NCBI GenBank assembly: GCA_964016885.1
Contig: OZ024742.1
Coordinates: 8,184,001-8,248,000 of the forward strand
Direction of reading: 5' to 3'
DNA from: Eledone cirrhosa
Taxonomy: Eukaryota
Length of the DNA stretch: 64,000 bases
Shown: positions 1 to 64,000 of the stretch, one piece after another
How the letters are laid out: the number at the start of each line of letters is the position of its first letter
How positions within the stretch are numbered: the stretch's first letter is position 1
Made by a program: the position numbers and the translations under genes
Notes under the pieces: model-generated
The model's database searches: none
The model's input: only the letters and a program-made list of their open reading frames with translations
What the model was told of the DNA's origin: nothing

Positions 1-3000
1 ATAGATGTCATAAGGAACACATACACACACACAGAGGAGAGACACACATATAGATGTCATAAGGAACACATACACACACACATAGAGGAAAGACACACAT
101 ATAGATGTCATAAGGAACACATACACACACACACACACAGAGGAGAGACACACATATAGATGTCATAAGGAATACATACACACACACAGAGGAGAGACAC
201 ACATATAGATGTCATAAGGAACACATACACACACACACACACAGAGGAGAGACACACATATAGATGTCATAAGGAACACATACACACACACACACACAGA
301 GGAGAGACACACATATAGATGTCATAAGGAACACATACACACACACACAGAGGAGAGACACACATATAGATGTCATAAGGAACACATACACACACACACA
401 GAGGAGAGACACACATATAGATGTCATAAGGAACACATACACACACACACAGAGGAGAGACACACATATAGATGTCATAAGGAATACATACACACACACA
501 GAGGAAAGACACACATATAGATGTCATAAGGAATACATACACACACACAGAGGAAAGACACACATATAGATGTCATAAGGAACACATACACACACACACA
601 CACAGAGGAGAGACACACATATAGATGTCATAAGGAATACATACACACACACAGAGGAGAGACACACATATAGATGTCATAAGGAACACATACACACACA
701 CACACACAGAGGAGAGACACACATATACATGTCATAAGGAACACATACACACACACAGAGGAGAGACACACATATAGATGTCATAAGGAACACATACACA
801 CACACACAGAGGAGAGACACACATATAGATGTCATAAGGAACACATACACACACACACAGAGGAGAGACACACATATAGATGTCATAAGGAACACATACA
901 CACACACACAGAGGAGAGGCACACATATAGATGTCATAAGGAACACATACACACACACACAGAGGAGAGACACACATATAGATGTCATAAGGAATACATA
1001 CACACACACAGAGGAAAGACACACATATAGATGTCATAAGGAACACATACACACACACACACAGAGAGGAGAGACACACATATAGATGTCATAAGGAACA
1101 CATACACACTCACACAGAGGAGAGACACACATATAGATGTCATAAGGAACACATACACACACACACAGAGAGGAGAGACACACATATAGATGCCATAAGG
1201 AACACATACACACTCACACAGAGGAGAGACACACATATAGATGTCATAAGGAACACATACACACACACAGAGGAGAGACACACATATAGATGTCATAGGG
1301 AACACATACACACACACACACACACACAGAGGAGAGACACACATATAGGTGTCATAAGGAACACATACACACACACAGAGAGGAGAGACACACATATAGA
1401 TGTCATAAGGAATACATACACACACACACACATAGAGGAGAGACACACATATAGGTGTCATAAGGAACACATACACACACACACAGAGGAGAGACACACA
1501 TATAGATGTCATACGGAATACATACACACACACACACATAGAGGAGAGACACACATATAGATGTCATAAGGAACACATACACACACAGAGGAGAGACACA
1601 CATATAGGTGTCATAAGGAACACATACACACACACACACAGAGGAGAGACACACATATATATGTCATAAGGAATACATACACACACACAGAGAGGAGAGA
1701 CACACATATAGATGTCATAAGGAATACATACACACACACACACAGAGAGGAGAGACACACATATAGATGTCATAAGGAACACATACACATACACACAGAG
1801 AGGAGAGACACATATATAGATGTCATAAGGAACACATACACACACACACAGAGAGGAGAGACACACATATAGATGTCATAAGGAACACATACACACACAC
1901 ACACACAGAGGAGAGACACACATATAGATGTCATAAGGAACACATACACACACAGAGAGGAGAGTCACACATATAGATGTCATAAGGAACACATAGACAC
2001 ACACAGAGGAGAGACACACATATAGATGTCATAAGGAACACATACACACACACAGAGAGGAGAGACACACATATAGATGTCATAAGGAACACATACACAT
2101 ACACACAGAGAGGAGAGACACACATATAGATGTCATAAGGAACACATACACACACACACAGAGGAGAGACACACATATAGATGGCATAAGGAACACCTAG
2201 ACACACACACACATAGAGGAGAGACACACATATAGGTGTCATAAGGAACACATACACACACACAGAGAGGAGAGACACACATATAGATGTCATAAGGAAT
2301 ACATACACACACACACACACACAGAGAGGAGAGACACACATATAGATGTCATAAGGAACACATACACACACACAGAGAGGAGAGACACACATATAGATGT
2401 CATAAGGAACACATACACACACACAGAGAGGAGAGACACACATATAGATGTCATAAGGAACACATACACACACACAGAGAGGAGAGACACACATATAGAT
2501 GTCATAAGGAACACATACACACACACAGAGAGAGGAGAGACACACATATAGATGTCATAAGGAACACATACACACACACAGAGAGAGGAGAGACACACAT
2601 ATAGATGTCATAAGGAACACATACACACACACAGAGAGAGGAGAGACACACATATAGATGTCATAAGGAACACATACACACACACAGAGAGGAGAGACAC
2701 ACATATAGATGTCATAAGGAACACATACACACACACAGAGAGGAGAGACACACATATAGATGTCATAAGGAATACATACACACACACAGAGGAAAGACAC
2801 ACATATAGATGTCATAAGGAACACATACACACACACACACACAGAGGAGAGACACACATATAGATGTCATAAGGAACACATACACACTCACACAGAGGAG
2901 AGACACACATATAGATGTCATAAGGAACACATACACACACACAGAGAGAGGAGAGACACACATATAGATGCCATAAGGAACACATACACACTCACACAGA

Positions 3001-5060
3001 GGAGAGACACACATATAGATGTCATAAGGAACACATACACACACACAGAGGAGAGACACACATATAGATGTCATAGGGAACACATACACACACACACACA
3101 CACACAGAGGAGAGACACACATATAGGTGTCATAAGGAACACATACACACACACAGAGAGGAGAGACACACATATAGATGTCATAAGGAATACATACACA
3201 CACACACACATAGAGGAGAGACACACATATAGGTGTCATAAGGAACACATACACACACACAGAGAGGAGAGACACACATATAGATGTCATAAGGAATACA
3301 TACACACACACACACATAGAGGAGAGACACACATATAGATGTCATAAGGAACACATACACACACAGAGGAGAGACACACATATAGGTGTCATAAGGAACA
3401 CATACACACATACACACAGAGGAGAGACACACATATATATGTCATAAGGAATACATACACACACACACAGAGGAGAGACACACATATAGATGTCATAAGG
3501 AATACATACACACACACACACAGAGAGGAGAGACACACATATAGATGTCATAAGGAACACATACACATACACACAGAGAGGAGAGACACACATATAGATG
3601 TCATAAGGAACACATACACACACACACAGAGAGGAGAGACACACATATAGATGTCATAAGGAACACATACACACACACACACACAGAGGAGAGACACACA
3701 TATAGGTGTCATAAGAAACACATACACACACAGAGAGGAGAGTCACACATATAGATGTCATAAGTAACACATAGACACACACAGAGGAGAGACACACATA
3801 TAGATGTCATAAGGAACACATACACACACACAGAGAGGAGAGACACACATATAGATGTCATAAGGAACACATACACATACACACAGAGAGGAGAGACACA
3901 CATATAGATGTCATAAGGAACACATACACACACACACAGAGAGGAGAGACACACATATAGATGTCATAAGGAACACATACACACACACACAGAGGAGAGA
4001 CACACATATAGATGGCATAAGGAACACCTAGACACACACACACATAGAGGAGAGACACACATATAGGTGTCATAAGGAACACATACACACACACAGAGAG
4101 GAGAGACACACATATAGATGTCATAAGGAATACATACACACACACACACAGAGAGAGGAGAGACACACATATAGATGTCATAAGGAACACATACACACAC
4201 ACAGAGAGGAGAGACACACATATAGATGTCATAAGGAACACATACACACACACAGAGAGGAGAGACACACATATAGATGTCATAAGGAACACATACACAC
4301 ACACAGAGAGGAGAGACACACATATAGATGTCATAAGGAACACATACACACACACAGAGAGAGGAGAGACACACATATAGATGTCATAAGGAACACATAC
4401 ACACACACAGAGAGAGGAGAGACACACATATAGATGTCATAAGGAACACATACACACAGAGAGAGAGAGGAGAGACACACATATAGATGTCATAAGGAAC
4501 ACATACACACACACAGAGAGGAGAGACACACATATAGATGTCATAAGGAACACATACACACACACAGAGAGGAGAGACACACATATAGATGTCATAAGAA
4601 ACACATACACATACACAGAGAGGAGAGACACACATATAGATGTCATAAGGAACACATACACACACACAGAGGAGAGACACACATATAGATGTCATAAGGA
4701 ACACATACACATACACAGAGGAGAGACACACATATAGATGTCATAAGGAACACATACACATACACACACAGAGGAGAGACACACATATAGATGTCATAAG
4801 AAACACATACACACACACAGAGGAGAGACACACATATAGATGTCATAAGGAACACATACACACACACAGAGGGGAGACACACATATAGGTGTCATAAGGA
4901 ACACATACACACAGAGACTCACATACACACAGAGACACACAGAGACACACATACACACACACACAGAGAGGAGAGACACACATATATGTGTCATAAGGAA
5001 CACATACACACACACTCAGAGGAGAGACACACATATAGATGTCATAAGGAACACATACAC
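1..5060. repeat. Minisatellite array, ~51-59 bp unit (CATATAGATGTCATAAGGAACACATA(CA)nGAGGAGAGACACA)
   Basis: About 90 tandem units; length variation comes from the internal (CA)n run. The overlapping ORFs are translations of the repeat. Confidence 0.97.
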
Positions 5061-5480
5061 CCACACAGAGACACACATACACACAGAGACACAGAGACAC
5101 ACAGAGACACACATACACACAGAGTCACACATACACACAGAGACACAGAGACACACAGAGACACACATACACACAGAGACACACATACACACAGAGACAC
5201 AGAGACACACAGAGACCCACATACACACAGAGACACACATACACACAGAGACACAGAGACACACATACACACAGAGACACACAGAGACACACATACACAC
5301 AGAGACACACATACACACAGAGACACAGAGACACACAGAGACACACACACACAGAGAGACACAGAGACACACAGAGACACACATACACACAGAGACCCAC
5401 ATACACACAGAGACACACATACACACAGAGACCCACATACACACAGAGACACACAGAGACACAGAGACACACATACACAA
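5061..5480. repeat. Degenerate CACAGAGACACACATA-type short tandem repeat
   Basis: Tandem 8-18 bp CA/GA units continuing from the minisatellite. Confidence 0.9.
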
Positions 5481-5639
5481 AGAGAGATAGAGAGAGAACA
5501 AGTGGTTAATTCCAAGACTGAAGCAGTGGAAGCTCCAAACACGATGTTTCCGGTGTTAGCTATTCCATTGAATAACTTAAACATGGATTAGATGTGCAAT
5601 ATTTTATAATTTATAGGAATACAGTGAAACATACAAACA

Positions 5640-5925
<286 letters not shown>

Positions 5926-6328
5926 CAATACGATATAATATAAAATAAAATATAATTAATGAACATAAAATAATGTTAATATAAATTACAAAAAAATATT
6001 GAATTCTAAAGAAATATGCAAAAGGAAATCAAATTAATACGTTTGTATATATAAATATAATACATATACATAGATATATTCAAATTAGTGGAAAGAGAGA
6101 CGAAAGAGAGAAATGAAGAAGAGAGAAAGAAGGAAAGAGATGAAGATGCTGGGAAGAAGGAGGTAGGGTGTCAATGAACCCTTGAAAGGAAACCAACATA
6201 TTTCTATAAAGACACGGTTCTTTTTTGTATTATAGTGACAGCTGCAGCTCTTCTTCTTCTTCTTCTTCTTCTTCTTCTTCTTCTTCTTCTTCTTCTTCTT
6301 CTTCTTCTTCTTCTTCTTCTTCTTCCAG

Positions 6329-6446
6329 GTCAGGTATCTGCTCATCGATTCTGTACCAATCTTGATTAATGGCGGTAAAGTTGCTAGCCTCACAAGCCCT
6401 CCCTACTCCACTACTGCCAATTCAACACAGGATTTCGAAGTTAATG
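6329..6446 (+). CDS. Possible host exon (VRYLLIDSVPILINGGKVASLTSPPYSTTANSTQDFEVN)
   Basis: (CTT)n pyrimidine tract plus CAG acceptor at 6326-6328, an open 118-nt frame, and a GTTAGG donor at 6447. Confidence 0.3.
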
Positions 6447-6722
6447 GTTAGGAGTGCCTTATCCTGGAAAGGAATATATTTCTGGTATTCTCATCTGGAC
6501 CCGTCAGGAGATTGGTCCGGGATTCATATTATGTCCCTTGATTTTTTAAGGTAACCACATCATTCTCTTGTCTCAAATCGTATCACAACATACCAGGATA
6601 TTCATAGTACCAGTGATGAACTGGGGTCAATTTAATCTACTTTCCCCTCTCCCCCAACTTGCTGGCCATGTGCCTATACTAAAACTCATTATTATTTTTA
6701 TTACTAATACAATTATTGTTTT

Positions 6723-6834
6723 TGTTATCCGGGTTCAATCGGGGGTAACCACAGTAACCAAGGTACTCAATACAAAGCAGAGTATAAATATTTAATATAG
6801 AAAAGGCTTCTACAGGACTAGAACTGTTTCATTC
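6723..6834 (-). mobile_element. Truncated copy of the HHR/pLTR family at 31293-31745 (3' half of the HHR plus tail)
   Basis: Reverse complement matches 31630-31740 (GAATGAAACAGTTCTAGTCCTGTAGAA...ACTCTGC...GAGTACCTT...CTGTGGTTACC). Confidence 0.8.
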
Positions 6835-6858
6835 GGGGGAGAAAAAAAAATGTATTTA

Positions 6859-6896
<38 letters not shown>

Positions 6897-7375
6897 TGGG
6901 TGTGTGTGTGTGTTTGCGTGTATGTGTGTGTGTGTGTGTGTGTATAATATAATACATACATATAAACATATTCTTAGATGGAATTTTTTAATCATATGCT
7001 TGTTTGATCAGAACTGATCTGGGGCTAAATACCAATGTTAGCTGCTATTATTAGTAATTGACTGGTACATGAGAAAGACTAGATATGACTACTGTCATGT
7101 CATATAGCTTCACTTCTCTATTGTTGACAAATTATAAAGTTACTGAAGGATTAAATTAAGTTATTGTTTTCAAATGTCTTCATTGTTATGTTATCGCACA
7201 ATTATATACAATGTAAGAATACCGTATCTTACCACTGTCTTATACATCTCTTTTTCTCCCTCTCTCTTTCTCCCTCTCTATACACACACATATACTTCTA
7301 ATATGTATATATATATATATATGGGATAACAAGTTATCGTTATAGGTAATCCAGTTAGAGGTTGTGAGTACTCCA

Positions 7376-7482
7376 GTATTCCGATGATTAGATCAGAGAC
7401 ACACTGTATTTAAGGTCGAGTGACGCAACTTCGAGTGATTAGTGCCCTTTAGACACCTGATCAATGAAACAATTGTTAATAC
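7376..7482 (+). ncRNA. Type I hammerhead ribozyme with long stem II, core mutated (CCGAUGA)
   Basis: Stem I GTATT/AATAC; CCGATGA; stem II GATCAG...CTGATC; GAAA; palindromic stem III ACAATTGT; GUU site. Confidence 0.7.
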
Positions 7483-7799
7483 CTGAAATAAAGCCCTTGT
7501 TGTACAGCCGACCATGTTATTCTTCAATCTTTCACTATATATAAATATATATACACAGTTCTAGAGTAAACCAATCTTAAAGAGAGAGATGGAGATAGGA
7601 GAGGAGAAGAGAGATTGGTGAAGGTGTTAGAAGCCAAAAGCGTAAAGGCATGTGCTCGATGTGCAATATGCAGTGGAAGGCAGCTAGAGGGCTGGGTTCA
7701 TGCAGAGATTAGGTGCACAGAGCTAGAAATATTCATTAGTTAAACAAAACAAGAGCACAAAATTCACAAGGAAGACGTTAGTTAAAGAGTGTCAACATA

Positions 7800-9688
7800 G
7801 TTGCAGTTTAATGTAAGGAATAAGGAGTGTAAATATAGTTTAATATAAGGAATAATAATAATAATGTCTGTTTACAATTGTTTCGCTACTCCATATAATG
7901 TTTCTGGATCAATTGATTATAGATCATTATTGATCTGGTTCAGATGAAGATAAATAACTTAGGTAATATTATGGAGCAGCTCTTCAGAACTTCAAATGAG
8001 ATAATGAAAATATTGATATAGATAAGATGGAATAAGGAATATAAAGTAAAGTAAAGTAAGATGGTTACATGAATGTAATGTTCCATATATTGGTATTTCG
8101 CGAAAGGGGTCCTGGATATGTCTAGTGTCTGCTATAAGCAAGTATTACGCTTCTGTCGAGGCTGTATTAAGGAAGATCTGCCTATGCGTAACAAAATTTC
8201 CACTTAAAGAAATTTACCTTACTAATTAGAGACGGGTTTCAAGGGAGGTAACTCCTTGAGAAGTTAAAATCATAGGTGATTTAAAGCTAAGAAGTGCTAA
8301 TGAGCTTAAGTGAGAGACAATGTAGGGGAGGTAACTTATGATTATCCAAGTATGGGTTAAATATTTAACATGCTAGCTATATGTAATAGCGAGATGTAAT
8401 GACTATGTTGGGTCCAATATTCTGTTGGCGAAGGAATTTGCCCTTCGATGTTGACAGTTAATAGTTACCTCATTTCTATCGTTAGTAGGTTGTGGTCGTG
8501 ATAGAGTTATGTAATAGGCCTCGGTAAGACAGAGATCACAACAGTTTCTTCGTCCATTGAACGCTGTAGATCTAGCCAAGATATCCCATGTTAGTAAGTA
8601 TTCAATGTTGGTTAATTTAAGGTTTTAATGAGCATATCTAGAGATGTCGAACATCTATTGCTAGGGTCTCGGAAGGAAAATCAGTGCGCGTTATAGCGTA
8701 CCTTAAAAGGGTTAGAGGTAGAGCCAATATAGGAGCTGGTATGTGATGCCGTTTTAACTGTGCACCTATAAACTATATTGGGCGTAAGGCATTGTCCGTT
8801 AAGTGGGCATGCATTAGGGTAACGGCAGAAGCAATTACTGTTGCGATTAGTAAGGGTAGGGTTGTTTAAACTATGTGGCTGGTGTGTACTAATAGGATTA
8901 GAGGGGGAGGTATGCTACTAGAGTAAGTATTGGTGTAGTGGCGTGGTGCATTTGAGGGGGTGGTGGTACCGCGGTGTGGGAGTTATATTTTTTAGTTTAT
9001 GATGGTTACTGAATGCGATGTGGCTAGCTAGGTTAGGTGTCGTGGAGAAGGAGATTTTAATATTGTTTTTATTAAAGAGTTTGCAATATCTATGGTTGGG
9101 GGTGGGGTTAGATAGGATGGAGAAGAAGCGTTTAGGGATAGATGAGAGTGGGGGGTTAAGCCATGTGATTTTTCTAGGCCTATTACTTCTAGGGGTTCTA
9201 GTGGAGTTGGCGAGGGCCTTCATAGGGTTATTATTACCGGGGCGTTTGTTATTTGTCATCCCATTGTTCATTCCTATTCTAGGGTTGATTCTGAGTCTGC
9301 TACTAGGAGTGGGAAGTAGGCCTCAGCCATCATTATGGTTCCCTGTATAGGTGTTGTTAATAGTAAAATTCCGGCGTATCTGGCTACATGCTATTGTGTT
9401 TCTAGTTCTAGTGTTAAATTTATTATGGTTGTGGTGAAGTTCTGTGTTATGGCATTTAGGTATGTAGTAAATAGACTGTTCATAACCAGATTCAGAAAGG
9501 GCCTTATTATAATATGCCGCGTGGTTCATAAATATCTCCTCGTTTGCGGATAGCATGGAGATCCTATAAGAGATAGATTTAATGACTGCCCTGATGACTG
9601 CCGGTGGGTGGTTAGAGTGCGGGATAATATACGTAAGTATTTCACCTGGTTTATGATAAGAGTAATATAAGTTGTTGTTAGGAACAAG

Positions 9689-9690
<2 letters not shown>
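7800..9690 (-). mobile_element. 5'-truncated, decayed Penelope-like element (Naiad-like): RT thumb, GIY-YIG and pLTR with HHR
   Basis: Minus-strand peptides SNHPPAVIRAVIKSISYRISMLS, KITWLNPP, CFC..CPLNGQCLTPNIVYRC..YIGSTSNPFKVRY and CDLCLTE..CQHR, with stops and frameshifts. The 5' end abuts (TA)n; the 3' boundary is approximate. Confidence 0.85.
7870..7990 (-). ncRNA. Type I hammerhead ribozyme, long stem II (pLTR of the PLE)
   Basis: Reverse complement: GTT-CTGAAGA-GCTGCTCCATA...TATGGAGTAGC-GAAA-CAATTG-TA-AAC. Confidence 0.8.
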
Positions 9691-9738
<48 letters not shown>

Positions 9739-9876
9739 AAAGTGAATGAAGGTTCGATTTTATTCTCTGAATTCTATCTTGAGCTGTTTTTAAAGACAAG
9801 ACATATGTTTGATATGTTTGATTTTGTATCATTCATGACACCCTTTGCTTTTAAAGTAATAATAATAATTATATAT

Positions 9877-9934
<58 letters not shown>

Positions 9935-10012
9935 ATACATATATATATATACAGTATATATATATAGTAATAATAATAAATTTGAAGACGGAAATCCAAA
10001 GATTGATTTTTT

Positions 10013-10063
10013 AGTTTCAGAAGATCCCGTTAAGGGTGATAGCAGCGATTCTTTGCTTAAACT
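10013..10063 (+). ncRNA. Degenerate type I hammerhead (same family as 55480)
   Basis: Stem I AGTTT/AAACT; core CAGAAGA and GATA (both mutated); stem II CCC/GGG; stem III AGCA/TGCT. The 55480 copy has the intact core CTGAAGA...GAAA. Confidence 0.6.
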
Positions 10064-10350
10064 TTAATCTGTTATTTTAATAAATACTAATTTACTACTA
10101 ATTTTGAATAAAATTATTATTGCTTTTGACAACAGCTGGTGATATGCATGGAAGTAAATAATCTCTTTATCTGATATTTTGTAACTAACCTTACATAGAT
10201 CGATATCGAAATATAGTTACGATGTATTATCATCACCTAGAAATGATCTTAAAACAGTGAAGTATATTTCTAATGACTTGATTTTATTATTTCATTGTTT
10301 TAACTTATATCATGACTCTGTTTTCCTTTTAATGTATTATTGTTTTCCAG

Positions 10351-10442
10351 GATTTACTTTAACCTACAACATTTTCAACATATGGATTACATTGAGTTCT
10401 TCATGCAGACTAGACCTCACAACTTACCGTGGATATCTCTGT
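10351..10442 (+). CDS. Possible host exon (phase-compatible with 6329-6446): (G)FTLTYNIFNIWITLSSSCRLDLTTYRGYLC
   Basis: Good acceptor TTGTTTTCCAG; the frame continues the upstream candidate exon; the 3' end is weak and abuts the LINE. Confidence 0.28.
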
Positions 10443-10448
10443 GTAAAT

Positions 10449-11447
10449 CTGGCACAACGAGTGTGCCCAGGCGCTCACGGCTCTCTGGCAGGCGGACCCG
10501 GCTGTCAGTGGAGAATCCACCTCGTCATTCTATAGAGGGCTGGTGGTTAGCAGGTGCGACGACGCCCTCGGAGAAGCCCTAGGCATGGAGGAAGACGAAC
10601 TGGACAACCTGTTCGGTAGGACATTCAGCCCGGGACCCATGGACAACTTCCAGAGGTCCCTGGCCTGGCAGTGCTACCGAGGGGCTCTGCCCGTTCGAGA
10701 AAGGCTCTACAGGCACGGGCGCCCGAGTAGGGACCCCTCGAAAAAGATCTGTCCCAGATGCGTGTGCGACGAGGAAATCGTTGCACACGCATTGGTACAC
10801 TGCTCGGGCATTGCCGATCTGTGGGGCTATGTCGAATAACTGCTGTCAAGGGTAGGACCGATCCGGTTGACCATCGAGTCTATTGTAACGATCAAGCCAC
10901 CTCCCCTCTTCAAAAACGAAGGAGAGGCGGTGTTTCTGTGCGTAATAGCCATGGCGAAAGAGGTTGTATGGTGGACGCGTCTGAAAGGACTGAGGTCAGA
11001 CACCTTTCTCTCTGGCCAACAACTGGTCTGTTTCTTCCGATATCATTTCGGAAGAAGGATCAGGATGGAGAGAGAGGTGCTGCACCCCAGCCGTTTCTAT
11101 GAAAGATGGGTGAAAGTGGCGAGAATGGCCAGTGTGAATGGGCCTTTACTCTACATCAGACTATAGGTGAGGAAGATGAAAGACCAAGGGAGCACCCCCT
11201 CTCTGTGCTCCTGAGGAGATGGGTTGCACACTTTTTTCGGGGGTGTGTGTGACCCCCCAAGGCGCCTCCTCCCTATTGAGGATTTTGTTATAAAATTTAT
11301 TTTGTTATATTTTATTTTATTTTTATATCTTGTTATTGCCTCCTCCTTATTGAGGACGCCTTGTTTTGTAAACTCCCCCCATTGTACTTGTTCCACTCTT
11401 TGATGCCCTGGTGGCAAATAAAAAGAAAGTTATGTATCTATTTGTTT
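10449..11447 (+). mobile_element. 5'-truncated Tx1/L1-clade LINE (ORF2 C-terminus and 3'UTR)
   Basis: Colinear with 16333-17264 (GPMDNFQRSLAWQCYRGALPVRERL, CPRC..HALVHC); internal stop at 10837-10839; AATAAA near 11417. Confidence 0.93.
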
Positions 11448-11701
11448 ATCTATCTATTTATCTATCTCCAAAATCTAGCTGTCGTCTGTTCTACAGTGTG
11501 GATGTCATTCACTTCGCACAGAAGTTTTGTTCAAATTTATTGAGGAAATTTTGTGAGTTCAAACTTAATTTTGATACAATTGTGTAGCTTGACCCTCCGT
11601 CTGAACTGTCAGGCGGTGGGTCAGCTCATCTTTACCCCTCCTAGAGGTGAAAAACCTGTTTTAAAAAATTTTGTGTAAAAAATTTCAATCGTCTAACAGA
11701 A

Positions 11702-13579
11702 ATGTTGAACGCAGCGAACGAAAATAGTGGTGGGGGGACAGCGGTAAGAGTTGTAAGCTCGCACGCTTTAGTCCTCCCTTCCTTCCCAACTAACGTCATA
11801 GAGAAGGAAGGAAAAATGAAAATAAAAACGGACGAATCTGCGGAGGAAAAATTAAATGACGAAAACAACGAAAAAAAAAATTTGAAAAATTGCATGACAA
11901 TACTAATAACACAAACAAAGACACAACAAACAAAAAAATAACAGTTGAAAATAACATCATATCAGAAAACAAAGCAGACGACAAGATTTCTTTTGCACAG
12001 AAAACAAAGAAATCTTTGACTTATATAGCGGAAAACATTTCAGATGTGGTACGAAGGATCACGGACGCAAAACAATACATAAGTGAAGGTGAGAATGGTA
12101 TTTTATTGGTAAAAATGCCTCAAGAATTCACGAAAGACATTGAAAGCCGAACGGTCAAGTTTCGGACCATCAACAACAGTACAAAAAAACCTGAACAGCC
12201 TTCTCAAGCAGATATCAAAACAGTACTCGCAGAAGTACTGAATGAAACAACTTTCATAAGAAAAGACAGACTGTATGGAAGCCTAGCAATTATCATGAAG
12301 AACGAATCGGCGGCAAAAAAATGTGCTTTGTCACCGATTCGTTCGAAAAATTTCACCTTTTATCCATCTTATATGGGAAAAAAAAACTCAACGCATATGG
12401 CTGGATGCAATGATGCCAGATGTGGACTACTGCTGGCTCATAGCTGGCTTCATCGATCCAGTGAATGACAACGTGATTTCCATTGGGAAAACCACAGGCA
12501 ATGCGTTCAGTGGAACAGGTATAGAGCTGGTAGTACAAATGAAGCCTGAACGCATCGCCCAAATACCCGACAGAATCCTATTAGAGGACCACGGGTATAT
12601 AAACATTAGCGTGGAGGGGAGAAGGCCATCCTGCCATATCTGTGCAGGCAGAGGGCACCTGAAGGCCGCTTGTCCACAACTCAACAAAAAGAAAACTCTG
12701 CTACCAACACCAGCTCCACCACCACCACCACAACAGATAAACAAACAACAAAACTCAGTCCCACCCAACCCGTCCCTCAGTAACACCACAACACCACCAC
12801 AACACAAACAGTCACAACACATTACACCAAAACAAAATACAGGCCCACCCAACCTCTCACTCAATAAAACAACACAACCACCGCAGACACAACACACAAC
12901 ACAGTCTAACATAGTGACATCCATCTCCCCCACAAAGAAAACCAACACGGAAACATTACCAGCAAACATACCTCTTCCCTCCAACACTGAAGATAACCCA
13001 ACGAATTCGGAGGAAGAAACGGAGTCCTTCAGACAGATTAAAAGGAAAAAAAGAAAACATGTGCAAAACACACAAGGACAAACAACCCCCACCCAAATCG
13101 CAACACAATCTAACAAAACAGAAAACACCCCTCCAGCAACAAACAAAACCAAACCTGCCCCTCCCCTCTTCGAAACACTCACACCATCGGAAAAAAAGAC
13201 ATTACACTATACTTACATCAACAGAAACAATAATAAATTAAATGAACTCATATACAATAATCCTTCGGTACAAACCGAAGGTGTAAACTTTGTTTCATCA
13301 GAAAACCACCCACATTTAAAACTAATAAAAATCCCAATGAACCTCTACCAAAAACTAAAAAAGGATTTTAAGGAGGACGTAGGACCACCCTCTGTCAAAC
13401 CCATAAACCGCGTCCTACTAAAAAGCTTTCCCCCTCCCCTTCCCCTCCCCAACACAACTCCAAACACCCCAACCCCACCACACACCGACGACCCCACACC
13501 ACCACAAGACACCCCTTCACCCAACACCCCCGACCCCATGGAAGTCGTGCAACCCGAACCCCGGGAAGCGGAAAGGTAG
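11702..13579 (+). pseudogene. LINE ORF1 (gag-like, CCHC zinc knuckle), frameshifted
   Basis: Three overlapping frames (11702-11941, 11890-12468, 12323-13579) that switch near poly-A runs at ~11875 and ~12380; knuckle CHICAGRGHLKAAC; Pro/Thr-rich tail. Confidence 0.8.
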
Positions 13580-13612
13580 GTCTCTACACTCTCCTTTGGC
13601 TCTGCCGCCCAC

Positions 13613-16600
13613 ATGGATGTGTTAAGAGTAGGATGTTTGAATGCACGTGGCCTGGGCTAAACTTGGAAGCAAGCAAAGCTTCTAAATGACCTCAGGTCAT
13701 GTAGTATAAATGTAATGGTTATCTGTGAGACTCGAATCAGCGTCATGCGGCAGCTGGCCCCCACCTTCGATGACTTTGAGGTGCATGCATCTCTCTGTCA
13801 ACCTGGAGGTGGGGGTGGGGTTGTCGTGCTGCTGCAAAAACACCTGGGTCTTGCCGTACAGGTTGTGCACTCGGACTCGGAGGGTCGTTTGTTGGTGCTA
13901 GACGTTGGCAGTAGTGAAAGTGCGGCCTTGAGACTGGTCGCCGTCTACTCCCCTTTCGGAGCTGAACGGCCCGACTTCTTCCAGCGTTTGGAGACTTTTC
14001 TGGGAACGTCGCGTTCCCTGCTTCTAGCGGGGGATTGGAATGACATCCTGGATGCACGTTGGGACTATGCAGGAGCATGTCCTAATAGAGGGGGGTGTAA
14101 CAGCCTCAAGGGGTTACTCGACCGTTTTAACTTGGTCGATAGATATCGACTAGATTTTCCAACTGTGCCTACCTGGACTTGGAGAAACCACAGTGGTCAA
14201 TCTAGATCGTACTTAGATAGATTCTTAGTTAGAAGTAAGGATAGGGACATATTAAGCTGTCCAGAAATGCGCACGGTTGGCTACACGGATCACAAATTAG
14301 TGACCTGCGTGGTCAATCTCGAGAAAACACATAGACAGGGTCCCGGTTACTGGAAACTTAATTTGTCGTTACCGGCAAAAGAGACTTACAGAAACCGGAT
14401 TAGCAGATTAGTTAAGGAGAGGTTGACGGGTGCAATCGTCAACAACCGATGGTGGGCATCTCTCAAAAGAGAGATTAGAACAGAATCAATAAGTTATAGC
14501 AAGATGTTAGCTGCCAATAGGAATAGAAACGAGAAAGAATTAACAGGTAAATTAGAAGAGGCAATCAAGAGCGAAGATGTGGCCAGAGTGATGGCATCGA
14601 GGACGGCCTTGAACCAGTTTTTCGATGCAAAGCATGAAGGCTGCGTCATTCGAAGTAAAATACGTGCTCTAGGTAATGAGGGGGCCAAAGCCGTTGGATG
14701 GGCCCGCGTGACAGAAGCTAAAAGTGGAAATCGATCCACCATCCGGTCGTTGCAAGACGAAGATGGACGAGTGATCCGGGAGCCTAAGCAGATGTGCGAG
14801 GCCTTTCAAAAGCACTTTGCCCGATTGTTCGGGGGAGGCGAGGGTCCGGGCCGGGGCGTGGATTTCGGTCCATACCTCGACGGCCTGCCGCGTCTCTCGA
14901 ACAAAGAGGCAGAGTCCTGCGAGGGACCAATCTCGGCTGATGAGATCGGAGATGCGCTGAGCCAATGCAGCAGACGCAAATCTCCAGGTCTCGATGGTAT
15001 ACCTTACGAACTTTATTTAGCAATGCCGGTCTTCTTCTCCGAACTCCTCGAAGCGGTCTACTGCAATTGGCAGCAGAACGGGAAAATTCCTTGTTCTGTA
15101 GCCAAGGGCGTAGTCACGCTGGTGAGGAAGGACGAGAACAAGGGGGATAGTATAAATAATTTTCGGCCCATAACCCTGCTAAACACAGAGTTAAAGATTT
15201 TGGCCAAGGTGTTAGCAAAGAGGTTGGCGCTTGTCGTGGGTGGCCTGGTGGGAGATGCGCAGACATGTGCTATCCCATCCAGGTCCATTCACGATAACCT
15301 CCACCTCATGCGATACATCATAGAGAGGGTTGGCAACAAACCCGGCTTCGGTGGGGCCCTGATCAACTTGGATCAGTCTAAGGCCTTCGATAGGGTCGAC
15401 CATGGTTACCTGGATGCGGTGCTAGCGGCGGCTGGGTTCGGTCCTGTTTTCAGAGGCTGGATCACTGCCCTACATAGCAACCACATCTGTTCTAGGATCA
15501 AGGTGAACGGCTACCTTTCGAAGCCGTTCGAAATCACACGATCCATTCGACAGGGGTGCCCTCTCTCCTCCCTTCTGTACGTATTGACTCTCGAGCCTTT
15601 ACTGAGGAAGTTGGAGTTGTTGCAGGGTATCCCCCTGGAACCAGGATTGAGCAAAGCGGTGTCGGCCTACGCCGATGACGTAACAGTAATGGTATCAACC
15701 GACTCGGAGATCGAGGCGATCGGTACCTTACTGGAGGAGTACGAAAGGTTGTCAGGAGCGAAACTGAACCGGGAAAAATCCATCGGGCTGCAGCTCGGAA
15801 CGTGGAGAGGCAAACCGATGCCTCCTGACGGTGTCGTCGGACACTGGACGGAGGGCCCGGTAAAGTTGCTTGGGGTCTGGTTTGGACCGGACCTCCAGGT
15901 GGAAAAGAACTGGAACGAGGTTACGAACAAGGTGTTTGCACTAACCCAGAAATGGGCCAAGTGTAAGCTGTCCCTAAAAGGCCGGGCGGAGGTGGCGAAC
16001 ATTTACATAGCGTCCGTCACTTACTACCGCCTGACTGTCGTGCCTTGCCCTAAGGAAACACTCACCACCATGGAACGCATGCTCTTCCAATTTCTTTGGA
16101 AGAAGCGTCCTCCTATGGTGAGAAGATCCATCTGCTGCCAACAACCTTCGAAAGGAGGGCTGGGGATGCCGTGGTTGATGATGCGTAGGCACGCATTAAG
16201 GCTACGGCACCTACAGGTATTCCTCACTGGTCAACCGGTGTGGGCTCCGTTCGTGAAACGAGCCTTTCCGAGACTCGTCTCACTCACCGAGCTACAGTCC
16301 TGGGTCAAGCAAAGATCCGGAAAACTGGGAGACTGGCACACTGAGTGTGCTCAGGCGCTCAGGGCTCTCTGGCAAGCGGGCCGGGCCATCGGTGGAGAAT
16401 CCACCTCATCATTCTATAGAGGGCTGGTGGCTAGCAGGGGCGATGACACCCTTGGAGAGTCGCTGGACATGGAGGAAGACGAACTGGCCAGCCTGTTCGG
16501 TAGGACTTTCGGCCCAGGACCAATGGACAACTTCCAGAAGTCACTGGCCTGGCAGTGCTACCGAGGGGCTCTACCCGTTCGAGAGAGGCTCTACAGACAC

Positions 16601-17050
16601 GGGCGCCCGGGCAGGGATCCCTCAAAAAAGATTTGCCCTAGATGCGTGCGTCACGAAGAAACCGTGGCGCACGCATTGGTGCAATGTCCGGGCGTGGCTG
16701 ATCTGTGGGGCTACGCCGAACAACTGCTGTCGCGGGTGGCGCCGATTAAATTGACCGCCGAGTCCGTGATGACAATCAAACCGCCTCCCCTCTTCACAAA
16801 GGAAGCAAAGGCGGTTTTTCTGTGCGTAATAGCCATGTTGAAAGAGGTTGTTTGGTGGACACGATTGAAAGGTCTGAGGTCAGGCAACTTCCTCTCTGGC
16901 CATAGTCTGGTCTACTTCTTCCGATATCACTTCGGAAGAAGGATAAGAATGGAGAGAGAGGTGCTTGGCCACAGGCAGTTTTATGAAAGGTGGGTGATAG
17001 TGGCGAGAATGGCTCGTGTAAATGGGCCTTCTCTGTATACCATCCTGTAG
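13613..17050 (+). CDS. LINE ORF2: APE endonuclease, reverse transcriptase and C-terminal zinc finger; one premature stop at 13658-13660
   Basis: MDVLRVGCLNARGLG* is in frame with the 1111-aa ORF. Motifs: ICET, AGDWN, SYLDRF, TDH (EN); SPGLDG, FRPITLLN, DQSKAFDRV, RQGCPLS, YADD (RT); CPRC..ETVAHALVQC. Confidence 0.93.
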
Positions 17051-17287
17051 GTAAAGAAGTAAAGGAGAGGGGAGCACCTTCTCCATGTGCTCCCCGGGCA
17101 AAGGATTGCACACTTTTTCGGGGGTGTGTGCAACCCCCATCACGTCCCCTCCCTTTTGAGGTTATTTTCGATTATTTTCATGTTACACCCTTTTTACTCG
17201 ATTATATGTAAACTCCCCCTTTGTATTTGTCCCTTCTTTTTATGCCTTTATGGTAAATAAAGAAATCTATCTATTTATCTATCTCTA

Positions 17288-17384
17288 TTCTTCTTCTTCT
17301 TCTTCTTCTTCTTCTTCTTCTTCTTCTTCTTCTTCTTCTTCTTCTTCTTCTTCTTCTTCTATTACCACCACTACCACCACCACC

Positions 17385-17467
<83 letters not shown>

Positions 17468-17544
17468 CACCACACCACCACCACCACACCACCACCACCA
17501 CCACCACTACCACCACCACCACCACCACCACCACCACCACCACC

Positions 17545-17612
<68 letters not shown>

Positions 17613-17686
17613 CACCACACCACCACCACCACACCACCACCACCACCACTACCACCACCACCACCACCACCACCACCACCACCACC

Positions 17687-17751
<65 letters not shown>

Positions 17752-17807
17752 CACCACACCACCACCACCACCACACCACCACCACCACCACCACCACCAC
17801 CACCACC

Positions 17808-17863
<56 letters not shown>

Positions 17864-17899
17864 CACACCACCACCACCATCACCACTACCACCACCACC

Positions 17900-17985
<86 letters not shown>
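17288..17985. repeat. Compound (CTT)n/(CAC)n/(TAC)n trinucleotide microsatellite
   Basis: Seen directly. Confidence 0.95.
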
Positions 17986-18269
17986 AGTTATGATTCTGTT
18001 GCAAAAAGAAAGCTATATTTTTGTTATGTTTAAACTGCTTCTAATTCTGTATCTATTGAGGAGGAATGCTCAAGTTATGCCTCAGTAACTCAACATTCAC
18101 TGAAGAAGCTCATATAACAATCTTCCTCTCCAATTCCAAAGAACTTCTTCCACTGCATTATTTAGATTCTTTTCTTGAATAGAATTCAAAAATTCCTTCT
18201 TTTCTTTCTAACATTTGCATAATTCATATTTTTATTTCTATTCTATACAATGGTTGGTGATTTATGCTG

Positions 18270-18740
18270 GAGGCCATCAATTTTGAAAGGAAGGGAAAAT
18301 CGATTCACTCGACCCCAGAGGAATGATGAAAGGCAAAGTTAGCCTCGGCAGGATTCGAACTCAATAATAATTGTTTCTACTATTGGCACAAGGCCAGCAA
18401 TTACCCAGTGCATTACTGGTACTTTACTTTATCGACCCCGGAAGGATGAAAGGCAAAGTTAACCTCGGCGGGATTTGAACTCATAATGGCAAGGGCCGTA
18501 ACTCTATGCTAGAAAGCAGGGCGTCCGACCCTCTACCTATACTGCCAATCCACCGCCTTTCGAACTCAATAATAATGATAATGATTTCTGATTTAGGTAC
18601 AAGGCCAACAATTTTTGAAGGAGGGGAAAGACGTTTAAATTGACCCCAGTATATTACTGGTACTTTATTTTATTGAAGTAGTTAGGATGAAAGGCAAAGT
18701 TAATCTCAGCAATAATAATAGCACAAGGCCAACATTTGGG
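18270..18740 (-). mobile_element. Cluster of tRNA-derived SINE copies (one near complete at 18370-18558)
   Basis: Reverse complement carries an A-box-like TGGCAGTATAGG, B-box GAGTTCAAATCC and the body GAGGTTAACTTTGCCTTTCATCC...GGGGTCGATAAA. Confidence 0.85.
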
Positions 18741-18799
18741 GACGTAACTACATACTGCAAAATATGTTGATTGACATTCTGCCGACTCTGCTCTCAATC

Positions 18800-19492
18800 A
18801 ACCATCATCACCATCATCATCATCATCACCATCGTCGTCATCATCATCATCATCACAACCACCACCAGCATCATCATCCCCAGCATCACCATCACCACCA
18901 TCACCGCCACCACCACCATCACCACCTCCACCACCATTACCACCACCATCAAAACCACCCATACCACCACCACCACCACCACCATCACCACCACCACCAC
19001 CACCGCCGCCAACATCACCATCACCACCAACATCACCACCACCGCCACCACCACCAACATCACCATCACCACCACCACCACTACCACCACCTCCATCACC
19101 ACCACCATCACCATCACCACCACCACCGCCATCACCACCACCATCACCAGCACCACCAACACCAGCACCACCACCAACATCACCACCAACATCACCACCA
19201 CCATCACCCCCACCCACCACTACCACCACCACCAACACTACCACCACCACCACCACCACCACCACCATTACCACCACCATAAAAACCACCCACCACCACC
19301 ACCACCATCACCACCACCCACCACCACCATCCTCACCACCACCACCCACCATCAACACCATCACCATTATCATCACCATTACCACCACGACCACCACCAC
19401 CACCACCACTACCACCACCATCGCCATCCCCATCACCCCACCCCCACTACCATCACCATCACCCCCACCCCCAACCATTACCACCACCATCA
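18800..19492. repeat. Imperfect (CAC)/(CAT)n microsatellite
   Basis: Seen directly; the His/Thr-rich ORFs are artefacts. Confidence 0.93.
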
Positions 19493-19544
19493 CATATGTG
19501 TATGTATGCGTGTCTGATTATATTTGTGTTCGTTTGTGTATGTG

Positions 19545-19925
19545 TGCTTTTATACTTGAGTATGTGTGTGTGTTTTTATACTTGAGTATGTGTGTGTGTG
19601 TTTTTATACTTGAGTATGTGTGTGTGTGCTTTTATACTTGAGTATGTGTGTGTGCTTTTATACTTGAGTATGTGTGTGTGTTTTTATACTTGAGTATGTG
19701 TGTGTGTGCTTTTATACTTGAGTATGTGTGTGTGTGCTTTTATACTTGAGTATGTGTGTGTGTTTTTATACTTGAGTATGTGTGTGTGTGCTTTTATACT
19801 TGAGTATGTGTGTGTGTTTTTATACTTGAGTATGTGTGTGTGTGCTTTTATACTTGAGTATGTGTGTGTGTTTTTATACTTGAGTATGTGTGTGTGTGCT
19901 TTTATACTTGAGTATGTGTGTGTGT
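19545..19925. repeat. Minisatellite TTTATACTTGAGTATGTGTGTGTG(T/C), ~26-30 bp, about 14 units
   Basis: Direct tandem repeat with alternating variants. Confidence 0.93.
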
Positions 19926-19991
19926 TCGTCAATTACTGGAGACACGCCTCTCATAAGTTGATTGGCATTGTCGGAAATTAGTTTTTCAGGA

Positions 19992-20343
<352 letters not shown>

Positions 20344-20368
20344 ATAAAATATGGAGATATATATATAT

Positions 20369-20429
<61 letters not shown>

Positions 20430-22009
20430 ACTAATAGTCGTTGATTTCAGATGTGTCAAAAATAATAAAAATAGAAATCGGTCTCCAAAATCTCTCAAAG
20501 GATTATAGACGCCAATGATTAGCGTGGGGTTATTTAATTAACCAAATGAGATGTATGTATACCTCACTGAAGGGACTAATTGCCAGAATCCTTAGTAGGC
20601 CCGATAGAATGCACTGCGGTGTTTGTTTCGGCGCTCTGCGTTCTCAGTTGAAAACTCGCTGGCGCCAATTTTTTTGATGGATTTCAGACGTTAGAATATC
20701 CTTATGGAAAATAAACTCGTCGCTAGAAGAGCCATTAAATAAACCTAATTGTGTCAATGACAGCAATGGGCATAAATGCCTCAGGAGACAGAGACTAGCG
20801 ACTAATAGTCGGCAGAAAGACAATCTATGAGGTGGATGACAGGGTGACCAGAAGGAAACAAAGAAAGGTGAAGTACAAGACAACTTCTCACACATGCATC
20901 TTGACTCTCATTAGCTCTCAATCAATTAAAATGGTTTTACACGATGTAAGTGAGAGAACCATCTTAAAATGTTGGATCGTGCAACAGAAAAAATACATCT
21001 TCCAGCTAGTATGATGTATGTGGGATAAAACAAACATCATAGATAGAAGGACGAAAGAAGTCAAATTAAAATAACGGGATGGTTGTTGATACGGCCCTCA
21101 TTGGTTGTATTGCAGTTCTGTGTTGGTCCTTCTATTTGTAGGGGCTTGATATTGTCATAGAGTTCAATGTTGTTGCTGTCTTTCTCCTTATTTTTAGACA
21201 TTTATCCGTAATCTTATTAGTGCAGTTGTTGTTGTTCGTGTTGTTACTGTGTCTACGAGATGGTACGGTTGATCAGATCGTTTGGTCGGGTCTTGCTATC
21301 ACCTATAGGTTCCATCGTCTGCTGCCTTTCTATTTAATGGTAATAAAAAGGAACAAAAATAGAAATAAATATCGTTATTGTCTGATTGATTTTGACAAGC
21401 AATAGCACGGTGAAAGACAAGTGAAGCAGAAACTCTAGTGAAATTGATCGTTAATACATTGCGATCGTCATGTTTTTCGTGGTAGGAAGAGAATTTCTCT
21501 CGGATTTCCTTCCATTTGTCTTAGACTCACTGAAAATAATAAGCTTTGTCTTAAGCTAATAATACTGATATACTTTTCGTAATTGTTTCTGACGTCAGCC
21601 TTTTACACAGCAATCTTGGAGATACATGCAGTTCAATAATAGGTAGAATCCATAAGATGGAAGAAACCACACGAACCAAGGAAATTCAGTAATATCCCAA
21701 ACCAAAGACTAAATGCAAGAAGAAGTCTCCATGCCTATCCTTAAATGTAGTCTGTTATTAAATAGAACTTTTGGAATGAAACATTCGTTGATGGTTTTAG
21801 TAAGACACTTTAATCTCCTCACTTTTCCACCTTACTTAGTCTGCTTACGTCTGTTTTCTCTTAGAGTTCAGACATTGCAGCAGATAACACTGTCTCGTTG
21901 AAAATTACATGCTGACCTACTGCTGAGAATTGCTTAAGTATATATATATATATATATTGTATATATGTATATACATACATATACATACACACATGCATCT
22001 CTCTCTCTC

Positions 22010-22100
<91 letters not shown>

Positions 22101-22547
22101 GTAAATATGACCGTTATTGCTACACTCAGTCCACTAATTGGAGCAAACATCCTAAATCGAACACCAACCTGTATTAATGACACCTGCCAAACCAAACCGT
22201 CCAAATTCGGCAAATCAAGTGTCGACTACCCATCTACACACACACAGACACACACACACACACACATACACATACACACACACACGCGCACACAGACACA
22301 CACACACACACACACACATACACATACATACATACACGTACACACACACACACATACATACACACACGCACGCACACGCACACACACACGCACACGCACA
22401 CACATATATATATATATATGTATGAGTTGACGGGACTAGCATGGGCTTCACTGCTAGTACTGGTTGCATCTCAGATACATACACACAAAGACATATTTTC
22501 CATTTCCAACCCGGCCGTCCCCTCAATCTATCTTATTTCTCAATCTT

Positions 22548-22583
22548 TCTTCTGATGAAGGACTAGCGTCCGAAACGTTAAGA
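22548..22583 (+). ncRNA. Minimal type I hammerhead ribozyme
   Basis: TCTT-CTGATGA-A-GGAC-TAGC-GTCC-GAAA-CG-TT-AAGA; palindromic ACGT stem III. Lies in a ~190-bp insert repeated at 27320-27505. Confidence 0.85.
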
Positions 22584-22680
22584 TACTCTTCCTGCTATTT
22601 CTAGCGTTAACCTAATATATACCTTCCATATACTGTACCGATTGTGTTGTTATTTCTGTTTACCTTTTACATACATACAT

Positions 22681-22752
<72 letters not shown>

Positions 22753-22967
22753 CAGCTTTTACATGTCAATTTCATACATCTGTTTCGTATCAGCTCGTTT
22801 TACATGCTAAGGTCATCAGTATACTCTAGTTCTTACTTAGATTAATGTTGTGATTATTTTAACTATTTACTATCTAGCTAATTTATTTGAGTATCGTTAT
22901 TGTTGTTCTGATTGAATGCCACTACTATATATAGAGGCCATGCCTGTGTATATCCTTCATTCTCGCA

Positions 22968-23075
22968 TGCTCTGACGAATAGACTGGTTATAACAAAGTA
23001 TTGGTGATCGGTTGACGCAGAAACAGGCGGGTAGCGATCTCTAGACCTACCAGTTCAAAGAAACAATTGTCAGCA
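22968..23075 (+). ncRNA. Type I hammerhead ribozyme, long stem II
   Basis: TGCT-CTGACGA-..ACTGGT...ACCAGT..-GAAA-CAATTG-TC-AGCA; the downstream tail resembles 7483-7535. Confidence 0.82.
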
Positions 23076-23126
23076 ATGTGAATAAAGCCCTTATTGTATA
23101 GCAAACCATGTCACTCTTCTTTATTG

Positions 23127-23184
<58 letters not shown>

Positions 23185-23274
23185 CGTAAAAAATTGAACG
23201 GGAACAAAACAGAGAGGCAGTACGAACAAAGGTTTATTAGTTTCATTCTCTTGAGAGTGGGGTGGTGGTGGGGA

Positions 23275-23306
23275 ACGACGTTTCGGGCATAAGCCCTTCT
23301 TCGGGT
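23275..23306 (-). ncRNA. Minimal hammerhead-like motif, variant core CCGAAGA
   Basis: Reverse complement: AC-CCGAAGA-A-GGGC-TTAT-GCCC-GAAA-CG-TC-GT; stem I is only 2 bp. Confidence 0.55.
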
Positions 23307-23450
23307 GAAAAGTGTCTGGTAAGAGAGTTCCAATGGTGTGTAGGGGAGAAGTGGAGAGACATATATAAAAAAGGGTATATATATATATATATATATAAAA
23401 TAACAGATTAAAGTTTAAGCAAAGATTTTAGTCTTCAAATGTATTATTAT

Positions 23451-23513
<63 letters not shown>

Positions 23514-23848
23514 TATTACTATCTTAAACGGCTTGGAAGGGTGTAACAGATGAAGTGGTGGCGTTCTTGGTCATAGTGGTGCTTTTCTTTGTGCTACTGG
23601 TGATGATGATGATGTTGAAGATGAGCGGAAGAAGGTGAAATTGTATGAAGATGATGGTGGTGTTGATGATGACAATGATGCCGATGCTAACGAAGGTTGT
23701 GGCTGTCGTGGTGGGGTTGATGGTGTTACAAAAGCAATGCTGCTGCTGATGTGAGGTGGGTAAACAGGGGTCATGATGGCGAAGTTGGCGGGGTGTTCCC
23801 AATTGTTCTGTATTCTAGAGCTCACCATGATTTGCGGAGAAAAAATAG

Positions 23849-23879
<31 letters not shown>

Positions 23880-23952
23880 AACAGTGTTGTTCACAGTGAT
23901 ATTATAATTGTTGATTGTATATATTCATTTATATATATGTGTGTGTGTATAT

Positions 23953-23993
<41 letters not shown>

Positions 23994-24010
23994 TATATAA
24001 TATATATATA

Positions 24011-24192
24011 TTTAATACATTAACAGAGAAAGCTTTAAGCAATACTCCGACCGACTTCCGTCTCACTCAACAAACATTAGGATATACCTTAGTATAATCC
24101 CAATTATACGTTTGAGGTGCTAACTATACGTATTTTGCGGATAGCCAGTTGTATTATTTTATGAGACATAATTAAATACATCCCGCTTTCCA
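24011..24192 (-). mobile_element. Solitary 3' fragment of the ~996-bp HHR repeat family
   Basis: Reverse complement aligns to 57046-57235 (TGGAAAG...CTCATAAAATAATACAACTGGCT...GTTAGCACC...CCTAATGTTTGTTGAGTGAGA...GTCGGAGT...AAGCTTTCTCTG...TGTATTAAATA); (TA)n on both sides. Confidence 0.85.
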
Positions 24193-24310
24193 TATATATG
24201 TAATATTATATTATATATAAAATATAAATATATATATGTGTGTGTGTATATATAAATATAAATTATATATATATATATATATATAATATTATATTATATA
24301 TAAAATATAA

Positions 24311-24382
<72 letters not shown>

Positions 24383-24399
24383 TTATATATATATAATAT

Positions 24400-24580
24400 T
24401 ATTGGCAGTATCGGTAGAGGGTCGGACTCCATGCTTTGAAGTATAGAGTTACCTCCCTGTATGATCTGAGTTCAAATCCCGCCGAGGTTAACTTTGCCTT
24501 TCATCCTTACGGGGTCGATAAAATAAAGTACCAGTAATACACTGGTTAATGCTGGCCTTGTGCCAAAAGTAGAAACAATT
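24400..24580 (+). mobile_element. tRNA-derived SINE
   Basis: TTGGCAGTATCGGTAGAG...GAGTTCAAATCCCGCCGAGGTTAACTTTGCC...TGGCCTTGTGCC. Confidence 0.88.
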
Positions 24581-25246
24581 ATATTATATATAAAATATAA
24601 ATATATATGTGTGTGTGTGTGCACGGAAAGAGAGGGGGTGAAAGTGAGAGAGGGAAAGAGGGAAGAGTGATAGGACAGAGGGAGGGAGAGAGAGACAGAA
24701 AAAAAGTGATTGACACAGATAAACCTTTCCAATATGAAATAATACTCAACGTACATTTTCAAAGTTTCCACTTGAGAGTAAAGACACACATGAAACCGTC
24801 TTAATACTCCTTGTACTAAGTAACTCTCGCATGTTGTGAGACCATATTACCGATTGTATTACGCTAACATTCATTTTATATTCAGTCCTACATTAGGTAT
24901 AAAAGTATATGAGCCCTATCTAAACATTTAATCATTACCATCTCTACACACGGTGGTCCTCAATCTAAGCAATATTATTTCATACTGGCCTTGTGCCTAA
25001 AGTAGAAACAATTATTTCATACTTGTGAATGTGTCTCTCCCAATAAATACATATGTCTACTGTGAGTAGGAAACGCTCGATAAATTCTGCCGTCAAACTG
25101 CTGTAATAACTCTGATAGGGGTCAGATTGTGTTTAGGTGTGGCGAAGAAGGAATTGATCGTTAAATTTAAAAAGACGAAGAGAAAATTGCCTATTACTTC
25201 ATTTTGTTTGTATTTTATACTCACAGACACACACAGATCTCTCTCT

Positions 25247-25289
<43 letters not shown>

Positions 25290-25321
25290 ACTCTCTGTTT
25301 GTTTGTCTGTCTGTCTGTCTC

Positions 25322-25417
<96 letters not shown>

Positions 25418-25442
25418 TGTAATAAACAACATAAGGCAATTA

Positions 25443-25501
25443 TTCCATTTACCAGTGATTTCTTAAAAGCAAAAAATGTTGCTTTCAATCATCAGAGTGA
25501 A
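25443..25501 (-). ncRNA. Type I hammerhead ribozyme (same family as 35187)
   Basis: Reverse complement: CTGATGA-TTGAAAGCAA..TTGCTTTTAA-GAAA-TCACTGG-TA-AATGG; a few mismatches in the stems. Confidence 0.7.
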
Positions 25502-25557
25502 AAAATCCTGGTCTATTTATTGAATTGGATTCTTAAAAAACAAAAATGCCGATATAG

Positions 25558-25605
<48 letters not shown>

Positions 25606-25683
25606 TTACATAAGTATATATTTATATATTTGTATATATACTATTTTCATACATATACATATATATACATAGACACACACACG

Positions 25684-25715
<32 letters not shown>

Positions 25716-25734
25716 GATATATGTGTGTGTAGGT

Positions 25735-25990
25735 GTGGAGGCATGCGATCATAATCTTGTGGGTTCGATCCCAAGCCTAGGTTGAAGGCGGTATTCTTGA
25801 GTAAAACACTTCATTTCACATTGCTCCAGTATACTCAGCTGAACATGAGTACCAGCAATAGCTTGGGGGGTAATTCTGTGGTGGACTGGTGTCTGTACAT
25901 GGAGGATTCTTATAATCTGAGGCGACTCACATCACGGAAACCTGGATAAGAATTGGCCTGAAGTGCCTTCGGGCTCAACACAGACTTCAG
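25735..25990 (+). mobile_element. Second tRNA-derived SINE family (CORE-like)
   Basis: B-box GGTTCGATCCC then TTCTTGAGTAAAACACTTCATTTCAC...CTCAGCTG; related minus-strand copy at ~53045-53185. Confidence 0.6.
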
Positions 25991-26384
25991 CATCTATTTT
26001 CTCTTTATATTTCCTTACATCATGGAATAAAACTTTCCTATTAATAAGAGGATAAGTGTGCGATTAATAAGAGCTTTGACAGTTATTTTCAGCAGGCGCG
26101 CAACCATGTAAGAGGTTCCTTCGCTGATTTTATCTCAATTGCTGTCATAAATTCTAAGAGTGTAATTGATCTAAGAACACACACCAAGCAGACAGAACAT
26201 CAGTCGCCATATTAAATACAGCTGATAATTTTAGAAACATCTAACATTATTGTTACTTTTGAATATTTATTTTATTATTGTTGTTGTTCCTGCTGTTTTT
26301 TCTTTTGTTTTCCATTGGAAACATTTCTCTTCAGAAAGGGTATTATATTATATAATATAATTGTTTCTACGTATATAATATAAT

Positions 26385-26550
26385 TGTTTCTACAAGGCCA
26401 GTAATTACTGGTAATTTATTTTATCGACCCCGTAAGGATGAAAGGCAAAGTTAACCTTGGCGGGATTTGAACTCAGAATGGCAAGGGCCGTAACTCTATA
26501 CGTCAAAGCATGGCGTCCGACCCTCTACCAATACTGCCAATCCACCGCCT
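26385..26550 (-). mobile_element. tRNA-derived SINE
   Basis: Same family as 18370-18558. Confidence 0.88.
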
Positions 26551-26959
26551 ATATATTATATAATATCTATTCAACATTATGCCTAGCTATTCAAATATCA
26601 TTAATTCCTATGATACGATCCTAGGAGTTCTATTCACGCTTAACAAAACAAAGATATGTCTACTGCTGTGAACATAGCTTAAAAACGATAATGATCGCTC
26701 TTCAAGTGACTTTTGAGAAGCACACCACGTGAGAGCACAAGTCTGTATTCTCCGCATAGTGTTGTTTATATATTTTATTATGCTGGAGATGTGAGCTGTT
26801 CTACAGAAATTTACTAGAATTTTCTATCGAAGTTCTAATATTTCTTAAATCTAAATAACTTTTGAAAAACATTGCATTCTTTGAATGATGAAGGAGTGAA
26901 GCAACAACTTCTACTGAATGTATATATATATTTATATATATATACTCACATATATATGT

Positions 26960-27250
<291 letters not shown>

Positions 27251-27380
27251 TAATAATAATAATAATATATATATATGTGTTTGTGTGTGTCAACATGAAT
27301 GGACCTATTATTTTTATCTAAAGACATTTTTTCCAATTCCATCCCGGCCGTCCCCTCAATATATTTTCTTTCTCATTCTT

Positions 27381-27416
27381 TCTTCTGATGAAGGACTAGC
27401 GTCTGAAACGTTAAGG
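27381..27416 (+). ncRNA. Minimal type I hammerhead ribozyme (copy of 22548)
   Basis: TCTT-CTGATGA-A-GGAC-TAGC-GTCT-GAAA-CG-TT-AAGG. Confidence 0.8.
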
Positions 27417-27512
27417 CCCTCTTCCTGATATATCAAGCGTTCACCTAATATGTACCTTCCATATACTGTACCGATTGTGTTCTTATTTCTGTTTACCTTT
27501 TACATACATATA

Positions 27513-27596
<84 letters not shown>

Positions 27597-27797
27597 CATA
27601 AGAGCAAAAGGACGTGTCTTTCCTACTGACGGCATATCACAAAATCAAATTTCATCTGAGAATACCGTTAACATAACAATATCAAATGCATGATTTACAC
27701 CTTGATTGCATGGGAGAACCGTTGAAATAATTATAATGAATAAACGTTTTATGTAACATCACCATCTTTATTAATGTTATTATTATACAGAATCATA

Positions 27798-28067
27798 GGG
27801 CGGTAGAATGGCAGTATCGGTAGAGGGTCAGACGCCATGCTTTACAGCATAGGGTTATGACCCTTTATGATCTGAGTTCAGATCGCGCCGAGGTTAACTT
27901 TGTCTTTCATCCTTACGGGGTCGATAAAATAATGTACCAGTAATGTACTGGGATAATTGCTGGCCTTGTGCCAAAAGTAGAAACAATTATTATACTGAAT
28001 CTCCAAACTACGAATGTTGAGTGCTTTCTCCTGCTTGTTCCTGTTTTTACCAAAACAATCTCTTCGG

Positions 28068-28125
<58 letters not shown>

Positions 28126-28314
28126 GAGAGAGAGAGATGAGAGAGAGAAGGTGATTTAAAAGAGTTAAAGTCAGTGTTGTAGCATATGTACAAACTTTAT
28201 CTGCATATTACAACTGTTCGATATCGATGAACTCGGGGTACAATGAAGGGGACGGGGGTCCGCTCGTCGGCTGTCTTCTGAGGATAATTACAGTTTCGGA
28301 TGCTTCCAAACGCA

Positions 28315-28349
<35 letters not shown>

Positions 28350-30560
28350 ATCTCCCCATCTCTTTGTGTTTGTGTGTGTGTAATTCAAACATCTATATAA
28401 AGCTCCCGCTAGCTTCAAATCCGGTAGCAGCTTTCAAAGGTCAAATTGACATTCAAATAAAGATAACATTTTGAAATATTCGTTTCATTTCAGATGTAGA
28501 ATAATGAAGAGTTCGAAAGATCGTCTAATGAGATATGTTAAATAGTTTACTAGAAACACATTCAAATAAAAAATAAACGAAATAGTTTTGGCGTCATTAA
28601 CAAAATTAACATATTTGTCCTTCCTACTTACCTCTTTGTCACCACTGACAATGTCAACATTCAAGTGATATGCCATTTACTGACACCAGGGTGCAAACTT
28701 ACTAACAGGTTAGGGTGGTGGATAGGCAGAATTGGTAGATTGACGGATAAAATACCATTGCATATATGTTCTGGATATTTACGTTCAAATCCCGGCGCGG
28801 TCAACTTCGGCTTTCATCATAAAATAACATACAAGGCTACTACTGGGTTTACTTAATCAACATGTTCTACCTCCCACCCATTGATATTACTGGTCTTGTG
28901 TCTAAATTAGAAATAAACATATCTAATAGTATTTTGCTATAGATTATTGGTTAGCCCTGTCTTTATTAGACAACATTAATATTTTGATATTAAGGCTGTG
29001 GATTCTGAAAGTCGGTAGAGCGTCAGAGTCATGCTTAGTAATATTCCTATACGTTTTGAGTTCGAATCCCACCGAGGTTAACTCTGCCGTTCATCCTTAC
29101 GGGGTCGATTCAATAAAGTACCAGTAAGCACTGGGGTAAATTTATTCGACTTGTCCCTCTCTCCCCAAATTGTTGTCCTTGTGCATAAATCAGAAACCAT
29201 TGTTATTTCAATTAAAGAAGGTGGTGGATTAGCAGTAATCAGTAGAGCATACAGTTATGTCCCTTTACGTTCTGAGTTCATATCTCGGCAAAGTTAGCCC
29301 TGTCTTTCATCCTTGCGGGGTCGATAATTTAAAGTACCAGTAACTCACTGGAGTTGATTTAATCGGCTTTTCTCTTCCCTCCGAATAGTTGTACCAAAAA
29401 TAGAAATATTTGTTATTTCAATAAATATTTATTTCGGAGTGTGATTATATCTCCGAACCTACTGAAACATTGTATATTGTCAAACAGCCTTAGAAGAGAT
29501 TGGGGTTGTTAGATCTGTTAAAATCCAATTTTATTTTCTTTCAAATTAAAACATACTAGACAATATATAGATACACGCTGTCTGGAAATCTGATGGGTTT
29601 GTTTTGGCTACAATTTCTTTGTCTCATAAATCTTTTCGATCAGATCTAATAGTTAAAAAGCACCTACATTTATATATTGCAGATCAAATTGTATCACACT
29701 TTCAAATGTCTTTCTTATTTAGCTATTCAATGTGAAATCATGCACTGTTTAATCATTTATCTTCCTAACCGTTGGTATTTCAGAAGTGGAAGTAAAACAT
29801 AAGAAAAAATACGAGATTAAAATATGAAGCAGAATAGATGGTCTTTTTTGTAAATTAACAGGAATGTCGGTCAATTTCAGGACCTTTTTGGAACTATAGC
29901 AATATTTCAACAATTTTCATTTCCAATTTCCTAAATCTTCATACATTGGTGAAACACTTTTGACCTTATAACAATTTCAGCCAGTTTTTGTTCTATTTGT
30001 CAGATACACAGTTTGTTCATGACGGAATAAATACATACTAAGCTATTGAAAATGTCGAAAAATATATAACTTTTCTTTTATTGCCAGCATGATATATATT
30101 TATTCAGTTTTTTACTTTGTATATTATTAATTTTTTGGACCTGTTTCATTATAAAAATAATAAATCTATTCAAACAGACTACGTTACACGTAATTTAAAA
30201 ACAGGCTTGTTTTGTCATTCTGAAAACATTAGGAAGCCAGATTGTTACCTAGCCCTAACTTTTCCGTGTCATAATAATAATTTATAAAATAGAAACAAAG
30301 TAAAACATGTTGAAACCGCTGAATGATGGGGGGGGGGGGGATGTATTCCCTTTAACCGACTATACGGTATTGGTGGATTGGCAGTATCGGTAGAGGGTCG
30401 GACGCCATGCCTTGCAGCAAAGAGTTACGGCCCTTTATTGTCTATTTCAAATCCCGCCGAGGTTAACTTTGCCTTTCATCCTTACGGGGTCGATAAAATA
30501 AAGTACCAGTAATACAATGGGATAATTGCTGGCCTTGTGCCAAAGGTAGAAACCATTATA
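27798..30560 (+). mobile_element. Five same-strand tRNA-derived SINE copies (~27798-27990, 28710-28915, 28995-29200, 29220-29410, 30370-30560)
   Basis: Each has an A/B-box-like head and a (diverged) TTTCATCCTTACGGGGTCGAT body; the span includes intervening unique DNA. Confidence 0.8.
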
Positions 30561-30599
30561 AATTACAATTTGGTTTTTCTCTCAAACATAGCGGATACG

Positions 30600-30882
30600 T
30601 AAATTCATTCATGAGCTTTATATCGAATAATGATAATATTCGATTCGTTTGCAAGCAAACAGCCTCGTTCGCTATGTTGATTTTAGACGACCATCACCAT
30701 CCTTTTGTTCTAGTGTGACAGAGAGAAAGAATCGACTATATTGGATTTATTTTATTGTCGATACTTTCCCTCTGCCACCGCCAGAGGATGGTGATGGTCA
30801 TCTAATAAACATAGCGCAATGAGGCTGTTTGTTTCCAAACAAAGCAGATATTAGTATTATTCGATATGAATCTCACGAAATT
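30600..30882. repeat. Old imperfect inverted repeat (~105-bp arms)
   Basis: TATCGAATAAT...CAAACAGCCTC...GACCATCACCATCCT pairs with AGGATGGTGATGGTC...GAGGCTGTTTG...ATTATTCGATA. Confidence 0.8.
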
Positions 30883-31067
30883 ATTTTATCAAAGTCGGAA
30901 CATTAGACGGAAAATTCAATTTTTAACCTCAGCATAAAATGATTTTCTGAAAAAATAAACAACACTAACTTGTATATAGTATCTCTATGATCTATCCAGT
31001 GCAAGGCGTTGAAACCCCAGGTAGAAGGCGTATTGAGAAATAATTTATATATATATATATATATATA

Positions 31068-31265
31068 TAGGAAAAGAAGGTATGACCCCGACGGCAGAGC
31101 TCAAGTCGTTTCGACGGCTATTTCTGGACATAGAAATAGCCGTCGAAACGGCTTGAGCTCTGCCGTCGGAGTCATACTTTTTCCTATTTCACACTCTACT
31201 AACCTAAGTATTTAGTATTCTGGTGCGTTATGGTCCATCTGATTCCTTATCACATTTCCTTTGTT
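31068..31265 (+). mobile_element. Fold-back insert carrying the 3' half of an HHR (also at 45031-45225 minus, 50669-50861, 56332-56540)
   Basis: ~115-130 bp palindrome plus ~78-nt shared tail; arm GAAA-CGGC-TTGAGCTC(A/T)-GCCG-TC-GG(G/A)GTC; flanked by (TA)n. Confidence 0.85.
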
Positions 31266-31292
31266 ATACATATATATATATATATATATATA

Positions 31293-31741
31293 GTTTTAAT
31301 ATAGATGAGATTCTAAAGGACTAGAACTGTTTCATTCTTTAGAAATCATCAGGAATATAACCATAGTGGCCGTATTTCAGGTTAAGGAGGGGTGGGGGTA
31401 GGGTGGGAAGGAGGTATAGGGGCCAATAGGGGGTGGTCGTTTTTAGCCATCGGGCTTTAACACTGGCTTAAGAACTTTGCAACTTTCAAACACTTTAAGC
31501 CAATGTTAAAGCCCGATGGCTAAAAACGACCTCCCCCTATTGGCCCCTATACCTCCTTCCCACCCTACCCCCACCCCTCCTTAACCTGAAATACGGCCAC
31601 TATGGTTATATTCCTGATGATTTCTAAAGAATGAAACAGTTCTAGTCCTGTAGAATCTCATCTATATTAAAACTTTTATACTCTGCAATGTATTGAGTAC
31701 CTTACTTACTGTGGTTACCTCCGATTCAACCCGGAATAACG

Positions 31742-31745
<4 letters not shown>
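31293..31745 (+). mobile_element. Fold-back pLTR-type insert with an HHR in each arm
   Basis: ~180-bp inverted arms (31293-31472 and 31495-31673) plus a ~70-nt tail, inside (TA)n. Confidence 0.88.
31610..31656 (+). ncRNA. Type I hammerhead ribozyme (inverted copy at 31310-31356, minus)
   Basis: ATTC-CTGATGA-T-TTCT-AA-AGAA-T-GAAA-CAG-TTCTAGTC-CTG-TA-GAAT. Confidence 0.85.
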
Positions 31746-31805
<60 letters not shown>

Positions 31806-31879
31806 TAAATATAAATATATATATACATAAATGTATATACATAATAATATATATACATAAATATATATATATATTATAA

Positions 31880-32026
<147 letters not shown>

Positions 32027-32192
32027 CATATATATGCACTAGGGTTCTTATATATTTGATATATATTTATCTTTATCGAGCCCTCTTTGGATTTTAGTCT
32101 TCACATTTGTTATTATTATTACTATATATATGTATATATATATATCACATGAGAAAGGAAGAATCAGTGGTACGACGCATTAAAATTTATTA

Positions 32193-32287
32193 GACATATT
32201 ACAATCATTTCTCTGGCGACCAGATCGAGGCTCGATCGATGTAATGTTCGAACCTGACTCTGAAATTGCGAGATCCTCAGATACGTC
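32193..32287 (-). ncRNA. Type I hammerhead ribozyme, long stem II
   Basis: Reverse complement: GACGTAT-CTGAGGA-TCTCGC...GCCAGA-GAAA-TGATTG-TA-ATATGTC; 7-bp stem I; stem III looks like a decayed ACAATTGT. Confidence 0.7.
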
Positions 32288-32358
32288 ACGATGTTTCGCA
32301 GCAGAGTTTCCTTATGTGAAACTCTGCTCTGTAAGAAAATCGAATGCTCAAACGGCAT

Positions 32359-32433
<75 letters not shown>

Positions 32434-32672
32434 GTGTATATATATGTGTGTATATATGTGTATATATATGTGTGTGTGTATATATGTGTGTTTTTATATA
32501 TGTGTGTGTATATATATATATGTATATATATATATATTTATATATATATACATATATATATAATATATATATGTACATATATATATATATTTATATATAT
32601 ATATATATACATATATATATAATATATATGTAAATATATATATTTATATATATATATATACATATATATATC

Positions 32673-32703
<31 letters not shown>

Positions 32704-33387
32704 TATATAATTAGTAAATTTGTATTCCAATGTTACTAAGTAGTTGCATTGGATGGAGTCAACCGACGTCAGAGATTGCTCAACGTATAATAAAGTGTGT
32801 TTTAAAATCCGGAGAAAATATGGAGAAGAAGTTTATGAAATGGAAATGCGGGTATAAAGAATTTATTAGGTAACAATTGTTTCTATAGTGTATGGGTTAC
32901 CTATACCTCGCTATTTGAATAATATAAAAATATTATCATAAACCGAAGGTACACTGTAAGCAAACACACCATGTCGTCAGACCTTTGTATTGGAATGATA
33001 TGAAAATATTTTATACACTAGATAAAAGAGAAAGAAGGAGGTAGGAAGAGAAGGGGAAGTGAGTAAGGTGGAGGGAGTCCTAGGATTTAAGACTGTCAAA
33101 CTAGTAGAGATTGTAAGGAGAGAATGTTTTTGCAGCAGTTAGCTTAATGAGGCGTGTTAGGTTTGGCGGGGGAAGTAAATTCTTCTAGTGGTGTTGTTCG
33201 GACAAAATTTAGTTAAAGGGGTCAAAGTGGTACAGAGTTACAGACAAGTTATTGGGGCTATTATAGTAGCAGGTTATTTCTAAAGGGGTCCAGAAAACAG
33301 TGTTTAGTACTATTATTATAGAAAGCCATATCTTGTGTATAAACATATAAAACAGAAATTTGCAAACGGTGGTGTAAAAAGGTAACA

Positions 33388-34826
33388 TTATATGCATTTA
33401 AAAAAAGAAAAAGTCGTTTTCAAACGATGGTTACAGTATAGTGAACGTTCAATTTTGCTGTTCAAAAGTTTGTTTAGCGACGTTAAAATGCAGTATATCT
33501 CCAAATTGCAGAATTTGCAGAATCGATGATTTTGCTTATATGCAGGCGCAGCAGCAATAATTTGCCAATCAAGGGAGAATGCTTGATTGTTCCTCCGGAG
33601 CTGCCAGGCTTTATCGGCGAGGGTTGTTACGGAGCGCATTTTCTCGTGCCTGATCGAAGATCGATGTTGGTATAGGCGAGCTTTGAAAGAAGTTGCGGTA
33701 CATCCGACGTAATACCATTTGTTGGTTCCGGAATTTATTGTACATCGGTAGACAATATTGCGTGCTAGGCATTGGTTATTCAGTGGGCACGTACCTGGTT
33801 TGGTACAGTTACAATTATTTTTATGTTTTGCAGTAGAATCCTGGATAGTTTGGTGGGGTTGTAGTTGCGTGTTAGTGCGTTGTATGTTGCTATGCTGGTG
33901 CGCTGAGTCATTAGGGATGTACTTATTTAGTATTGCTGAGTTGAGTTTTTTAATTAGTTGTTCTATGTTAGGTGCAGTGGAGTATGAGAGTCTAATGGTG
34001 CGTGAGTTAAAGATTTTATAGTATTTATGTGAAGTTGTAAAGTGTTTATTATTAGTGTATAGAATTGTGAGATAATCTTAGTGCTAATAGAAGTATTGTA
34101 CACGGGGTTATACCATATGTACTCTCTACGTCTGACTCTATTTGCTGGTTTGCACCTATTAGTATGCCTATTGATGTGTGTGTGTGGTGCAATACTAGTT
34201 CGACTTAGATGTGTTTTATTCATAGTACTTATGTGGTTATCGTCTAGATATTCTATTTTCTCGCAGTAACCAGCTTTTCTAAGTGCGTCATTATAATATT
34301 CAGCATGCTCGTTGAAGGTTTGCAAATTAGACGACAGTCGGGAGATCCTTATGGATATATTTTTAGGGATAGATTTAATAATGGAATGGGGGTGGTTCGA
34401 TTTTACATTAACGTACTTGAGATTTTCATTAAGTTTGTGAAATGGCTCTATATTACCGTTATTAAGGTTGAAGGTGACATCCAAGAAGTTGACCACCTTA
34501 AGATTGTGTTCGAAGGTAATATTAAGCCCTAGTTCTAAGAAAAGTTTCCTAATGTTTTTACGTCGCCTTTCTAGGTTTTGTTTGTTCATATTCTTGACTA
34601 GTAGAAGTGTATCGTCGCGGTATATTCCGCCGTGGAGGTCCGTAAATTCGCTCTGGAGTCTGTGGGCTATATAGATCCCAACCAGATCCGTGACCTCCGC
34701 CGAATCATTAGAACCCATCGTAACGTCGAATTCCGAGGGTCTATCTCTGCGGACCCAATAACTATTTTTAAAGTGCACTACTGTGCGTCTAGCTTCAAGT
34801 ATAATATTAATTTCCTCGGACCTCAC
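33388..34826 (-). pseudogene. PLE polyprotein remnant: RT (FDVTMGSNDSAE, GIYRDD, NFLDVTF, SNHP, IWYNP) and GIY-YIG endonuclease
   Basis: ORF 33963-34826 plus a frameshifted C-terminus CNC..CPLNNQCLARNIVYRC..YYVGCTATSFKARLYQH..CKFCNLE..LLNSKIE..CNH. Confidence 0.9.
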
Positions 34827-34896
34827 TAACTAACTCGGACCTCTTTCTTTCTCTTTTATCTAGTGTATAAAATATTTTCATATCATTCCAATACAA

Positions 34897-35013
34897 AGGT
34901 CTGACGACATGGTGTGTTTGCTTACAGTGTACCTTCGGTTTATGATAATATTTTTATATTATTCAAATAGCGAGGTATAGGTAACCCATACACTATAGAA
35001 ACAATTGTTACCT
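34897..35013 (+). ncRNA. Type I hammerhead in pLTR, long stem II (second copy at 32868-32984, minus)
   Basis: AGGT-CTGACGA-CATGGTGTG...TACACTATA-GAAA-CAATTG-TT-ACCT. Confidence 0.85.
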
Positions 35014-35186
35014 AATAAATTCTTTATACCCGCATTTCCATTTCATAAACTTCTTCTCCATATATATTTGTATATATATATATATATACATATATAATAT
35101 ATATATGTATATATATGAATATATATATATATAAATGTATATATATATATATATATAGTTATGTAATAAACAACATAAGGCAATTA

Positions 35187-35246
35187 TTCCATTTACCAGT
35201 GGTTTCTTAAAAGCAAACAATTTTGCTTTCAATCCTCAGAATGAAA
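35187..35246 (-). ncRNA. Type I hammerhead ribozyme
   Basis: Reverse complement: TTCATT-CTGAGGA-TTGAAAGCAAA-ATTG-TTTGCTTTTAA-GAAA-CC-ACT-GG-TA-AATGGA. Confidence 0.85.
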
Positions 35247-35270
35247 AAATCCTGGTCTGTTTATTGAATT

Positions 35271-35309
<39 letters not shown>

Positions 35310-35311
<2 letters not shown>

Positions 35312-36480
35312 AGCAGGTTATAGTTCACTTGAAGCATTGTGTATTGAGGTATAAACGTTTGTATATGTATAATAAAGCCAAAACAATGCAGGTATGGACA
35401 TAGAATAAAGAATGCAAATGCAAAAGATATTGTTGACAATTAGTCTTTTACCTTAGATTTATTTAAATCTCCTAAATTTTCGAGATAATATCTCTTCTTC
35501 AGAGGGAATAAATGTGTCAAACCAGTGTTCTAAATAGCTTGCCATGTCATGCTGACAGGAAATGGTATAGAATATCTGTTCTATCTCTAATTTCAAAGAG
35601 TTAAGATTAGGTGGATAAAGAGTAGTCTCCCTTTAAGAGGGGTTTGTTTTTGTTGTTTTTTTGTTGTTGTTTTTTTTGTACATGCCTGTTTAAGTGTGTG
35701 GGAGAATGCATGAAGGTGTAAGTATGTGAGTGTGTGTGTGTGAGTGTGAGAAGATATGTCTATACGTAAATGTGGGGGATAGATGTTATCTCGTGTTAGA
35801 ACAGGTTTAGTGTGTGCATGTGTGAGAGAGAATAAGTGGTGTAAGCGTGTGTGTGTTTGTGTGTGTGTGCGTGCGTGTGTGCGTGTGTGTGTGGGGTGTG
35901 TGTGTAAATATGGGGCTAGGAGCTCTATCAAGTTATAAATTGGGTGTTGAGTTCTAGTCTATTATTAATTGGTGGTTGTGTTTTGTCTATAATTAGTGCT
36001 TCCCTTAATTCTAAGTTTGCCGAGGTTTCTTTCCTTAGTTTCTATCCTAACTGTTATGGTTTTGTCGGTGTTTTTACATTTAACTAGGTGTTTCTTAAAT
36101 GAGGAAGCGTTACGTTAGTATTGAGGTGTTCTTTTATTCTTATGTGGAGTGGTCTGGTGGTGCTACCTACGTAGAAGTTGTTGCATTTGTCACACTCTAG
36201 TCTGTATACGACGTAAGCCTGGTGGCATAGGTCTGTGTCTTTGATGGGGCAGTTGGCTAGTCTGCAGCAGACATGACAACTGCTGCAGACTAGCCAACTG
36301 CCCCATCAAAGACACAGACCTATGCCACCAGGCTTACGTCGTATACAGACTAGAGTGTGACAAATGCAACAACTTCTACGTAGGTAGCACCACCAGACCA
36401 CTCCACATAAGAATAAAAGAACACCTCAATACTAACGCTTCCTCATTTAAGAAACACCTATTTAAATCCAAAAACACCGA
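35310..36480 (-). mobile_element. Truncated Penelope-like element (GIY-YIG and 3' region) with fold-back duplication
   Basis: Peptide CPIKDTDLCHQAYVVYRLECDKCNNFYVGSTTRPLHIRIKEH...EALII..QPPINNRLE; 36065-36269 is inverted at 36279-36480; possible degenerate HHR at 35451-35505. Confidence 0.85.
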
Positions 36481-36574
36481 CCTTACGGGGTCGATAAAAT
36501 AAAGTACCAGTAATGCACTGGATAATTGCTGGCCTTGTGCCTAAAATAGAAACAATTATACATATACAAACGTT

Positions 36575-36605
<31 letters not shown>

Positions 36606-36608
36606 GTA

Positions 36609-37252
36609 TATAAGTATGTATGTACACGTACATACACATATGTATACAGACGTACAGTAGTATGTATATATATACATACATGCACACATATATATAAATG
36701 TACGTATGGGTTTAGCGAACATTTATTATAATGCTTGGTTTGTTTGTAAACAAACAGCCCGAATCACACTGTACAGTGTTCAGGCAACCATCGGCACCTT
36801 TTTGTTCAACACTGACACATTTATCGTTTTCGGTGCGCCCGGCCGACTAACTCACTCGATATGCAAATTAGGCTGCTCAGCCGTTAATATGCATAAGGAA
36901 AGTATATACTTTGAGACGTTCAACCATCTAACTGAAAGGTATACGATGCTGACGATAGCTAATAAGCTTGAAACATCGTTCCTGTGTCAGTGTTGAACAA
37001 AAAGGTGACGATGGGTGCCTGAACACTGTACGGAGTAATACGGGCTGTTTGTTACAAACAAACCAAGCATTATAATACATTTTCGGGAAACCCATACGTA
37101 CATATATATATATGTGTGCATGTATGTATATATATACATACTACTGTACGTCTGTATACATATATGTATGTACGTATACATATATACTTACATTTAAGTA
37201 CCAGCTGTACTAAGAGTGAGAAATGAAATTACGTTTCATTATTTTCCATTTA
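36609..37252. mobile_element. Diverged fold-back copy of the 422-bp HHR repeat family
   Basis: Minus arm 36609-36820 and plus arm 36820-37252; the HHR at ~36943-36980 has lost stem III. Confidence 0.85.
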
Positions 37253-37271
37253 TATATATATATATATATAT

Positions 37272-37485
37272 TTCAGTTTAGTAGTCAGTTACAAATATTA
37301 AGCTCTAAGAAAAATACTTCTGAGCATTACATTACAATTTAAAAATTAAAAAATATATGATCAACACTACTGTGTTTTTTTTTTGCAAAATGACAAAAAA
37401 AAAAAAAAAAAAAAAAAATTGTCATTTTGCAAAAAAAAACACAGTAGTGTTGATCATATATATTTTTCTTTTTAAGTTGTAATAT
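37272..37485. mobile_element. Asymmetric fold-back insert with central poly-A and conserved tail
   Basis: ATATATGATCAACACTACTGTG...TGCAAAATGACAA and its inverse; the left tail resembles 54638-54710. Confidence 0.75.
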
Positions 37486-37494
37486 ATATATATA

Positions 37495-37567
<73 letters not shown>

Positions 37568-37571
37568 CGTA

Positions 37572-42290
<4,719 letters not shown>

Positions 42291-42322
42291 CATATATATG
42301 TATATATACATATGTATATATA

Positions 42323-42374
<52 letters not shown>

Positions 42375-42442
42375 TATATATATATATACACACACATATA
42401 TATATGTATATACATATATATATTTCATATATATGTATATAA

Positions 42443-43404
42443 TCTATATATATAAAACTGAGGATGTCTGTCTGTGTGTGTGTGAGTTTGGATCCCTAAA
42501 ACTAGAGAAGTACGCAACAGATTTGTTTCAAACTTTAGACATGTAATACTTATGTTTCAGGGAGTCTTCTTAGCAAAAGAAATTTCAAATGTTTAATGCG
42601 CTAGGGATCGCATTAGGTGATTTAGCAATCTCTCTCTATAATTCTTAATCTTTCGCTTTTTAGATAGATACATACATATAACGTCGCGCCTTATAATATC
42701 TGTCTGTATATCTGACTGTCTGCATTACGTTACTTTTCACAATTCCCTTTCCTTCCAAAACGCGGCCTTATAATATATGTCTGTATGTCTGGCTGTCTGC
42801 TGCCTCCGGTTATATTGCCACCCTTGCTCAAGACAAATCTCACACTCATTCCCCAAACAGTTGGTAAGTGCACACAAGTTCTTCCTCACGTTTTAGGCCA
42901 CAGTGTTGATTACTTACGTACCACCAGACCCTTACTTCTTTGCCAGCCGTGGTTGTGGCAATATTAAGCTTAGCTAAGGCGGTTATATATTTCACACAAC
43001 ACTAAAAATGAAAGCCGGAAACTATGTATTAGTCAGGCTCTTCTTCATACCGTGAGCACAGAAAATCCAACTTTTAGTGGAGCCCGCATTAGGTGAAAAA
43101 CTTCATTTTTTCAGCTTTTTAGGACTTTTTTTAGGCGTTACGTCTAGCCGATTTTATGGAAATTTCAAGGCATATTATGCACACGAAAAAAATTTATTTT
43201 CTTGATCCCTAGGGCCTGCATTAGGTGAAAACCTGCATCTTTCCTGCTTCGTCGAGGAAAATCTTAAAGGTTATCCAGCCATCAGAATATTCGGTTTATT
43301 TTCTTTACATATTGTCGAGGCATGCAGTTTTTCCACGATTAGGTCTGTAGGCGGCCCGCATTCCAAAATACCTTATCCCGTGCAACGCCGGGTACCACTG
43401 CTAG
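42443..43404 (+). mobile_element. Non-autonomous Helitron
   Basis: 5' TCTATATATATAAAA...GTCTGTCTG; 3' hairpin CCCGTGCAACGCCGGG then CTAG; internal GCATTAGGTGA subrepeats. Confidence 0.85.
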
Positions 43405-44018
43405 AGGCGAAAACACAGAAGAGGGTGTTTTCCTTTACAGGAATTCCAAACCTCCAGCGTGAATATTTTATGAGCTAATAGAGGCATAGGAAAAACATTA
43501 AAATTAAAAGTATAAATTAAAATGAGAAACCAAAATCATACCTAGATCACACATGTACAAACTCACCAGGAGGTTGTTTCGCCATTTTAGTGGGTTCCAA
43601 TTCGGGCCTGTGGGTCATCAGCATGTGGAGAGGCCGATATTGTCCGCACTATTAGAGAGAGAGAGAACTATAGTAAACCACCTGTAGCATGTGTAAATAT
43701 AAGGGAATTACGTGCGCGAGGCAGTAACTGGTGAAGTCACAGATATACTATGGAAGTTGCAGATATACTATGGCAGTCTCAGATATACTATGGAATCTCA
43801 AATATACGTGTCCGTCGAACCTGCGGGTCCAAAATCAAACAGATCCACGCAATGATCGCACCTCGAGCTGTCCGCCGGCGAAACAATTGTAATACACAAT
43901 AAATTGAGTTCAGATGCATCACTGATTTTTCGTTTTCTATTCTATCATAATCTGCTCTGTAAGAGCATAGAGTGCCCAACCCGCATACCGCCTATGGAAG
44001 CATATTAGTTACCATCAG

Positions 44019-44122
<104 letters not shown>

Positions 44123-44299
44123 TGCATTGTGTATATTACTATTTCTTAAAGTTGAAGTACATTATGAAATATCCGAAAATATCTTTCTGTAATGTATGTA
44201 TTATCATAATTCTATACTTTCCAATAAGTCTGCCTCTCACTTGTAACCTACGCCCCATCTCTCTCTTTCTCACACACACTCTCTGTCTCTCTCGCTCGT

Positions 44300-44339
<40 letters not shown>

Positions 44340-44341
<2 letters not shown>

Positions 44342-44483
44342 AGGAAAGAGCGAAAGAGAGATAAGAGAGATAGAATGGTGTATATATATAGAGAGAGAAT
44401 AATATATATATATATATATATTATTCTCTCTCTATATATATACACCATTCTTTCTCTCTTATCTCTCTTTCGCTCTTTCCTTA
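44340..44483. repeat. Near-perfect ~140-bp palindrome of GA/TA-rich sequence
   Basis: AAGGAAAGAGCGAAAGAGAGATAAG...CTTATCTCTCTTTCGCTCTTTCCTT centred on (TA)n. Confidence 0.85.
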
Positions 44484-44996
44484 CCTCTCTACCGCTCTCT
44501 TGCGCTCTCTCTCTATATATATATCTATCTATCTGCCTGTCGCTGTGTGTATTTAATAGATGTAGTGTGTGTGTTTGTGTGTAAGTTTTTTTTCTAAGTA
44601 TTCTCACATATGAGAACAAGCTTACTTACTTCCGCTATAGATATATGATGGTCTATTCATCAGTTGCTAATCTTTACTTGTTCCATTGTATGTATTTGGA
44701 AAATGTCAAGGTTATCGATCAGTCGAGGAATTCTAAGAGTAATAACAGACACAATCAGAAAACCGCAAAGATTTGCGTCGCTAAATAAACTAGGAATTGG
44801 AAACAGCCATCGGCCACACTAGCACAAAGCAGTAGACTAACTGACACGAAGTTTTATTAATAAACACACTTCTAGCATCCGATTATCAATCAACGAATAA
44901 GAATGTTTATGACAACCACATGGAAACCTCATTAACGAGAAATACAAAATATAATTGCCCCTCAAGAGGTTGGTTTCCTTCAAATTCACAAATACC

Positions 44997-45032
<36 letters not shown>

Positions 45033-45221
45033 ACGAAGAAAATGTGGTAAGGAACCAGGTGGACCATAACGCACCCAAGTACTCAAGAATTAGGGTAGTA
45101 GAGTGGGAAATAGGAACGAGTAGGACCCCGACGGCTGAGCTCAAACCGTTTCGACGGCTAATTCTGGACCAGAATTAGCCGTCGAAACGGCTTGAGCTCA
45201 GCCGTCGGGGTCCTACTCATT

Positions 45222-45256
<35 letters not shown>

Positions 45257-45260
<4 letters not shown>

Positions 45261-46972
45261 GGAAAAAAAGAAACGAAATTTCATTTCCCACTCTTAGTAC
45301 GGCTGTTACTTAAATATAAGTATGTACACGTACATAGATATATGTATACAGATGTACAGTAGTGTGTATATATATATACATACATGCACACATATATATA
45401 TGTACGTATGGATTCACCGAACAATTATTATAGTGCTCGGTGTGTTTGTAAATAAACATCCCGTATTAAGCCGTAGTGTCTAGCAACCATCGTTGCTCGT
45501 TTGTTCAACACTGACAAAGGAACGCTGTACTAGTTTCAAGCTTATTAGCTATCGTCAGCAACGTATACCTTCCTGCCAGATTGTTGAACGTATATACTTT
45601 CCTTATGCGTATTAACGGCTGAGTAGCCCAATTTGCATATCGAGTGGGTTAATCGGCCGGGTGCACCGAAAACGATAAACGGAAAAAATGAAATTAAATT
45701 TCATTTCCCACTCTTAGTAAGGTTGTTACTTAAATATGAGTATGTACACGTACATACATATATGTATACAGACGTACAGTAGTATGTATATATATATATA
45801 CATGCACACACATATATATATGTACGTATGGATTCACCGAACATTTATTATAATGCTCGATGTGTTTGTAAACAAACATCCCGTTGCTGACGATAGCTAA
45901 TAAGCTTGAAACTAGTTCAGCGTTCCTTTGTCAGTGTTGAACAAATGAGCAACGATGGTTGCTGGACACTACGGCTTAATACGGTTTGTTTACAAACACA
46001 CCGAGCATTACAATAAATGTTCGGTGAATCCACACGTACATATATATATATATATGTGTGCATGTATATATATATATACATACTACTGTACGTCTGTATA
46101 CATATATGTGTGTACGTGTACATACTTATATTTAAGTAACAGCCGTACTAAGCGTGGGAAATGAAATTTCGTTTCATTTTTTTCCGTTTATCGTTTTCGG
46201 TGCACCCGGCCGATTAACCCACTCGATATGCAAATTGGGCTACTCAGCCGTTAGTATGCATAAGGTAAGTATATATGTTCAACAATCTTCCAGGAAGGTA
46301 TACGTTGTTGACGATAGCTAATAAGCTTGAAACTAGTACAGCGTTCCTTTGTCAGTGTTGAACAAAGAGCAACGATGGTTGCTGGTCACTACGGCTTAAT
46401 ACGGGTTGTTTGTTTACAAACGCACCGAGCATTATAATAAATATTCGGTGAATCCATACGTACATATATATATATGTGTGCATGTATGTATATATATATG
46501 CATACTACTGTACGTCTGTATACATATATGTATGTACGTGTACATAATTATATTTAAGTAACAGCCGTACTAAGAGTGGGAAATTAAATTTCGTTTCATT
46601 TTTTCCGTTTATCGTTTTCGGTGCACCCGGCCGACTAATCCACTCGATATGCAAATTGGGCTACTCAGCCGTTAATATGCATAAGGTAAGTATATACGTT
46701 CAACAATCTGACAGGAAGGTATACGTTGCTGACGATAGCTAATAAGCTTGAAACTAGTACAGCGTTCCTTTGTCAGGGTTGAACAAACGAGCAACGATGG
46801 TTGCTGGACACTACGGCTTAATACGGGATGTTTGTTTACAAACACACCGAGCACTATAATAAATGTTCGGTGAATCCATACGTACATATATATATGTGTG
46901 CATGTATGTATATATATATATAAATACTACTGTACGTCTGTATACATATATGTATGTACGTGTACATACTTA
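45257..46972. mobile_element. Second, older 422-bp HHR array with inverted arm (minus 45257-45883; plus 45882-46972)
   Basis: HHRs at 45523-45563 (minus), 45882-45922, 46303-46343 (core mutated) and 46724-46764; same end points as the large array. Confidence 0.9.
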
Positions 46973-47349
46973 TATATATGCGAAAGACAAACAGAAATAC
47001 CAAACTAAACGACACAGTACAATGAAGAAATATATTATTAATATACGCATTTGTTGGATGTATATATATATATATATATGCACAGTATTTGTGAGTGTGT
47101 GTGTCTATGTGCGTGAATATATATAATGTCTCGTACACTGTAGTCTATGGTAGATCTTTAAGAACCTCCCATTATAGACTGCTGACAAAACATTTCATTG
47201 AAAATATTATCAAGTGTCATCCCAACAGTCTTACACATCAATCTATGTTCTCTATGGTATTCACTGATAGAACAGGTAATATACTAAATAGCTTTAAGAG
47301 AGGGACAGACAATAGATAGTTAAACACACACACACACATACATATATAT

Positions 47350-48839
47350 GTAGATAAATCTACCAAAATATACGGTAGTGTCCAATCAGTATGAAGAACT
47401 CAATGTAATCCAAATATCATGAAAAGAGAAGATGCTTTCAAAAAATTTTCGATGAAAATCATAGGAAATCAGAGTCAAGATAATTTAATAAAAACAATGA
47501 ATAAAAACAAAAAAGTTCCTTATATTAAAAATTTCATCATTTTACGATGGTTTCTAGCATATATGTGTTTGTTGGTATGTATATCATATAGATCTATGTA
47601 AAAATATTACAAACTATCAGAGGAAATATACATGCCTTCACATATATATGCTGTCTTCAGAAATGATGAGATTTGTTTATTGAAAAAAACCAACAACGAT
47701 TTAATATAATAGGTCTGTTTGAGATTTTGAATTGACCAATAGAAAAGTATTAAGAGGTCAAGTTGATAGAATAGTAGTAGTAGAAATTTAATTTAGGGGT
47801 AGAGGAGTGCAGACTTATGTTTTGACTGGAAAGAATACTTTGAATGAAAATAATACTTTGGGGATGAAAAGAGGTCAAGCCGGTGAAGGGTACACGAATA
47901 TTTGGTGTTATTAAAGAATAATGTTAAAAACGAAGGAAAGTAAAATTTTAGTGTAAGGGTATTAGTGAGAAATACCAATCTTATTTAAACCACAAGGAAT
48001 CTATATCTATAACAAGAAATTAAATTAATTGATAGGTATACTTATAGGGATACATTTCTATTAATTCATATGGATGTGATAAATAAGAATTAGATGTTAT
48101 TAAAGAATGTTGTTAAAAACGAAGGAAAATAAAATTTGGGGATAAGGATAGTAGTGAGAAATACCAATCTTATATAAACTACAAGGAATCTAGATTCATA
48201 ACAGGAAATTAAATTAATTTATATGTATACTTTTAGGTATTAATTTTAGGAAAAAAGAGCTGTAAGAGGGAAATAAAATTATGAAGTTCTCTGTAGTAAA
48301 GTACTAATTATAGGTTAACTAAATTAAAAAAACTAATTATAATAATTTGTAAAATATAAGTGTAATTAATTAGGTTTATAATATTTGAAGGTTCTTCTAA
48401 TTCTATGATTGCAAGATATAATTAATTCTTGTCGCTTATTTAATAGGATATCCTTAGATTTCATTATTTCAAAAAGTTTCTGGGAGCATAATTTACACTC
48501 ATATCTGTTATTTTGATAAGCGGTGGCCTTTTTGAGCACACTCCAGGTCAGGTTGTAATCGATATATTTCTTTCTATAATGATTAATTGTTTCAGTCAAG
48601 GATGTTGTATTAGCTAATACGGCATTTTTAAATCTATGTTTGTGAGTATTAAATCTTACTTTAAATTGGGTAGACGTAGCTCCTATATATGAATAAGTGG
48701 AGTCCTTAGTGCTAATTTTACATAGTCTATAAATTTTACATTTATAGACTATGTAAAATATATCCTAGAAACGATCGTAAAATGATGAATTTTTTAATAT
48801 AAGGAACTTGTTCTTTGTTTTTATTCATTGTTTTTATTA

Positions 48840-48843
<4 letters not shown>
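47350..48843 (-). mobile_element. Truncated Naiad-like PLE (GIY-YIG C-terminus, 3' region, pLTR, inverted partial pLTR)
   Basis: Peptide YIGATSTQFKVRFNTHKHRF...WSVLKKA..CKLC..LLNKRQELIISCNHR; 47472-47560 is inverted at 48760-48843. Confidence 0.85.
47534..47669 (-). ncRNA. Type I hammerhead in pLTR, long stem II
   Basis: Reverse complement: TCATCATTT-CTGAAGA-CAGCATATAT...ATATATGCTA-GAAA-CCATCG-TA-AAATGATGA. The inverted copy preserves the palindrome ACGATCGT. Confidence 0.82.
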
Positions 48844-48876
<33 letters not shown>

Positions 48877-48877
<1 letters not shown>

Positions 48878-49366
48878 TAGCAGTGGTACCCGGCGTTGCA
48901 CGAGGTAGGGTATTTTGGAACACGAGTCGCCAACAGACCTAATCGTGGAAAACTGCATTCCTGGACAATATGTAAAGAAATTAAACCGAATACTCTGATG
49001 GATGGATAATCTTTAAGAATTTCCTCGATGAAGCATGAAAAATGCAGGTTTTCACCTAATGCGGGCCCTAGGCCATAAAAAAGTTGGATTTTCTTTGCTC
49101 ACGGTATGAAGAACAGACTGACGAATACATTGTTACAATTTCAAGGAAATCGGTTTGACATAACGCCTCAAAAAAACCCCTAAAGTGCTTAAAAAACACA
49201 TTTTTTCACCTAATGCGTTCGCTAGGAGATCAACAAGTTGAATTTTCTATGTATATAATACTCCCTGAAACATAAGTTTTACATGTGTAAAGTTTGAAAA
49301 CAGTCGGCTGGGTGGTTCTCGTGTTTTAGGGACTCGAACTCACACACACACAGACAGACATCCTCA

Positions 49367-49380
<14 letters not shown>
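48877..49380 (-). mobile_element. Non-autonomous Helitron (internally deleted relative of 42443-43404)
   Basis: CTAGCAGTGGTACCCGGCGTTGCACG at the left end; CAGACAGACATCCTCAGTTTTATATA at the right end. Confidence 0.85.
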
Positions 49381-49403
<23 letters not shown>

Positions 49404-49461
49404 TAGAAAGTGTCGTGGTCCCACGGTTGAGCTCTTGCTGTTTCGATACCCAAATATGTAT

Positions 49462-49513
<52 letters not shown>

Positions 49514-49699
49514 GTTATATAGTAAGGTGTATTATTGGTTGTGTCATACGGTCCAATAAACGTTTGTTAGCAATATTAAGTTCTCCACGCTATTGTATAT
49601 CTCCAGTTCCATTTATGGGAACAGCTAGATGATGTAAAACGGAGTATTTGTATCAAAATGAAAATCTGAAGACATGGTATACATTTCCAATCATTTTAA

Positions 49700-49771
49700 T
49701 CACGACACGTTTCAATAAGAGATAGATCGATAGTGCGGCCATGATCGATTATCACTGATCTCGTCAGGGGA
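49700..49771 (-). ncRNA. Degenerate type I hammerhead
   Basis: Reverse complement: TCCC-CTGACGA-G...GATA-ATCGAT..ATCGAT-CTATC...GAAA-CGTG-TC-GTGA. Confidence 0.55.
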
Positions 49772-50107
49772 AAATGAATTGTCTTCAAATCCTTGATATG
49801 AGGGAGAAAATTTAACGATGTTCACTCACTAGAGTTTTGTCCCCCATGTGGGGGACAAAACTCTAGTGAGTGAACATCGTGATGAGGACGTACTGAAAAA
49901 ACAGCACAGTACCTCCGAAATATATATAATAAAATATATTTTGATTACGTGAATGTCTACAGTTATTAATTACTCCAGAAAATGTTTTCACTGTTGAGTG
50001 CTTCTAATCTATTGTAAAACAATATTCATTGATCAATCAATGAACCTTGTTTAACTTTTGGTTATATATATATATATATATAACGTATCTCTCTCTCTCT
50101 CTCTCTC

Positions 50108-50177
<70 letters not shown>

Positions 50178-50181
<4 letters not shown>

Positions 50182-50623
50182 AAACACCAATATAGACATA
50201 TAAGTGTTTGTCTTGTAAATAACCAATTCTTGTAAATAACCGATTTAAAATAATGAATCAATAAAAACAAACCCATATTAGCAATAACCGTGATACCCGG
50301 ACAAATTTAAATTTAAATTTGTCTACGGAACAGGTTTGGATTTTGAAATTTAAATTTGTCCGGGTATCACGGTTATTGCCAATATGGGTTTGTTTTTATT
50401 GATTCGTTATTTTAAATCGAGACAGGCAAACTGTATTAATTTAATTAGTATTTTTCAATCTAGCTAACTTGGTCATTTACAATACAAACACTTATATGTC
50501 TATATTCGTGTTTATCATATTTTAATTTTTATTAACTTGTATTTCACGGCTCAGAAATGCTTCTTTCTTTGAGCTAATTAATTGTAAAGGACTGTTTGAG
50601 TTTATAACTCTAAATATAATATA

Positions 50624-50625
<2 letters not shown>
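50178..50625 (+). mobile_element. Asymmetric fold-back insert with conserved tail
   Basis: Inverted arms 50178-50312 and 50346-50518, then a ~100-nt tail; (TA)n flanks. Confidence 0.8.
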
Positions 50626-50672
<47 letters not shown>

Positions 50673-51160
50673 AACAAGTAAGACCCCGACGGCTGAGCTC
50701 AAGCCGTTTCGACGGTTAATTCAGTACAGAATTAGCCGACGAAACGGCTTGAGCTCAGCCGTCGTGGTCTTACTTGTTCCTATTACCCACTCTACTACCC
50801 TAAGTATCGAGTACTTTGGTGCGTTATAGTCCACCTGGTTCCTTACCACATTTCCTTCGTTATATATATAACGAAAACAAATAGAAACTGCCAACTAATA
50901 CATTATATTTACAATTGTATGTTGTATATCTGATAAAAAACACAAAACAAAAGATGGCTTCCGTAGTTAGTAGTTATGTATTTGGTTGTATGTCTCTAAT
51001 GGTTTGTGAAGCCTTATCTGTTTGTAAGAAATAGCAATAATATATACGAAACTGCCGCATTTTCCAACGAACCCATTTAAGTCGCACGTTCCGCTGTTTC
51101 TTTCTATTGATTAAATGCTTTCCACATTTGATAGGTTTTATATATATACATGTTTGTATT

Positions 51161-51234
<74 letters not shown>

Positions 51235-51930
51235 TATATATTTACATATACACATACACAATTTATATATATATATATATATATATATACACGCACACAT
51301 ACATATATATATATTCACACACACACACAAACACATATATATATATATATGTATGTATGTATATATATATGCTTATATATACTTATATATATTGTGTGTG
51401 TATGTATATATATGAATATGTGTGTATATGTGTGTGTATGCCTGAGCGTATGTGTGTGTCTATATGATCCCTATTATATATTAAGTCTGGGGCTTTGCTT
51501 CTTATATTTGTTTGTTGCTTAGTTTTTTCTTGTTTGTAATTTTTCACTTTCTTCTCTTTGCCAATTATTACAGAAGTGTCACATTCATTTTATTGTATTT
51601 TCAATTTTATTATTTCTCTCCCCTCCCACTTTCATCTCCCTCTCTCTGTCATTTTCTCTATCTCTCTTTCTTTCTCTCCACCCCTCCCCTCTCTCTTTCT
51701 CTCCCTCTTACTCAAACTATGTTGACCCCCCCCCCCCCCCCATACACACACACTTTTTAAACCTCACCATTCTACACTTATGCGAACCACTAACAAACTG
51801 AAACATTTTCGATCACGAACATTGTCTTTACGATAGTTAAGCGACGAATACAAAGCTCTTGTGGCCGTATATATACACAAATATATATACACAAATATAT
51901 ATACACAAATATATATATACACAAATATAC

Positions 51931-52010
<80 letters not shown>

Positions 52011-52078
52011 GTGTATATATATATACAAACTTATATATGTATATGTATACGTAAATATTAATATATATATACATACAT

Positions 52079-52109
<31 letters not shown>

Positions 52110-52683
52110 ATCCATATTCATATGTATATAATATGAAAAATATATATTTATATATACGTTTGTATATGTATATACACACTCACTCACAAACACACTCTCA
52201 CACACTTTCATGCAGCCTTTTGCATTCTACATATATAAGTGAAAATGCTGGATGAAAGTAAGAAACAGTAGATGTGCTCCTCAGTTGTGTATGAGAAGAC
52301 ATCAAAGCCTCTTTAATGTGAAGGTATTATAGGAAAATATCCTTATGTGAATTACACTTCTCGTCAATTCATACATCATCAAAGTTACTTCTTCTACAAG
52401 GGATAATATAATATTTTCCTTCACTTTGAACGTCTACTTTACATAGTGCTGTGCCTGTGATGAACTCATCATTGTTCACATGCCCGTATCAATATATCAG
52501 CTCTTTTGCTGGGCTGAATTGATCAGACAATCTCTCTACCTACCAACAATATTACTAGCTTTTGATCTGACTACCACAGGGATCCAATTACATTTCAAAA
52601 CCCCCTTCATTACATATAAACAAATACTTTACTTCCACTTATTTCGCATGCGCAAACCTTTATTACATATAGGACATCAAAAC

Positions 52684-52773
<90 letters not shown>

Positions 52774-53450
52774 ATAAAACAAAACCAACCCCTAAAGTAA
52801 GATAGGGAAGTATTAGTGCTTGTTCATGTTCTCTTTGTTTTCACATGCTGGAAACGACATGTTGGAATAGAAGGAATATCAATATGATAGTAATATTGGT
52901 ACTCCGTCGGTTACGACGAGGAGATTTACAGTTGTTACGATCAATTTTCGTGAAATTCCTTTCACAGACTCGCGTACCCAAAGCGTAGTTCTCAGGGAGA
53001 TTCAGCTTGACATATATTGTGACAACTGTAGCCATTCGAATTACAGATTCAACTGGTTTTTGCCGACTGGATGGACTCGAACAAGGTGAAATGAAGGGTC
53101 TTGCTCAAGAACACAACATGCAGTTGGGACTCACAAGCTTGCGACCATGATTCGGGTATCCTAACCAATCTGCCACCTACCTTCACGTTAGATTTATAAT
53201 ATAATCAGCTTTTCCTCTTCCGCAATATTTTGACCTTGTTTCTATATTAGCAACCATTAGTATTTCCAGTGTGTGGTCATTAAGGGTGACAAGGAACAGA
53301 TATACGGATTACAATCCAGTCTAGGAAAATTTCCCTACATGCTCTATGTTTGTCCTTGCTGTGTTGATTGGTGCTTTCACAATAACAACACATATTTAGT
53401 TCAACGTTACTATCCTCGTCTATCTAAAATTGATATGCTCTCTTTAACTC

Positions 53451-53512
<62 letters not shown>

Positions 53513-53521
53513 CTCTCACTC

Positions 53522-53570
<49 letters not shown>

Positions 53571-53729
53571 CAAGCTTCAAATATTTATATATATATATGT
53601 ATTCGCATACACACACGCTTACATACACACACAGACACACAAACATAGACACAAACATGCATTTATATATATATATATATATATAAATATATATATATAT
53701 ACACATATATACATATATATATATATATG

Positions 53730-53841
<112 letters not shown>

Positions 53842-53844
53842 TAT

Positions 53845-54571
53845 AAAAGCTTTCTCCGATATTGTATTTATTTATTTACTTTTGGTGCAGCAGATTTGAA
53901 ATTTTCCCGATATAAGGTTAGGATTTCTTTGTTTGTTTTTTATATATGAATATTGATTGTTCCTTATATCTCATTCTATTATTTTGCCCGAGAAAATATC
54001 TGTGTGTGTCATCAAATGTTGTACACACATAGATATTTTTTCAATTTCCAATTGAGTTCTTAGCACGTGGCCTGAATTCCTTTTAGAGTTCATTGTCATG
54101 CGCATGTATTGTTTTTTTTGGCGGTAATTAACTTCCTCATTTTTGAATCAGTTTGAGCATTTCTTTAGAACTGCTGGACTGGCAACCTGACAGATACCTC
54201 AGGCACAGATGATGATTATCGCTAAATACTGATGTTGGTTAGATTATCAATATTAGTATTATTGGGGCACCCACTGATGAATTATAAGAGCCCACTTGAA
54301 TATATATCTATTGATGGTATACAAGCTCCTACATAGATTGGTATAATTTAACCCAAATTGTAGGAATCCTGTAATGAAACGAGACGTCCGTCTGGGAAGA
54401 GATATATTCGATATGTCTCATATGAAATAATACAGCCAATTTTCCACGCAATACTTTTAGTTAGCACCCCGAACGCATGATTGGGAATAAAATCACTTAT
54501 TTCCTAATGTTTGTTGAGTGAGTTGGAATTTGGCCGGAGTATCGCTAAAAAGCTTTCTCCGATATTGTATT

Positions 54572-54575
<4 letters not shown>
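53845..54575 (+). mobile_element. Terminally redundant 703-bp HHR monomer (retrozyme-like)
   Basis: 28-bp direct repeat AAAAGCTTTCTCCGATATTGTATTTATT at 53845 and 54548; homologous to the ~996-bp unit; inside (TA)n. Confidence 0.82.
54270..54396 (+). ncRNA. Type I hammerhead ribozyme, long stem II
   Basis: CCCA-CTGATGA-ATTATA...TGTAAT-GAAA-CG-AGACGTC-CG-TC-TGGG; GUC site; palindromic GACGTC in loop III. Confidence 0.85.
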
Positions 54576-54637
<62 letters not shown>

Positions 54638-54639
<2 letters not shown>

Positions 54640-55304
54640 AGTTAAGAACTCAGGGTAGTCCCTTACAATTAAATAGCTCTAAGAAAAAAGCTTTTCCGAG
54701 CCGTACAATATAATTGAATAAACAAGAAAGATGAACACTAATATAAACATACATGGGTTCGAATCGTAAGGAGTGAAATTTTCTAGGGTGAAAAAATACT
54801 AACTACAGCAATATAGTTTGTTATCCTTAACGTTAAATATTAAATTAAGAAAAATTAATAAAAATAACAGACCTATATTGGGAAAAATGCATGGTAACAA
54901 CTAGTCCTGTCAGCCAGGCTGCTATTTTTAGCGGCAGGCAATTTCGAGACAAGCTGGGTTCCGAGTGACACGTGCGATAATTCATATCGTACACAATTTA
55001 TTCTCTAATATTTTTAGAAGTGAAAGGATCACTAATTTCTCAACAACTACTGAGGAGCAGAGAAACGTCAAAACTTCACTTAATAAGTCGTTGCGAAACA
55101 GTCTCCAACACTGTCTAGTTGTTAAAAGGCATTTTTGCCCAATATAGGTCTGTTATTTTTCTTTATTTTTCTTAATTTAATATTTAAAGTTAAGGATAAC
55201 AAACTATATTGTTCTAGTTAGTATTTTTTCACCCTAGCAAACTTTAGTCCTTACGATTCGAACACATATATGTTTATATTAGTGTTCATCTCTCTTGTTT
55301 ATTC

Positions 55305-55308
<4 letters not shown>
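54638..55308 (-). mobile_element. Asymmetric fold-back insert with conserved tail
   Basis: ~180-bp inverted arms (54710-54890 and 55130-55308), a 240-bp spacer and a ~70-nt left tail. Confidence 0.82.
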
Positions 55309-55340
<32 letters not shown>

Positions 55341-55344
<4 letters not shown>

Positions 55345-55548
55345 ATAATCATAAATTTGAAGACCAAAATCCAAAGAGGGCTCGATAAGGATAAATATAT
55401 ATCAAATATATAAGAACCATAGAGCAAATATTTATTAAAATAACAGATTAAAGTTTAAGCAAAGAATCGCAAAGATCTTCTGAAGATCCCGTTAAGGGTG
55501 AAAGCAGCGATTCTTTGCTTATTGCTCAAACTTTAATCTGTTATTTTA

Positions 55549-55555
<7 letters not shown>
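55341..55555 (-). mobile_element. Fold-back insert with HHR core at 55480-55520 (family also at 9967-10085, 23396-23455, 32036-32122)
   Basis: Arms TATTTATTAAAATAACAGATTAAAGTTT..GCAAAGAATCGC and inverse; CTGAAGA-T-CCC-GTTAA-GGG-T-GAAA-GCA..TGC-TT. Confidence 0.75.
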
Positions 55556-55622
<67 letters not shown>

Positions 55623-56245
55623 GTAAAAATAAATTATCGAGAATCGGAATTACGGCCCGCGAAATAACGAAACACAATCTTCGAAATGCATGGCAAAGGT
55701 TTCAATAGTTTGGGTAAACCAGAGCTATAACTAACGTTTAAATACCAACACATAGAGACAATGCTTAAAATCATTCGCACAGCCGAAAAAACGACCAGGA
55801 AAATTCGGGTCATACAAATAATAAATTAAATGAATGAAAGATCATACCCGGACCTGCTAGAAGGATGTTATATTCTAGCATTTTGGTTTCTGCGGTTCCT
55901 AAATCAGTTACCGTCAGCCTACATAAAAAATATCTGGCTTCTGGCAAAATGATGAACGAGGAAGCAACTTTCTCCACAGGCATTTCGTTCAAAAATACAA
56001 AGGCGCCCGTTACTAAATCCACGTGGGGTCTAGCAAGGGAGCGAACCCCTATATTAGGCGAATGAATTCAGTAGTGTATATATTTGTAAAAATACAAAAT
56101 ATCACATATCGAATTAGAGTTCTCAACAGACGGGTTAAAATTAACATGAGCTATTCATCAGTCAATAAGATCAACTAAAAAATCAATAAAATTAACTGGT
56201 CAATAGCTAAAGACTGGAGATAAATACAAATAAATATTGTATATG

Positions 56246-56335
<90 letters not shown>

Positions 56336-56538
56336 AACCAGTAAGACCCCGACAGCTGAGCTCAAGCCGTTTCGACGGCTAATTCTGGACTCAGTCCAGA
56401 ATTACCAGAATTACCCGTCGAAACGGCTTGAGCTCAGCTGTCGGGGTCATACTGGTTCCTATTACCCACTCTACTACCTCAAGTATTGAGTACTTTGGTG
56501 CGTTATGGTCCACCTGGTTCCTTACCACATTTCCTTCG

Positions 56539-56580
<42 letters not shown>

Positions 56581-56796
56581 AAGGTTTAGTAAATAATGAA
56601 AAAGTTTCAAAATAAATTTTAAAAAATTGACTTTACCTACTATAGTTACCTTTACCGATCGGTTTCGAATCCCAAAAATAAAACGGAGACCATACAGCCT
56701 TCGTTGCAAAGAGAGATTCTCGTCAGAAGGTTCTTTTCATTCAAAGAATATAAAATTCCTGAATTTAAATCACAAACTAGCGCTATCCAAAACTGT

Positions 56797-59220
56797 GAAA
56801 TTTCCTCAGTCAAAAGACTGCTCGAATTTCAAATTTGGCGGTCATTCGATACGTGAGGGAGCAGCTTAGCAGACACGATTTTTAACTGCGGTAAGAATTT
56901 TTTATTATATCAAAGTTTAATGGGCTTCCACTGAAGATTTATAAGTGCCCACCTAAATATATTCTTACATGAATATATGTTAGTCTTCTACATAAACTGG
57001 AAACATTCTCCCAATTTGTAGAAAACTTATAATGAAACAATTGTTTGGAAAGAGAGATATGTTTTAACTTTAATTATATCTCATAAAATAATACAACTGG
57101 CTTTCCACAAAATACATATAGTTAGCACCCCAAACACTTAAATTGGGTTATACTAACATATAACCTAATGTTTGTTGAGTGAGATGGTTACCAGTCGGAG
57201 TTTAGCGTTAAGCTTTCTCTGATATTGTATTAAATATGTTACTCTTGATTTGGCCAGAGGTACTTATTTCCATGTACCTTATAAACATGACTTTCCGTAT
57301 TTGTTACTGTTGTGAGATATGGAGGTTTTTTGGTTGTCACTTCTCTGTTTTTAGCCTAAAAAAATATATATATATATATGCGTATGTAAATAATTACATG
57401 CATACATTTATTTTTTTAAATTAATTGAGTTCTTAACACGTGTAATTCATAATAGTTTTAAATAACTAATTAATCCGCGTGTATTAAATATTTTACTCTT
57501 AATTTGGCCAGAGATTTACATTCCCAATCACCTTTAAAGCTTAATCTTCAGTATTTGCTGCGGTGATGTGATGCGGTTTGTTATTTTGGTTTCACCTCTG
57601 TTTTTAGCCTAACAAAATATCTATATGCGTGTGTAATTAATACACGCATACATTCATTTTTTAAATTTCAATTGAGTTCTTAACACGTTTTATTGATAAT
57701 GTTTTTGAAAAAACTAATTAACCCGAGTGTATATTATTTTTTTCTTTTCTCGTATATCGTCGTTGTCTCCCTTTCCCGCTTCGTGACGCTATGAAATTTC
57801 CTCAGTCAAAAGACTGCTCGAATTTCAAATTTGGCGGTCATTCGATACGTGAGGGAGCAGCTTAGCAGACACGATTTTTAACTGCGGTAAGAATGTTTTA
57901 TTATATCAAAGTTTAATGGGCTTCCACTGAAGATTTATAAGTGCCCACCTAAATATATTCTTACATGAATATATGTTAGTCTTCTACATAAACTGGAAAC
58001 ATTCTCCCAATTTGTAGAAAACTTATAATGAAACAATTGTTTGGAAAGAGAGATATATTTTAACTTTAATTATATCTCATAAAATAATACAACTGGCTTT
58101 CCACAAAATACATATAGTTAGCACCCCAAACACTTAAATTGGGTTATACTAACATATAACCTAATGTTTGTTGAGTGAGATGGTTTCCAGTCGGAGTTTA
58201 GCGTTAAGCTATCTCTGTTATTGTATTAAATATGTTACTCTTGATTTGGCCAGAGGTACTTATTTCCAGGTACCTTATAAACATGACTTTCCGTATTTGT
58301 TACTGTTGTGAGATATGGAGGTTTTTTGGTTGTCACTTCTCTGTTTTTAGCCTAAGAAAAAATATATATATGCGTATGTAAATAATTACATGCATACATT
58401 TATTTTTTAAATTAATTGAGTTCTTAACACGTGGAATTGATAATAGTTTTAAATAACTAATTAACCCGCGTGTATTAAATATTTTACTCTTAATTTGGCC
58501 AGAGATTTACATTCCCAATCGCCTTTAAAGCGTAACCTTCAGTATTTGCTGCGGTGATTTGATGCGGTTTGTTATTTTGGTATCACCTCGGTTTTTAGCC
58601 TAACAAAATATCTATATGCGTGTGTAATTAATACACGCATACATTCATTTTTTAAATTTCAATTGAGTTCTTAACACGTTGGATTGATAATGTTTTTGAA
58701 AAAACTAATTAACCCGAGTGTATATTATTTTTTTATTTTCTCGTGTATCGTGGTTGTCTCCCTTTCCCGCTTCGTGACGCTATGAAATTTCCTCAGTCAA
58801 AAGACTGCTGGAATTTCAAATTTGGCGGTCATTCGATACGTGAAGGAGCAGCTTAGCAGACACGATTTTTAACTGCGGTAGGAATTTTTTCTTATATCAA
58901 AGTTTAATGGGCTTCCACTGAACATTTATAAGTGCCCACCTAAATATATTCTTACATGAATATATGTCAGGCTTCTACATAAACTGGAAACATTCTCCCA
59001 ATTTGTAGAAAACTTATAATGAAACAATTGTTTGGAAAGAGAGATATATTTTAACTTTAATTATATCTCATAAAATAATACAACTGGCTTTCCACAAAAT
59101 ACATATAGTTAGCACCCCAAACACTTAAATTGGGTTATACTAACATATAACCTAATGTTTGTTGAGTGAGATGGTAACCAGTCGGAGTTTAGCGTTAAGC
59201 TATCTCTGTTATTGTATTAA

Positions 59221-59222
<2 letters not shown>
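56797..59222 (+). mobile_element. ~996-bp tandem repeat (2.4 units), one long-stem-II HHR per unit
   Basis: Unit starts TGAAATTTCCTCAGTCAAAAG at 56797, 57792 and 58783; no ORF; 3' end in (TA)n; internal ~250-bp duplication. Confidence 0.9.
56926..57050 (+). ncRNA. Type I hammerhead, long stem II (copies 57922-58046; 58913-59037 with mutated core CTGAACA)
   Basis: TTCCA-CTGAAGA-T-TTATAAGT...ACTTATAA-T-GAAA-CAATTG-TT-TGGAA; predicted GUU cleavage after 57045. Confidence 0.88.
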
Positions 59223-59252
<30 letters not shown>

Positions 59253-60060
59253 GATAGTGTTTTAGAAATGTCATCTTTCGTCTAAACAATAGCTGACATT
59301 CTGCAATTCTCATTTGTCGGTACTTTTTGAGTTGCCGACATCAACATCACCAAAAATAACAACATAATTATCCGCATCCACATCATCATTATTATTGTAT
59401 CCATAATCGTCATCATCATCATCATCATCATCATCGTCATCACCATCACCATCACCATCATAATCATCATCATCATCATCATCATCATAATCTCCATCAT
59501 TATCATCTGGGACTCGATGAAGATAAACAAATGAACACCTCATTCCGAGACATTTTAGTTTGGAGGCTGTTGAGATTCATATTTTACCTGAGATTTCCAG
59601 AGATTTCTATTTTATCTGAGTATGATACCTGTGGATAGGAGCTCCGAGTTCAAAAGCCATGGAGATTACTTTTGTCTTTCAATATTTTGGGGTTGTTAAA
59701 ATCTAGTAAAAATCTAGTACTGAGGTTGATTCGAGCTCTACATCCCTTTCTCACTTACTCTCTATTTCTCTCTTTCCTCTCTGGAAGAAATTGGATGGGT
59801 TCAATCCTTGTGAGAGGATCACCTTCGATAGGTTTACATTACTTGAGCCATGCCGTATATCACTAGGCCGCCCCTAACACCCCACTAGGAGTTACATCTT
59901 CATACATACATTATCGGGGGCCGTTGAGGGTCCAAGGAAACACTCTGAGCTGCATCTCTCTATGATGAGTGAACTGGGGTCGATTTAATCGAATTTCCCC
60001 TCCCCCAGATTAATGGCATTGTGCCTATATCAGACACAATTATTATTATTAACAGTAGTA

Positions 60061-62216
60061 CGAGAACAAGAGGGACATATGAGACAATGTCAGGCCCATA
60101 ACACTGCTCAACACAGAGTTTAAGTTTCGGCCAAGGTGTTAGCGAAGAGGCTGGCGCTTGTCGGGGATTTGGTCGGGGAGGCGCAAACTTGCGCAATCCC
60201 AGCCAGGTCCATACACCAGACCCTGCACCTAATGCGATACATCATAGAGAGGGTAGGGTGTAAACCTGGCTTCGGTGGGGCTCTGATCAATTTAGATCAA
60301 TCGAAAGCATTCGATAGGGTCGACTATAGGTACCTGGAGGCTGTCCTCAAGGCGGCTAGCTTCGGCCCCGTCTTCAGAAGCTGGATCGCTGCAATGCACA
60401 GCGGCACCTGCTCAATGGTCAAAATTAATGGCCACCTCTTCGAACCGTTTCAGGTCTCCCGATCGGTCCGTCAAGCGTGCCCTCTCTCCTCCCTCCTGTA
60501 CGTATTGACTCTGGAGCATTTACTGCGGAAGCTGGAGCTGTTGCAGGGCATCCCGCTCGAACCGGGACGCGGAAACGCTGTGTCGGCTTATGCGGACGAC
60601 ATCACCGTGATGGGGTCGGACACCTCAGTAATCGAGGTGATCGGCAACTTATTGGAGGAATATGAAAGGTTGACGGGAGCAAAACTTAACCCGGAAAAGT
60701 CGGTGGGCTTGCAACTCGGCACCTGGAGAAGCAAGTCCATGCCGTCCAACAGCGTCGTTAGGTGCTAGACGGATGGACCGGTAAAGTTGCTCGGGGTTTG
60801 GTTCGGACCAGACCTCCAGGTGGATAAGAATTGGGACGAGGTGACGGGCAGGGTAGCCAGTCTCACCCAGAAATGGGCTGGGATGAAGCTAACGCTGAAA
60901 GGTCGGGCGGAGGTGGCAAACGCGTACATCGCGTCCGTCATCTTCTACCGCCTGACCGTCGTACCTTGTCCCCGTTCGCGCCTTGCCATCTTGGAGCGGC
61001 TCCTCTTCAAATTCTTGTGGAGGGGTCAGGTTCTGCTGGTGAGGCGGTCCATCTGCTGCCAGCACCCTCTACGTGGAGGGCTGGGCGTGCCGTGGCTAAT
61101 GATGCGCAGGCACGCGCTGAGGCTGCGGCATCTCCAGATATTCTGCCTAAACGGTGAACAGGTGTGGTCGCCGTTTGTCAGACGGGCCTTTCCGCAGCTC
61201 GTTTCTTTGAGCTGCAGTCCTGGGTCAAGAAGAGACCGAGGCTGAGTGACTGGCATCTGGAAAATTGCCAGACACTCACTGCCCTCTACCAGGCGGGAAA
61301 TGCGGTCAGTGGAACTTCCACTCTCAAGTCCTATAGAGGATTAGTGGTGGGAAAAGTGGGACGACGCACTCGGAGAGGCCCTGGGAGTCGACGAAGTCGA
61401 ACTAACCAGTCTCTACTGGAGGACTTTCGAGTCGGGGACGATGGATAATTTCCAAAAATCCCTCGCTTGGCAGTGTTACCGGGGGGGGGGGGGGCACTGC
61501 CGGTTCGAGATAAATTCTGCAGGCACGGTAGTGCTGTCAGACGGACCTGCCCCAGATGCGCGCAGAGCGACGAAACCGTTCTGCACGCACTCGTCCAGTG
61601 TCCGTGCATTACTGACTTGTTGAGTTATGTTGAACAGCTGTTGTCGCGTGTAGAACGGATCCGGCTATCGTCCGAGTCCATAGTGAAGATCGACCCGCCG
61701 CCTTCTTTTGGTCAGGAAGGGCAGGCAATGTTCCTCTGTCTGGTGGCAGTAGCGAAAGAGGTTGTATGGTGGACGAGGTTGAAAAGACTGAAGACAGACA
61801 CTTTTCACTTCGGCCAATCCCTCATCAACTTTTTCAAGTTTCACTTGGAAAGGAAGGTGAGGGTGGAGAGAGAAGTGCTGCCCCCCAGTACATTTGCTGA
61901 AAGGTGGGTGAATGTGGCGAGAATGGCCCGTGTGAGTGGGCCTACTCTGGTCATGCGGCTGTAGGTAGGTAAATTTGAGGAGGAGAGGGGTGCCCTTCCA
62001 GTGTGCTCTCGAAGCGTCGGGTCGTTCAGGATTGGTGGGGTACCTGAGCGAACCCTGGGTGGTCATCCCCCCTATTGGGGAATTTTTTCTTGTAATTTCA
62101 TTGTTACTTTGTTAATGTGATTCATATTGTTTACTCGATTTTTCTGTAAAACCCCACTATCCCAGTCTTTTACATTGTCCCCTATATGTCGGCCCTTGTG
62201 ACCAATAAATGAAATC
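60061..62216 (+). mobile_element. 5'-truncated, decayed Tx1/L1-clade LINE (RT to 3'UTR), different subfamily
   Basis: DQSKAFDRV, RQACPLS, YADD, CPRC..HALVQC with stops and frameshifts. TSD ATTATTATTA(A/G)CAGTAGTA at 60042-60060 and 62217-62235. Confidence 0.93.
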
Positions 62217-62303
62217 ATTATTATTAGCAGTAGTAGCAGCAGCAGTAGCAATAACAGCAGCAACAGTAGTAGTAGTAGTAGTAGCAGTAGTAGCAGCAGC
62301 AGC

Positions 62304-62352
<49 letters not shown>

Positions 62353-62489
62353 AAATTTTACAGATGAAAATTTATAACCCGATTGATCTCATTAAGAAAA
62401 CTGTTTGACAATATCTAATTATATAAGAGAAGATTTATTCTCTCCTCTACTTCTTCTTTCTTACTCATTTCTCATTTCATTCTTCTTCA

Positions 62490-62925
62490 CATACACACAG
62501 ATATATATACATACATACATACACATACACACATACATATACATACACAAAAATACACATACACACATACATACACATATATATACATACATACACATAT
62601 ATACATACATACACATATACACACACACACACATATACATACATACATACGTACATACACATACTCACATACATACATGCATACACACACACGTTCAAAT
62701 ACACACATACATACATACATACATACACATACGCACATACACATATACATACACATACACACACATATACATGCACACATACGTACATACACATACTCAC
62801 ATACACACAAGCATACACATATACATACATACGTTCACATACATACACACACATACATACACACACACACATACATGCACACACATACACATACGTATAC
62901 ATACACACATATATGCTCACATACA
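62490..62925. repeat. Imperfect (CA/TA) microsatellite
   Basis: Seen directly. Confidence 0.9.
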
Positions 62926-63019
62926 CGCCTATTTTTTCTCATTTCTACTCTCCCTCTCTTTCTCTTTCACTCTCTCTCTAACATACACACATACATACAC
63001 AGACTCTATTTAACGCACA

Positions 63020-63635
63020 CACACTCTCCCTCTATCTTCCACCCACACCTTCCCTACCTATCTCCCCCATATCCCTCTATCTACCACCCACACCTTCCCC
63101 CACCTATCTCCCCCATCTCCCTCTATCTACCACCCACAACCTCCCCCGCCTATCTACCCCTCTCCCTCTATCTACCACCCACGCCTTCCCCCACCTACCT
63201 TTCCCTTCTCCCGCTATCTACCACCCACACCTTCCCCCCCATCTCCCTCTATCTACCATCCACAACCTCCCCCGCCTATCTCCCCCGATCCCTCTATCTA
63301 CCACCCCCACCTTCCCCCACCTACCCCCTCCCCCTCTATCTACCACACACGCCTTCCCCCACCTATCTTCTCCCCTCTCCCTCTATCTACCACCCATGCC
63401 TTCCCCCACCTATCTGCCCCTCTCCCACTATCTACCACCCACACACCTTCCCCTACCTATCTCCCCCTATATCTACCACCCACGCCTTCCCCACCTACCT
63501 CCCCTTCTCCCTCTATCTAACACCCACACATTCCACCACCAACCTCTCCCTCTATACACCACCAACACCCCCCACCACCAACCTACCCCACCCTCTACCT
63601 ACCACCCCACCTCCACCCTCTCCACCCCCTCTATT
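63020..63635. repeat. C-rich degenerate minisatellite (CCCTCTATCTACCACCCAC.CCTTCCCC, ~45 bp)
   Basis: CTATCTACCA recurs about every 36-46 bp; the 346-aa ORF is a translation of the repeat. Confidence 0.85.
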
Positions 63636-63886
63636 ATACTTCACTACCATATATAATCTGTACAGTAACACCAACAGTCGCCATACTTCCAACTCCATCC
63701 ATTATATTTTACTATAGTTTTACCAGCATCTGTTGTCAATCCTTCCATGATTAACTCATTTCCAGCTTCTTTTCTTCACCGTCTCTTGTAATCGATGCTC
63801 TCTTGTCATCTTGTTCCTGTTGTTATTGTTGCTGTTGTTGCTACTACTGCTACTACTACTACTACAACAACAACAACAACAGCTAT

Positions 63887-63918
<32 letters not shown>

Positions 63919-63950
63919 ATACTACTACTACTACTACTGCTGCTACTACT

Positions 63951-63984
<34 letters not shown>

Positions 63985-64000
63985 CTACTACTACTACTAC

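Follow-up and report, generated by a model that had tools for sequence, protein, structure and literature searches.

The 182-bp insert described here is a solitary copy of a repeat family present in the window, the whole analysed stretch of 64,000 nucleotides of Eledone cirrhosa DNA. It was likely reverse-transcribed from RNA already cut by a hammerhead ribozyme, some templates of the family having been self-cleaved linear RNAs, a reading to which we assign a probability of roughly 60%. Its basis is the genome-wide distribution of the 5' ends of family copies, which are about five- to six-fold denser between the predicted cut and +20 than on either side. The element is of a known kind, and the genomic evidence for cleavage in vivo is the new part. 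In the cited passages of two papers, the in vivo activity and the role of the hammerheads of Penelope-like elements (PLEs) are described as unknown (PMC7761336, PMC8557442). A step of 5' ends at the cut would be genome-only evidence of cutting in the germ line and of the use of cut RNAs as templates. Any assembly containing a PLE or retrozyme family lends itself to the same junction count, so that the question becomes testable without RNA.

The insert and its family

Read on the minus strand from 24192, the insert begins where a (TA)n tract passes into TGGAAAG, and its 3' terminus is TGTATTAAA at 24011, followed by TA repeats. Both ends read as the original prediction had described them, the terminus being that of the tandem array listed in Table 1. 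The first T is, as had also been pointed out, common to the insert and the TA flank, so that the 5' end lies at 0 or +1 relative to the predicted cut (position 0). As regards a target-site duplication, both flanks are (TA)n. Over 169-199 bases the insert shares 85% identity with the array units, but it belongs to a subfamily different from that of the 995-bp array; its nearest relatives among the fetched loci, L033 and L139, are 98.4% identical to it. Since the L033/L139 subfamily carries GUC or GUU at the position homologous to the cut triplet, the cut site can be transferred to the insert by homology. The insert itself carries just the 3' strand of stem I and thus is not a ribozyme. Such a single copy alone proves nothing about cleavage, and junctions were therefore counted genome-wide.

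Table 1. Family copies and predicted hammerheads located in the window
Feature	Position	Strand	Remarks
Solitary 5'-truncated copy, 182 bp	24011..24192	minus	From the predicted hammerhead cut to the fixed 3' end of the family, within a (TA)n tract
Divergent-subfamily copy, one unit and a short terminal repeat	53847..54573	plus	In (TA)n
Predicted hammerhead, divergent subfamily	54270..54396	plus	CUGAUGA core, longer stem III, GUC triplet, cut 54392/54393
Partial tandem array, 2.4 units (996 + 991 bp)	56797..59222	plus	31-32% GC; shared 3' end, then (TA)n
Predicted type I hammerhead 1	56926..57050	plus	Cut 57045/57046
Predicted hammerhead 2	57922..58046	plus	Cut 58041/58042
Hammerhead 3	58913..59037	plus	Core CUGAACA; cut position 59032/59033

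A 20-base anchor near the 3' end of the family has 4750 exact matches in the 3.0-Gb genome, and its reversed control has 0. The units are 712-768 or 988-1030 bp long, the longer ones containing a 250-bp internal duplication, and in addition there is a divergent subfamily with units of ca. 703 bp and copies 97-98% alike. Family copies share one fixed 3' end, situated 181-194 bases past the predicted cut and followed by (TA)n. In tandem copies the sequence carries on beyond this point, which suggests that the 3' end is set by an internal start of reverse transcription, as has been shown for a PLE of Anolis (PMC11167929). No open reading frame is joined to the family at any fetched locus, and no autonomous partner with its terminus is found among these loci; the array in the window is devoid of stop-free frames of at least 170 codons.

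The first 100 of the 4750 anchor matches represent 88 distinct loci, and all of these were taken as an unselected sample, with 5' ends called by alignment to real units. Relative to the cut, these ends are scattered between +94 and positions beyond -1400, as is typical of target-primed reverse transcription. Together with the fixed 3' end, the partial tandems, the (TA)n targets and the conserved RNA fold, this spread makes it well supported that this non-coding, (TA)n-targeting retroelement family moves through RNA, as the original prediction had proposed. A comparison of repeated segments within and between elements, aimed at circular templates, gave means of 3.1 and 2.6 mismatches, respectively, in 37 pairs, some of them from duplicated loci.

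The window also harbours other repeats. A LINE lies at 12299-17047 (plus strand), with a 426-codon frame and a 1129-codon frame for endonuclease, reverse transcriptase and zinc finger, and a broken relative of it is located at about 60124-61960 (plus strand). Tandem arrays of a 422-bp unit, 99-100% identical between units, occupy 37639-42170 and 45882-46975; around 38730-38760 two of their blocks seem to be oriented oppositely. A 51-bp minisatellite of about 98 copies fills positions 1-5071. Close to the family array, at 56335-56458, a long near-perfect inverted repeat lies inside another TA-flanked repeat and registers as a sub-threshold microRNA-like hairpin.

The predicted hammerhead

In the array, the cut had been placed between GUU and TGGAAAG, and the letters agree: GTT occupies 57043-57045 and TGGAAAG starts at 57046. 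Stem I of this first motif would be formed by 56926-56930 with 57046-57050, enclosing the core CUGAAGA (56931-56937), a branched stem II (56938-57033), the GAAA segment (57034-57037) and a palindromic stem III. The third motif of the array has G8 changed to C and is expected to be inactive in its copy. At 22548 (plus strand) and 35506 (minus strand) the window contains compact hammerhead-like motifs with a short stem II, unrelated to this long-stem family.

Among 106 distinct motifs, 105 carry the core CUGA(U/A/C)GA, a segment in which the search pattern permitted only limited change. Position 17, left unconstrained by the pattern, is U, C or A and never G, and the palindrome of stem III is preserved in three versions. 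In constrained folds, stem I spans 4-5 bp, and stem II spans 7-9 bp before it opens into two further hairpins. When this fold is laid on 15 representatives, 94.4% of cells are paired and 10 of the 36 pairs show two-sided change, against 38-45% of cells and 0-3 two-sided pairs in slid controls. The two-sided changes occur in all six helices, and none of 500 shuffles reaches the pairing of the fold. The covariation across subfamilies supports, without proving, a three-helix hammerhead fold open at helix I, the 15 sequences being mutually related and the structure having been drawn from these same sequences. Folding of a single sequence does not outperform shuffles (z -0.98), and the hammerhead structure lies 0.5-9 kcal/mol above the minimum-energy fold. 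At the base of stem II, U-U replaces G-C in the main subfamilies, and 11 of the 15 representatives are unpaired there; the position of the G10.1-C11.1 pair is occupied by U-U in the largest subfamilies, by A-U in the divergent subfamily and by G-C in some others.

The Rfam hammerhead models give no match to the family at the gathering score or at E up to 10, likely owing to the branched 96-nt stem II. The folds point to a putative hammerhead variant with a conserved three-way branched stem II of 96 nt, an architecture undetected by Rfam and probably overlooked by current models. Self-cleavage at the predicted bond is suggested indirectly, by the genomic evidence presented below.

Distribution of 5' ends around the cut

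Of the 88 unselected loci, 68 extend 5' of the cut, i.e. they read through the ribozyme. Twelve end at 0 to +18, one of them exactly at 0 and seven at +11, and eight end 3' of +18, one of these by internal deletion. The twelve constitute 15% (interval 9-24%) of the 81 loci at risk; set against a background that we estimate at roughly 3-4% of ends per 30 bases, this leaves an excess of about a tenth at the cut zone.

Junctions of a (TA)5 flank with the element were counted genome-wide in 30-base windows, with patterns that require a clean (TA)5 flank and favour junctions near the anchor. The window around the cut (about -7 to +21) yields 317 junctions; the same flank pattern gives 46 at -29 to +2 and 52 at -98 to -68, where two ATATAT microhomologies of equal length are located. 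With the complementary flank pattern, a further 296 junctions are obtained in the cut window and a further 61 at -29 to +2. The anchors match 52, 41 and 47 of 68 units in the cut, -29 to +2 and -98 to -68 windows, respectively, and correction for these rates gives 415 junctions for the cut window and 76 and 75 for the two upstream ones. Downstream, at +86 to +116, there are 63 raw and 43 independent junctions, 20 rows representing one tandem duplication on contig C6, counted once, and one duplicate row having been dropped. In this large duplication, at G000:C6:26483853-26828979, one short truncated copy recurs as 20 matches at intervals of 12-32 kb. The 43 independent junctions of the +86 to +116 window, which lies nearer the 3' end, rule out a monotonic excess of short inserts.

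The position of the step was resolved in three sets. The complete listings for -29 to +2 with both flank patterns (107 rows, of which 6 duplicates were dropped) give 101 places by hand tally. Twenty of them end exactly at the cut, compared with ca. 6.3 expected under uniformity (Poisson p about 1e-5); a TATA microhomology at -18 accounts for 19, about as many, and the rest comprise 8 at -1/-2, 9 at +1/+2, 23 spread over -3 to -13 and 22 elsewhere. Positions -2 to +2 thus hold 37 places as against 23 in -3 to -13 (hand tally, p 1e-6). In the second set, all 70 cut-window places of contig C1 were fetched, classed by script and corrected by eye, with 11 ATATAT junctions reassigned: none lies at -7 to -3, 8 lie at -2 to 0, 23 at +1 to +10, 38 at +11 or beyond and 1 further upstream. 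The upstream half of the ribozyme is found nearby in only one of the 70 places, which rules out microsatellite expansion within intact copies. The third set is the divergent subfamily, with 27 distinct places in 28 rows, of which 13 end at +1 to +8, 2 at -1/0, 2 at -2 to -16 and 10 at +9 or beyond (step p 5e-5). It is an independent set with different neighbouring sequence, in which the step is repeated, although purines and A microhomologies are present in its upstream stretch as well.

Ends exactly at the cut do not outnumber those at +4 to +11, where most of the excess lies, and the excess culminates in an ATATAT microhomology at +11. What the cut marks is the 5' boundary of a dense plateau of ca. 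20 bases and not a lone spike. The single peak that the original prediction expected at the cleavage nucleotide is thus not what the counts show; the excess has its edge at the cut and is spread from 0 to about +20.

Random truncation would attribute the position of the insert to a chance match combined with TA microhomology, to commoner short inserts, or to later nested insertions or deletions at ATATAT. Microhomology clearly shapes the junctions, as the classes at +11, -18, -14 and -6 demonstrate, and the first T of the insert is common to the flank. However, equal ATATAT sites upstream collect far fewer ends: the one at -96 has 17 junctions genome-wide, as against 20 at +11 within the first 100 of the 317 rows (hand counts). 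The window nearer the 3' end is poor in ends as well, the class at +1 to +10 on contig C1 has no TA target and still outnumbers that at -7 to -3, and the step recurs in the second subfamily. At the family level random truncation is already largely refuted, and we regard it as very improbable.

A second explanation dispenses with cleavage and assumes that the reverse transcriptase stalls 0-15 bases 3' of the core, on first meeting the folded ribozyme, a bound protein or the GGAAAGAGAG purine tract, the ends being joined by microhomology. The climb of the excess toward +4 to +11 with no peak at 0 is what stalling would give, most copies do read through, and uncut RNA was the main template for the Anolis PLE in vitro according to the passages cited (PMC11167929). 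On the other hand, the cut lies in a region of weak local folding (50-base windows give -1 to -3 kcal/mol), while a hairpin of -14 kcal/mol, the strongest in the neighbourhood, has no comparable pile alongside: just 3' of it there are 33 junctions, a count made without anchor-rate correction at a place that fewer copies reach. Likewise, at -14 to -30, where the long stem II has its base, the microhomologies account for any pile, and the purine runs immediately upstream of the cut gather no ends. The density persists through position 0, inside stem I, and drops directly 5' of it. Moreover, the divergent copy at locus L222 has non-family T bases right before the cut, as predicted by run-off from a cut end. 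Stalling is in our opinion unlikely, though it is the strongest of the three alternatives.

The third explanation invokes an internal promoter with a transcription start at or just after the cut, short copies being full-length copies of short transcripts. Such a start site would likewise produce a 5' edge, and the terminal repeats of PLEs are described in a review as carrying promoters (PMC6765202). The start would, however, have to coincide with the scissile bond across subfamilies of differing surrounding sequence, and the transcribed intron of Drosophila Penelope extends to the 5' side of helix I, which places the start upstream of the ribozyme (PMC4209133). We consider this explanation improbable.

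Copying of cut RNA remains our preferred reading. In vivo cleavage, claimed in the original prediction from the position of one copy, is now favoured by the step at the cut and its repetition in the divergent subfamily, with the qualification that most unselected copies read through. As for the insert itself, its end at 0 or +1 fits a 3' cleavage product as template. About four fifths of the exact-cut ends exceed the upstream background, and the odds for this single copy are accordingly near one half.

Proposed mechanism and related systems

The observations can be accommodated in the following scheme. A Penelope-like reverse transcriptase/endonuclease supplied in trans would nick a (TA)n tract, and cDNA synthesis would begin at the fixed internal site of the family RNA. 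The hammerhead would cut this RNA, probably as a dimer formed through the palindromic stem III, and on a linear cut RNA the reverse transcriptase would run off at position 0. The cDNA end might then be joined as it stands, with the addition of a few bases, or after a loss of 4-20 bases; trimming back to the nearest A or AT microhomology would yield inserts of ca. 170-190 bp, like the one at 24011-24192. About a tenth of passes would end at the cut, while the others would read through uncut or re-ligated (circular) RNA and give rise to longer copies and partial tandems.

A candidate for the type of helper was found at locus L113, where a different element lies on the minus strand directly 5' of a copy starting at the cut. 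It gives RVT_1 and GIY-YIG hits below the curated Pfam cut-off, has in its 3' region a compact, different hammerhead of its own, and ends in the same TA tract; by eye it bears no sequence likeness to the family. In the window, two stop-free frames of 288 and 229 codons are located at 33391-34829 (minus strand) and have no Pfam hit; we take them to resemble a broken Naiad-type PLE reverse transcriptase.

In its wider form, which we hold to be somewhat better than an even bet, the proposal is that the genome preserves several hundred fossil germ-line cuts by a Penelope-type hammerhead, a variant with a branched 96-nt stem II, with about a tenth of passes ending at the 5'-OH and the rest running on ligated circles or uncut RNA. 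If so, the in vivo activity of a ribozyme can be read from the 5'-end histogram of its repeat family. In the literature, as represented by titles, abstract openings and passages of papers whose supplements could hold junction maps, no genomic 5' ends were found mapped onto a PLE or retrozyme hammerhead cut.

A precedent for the junctions is R2, whose 5' end is formed by an HDV-like ribozyme: as in the present family, its genomic 5' junctions follow the cut, varied by microhomology priming and added bases (PMC3774820). R2 differs in having a ribozyme of another class and in being autonomous and site-specific, and its cut makes the full-length 5' end (PMC3774820), while in the family the cut lies within the repeating unit and sets the end of just a minority of copies.

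With PLEs and their pLTR hammerheads, as far as the cited passages describe them, the family shares partial tandems, heavy 5' truncation, an internally set 3' end, and AT-rich or (TA)n targets (PMC4209133, PMC8557442, PMC11167929). The likeness extends to the PLE-type hammerhead, with a helix I of 4-5 bp, a helix II base of 7-8 bp, and a palindromic helix III including the 15.2-16.2 pair and loop 3; such hammerheads are thought to cut as dimers (PMC4209133). The family differs from this type by its branched 96-nt stem II and by U-U at the base in the largest subfamilies (PMC4209133). Unlike PLEs, it has no open reading frame, and it has retained G10.1-C11.1 only in some subfamilies. A further difference is the genomic step that the family displays at the cut. 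In vitro, according to the passages cited, a single PLE has been tested, that of Anolis: its dominant template was uncut RNA, no RNA reads terminated at the cut, and cleavage proved dispensable (PMC11167929).

The metazoan non-LTR retrozymes were proposed to be moved by PLEs and are now proposed to be non-autonomous PLE derivatives (bioRxiv 10.64898/2026.07.22.740005). No genomic 5' ends are mapped against the cut in the passages cited from either retrozyme paper (PMC7229834; bioRxiv 10.64898/2026.07.22.740005). Like these elements, the family consists of non-coding, low-GC tandem units with one type I hammerhead per unit, a weak palindromic helix III and a helix II with mismatched U-U at its base, a feature also of one axolotl motif (PMC7229834; bioRxiv 10.64898/2026.07.22.740005). 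Its units are larger, 700-1030 bp compared with typically 150-450 bp (PMC7229834) and up to 972 bp (bioRxiv 10.64898/2026.07.22.740005). Unlike retrozymes, it occurs mostly as dispersed copies shorter than a unit, which share a fixed 3' end within (TA)n, and its stem II of 96 nt is branched. The family thus works like a non-LTR retrozyme or a non-autonomous Penelope-like element, and its membership among the retrozymes is probable but not complete.

Follow-up and report, generated by a model that had tools for sequence, protein, structure and literature searches.

The window, the 64,000-nucleotide stretch of Eledone cirrhosa DNA analyzed here, contains a (TA)n run that is interrupted by a 731-base insert, and the insert begins and ends with the same 28-mer, AAAAGCTTTCTCCGATATTGTATTTATT (Table 1). 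As the earlier note on this DNA had described, the two copies of the 28-mer are identical (28/28) and are spaced 703 bases apart. The base preceding the 28-mer is T at one copy and A at the other, and the bases that follow are TATTTAC and ATATAT, respectively; because the match breaks off at either end, the length of the repeat is exactly 28 bases, which sets the boundaries of the insert. This is its only terminal repeat. The insert thus comprises 1.04 units of a 703-base element and carries one hammerhead motif, and it differs from the majority sequence of its family at 12 of 697 positions. The longest open frame around the 703-base circle is 58 codons and the G+C content is 34%. When unit coordinates are counted from window position 53845, as they are throughout, unit position 1 falls within the loop of a predicted hairpin (CGGAG...CUCCG). 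The z-scores of this hairpin and of its counterpart in a sister family with a 996-base unit are weak (-0.83 and -2.39), and it is a possible recognition element.

Table 1. The insert, its target and the neighboring sister element, in window coordinates
Feature	Position	Strand	Remark
(TA)n-rich run, 5' side of the insert	53660..53844		with 54576-54637, the interrupted target microsatellite
Insert, 1.04 units of a 703-base non-coding hammerhead-bearing retroelement	53845..54575	+	one complete unit (positions 1-703) followed by positions 1-28
5' copy of the 28-mer (unit positions 1-28)	53845..53872	+	would be the last part reverse-transcribed under the proposed model
Type I hammerhead motif	54270..54396	+	core and three helices recognized by sequence; without an Rfam match
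Predicted hairpin immediately 5' of the start tract	54535..54561	+	the 996 family has a predicted hairpin resembling it
3' copy of the 28-mer, with AU-rich TATTTATT at its end as the family's fixed 3' terminus	54548..54575	+	
(TA)n, 3' side of the insert	54576..54637		
Sister element, 2.4 units of the 996-base family	56793..59226	+	homologous along its length to the 703 unit; used for the covariation comparison

The 28-mer had been taken to be element sequence rather than target DNA, and this is borne out. It matches 57210-57237 (25/28) and 58206-58233 (23/28) within the 996-base tandem repeat (family D16), and since the homology between the two units continues on either side of these matches and extends over the whole length (423/703 positions identical), the 28-mer must be internal element sequence. 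It is also the common 3' end of the family, with flanks that differ at each locus. A perfect direct repeat flanking an insert could be the target-site duplication of a cut-and-paste or other DNA-level insertion, yet this 28-mer ends the element at hundreds of unrelated loci, lies internally in multi-unit copies and in the 996 unit, and is itself flanked by (TA)n. We therefore rejected a target-site duplication, the probability of which we regard as negligible.

The hammerhead motif that had been noticed in the insert is present with an intact core, comprising CTGATGA (54274-54280), GAAA (54376-54379, with GAAAC extending to 54380) and GTC (ending at 54392), and it has the A15.1-U16.1 pair; cleavage is predicted after H17, between 54392 and 54393. 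Helix I consists of 4 bp in the 703 family (CCCA at 54270-54273 with TGGG at 54393-54396), and its 996-family counterpart, TTCCA/TGGAA, is 5 bp long. The base of helix II, formed by 54281-54286 with 54370-54375, is AU-rich and 6-8 bp long, and it encloses a branched part of 83 nt that is predicted to fold as two hairpins in both families. Helix III is formed by 54379-54381 with 54389-54391 and has 2-3 bp around the palindrome GACGTC. The differences in stem I and in the palindrome between the two families were confirmed, as was the covariation of the hammerhead with that of the 996 family: when three 996 units were aligned to the 703 unit with MAFFT, both partners had changed in 7 of 37 pairs, at least one of these in each helix, compared with 0-1 in six slid controls. 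The addition of a third, divergent family (locus L012) raises this to 9 compensatory pairs compared with 0-2 in the controls, in a model-fitted alignment that leans towards structure; all these counts rest on few independent contrasts, between two or three families. The divergent L012 copy has retained the core, as have units a and b of the 996 array. With core and helices conserved through compensatory changes, we regard the hammerhead as real as judged from its sequence. The third 996 unit (unit c, 58902-59062) has CTGAACA in place of CTGAAGA, and from this change of core G8 to C its hammerhead is predicted to be dead.

The pair at hammerhead position 10.1-11.1 is usually G-C, which of the three families only the divergent L012 copy has; the 703 family shows A-U there and the 996 family U-U. 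The 15.1-16.1 segment is a perfect 8-base palindrome in two of the families and a 12-base palindrome with one bulge in the 703 family, and a palindromic helix III in all three families marks the motif as dimer type, as far as primary structure can indicate. The dimer-type hammerheads of animals and of Penelope are described, in the relevant part of PMC4209133, as having a palindromic helix III together with a short helix I and a helix II of 7-8 bp. From the presence of a single dimer-type hammerhead it follows that this copy would not release unit RNA alone, and it is probably a dead end. Rfam reports 0 hammerheads in the 64-kb window at gathering score, and at E values of up to 10 the 40 weak matches in 53500-59000 include no hammerhead; the 83-nt part within helix II is the likely reason for this miss.

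The family to which the insert belongs is large. From a genome of ~3.0 Gb the 731-base query returned 2488 candidate places, 40 of which were scored, and a 23-base core of the 28-mer has 968 exact genomic matches, with 0 for the reversed control; the family has about 1000 or more copies. Three samples of loci were used to map the ends of these copies. Sample A consists of 30 loci taken by full-length score rank and is biased to long copies, sample B of 30 loci retrieved with the last 172 bases, and sample C of all 83 loci under the first 100 coordinate-ordered 23-mer matches on contig 1, which makes it length-unbiased above about 30 bases. With duplicates removed, the three samples together provide 139 inserts.

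When these inserts are compared, it is apparent that their 3' ends are fixed. In 132 of the 139 mapped inserts the 3' end lies at unit position 24-40, the remaining 7 being truncated or rearranged, and almost all copies that end in this zone run into (TA)n. Position 28 or 32 is where the terminal copy ceases to match the internal sequence and passes into TA repeats, and the 3' junction can therefore be placed within the tract TATTTATTTATTTA. At least (TA)3 is present at the 3' junction in 81/84 sample C inserts, at the 5' junction in 61/84 and at both in 60/84. A second start site 30-40 nt away was not found among the 139 copies, which have this one 3'-end zone. The sister 996 element of the window ends at the homologous site and is then followed by (TA)n, and at 28 further loci of the 996 family the 3' end is again at the homologous site, with TA-rich sequence beyond it. 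The third family is no test of the start site, because the hammerhead is what it has in common with the others and the 28-mer region is absent from it. Target-primed reverse transcription, as performed by non-LTR and Penelope-like elements, is recognized by just this combination of a fixed 3' end and 5' truncations of variable extent. We read TATTTATT as the start zone for reverse transcription on nicked (TA)n, and target-primed reverse transcription from a fixed AU-rich start is the best reading of these junctions, by way of what would be an RNA intermediate.

Two observations touch on this start site. The 996 unit is a 742-base unit with an internal 254-base duplication (57226-57318 and 57480-57572, and likewise in the next units) that begins at TGTATTAAATAT, the motif at which family copies end; the duplication may be a remnant left when reverse transcription re-initiated there. 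At another locus (L145, contig 1, near 253878962), a 739-base copy is immediately preceded by an isolated 30-base fragment of the 3' end, with the junction 28|702, and it looks as if synthesis had jumped back to the start site after one round.

The 5' ends are variable. Among the mapped copies the copied length ranges from 34 to 2526 template bases, and the copies reach up to 3.6 units; the length of the redundancy thus varies among copies, a point that the earlier note had proposed to check. In sample C, 67/84 inserts are shorter than one unit and 17/84 are longer than 703 bases. Because the 5' ends vary and some copies exceed one unit, the 28-base redundancy in the window is the short end of a continuum. 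The ends gather at several positions that offer a few bases of TA microhomology with the flank. The largest cluster, at unit 544-560, holds 14/83 sample C inserts compared with 2.0 expected and is present in at least two subfamilies. Other TA tracts of the unit, 7 and 8 nt in length, have 0 and 4 ends, respectively. The predicted hammerhead cut lies at unit 548/549. Two copies begin exactly at 549 and others at 550, 551 and 554, seven begin at an ATATAT tract at 558, and three begin 1-5 bases upstream of the predicted cut; as these three ends precede the cut, the cluster cannot be wholly due to run-off. We read it as a mixture of run-off on cleaved RNA, microhomology joining and some stalling at the folded ribozyme, and as a pattern in genomic copies it is consistent with self-cleavage without proving it. 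In the 996 family, 4 ends lie within 11 bases of its own predicted cut, and 4/28 copies stop at one round plus 3-10 bases.

We also considered whether the 5' hot spots were inherited from master copies, and rejected this as the main cause because each hot spot covers several subfamily haplotypes. Common 5' flanks do occur among 132 copies; these are other repeats beside (TA)n that are paired with differing element 5' ends, and they were not taken as transduction.

The ends of copies that exceed one unit bear most directly on the template. Unique copies were pooled for this comparison, with the window copy and L081 (where the boundary is an internal deletion) left out. On the second pass, 15 ends fall at 710-770 template bases, just past one round, 3 at 770-845 and 9 at 845-900, the band of the ribozyme; the equivalent first-pass bands in sample C hold 4 (30-67), 6 (67-142) and 16 (142-197). 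This excess at one round relative to the ribozyme band counts for a circular template. When the first and third bands are compared, Fisher's test gives p 0.006 with the biased samples pooled and p 0.14 in the unbiased sample C alone, and p 0.048 after the removal of five ends inside the AU tract. The 700-750 bin of sample C (4/17 at risk) is not above several other bins. The one-round ends are spread over at least 10 positions and 4 haplotypes and must therefore be independent events. Six copies are long enough to complete two rounds, and the 5' ends of 2 of them lie in the band just past a completed round. We regard the excess of 5' ends just past one round as suggestive, not decisive, and the AU tract, by providing microhomology at the 5' junction as well, can account for some of it. 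That five of the 15 one-round ends lie in this tract, where microhomology with (TA)n accounts for them without a circle, counts against a circular template.

These ends also bear on whether a longer tandem array was inserted and later reduced to 1.04 units by deletion or unequal crossing-over. Tandem arrays do exist both in the 703 family and in the sister family, but the 5' boundary of the insert directly abuts (TA)n, as at 61/84 insertion junctions, and the 60-base band that contains this boundary also holds the independent ends of fifteen other copies. We therefore consider such a reduction very unlikely.

The units within an insert are closely alike. Of the passes across the predicted cut site, 126/128 are gapless and 99 are identical over 16 bases, and the units of one insert mostly carry a common subfamily haplotype. 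Overlapping units differ at 412 of 11893 positions (3.5%); two junction positions recur often among these differences, and every other recurs at most 3 times. Since the differences scarcely recur and the haplotypes are mostly common, the units appear to have been identical at birth, which fits either a single-unit circle or a very homogeneous multimer.

The earlier note had proposed that reverse transcription went once round a 703-nt circle and slightly beyond. The fixed 3' end and variable 5' ends show that copying went beyond one unit; the circular shape of the template is plausible, but a linear RNA of more than one unit would yield the identical product. Such a linear template would come from a genomic multi-unit copy and be partly cut by its hammerheads, with the enzymology and the start site unchanged, and the 28-base redundancy would then be ordinary 5' truncation just upstream of the start tract of the next unit. 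The 17/84 copies that exceed one unit could serve as sources. Copies stop at the ribozyme site in similar proportions on the first pass (14/83, or 16/74 at risk in the 150-200 bin) and on the second (3/11 in the 850-900 bin), as expected from a fixed chance of cleavage per site. Six copies end at unit 546-557 on the second pass (884-895 template bases), and because a pure circle has no end there, these require either linear templates of more than one unit or stalling. A Penelope-like element studied in vitro likewise takes unprocessed multi-copy RNA and starts internally (PMC11167929). On the other hand, a linear template needs pre-existing multi-unit sources, and 5' truncation only shortens arrays, yet copies reach 3.6 units, a length that counts for a circle. 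The enrichment of 5' ends after each completed round over the matching first-pass sequence is also at odds with a linear template, as is the confinement of nearly all within-insert differences to single inserts. No unique 5' flank of the kind left by transduction is shared among 132 copies, although a (TA)n flank would hide one. Taking both sides together, we see a linear multimer as a serious possibility, if a somewhat less probable one than a circle.

Two further points count for a circular template. A dimer-type ribozyme, as this one appears to be from its palindrome, would spare monomer circles, and known animal retrozymes accumulate as circular RNAs that are proposed to act as templates, at least in the portion of PMC7229834 concerned with them. 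We therefore suggest, as a tentative reading whose chances come close to even, that the insert is the retrocopy of an animal non-LTR retrozyme, target-primed into nicked (TA)n and copied once round a 703-nt circular RNA plus 28 nt. Against this reading counts the A-U pair of the 703 family at 10.1-11.1 in place of the usual G-C. In this sequence of events, multi-unit transcripts would self-cleave at 54392/54393 through paired (dimeric) hammerheads and the cleaved monomer would be ligated to a circle. A borrowed Penelope-like reverse transcriptase and endonuclease would nick the target, the 3' end of (TA)n would pair with UAUUUAUU, and reverse transcription would start at the AU-rich tract at unit positions 27-34; the new 5' end would finally be joined to the opposite side of the TA repeat.

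A bolder form of this proposal may also be right, although we lean somewhat against it. The copy ends would then record rolling reverse transcription on a monomeric circle. After nicking (TA)n, the borrowed Penelope-type enzyme would prime at a single AU-rich tract next to a hairpin, pass the ligated ribozyme site and, in each round, tend to stop soon after its own starting point, so that its signature product would be a copy of one unit plus 10-60 bases. With a three-way junction in helix II and a fully palindromic helix III, the hammerhead would represent a dimer-only architecture that is as yet undescribed and that shields the monomer circle from cleavage.

As for the enzyme, the genome appears to be rich in Penelope-like elements: 10596 candidate loci for GIY-YIG endonucleases were found genome-wide, and all 150 that were scored exceed the Pfam cut-off. 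When the 703 and 996 units were compared by BLAST with 30 of these 10596 loci in search of an autonomous partner, only TA-rich chance matches were obtained, and the hammerhead model R1 had no match in these 30 loci. Penelope-like elements resemble the 703 family in several respects, as far as the sections of PMC8557442 and PMC11167929 on these points extend: they leave 5'-truncated partial tandems, start inside repeated RNA and insert into AT-rich or (TA)n targets, and (TA)n is the preferred target of the Naiad elements (PMC8557442). A purified Penelope-like element prefers unprocessed multi-copy RNA in vitro (PMC11167929), and animal retrozymes have been tied to Penelope-like elements by co-occurrence and by similarity of terminal repeats, in the part of 10.64898/2026.07.22.740005 that deals with them. 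We therefore conclude that the element is probably mobilized by a Penelope-like element.

The enzyme could also be that of a LINE, with the element as a SINE-like passenger with a microsatellite tail, a possibility that is independent of whether the template was circular or linear. LINEs and SINEs, too, leave copies with a fixed 3' end and truncated 5' ends, an apparently intact frame with endonuclease, RVT_1 and zf-RVT domains is present in the window at 13715-17050, and the 30 GIY-YIG loci yielded no Penelope partner. The presence of (TA)n on both sides in 60/84 copies together with partial tandems (PMC8557442), and a short helix I, long helix II and palindromic helix III (PMC4209133), are however traits of Penelope-like elements in the relevant parts of these accounts, and GIY-YIG loci are very abundant in the genome; we consider a LINE unlikely. 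The LINE frame (+ strand) is open over 1111 codons, and a broken reverse-transcriptase remnant lies at 60136-61964 (+).

Compared with known systems, the insert is an ordinary member of an already known class, the animal non-LTR retrozymes. These are non-coding and AT-rich, with one type I hammerhead per unit and head-to-tail copies at many dispersed loci, in the descriptions drawn from parts of PMC7229834 and 10.64898/2026.07.22.740005, and the reported unit lengths of 51-972 bp include 703 (Cervera and de la Pena 2020, PMC7229834; Li, Clavereau and Pollet 2026 preprint, 10.64898/2026.07.22.740005; both in the sections that give unit sizes). Unlike these retrozymes, copies of the 703 family are mostly shorter than one unit (67/84) or slightly longer, and are not arrays, and the hammerhead has an 83-nt branched part in helix II and evades Rfam. 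The fixed internal start and the (TA)n target that are mapped in the 703 family do not appear in the portions of the retrozyme accounts drawn on here, and metazoan retrozymes form RNA circles according to the same portions, whereas the 703 family is known from genomic DNA.

Within what the cited passages on Penelope-like elements describe, these elements also have a 30-40 bp 'tail' and pseudo-LTRs, and the terminal redundancy of the window copy is about the size of such a tail; a short helix I, a helix II of 7-8 bp and a palindromic helix III are further likenesses. In contrast to Penelope-like elements, the 703 family has no reading frame, one start zone (27-34) rather than two 30-40 nt apart, no similarity to the 30 sampled Penelope-type loci and only rarely inverted partner arms, and unlike that of an anole Penelope-like element its start tract resembles the target. 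The dimer hammerheads of newt satellite 2 and of axolotl are similar in that helix III has 2-3 pairs and the whole segment is palindromic (PMC7229834 and PMC4209133, in the parts on these ribozymes), and one axolotl class shares the U-U mismatch at the base of helix II with the 996 family; they differ, within the same parts, in that the 703-family helix II has a three-way junction and its units are two to three times longer. Plant LTR retrozymes are likewise non-autonomous, and circular RNA intermediates of 600-1000 nt have been proposed for them in a section of PMC4918200. They differ from the insert in that their hammerheads are of type III and lie in long terminal repeats, and in having primer binding sites and 4-bp target duplications (part of PMC7229834) as well as a polypurine tract. 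The insert has none of these; we find one type I hammerhead and a sole terminal repeat of 28 bases.

The 28-base redundancy at a single locus is an expected by-product and calls for no new mechanism; the more unusual points of the element are its branched helix II and its mapped start zone and target. The RNA-to-DNA route of animal retrozymes is proposed rather than demonstrated in the parts of the retrozyme literature cited above, and the 703 family supplies mapped junctions for it. One start zone, (TA)n on both sides, and pile-ups of 5' ends at the predicted cut and after full units make this proposal testable. Because a covarying hammerhead with a large branched helix II is invisible to Rfam, counts of hammerheads in genomes may be too low.

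Other repeats lie near the insert. A 422-base tandem repeat forms two opposed arms, at 37645-38654 (-) and 39104-41801 (+), and by eye its unit carries CTGACGA ... GAAAC near 39391-39418. The model R1 gives weak periodic matches (22.9 bits) in this array (37645-41801); by eye these lie off the array's own CTGACGA...GAAAC motif, and we treated them as chance matches to a genuine repeat of another kind. In the same (TA)n stretch as the insert, a MITE-like inverted repeat at 54708-54887 and 55133-55312 has arms of 180 bases that are 93% complementary, with 245 bases between them, and its end (...CTGTTATTTTAATAAATATAT) recurs beside (TA)n that adjoins 703-family copies at four loci (L003, L013, L014 and L037). 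A long, nearly perfect hairpin element with (TA)n on both sides is located at 56335-56460, and it also flanks 703-family copies at L016, L112 and L120. The whole of 53660-56580 looks like a single TA microsatellite filled by nested insertions. At L005 (positions 2207-2369), a single (TA)n holds two family copies in tail-to-tail orientation, one measuring just 85 bases; they probably result from two independent events and not from a two-armed insertion.

What the first reader, a model, noticed from the sequence alone, without database searches (positions are those of the whole stretch)
56797..59222. Unusually large (~1 kb) HHR tandem repeat
Seen: 2.4 head-to-tail units of 991-996 bp without an ORF, each with one HHR bearing a ~95-nt stem II. 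An internal ~250-bp duplication (57235-57480 vs 57495-57730) roughly accounts for the size gain over the 703-bp relative. Known: described animal non-LTR retrozyme monomers are mostly a few hundred nt. Inference: a second, larger retrozyme family that grows by internal duplication.
Basis: partly seen in the sequence, partly recalled or inferred. Interest (0 to 1): 0.75.

Follow-up and report, generated by a model that had tools for sequence, protein, structure and literature searches.

The report
One-kilobase hammerhead retrozyme, Penelope-style insertions
This 2.4-unit repeat is one insertion of an abundant, non-coding, roughly 1-kb mobile element carrying a hammerhead-ribozyme motif; the way its many copies begin and end suggests it is likely cut by its own ribozyme and then copied into TA-repeat DNA by a Penelope-type reverse transcriptase.

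Summary
Window 56793-59222 is 2.44 head-to-tail units (996, 991 and 443 bp, about 97% alike) with no ORF. Each unit has a type-I hammerhead (HHR) motif with a 96-nt helix II. Units 1 and 2 have an intact core; unit 3 has a G8C change. The ~250-bp internal duplication is real.

It is not a local satellite. The 3-Gb genome holds 502 exact copies of its 27-nt end motif.
- **3' ends:** 77 of 80 sampled insertions end at the same unit position (443-449), next to (TA)n.
- **5' ends:** these vary, but 22 of 80 fall at or within 17 nt downstream of the predicted HHR cut. The related 703-bp family shows the same (12 of 57).
- **Large array:** one 64-kb array of 80 units mixes 747-nt (one A segment) and 997-nt (two A segments) units.

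Best reading: a non-autonomous retrozyme, probably written into TA microsatellites by a Penelope-like element's enzymes from an internal start site, largely from ribozyme-cut RNA.

Not shown: RNA, cleavage, circles, or the partner element. Rfam does not detect the HHR.

A 2026 preprint already reports animal retrozyme consensus lengths up to 972 bp. A sequence look-up of the scan's notes did not find this family, but the scan has noted other retrozyme families in this genome.

The parts
56540..56577 (.). (TA)19 remnant of the target microsatellite on the left side
56578..56792 (-). Fragment of a different HHR element in opposite orientation (HHR motif 56731-56648, CTGACGA, helix II 53 nt, palindromic helix III ACCGATCGGT). 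Its 3' end abuts the (TA)19 and its 5' end abuts the 5' end of the 1-kb array.
56793..57788 (+). Unit 1 (996 nt)
57789..58779 (+). Unit 2 (991 nt), used as the reference for unit coordinates 1-991
58780..59222 (+). Unit 3, partial (443 nt). It stops at the family's fixed 3' end (unit 443-445).
56926..57050 (+). HHR motif 1, core intact. Predicted cut between 57045 and 57046.
57922..58046 (+). HHR motif 2, core intact. Predicted cut between 58041 and 58042. With motif 1 it brackets one 996-nt monomer (57046-58041).
58913..59037 (+). HHR motif 3 with CTGAACA (G8 changed to C). A G8C change abolished cleavage in the PAc element's HHR (PMC11167929).
57226..57479 (+). A1 copy of the internal duplication in unit 1 (58222-58470 in unit 2). 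It begins with the same 12 nt as the element's 3' end.
57480..57730 (+). A2 copy of the internal duplication in unit 1 (58471-58721 in unit 2)
59033..59222 (+). Segment from the predicted cut to the 3' end (about 190 nt; also 57046-57237 and 58042-58233). With the HHR it is the best-conserved module between subfamilies.
59223..59252 (.). TA-rich target sequence on the right side
53846..54575 (+). The related 703-bp family: one copy of 1.04 units between two (TA)n runs. HHR motif at 54270-54396 (CTGATGA, A-U at 10.1/11.1), predicted cut after 54392.

Best explanation
This array is one insertion of a dispersed, non-coding, roughly 1-kb retroelement with a hammerhead motif (a metazoan-type retrozyme), which is likely mobilised by a Penelope-like element. 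Shown directly: copies share one fixed 3' end inside the unit, 192 nt downstream of the predicted ribozyme cut. They lie in (TA)n microsatellites, have variable 5' ends, and are often longer than one unit. Inferred: a copy holding two HHR motifs, such as this one, would be transcribed. The HHRs would cut after unit position 253, probably by pairing two motifs through the palindromic helix III. This would release unit-length RNA, some of which may be ligated into circles. A PLE endonuclease/reverse transcriptase that targets (TA)n would nick the microsatellite and start cDNA synthesis internally at unit 443-445. Synthesis would run either to the cut 5' end, giving copies of about 185 nt or about 1,180 nt, or through an uncut or ligated junction, giving multimers such as this 2.44-unit copy. 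The 5' junction would form by TA microhomology. The unit grew from about 747 to about 997 nt by duplication of the 250-nt A segment.
For: Family size: 3045 first-look candidates for one unit. The 27-nt end motif has 502 exact hits against 0 for the reversed control.

3' ends: 25 of 28 best-scoring loci and 77 of 80 loci sampled by the end motif end at unit 441-449, followed by TA-rich DNA.

Lengths: 32 of 80 are at least 1 unit and 2 of 80 at least 2 units.

5' ends: 22 of 80 start at unit 253-270, where 1.45 are expected (binomial P = 5e-20). L064 and L136 start exactly at the predicted cut. Of the 80 insertions, 14 are 170-200 nt long and 8 are 1130-1200 nt long.

Independent replicate in the 703 family: 12 of 57 starts fall at 517-538, with the cut after 519 (P = 2e-7).

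HHR: the motif exceeds chance (8 hits against 0.025). The core CTGAAGA is kept in 49 of 54 aligned copies. Three relatives differ at the free position N7 (A, C, U) while keeping the rest of the core. The HHR fold lies 1.6 kcal/mol above the MFE. The named structure pairs in 91.7% of cells across the two families, against 30-46% when slid.

Conservation: against the array subfamily, the HHR is 94% and the cut-to-end segment 95% identical, while the rest is 87-90%.

PLE context: 10,597 first-look GIY-YIG candidates, with all 150 scored above Pfam's cut-off. One 938-aa ORF has RT followed by a C-terminal GIY-YIG domain. An abundant PLE family also ends next to (TA)n.

Literature (sections or passages read): internal RT initiation and AT-rich targets in a PLE (PMC11167929); (TA)n targets for PLEs (PMC8557442); an axolotl retrozyme HHR with a U.U at the base of helix II that cleaves, and does so better as a dimer (PMC7229834).
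Against: Transcription, cleavage and circles are therefore untested.

Rfam does not detect the HHR. Positions 10.1/11.1 are U.U rather than the G-C called highly conserved in PLE HHRs.

PLE-type HHRs cleave poorly in vitro. In the one PLE studied, HHR cleavage was not needed for insertion, and no reads ended at the cut.

The 5' hot spot peaks at unit 265 (ATATAT), 11 nt downstream of the cut. Only 2-3 copies start at 253-257, and smaller clusters sit at other TA-rich patches. TA microhomology therefore contributes, and a transcription start site is not excluded.

No partner PLE was identified. There is no blastn similarity to 43 PLE loci. The TA-targeting PLE family examined has no CUGANGA in its last 630 nt.

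Covariation rests on two sequences: 3 compensatory pairs, and 54 of 500 shuffles do as well.

The 64-kb array of mixed unit types is better explained by DNA-level unequal exchange than by a single reverse transcription.
Confidence: 0.68

Rival explanations
1. It is a PLE-mobilised non-autonomous element, but the hammerhead motif is an inactive relic. On this view the 5'-end hot spot reflects a transcription start site and/or TA microhomology at the ATATAT patch, not ribozyme cleavage.
For: Most hot-spot copies start at unit 265, where the element's ATATAT merges with target (TA)n. Other TA-rich patches also collect 5' ends: 559-576 and 431-443 in the 991 family, and 350 and 427 in the 703 family. 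Positions 10.1/11.1 are U.U. Rfam finds nothing. The HHR was dispensable for PAc insertion in vitro.
Against: The hot spot is 4-5 times larger than at the longer TA run at unit 566-577 (22 against about 5 of 80). It recurs next to the predicted cut in a second family. A few copies start exactly at the cut. The HHR domain is among the best-conserved parts between subfamilies, and only the free position N7 varies.
Confidence: 0.2
2. The units are pseudo-LTRs or internally deleted remnants of an autonomous Penelope-like element, not an independent family.
For: The preprint 10.64898/2026.07.22.740005 (Results read) argues that animal retrozymes derive from PLE pLTRs. The geometry of an HHR followed by a downstream RT start site matches PAc.
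Against: Among 108 fetched loci (7 places were fetched twice, so 101 are distinct), flanks are (TA)n or unrelated DNA. Only one (L078) lies beside a PLE copy, and there it is separated by TA repeats and other sequence. The unit has no ORF. It has no similarity to 43 PLE loci.
Confidence: 0.09
3. It is an ordinary satellite or segmental tandem repeat amplified only at the DNA level.
For: One locus is a 64-kb array of 80 units, with blocks of two unit types at 94-97% identity. That pattern fits unequal crossing-over.
Against: There are hundreds of dispersed copies with the same 3' end, variable 5' truncation, and insertion into (TA)n on many chromosomes. Even the long array ends at unit 445.
Confidence: 0.03

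Closest known systems
Metazoan non-LTR retrozymes (Cervera and de la Pena 2020, PMC7229834, passages read; Li, Clavereau and Pollet 2026 preprint, 10.64898/2026.07.22.740005, abstract and Results read)
   Same: Non-coding, low-GC (31%) head-to-tail units. One type-I HHR per unit. Copy sizes from partial units and dimers to large multimers, dispersed through a PLE-rich genome. Weak helix III with a palindromic loop, implying action as a dimer. A U.U at the base of helix II, as in axolotl HHR_Amex2.
   Different: The unit is 991-997 nt, against 150-450 bp in the 2020 paper. It sits just above the 972-bp maximum consensus length in the 2026 preprint. Helix II is a 96-nt Y-shaped domain that Rfam models do not score. 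RNA and circles are not shown here. Most copies are single, 5'-truncated insertions rather than long arrays.
[quoted passage not shown] 2024, PMC11167929, main text read)
   Same: Short helix I (5 bp), long helix II stem (8 bp) and a small palindromic helix III. A fixed insertion end that lies downstream of the HHR inside the repeating unit. AT-rich or (TA)n targets. Partial-tandem copies with 5' truncation.
   Different: No RT/EN ORF. 10.1/11.1 is not G-C, and there is no single bulged base after A9. The distance from cut to RT start is about 190 nt, against about 85-92 nt computed from the PAc figures. No sequence similarity to the PLE copies sampled.
Plant LTR retrozymes (Cervera et al. 2016, PMC4918200; De la Pena and Cervera 2017, PMC5680766; search-listing abstracts only)
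   Same: Similar RNA size class (circRNAs of 600-1000 nt, per the PMC5680766 abstract). Non-autonomous, HHR-bounded unit.
   Different: Plant elements carry type III HHRs in LTRs and have GC above 55% (legend of figure 1 in PMC7229834). Here the HHR is type I, there are no LTRs, and GC is 31%.

Membership tests
Metazoan non-LTR retrozyme | Head-to-tail tandem units without LTRs or coding capacity | tested here: met
   Units of 996, 991 and 443 nt. No ORF of 120 aa or more.
Metazoan non-LTR retrozyme | One type-I hammerhead motif per unit, with the conserved core | tested here: met
   Own descriptor scan. Core intact in 2 of 3 window units and in 49 of 54 aligned copies. Rfam gives no hit. 10.1/11.1 is U.U.
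Metazoan non-LTR retrozyme | Self-cleavage of the transcript at the HHR site | tested here: inconclusive
   Indirect evidence only: 22 of 80 and 12 of 57 insertion 5' ends lie at or just downstream of the predicted cut. No biochemical or RNA data.
Metazoan non-LTR retrozyme | Expression as unit-length linear and circular RNA | not testable with these tools
Only a predicted circular fold is available (MFE -229.1, z = -4.7 against 60 shuffles).
Metazoan non-LTR retrozyme | Dispersed, mobile copies in a genome that holds PLEs | tested here: met
   for the copies. for PLEs (10,597 first-look GIY-YIG candidates; an RT plus GIY-YIG ORF).
Autonomous Penelope-like element (or its pLTR) | RT and GIY-YIG ORF within or attached to the repeat | tested here: not met
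   No ORF in the unit. The flanks of 108 loci are not PLE, except for one neighbouring copy.
PLE-type insertion signature | Fixed 3' end from internal RT initiation, AT-rich target, 5' truncation and partial tandems | tested here: met
   The internal copy of the 12-nt end motif is never used as an end (0 against 117).
Canonical hammerhead (Rfam type I models) | Score at or above the Rfam gathering threshold | tested here: not met
   The 96-nt helix II and the U.U pair are the likely reasons (inference).

The most novel reading that the evidence does not exclude
The genome preserves a quantitative fossil record of in vivo ribozyme cutting. About a quarter of insertions in two related families begin at the hammerhead cut. 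On this reading, cut linear RNAs rather than circles are the main templates of Penelope-type reverse transcription. It would also mean that a hammerhead with a 96-nt three-way-junction helix II and a non-G-C 10.1/11.1 pair, invisible to current models, is catalytically active. The 80-unit array would capture the step by which the element grew from 747 to 997 nt.
Probability: 0.35. Interest if true: 0.7.

Novelty: new variant of a known kind. Interest (0 to 1): 0.55.

Why it matters
Animal retrozymes are thought to spread through ribozyme-cut, circular RNAs copied by Penelope-like enzymes. The papers read here propose this route rather than show it, and the one in vitro PLE study found the HHR dispensable. 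In this family the start and end points of hundreds of insertions can be read against a predicted cut site, which makes three things directly testable:
- whether the ribozyme cuts in vivo;
- whether reverse transcription starts internally at one position;
- whether the templates are linear or circular.

It also shows that HHR descriptors and Rfam models miss ribozyme candidates with large helix II insertions, so retrozyme censuses may undercount long-unit families. Finally, it gives a concrete example of unit growth by internal duplication.

Tried and rejected
- **Rfam:** no hammerhead, either at gathering score over the whole window or at E<=10 over 53000-60500. The listed miRNA and pestivirus hits are TA-repeat or palindrome artefacts.
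- **RNA-editing scars:** no excess of A>G over T>C (12.3 against 11.4 per 1000 sites). G>A exceeds C>T (35.9 against 21.3), but those counts share ancestry, and private changes are 54 against 39. I draw no conclusion from this.
- **Two-armed (inverted) insertions, reported by other notes for smaller families:** same-family inverted arms occur in 1 of 108 loci, so this family is essentially single-armed.
- **Partner PLE:** blastn of both units against 30 and then 13 PLE loci gave only low-complexity hits. A 703-family motif near a PLE (L158/L159) is an independent 202-nt insertion beside 5'-truncated inverted PLE fragments.
- **Covariation:** with two families only, there are 3 compensatory pairs and 54 of 500 shuffles do as well. 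This is compatible with the structure but not proof.
- **Literature search for retrozyme plus cephalopod:** the only listed paper was PMC8557442. A broader four-term search was uninformative. I did not test which animal this genome belongs to.
- **Rows set aside:** L002 overlaps L001, and both are the window itself. L159 was a context stretch. In one search, ten loci were anchored on an internal motif, so their total lengths were taken from BLAST chains instead.

Full report
**1. The observation**

Window 56793-59222 holds three copies in register, with spacings of 996 and 991. Unit 1 against unit 2 gives 968 matches, 23 mismatches and 5 gap columns. The partial third unit (443 nt) differs from the other two at 12 and 10 positions. 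No stop-to-stop frame of 120 aa or more lies between 53872 and 60123.

The internal duplication is real. It runs 57226-57479 against 57480-57730 (D7/D8), at 75-81% identity over about 265 nt, and it is present in every one of the 30 loci first examined.

Rfam finds no hammerhead, either at gathering score or at E<=10 in 53000-60500. A descriptor scan of my own finds, on the + strand of units 1 and 2:
- helix I TTCCA/TGGAA;
- the core CTGAAGA;
- a 96-nt helix II, with a U.U mismatch at 10.1/11.1 followed by 8 bp;
- GAA, then helix III ACAATTGT (2 bp capped by a palindromic tetraloop);
- H17 = U, with the predicted cut after 57045 and after 58041.

A stricter version of the scan gives 8 hits in the window, against a mean of 0.025 (maximum 1) in 40 dinucleotide shuffles. 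Unit 3 reads CTGAACA. A G8C change abolished cleavage in the PAc element's HHR (PMC11167929). The isolated 125-nt domain reaches the HHR fold at -20.9 kcal/mol, against an MFE of -22.5.

**2. It is a dispersed family, not a local repeat**

One unit searched against the window's own 3.0-Gb genome gave 3045 first-look candidates, of which 40 were scored. Of the 28 best loci outside the window, 25 end at unit 441-445 and are followed by TA-rich DNA; their 5' ends vary.

The 27-nt end motif has 502 exact matches (272 forward, 230 reverse) and 0 for the reversed control. I took the first 100 listed matches on two chromosomes. They form 88 clusters, and I fetched the first 80. This sample is conditioned on an intact end motif but not on length.
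- 77 of 80 end at unit 443-449.
- 32 of 80 are at least one unit long.
- 2 of 80 are at least two units long.

The window's 2.44-unit copy therefore sits in the upper tail of the length distribution.

Same-family inverted arms are rare: 1 of 108 fetched loci (7 places were fetched twice, so 101 are distinct). The 12-nt end motif recurs at the start of the second A segment but is never used as an end: 0 TA-joined matches against 117 internal ones. The start site must therefore be defined by more than those 12 nt.

**3. The 5' ends point at the predicted ribozyme cut**

An anchored wrap-around extension places 22 of 80 5' ends at unit 253-270. The cut is predicted after position 253. A uniform distribution would give 1.45 (binomial P = 5e-20).
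- Two copies start exactly at the cut (L064, L136).
- One starts at 257 and three at 263.
- Most start at 265-266, where the element's ATATAT merges with target (TA)n.

Matching length classes appear: 14 copies of 170-200 nt and 8 of 1130-1200 nt, which is one unit more.

The related 703-bp family has 572 exact end motifs against 0 for the control. It repeats the pattern: 12 of 57 sampled 5' ends lie at 517-538, with the cut predicted after 519 (expected 1.8, P = 2e-7).

TA microhomology clearly contributes. Smaller clusters lie at other TA-rich patches: unit 559-576 and 431-443 in the 991 family, and 350 and 427 in the 703 family. But the cluster next to the cut is 4-5 times larger than the one at the longer TA run. 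A transcription start site at the same place cannot be excluded without RNA data.

**4. Conservation**

The 991 and 703 units align only over the HHR-to-3'-end module (319 nt, 70%) and part of the A segment. Both helix II inserts fold on their own into the same Y shape.

The named HHR structure pairs in 91.7% of 72 cells across the two families, against 30-46% when the partners are slid. There are 3 compensatory pairs, but with only two sequences 54 of 500 shuffles do as well.

Within the family, 49 of 54 aligned HHR copies keep CTGAAGA, and 2 have A at 10.1. Units within one insertion are usually more alike (median about 98%, range 86-100%) than units from different loci (about 91-97% identity to the window unit).

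The predicted circular monomer is more structured than shuffles: -229.1 against -187.6 +/- 8.8 kcal/mol, z = -4.7, with 60% of bases paired.

**5. A large array, and unit growth**

The comparator search revealed a cluster on another chromosome. I fetched it in full. It is one array of 80 unit starts over about 64 kb, and it ends at unit 445.
- 62 intervals are about 747 nt (one A segment) and 17 are about 997 nt (two A segments), arranged in blocks.
- Identity is 96.5% among short units and 94.5% among long ones.
- Its HHR core is CTGACGA. Thirty-five of the 80 units match a strict HHR pattern, and 12 carry CTAACG.
- Its commonest HHR string differs from the window's at 4 of 125 positions, one of which is N7.

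Against the window unit, the HHR domain is 94% identical and the cut-to-end segment 95%, while the rest is 87-90%. The three relatives thus differ at the only free core position (A, C, U) and keep the rest of the core.

In the dispersed sample, 44 of 46 unit intervals carry both A copies and 2 (L107, L122) carry one. With the 703 family as outgroup (one A segment), growth by duplication is the simplest reading. Deletion between the 12-nt direct repeats could produce the same junction.

**6. Who moves it**

The genome gives 10,597 first-look candidates for the GIY-YIG domain. All 150 that were scored are above Pfam's cut-off. One 938-aa ORF has RT followed by a C-terminal GIY-YIG domain. An abundant PLE family, found beside one retrozyme copy (L078), ends at a fixed sequence followed by (TA)n in the copies shown.

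So TA-targeting PLE machinery exists here. No PLE sampled shares sequence with the unit, though (30 + 13 loci), and that PLE family has no CUGANGA in its last 630 nt. The partner is not identified.

The copies are not attached to coding PLEs. Twenty-three of 108 loci hold any non-repetitive ORF of 200 aa or more in their flanks. Of the 15 flank ORFs I scanned, seven gave RT-like matches (two over Pfam's cut-off) and one gave a weak GIY-YIG match.

**7. Comparison with what is known**

- Metazoan retrozymes are described as 150-450-bp tandem units with type-I HHRs. [quoted passage not shown]
- Axolotl HHR_Amex2 has a 2-bp helix III with a tetraloop and a U.U at the base of helix II. It cleaves 22% in an hour, and better as a dimer. 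This matches the core features seen here.
- A 2026 preprint (abstract and Results read) reports consensus lengths of 51-972 bp and derives retrozymes from PLE pLTRs.
- PLE HHRs have short helix I, long helix II and a small palindromic helix III, with G10.1-C11.1 highly conserved and low activity in vitro (PMC4209133, passages read).
- A purified PLE starts reverse transcription internally, downstream of its HHR, at AT-rich targets. Its HHR is dispensable in vitro (PMC11167929, main text read).
- (TA)n is a preferred target of some PLE clades (PMC8557442, passages read).

The present family has the retrozyme/PLE organisation. It differs in unit size, which is at or just above the published maximum. 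It also differs in a 96-nt three-way-junction helix II with a non-G-C closing pair, and in the clarity of its insertion footprints.

**8. Verdict**

This is a real, ordinary-in-kind but unusual-in-form retrozyme family. Shown here: the family structure, the fixed internal 3' end, the (TA)n target, the 5'-end hot spot beside the predicted cut in two families, and the duplication polymorphism. Inferred: ribozyme activity, the RNA forms, and the PLE partner.

Other readers' notes on this genome describe smaller retrozyme families (310, 422 and 467 nt) with Penelope footprints. A sequence look-up of the notes did not find this 1-kb family.

Noticed in passing
window 56578-56792 (- strand) abutting 56793: A 215-nt fragment of a different HHR element lies head-to-head with the 1-kb array. 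Its 3' end touches the left (TA)19 and its 5' end touches the array's 5' end, with no TA between them. This is the geometry expected if both sides of one DNA break primed cDNA from two different RNAs. It could also be two separate insertions.
   Followed up: partly
window 37938-41930: CTGACGA cores lie at 422-nt spacing: eight on the + strand (38970-41924) and two on the - strand (37938, 38360). This suggests a two-armed array of a 422-nt HHR unit, like one described in another note on this genome. My descriptor did not call these HHRs.
   Followed up: no
window 32861-32991 (-) and 34890-35020 (+): Two identical 131-nt HHR motifs (CTGACGA, helix II 90 nt, C.A at 10.1/11.1, helix III ACAATTGT) lie in inverted orientation about 1.9 kb apart. 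They flank ORFs 33388-34829 (-), which have no Pfam match.
   Followed up: partly
window 47527-47676 (-) and 7860-7998 (-): Two further long-helix-II HHR motifs (99 and 96 nt). The one at 7860-7998 has a canonical G-C at 10.1/11.1 and the same ACAATTGT helix III. Several families in this genome share the architecture.
   Followed up: no
window 54708-54887 and 55133-55312: 180-nt inverted repeats (93% complementary) flank an HHR motif at 55042-55123 (CTGAGGA, helix I 8 bp).
   Followed up: no
window 56335-56458: A near-perfect GC-rich palindrome of about 120 nt. It produces spurious mir-127 hits on both strands.
   Followed up: no
window 13661-17050 (+) and 60124-61964 (+): A 1129-aa LINE-type ORF (endonuclease/exonuclease/phosphatase domain, RVT_1, zf-RVT) and a broken second copy.
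   Followed up: partly
G000 C2:312267356-312331092 (L211-L218): A 64-kb array of 80 units of this family mixes 747-nt and 997-nt units. The short units form a run of 44, and eight long units sit at the 3' end. Twelve units carry a G5-to-A core change (CTAACG).
   Followed up: yes
L140 and L121 (G000 C2): In two insertions of 'cut site plus one unit' length, the two copies of the repeated 180-nt part are only 86-88% alike. In five other insertions of the same class they are 98-100% alike. This hints at occasional template switching between different RNAs.
   Followed up: partly
L095, L108, L115, L092, L116 (991 family); window 53846-54575, L186, L188 (703 family): Copies of almost exactly 1.0 or 2.0 units, with 5' starts 2-28 nt before the 3'-end position. 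This would be expected if cDNA synthesis stopped after a full turn of a circular template. TA microhomology at the same spot is an alternative.
   Followed up: partly
L078 2150-2310 and L006 upstream flank: Two insertions have 5' flanks that share a ...GATCCCGTTAAG... sequence rather than TA repeats. These may be chimeric junctions with another repeat.
   Followed up: no
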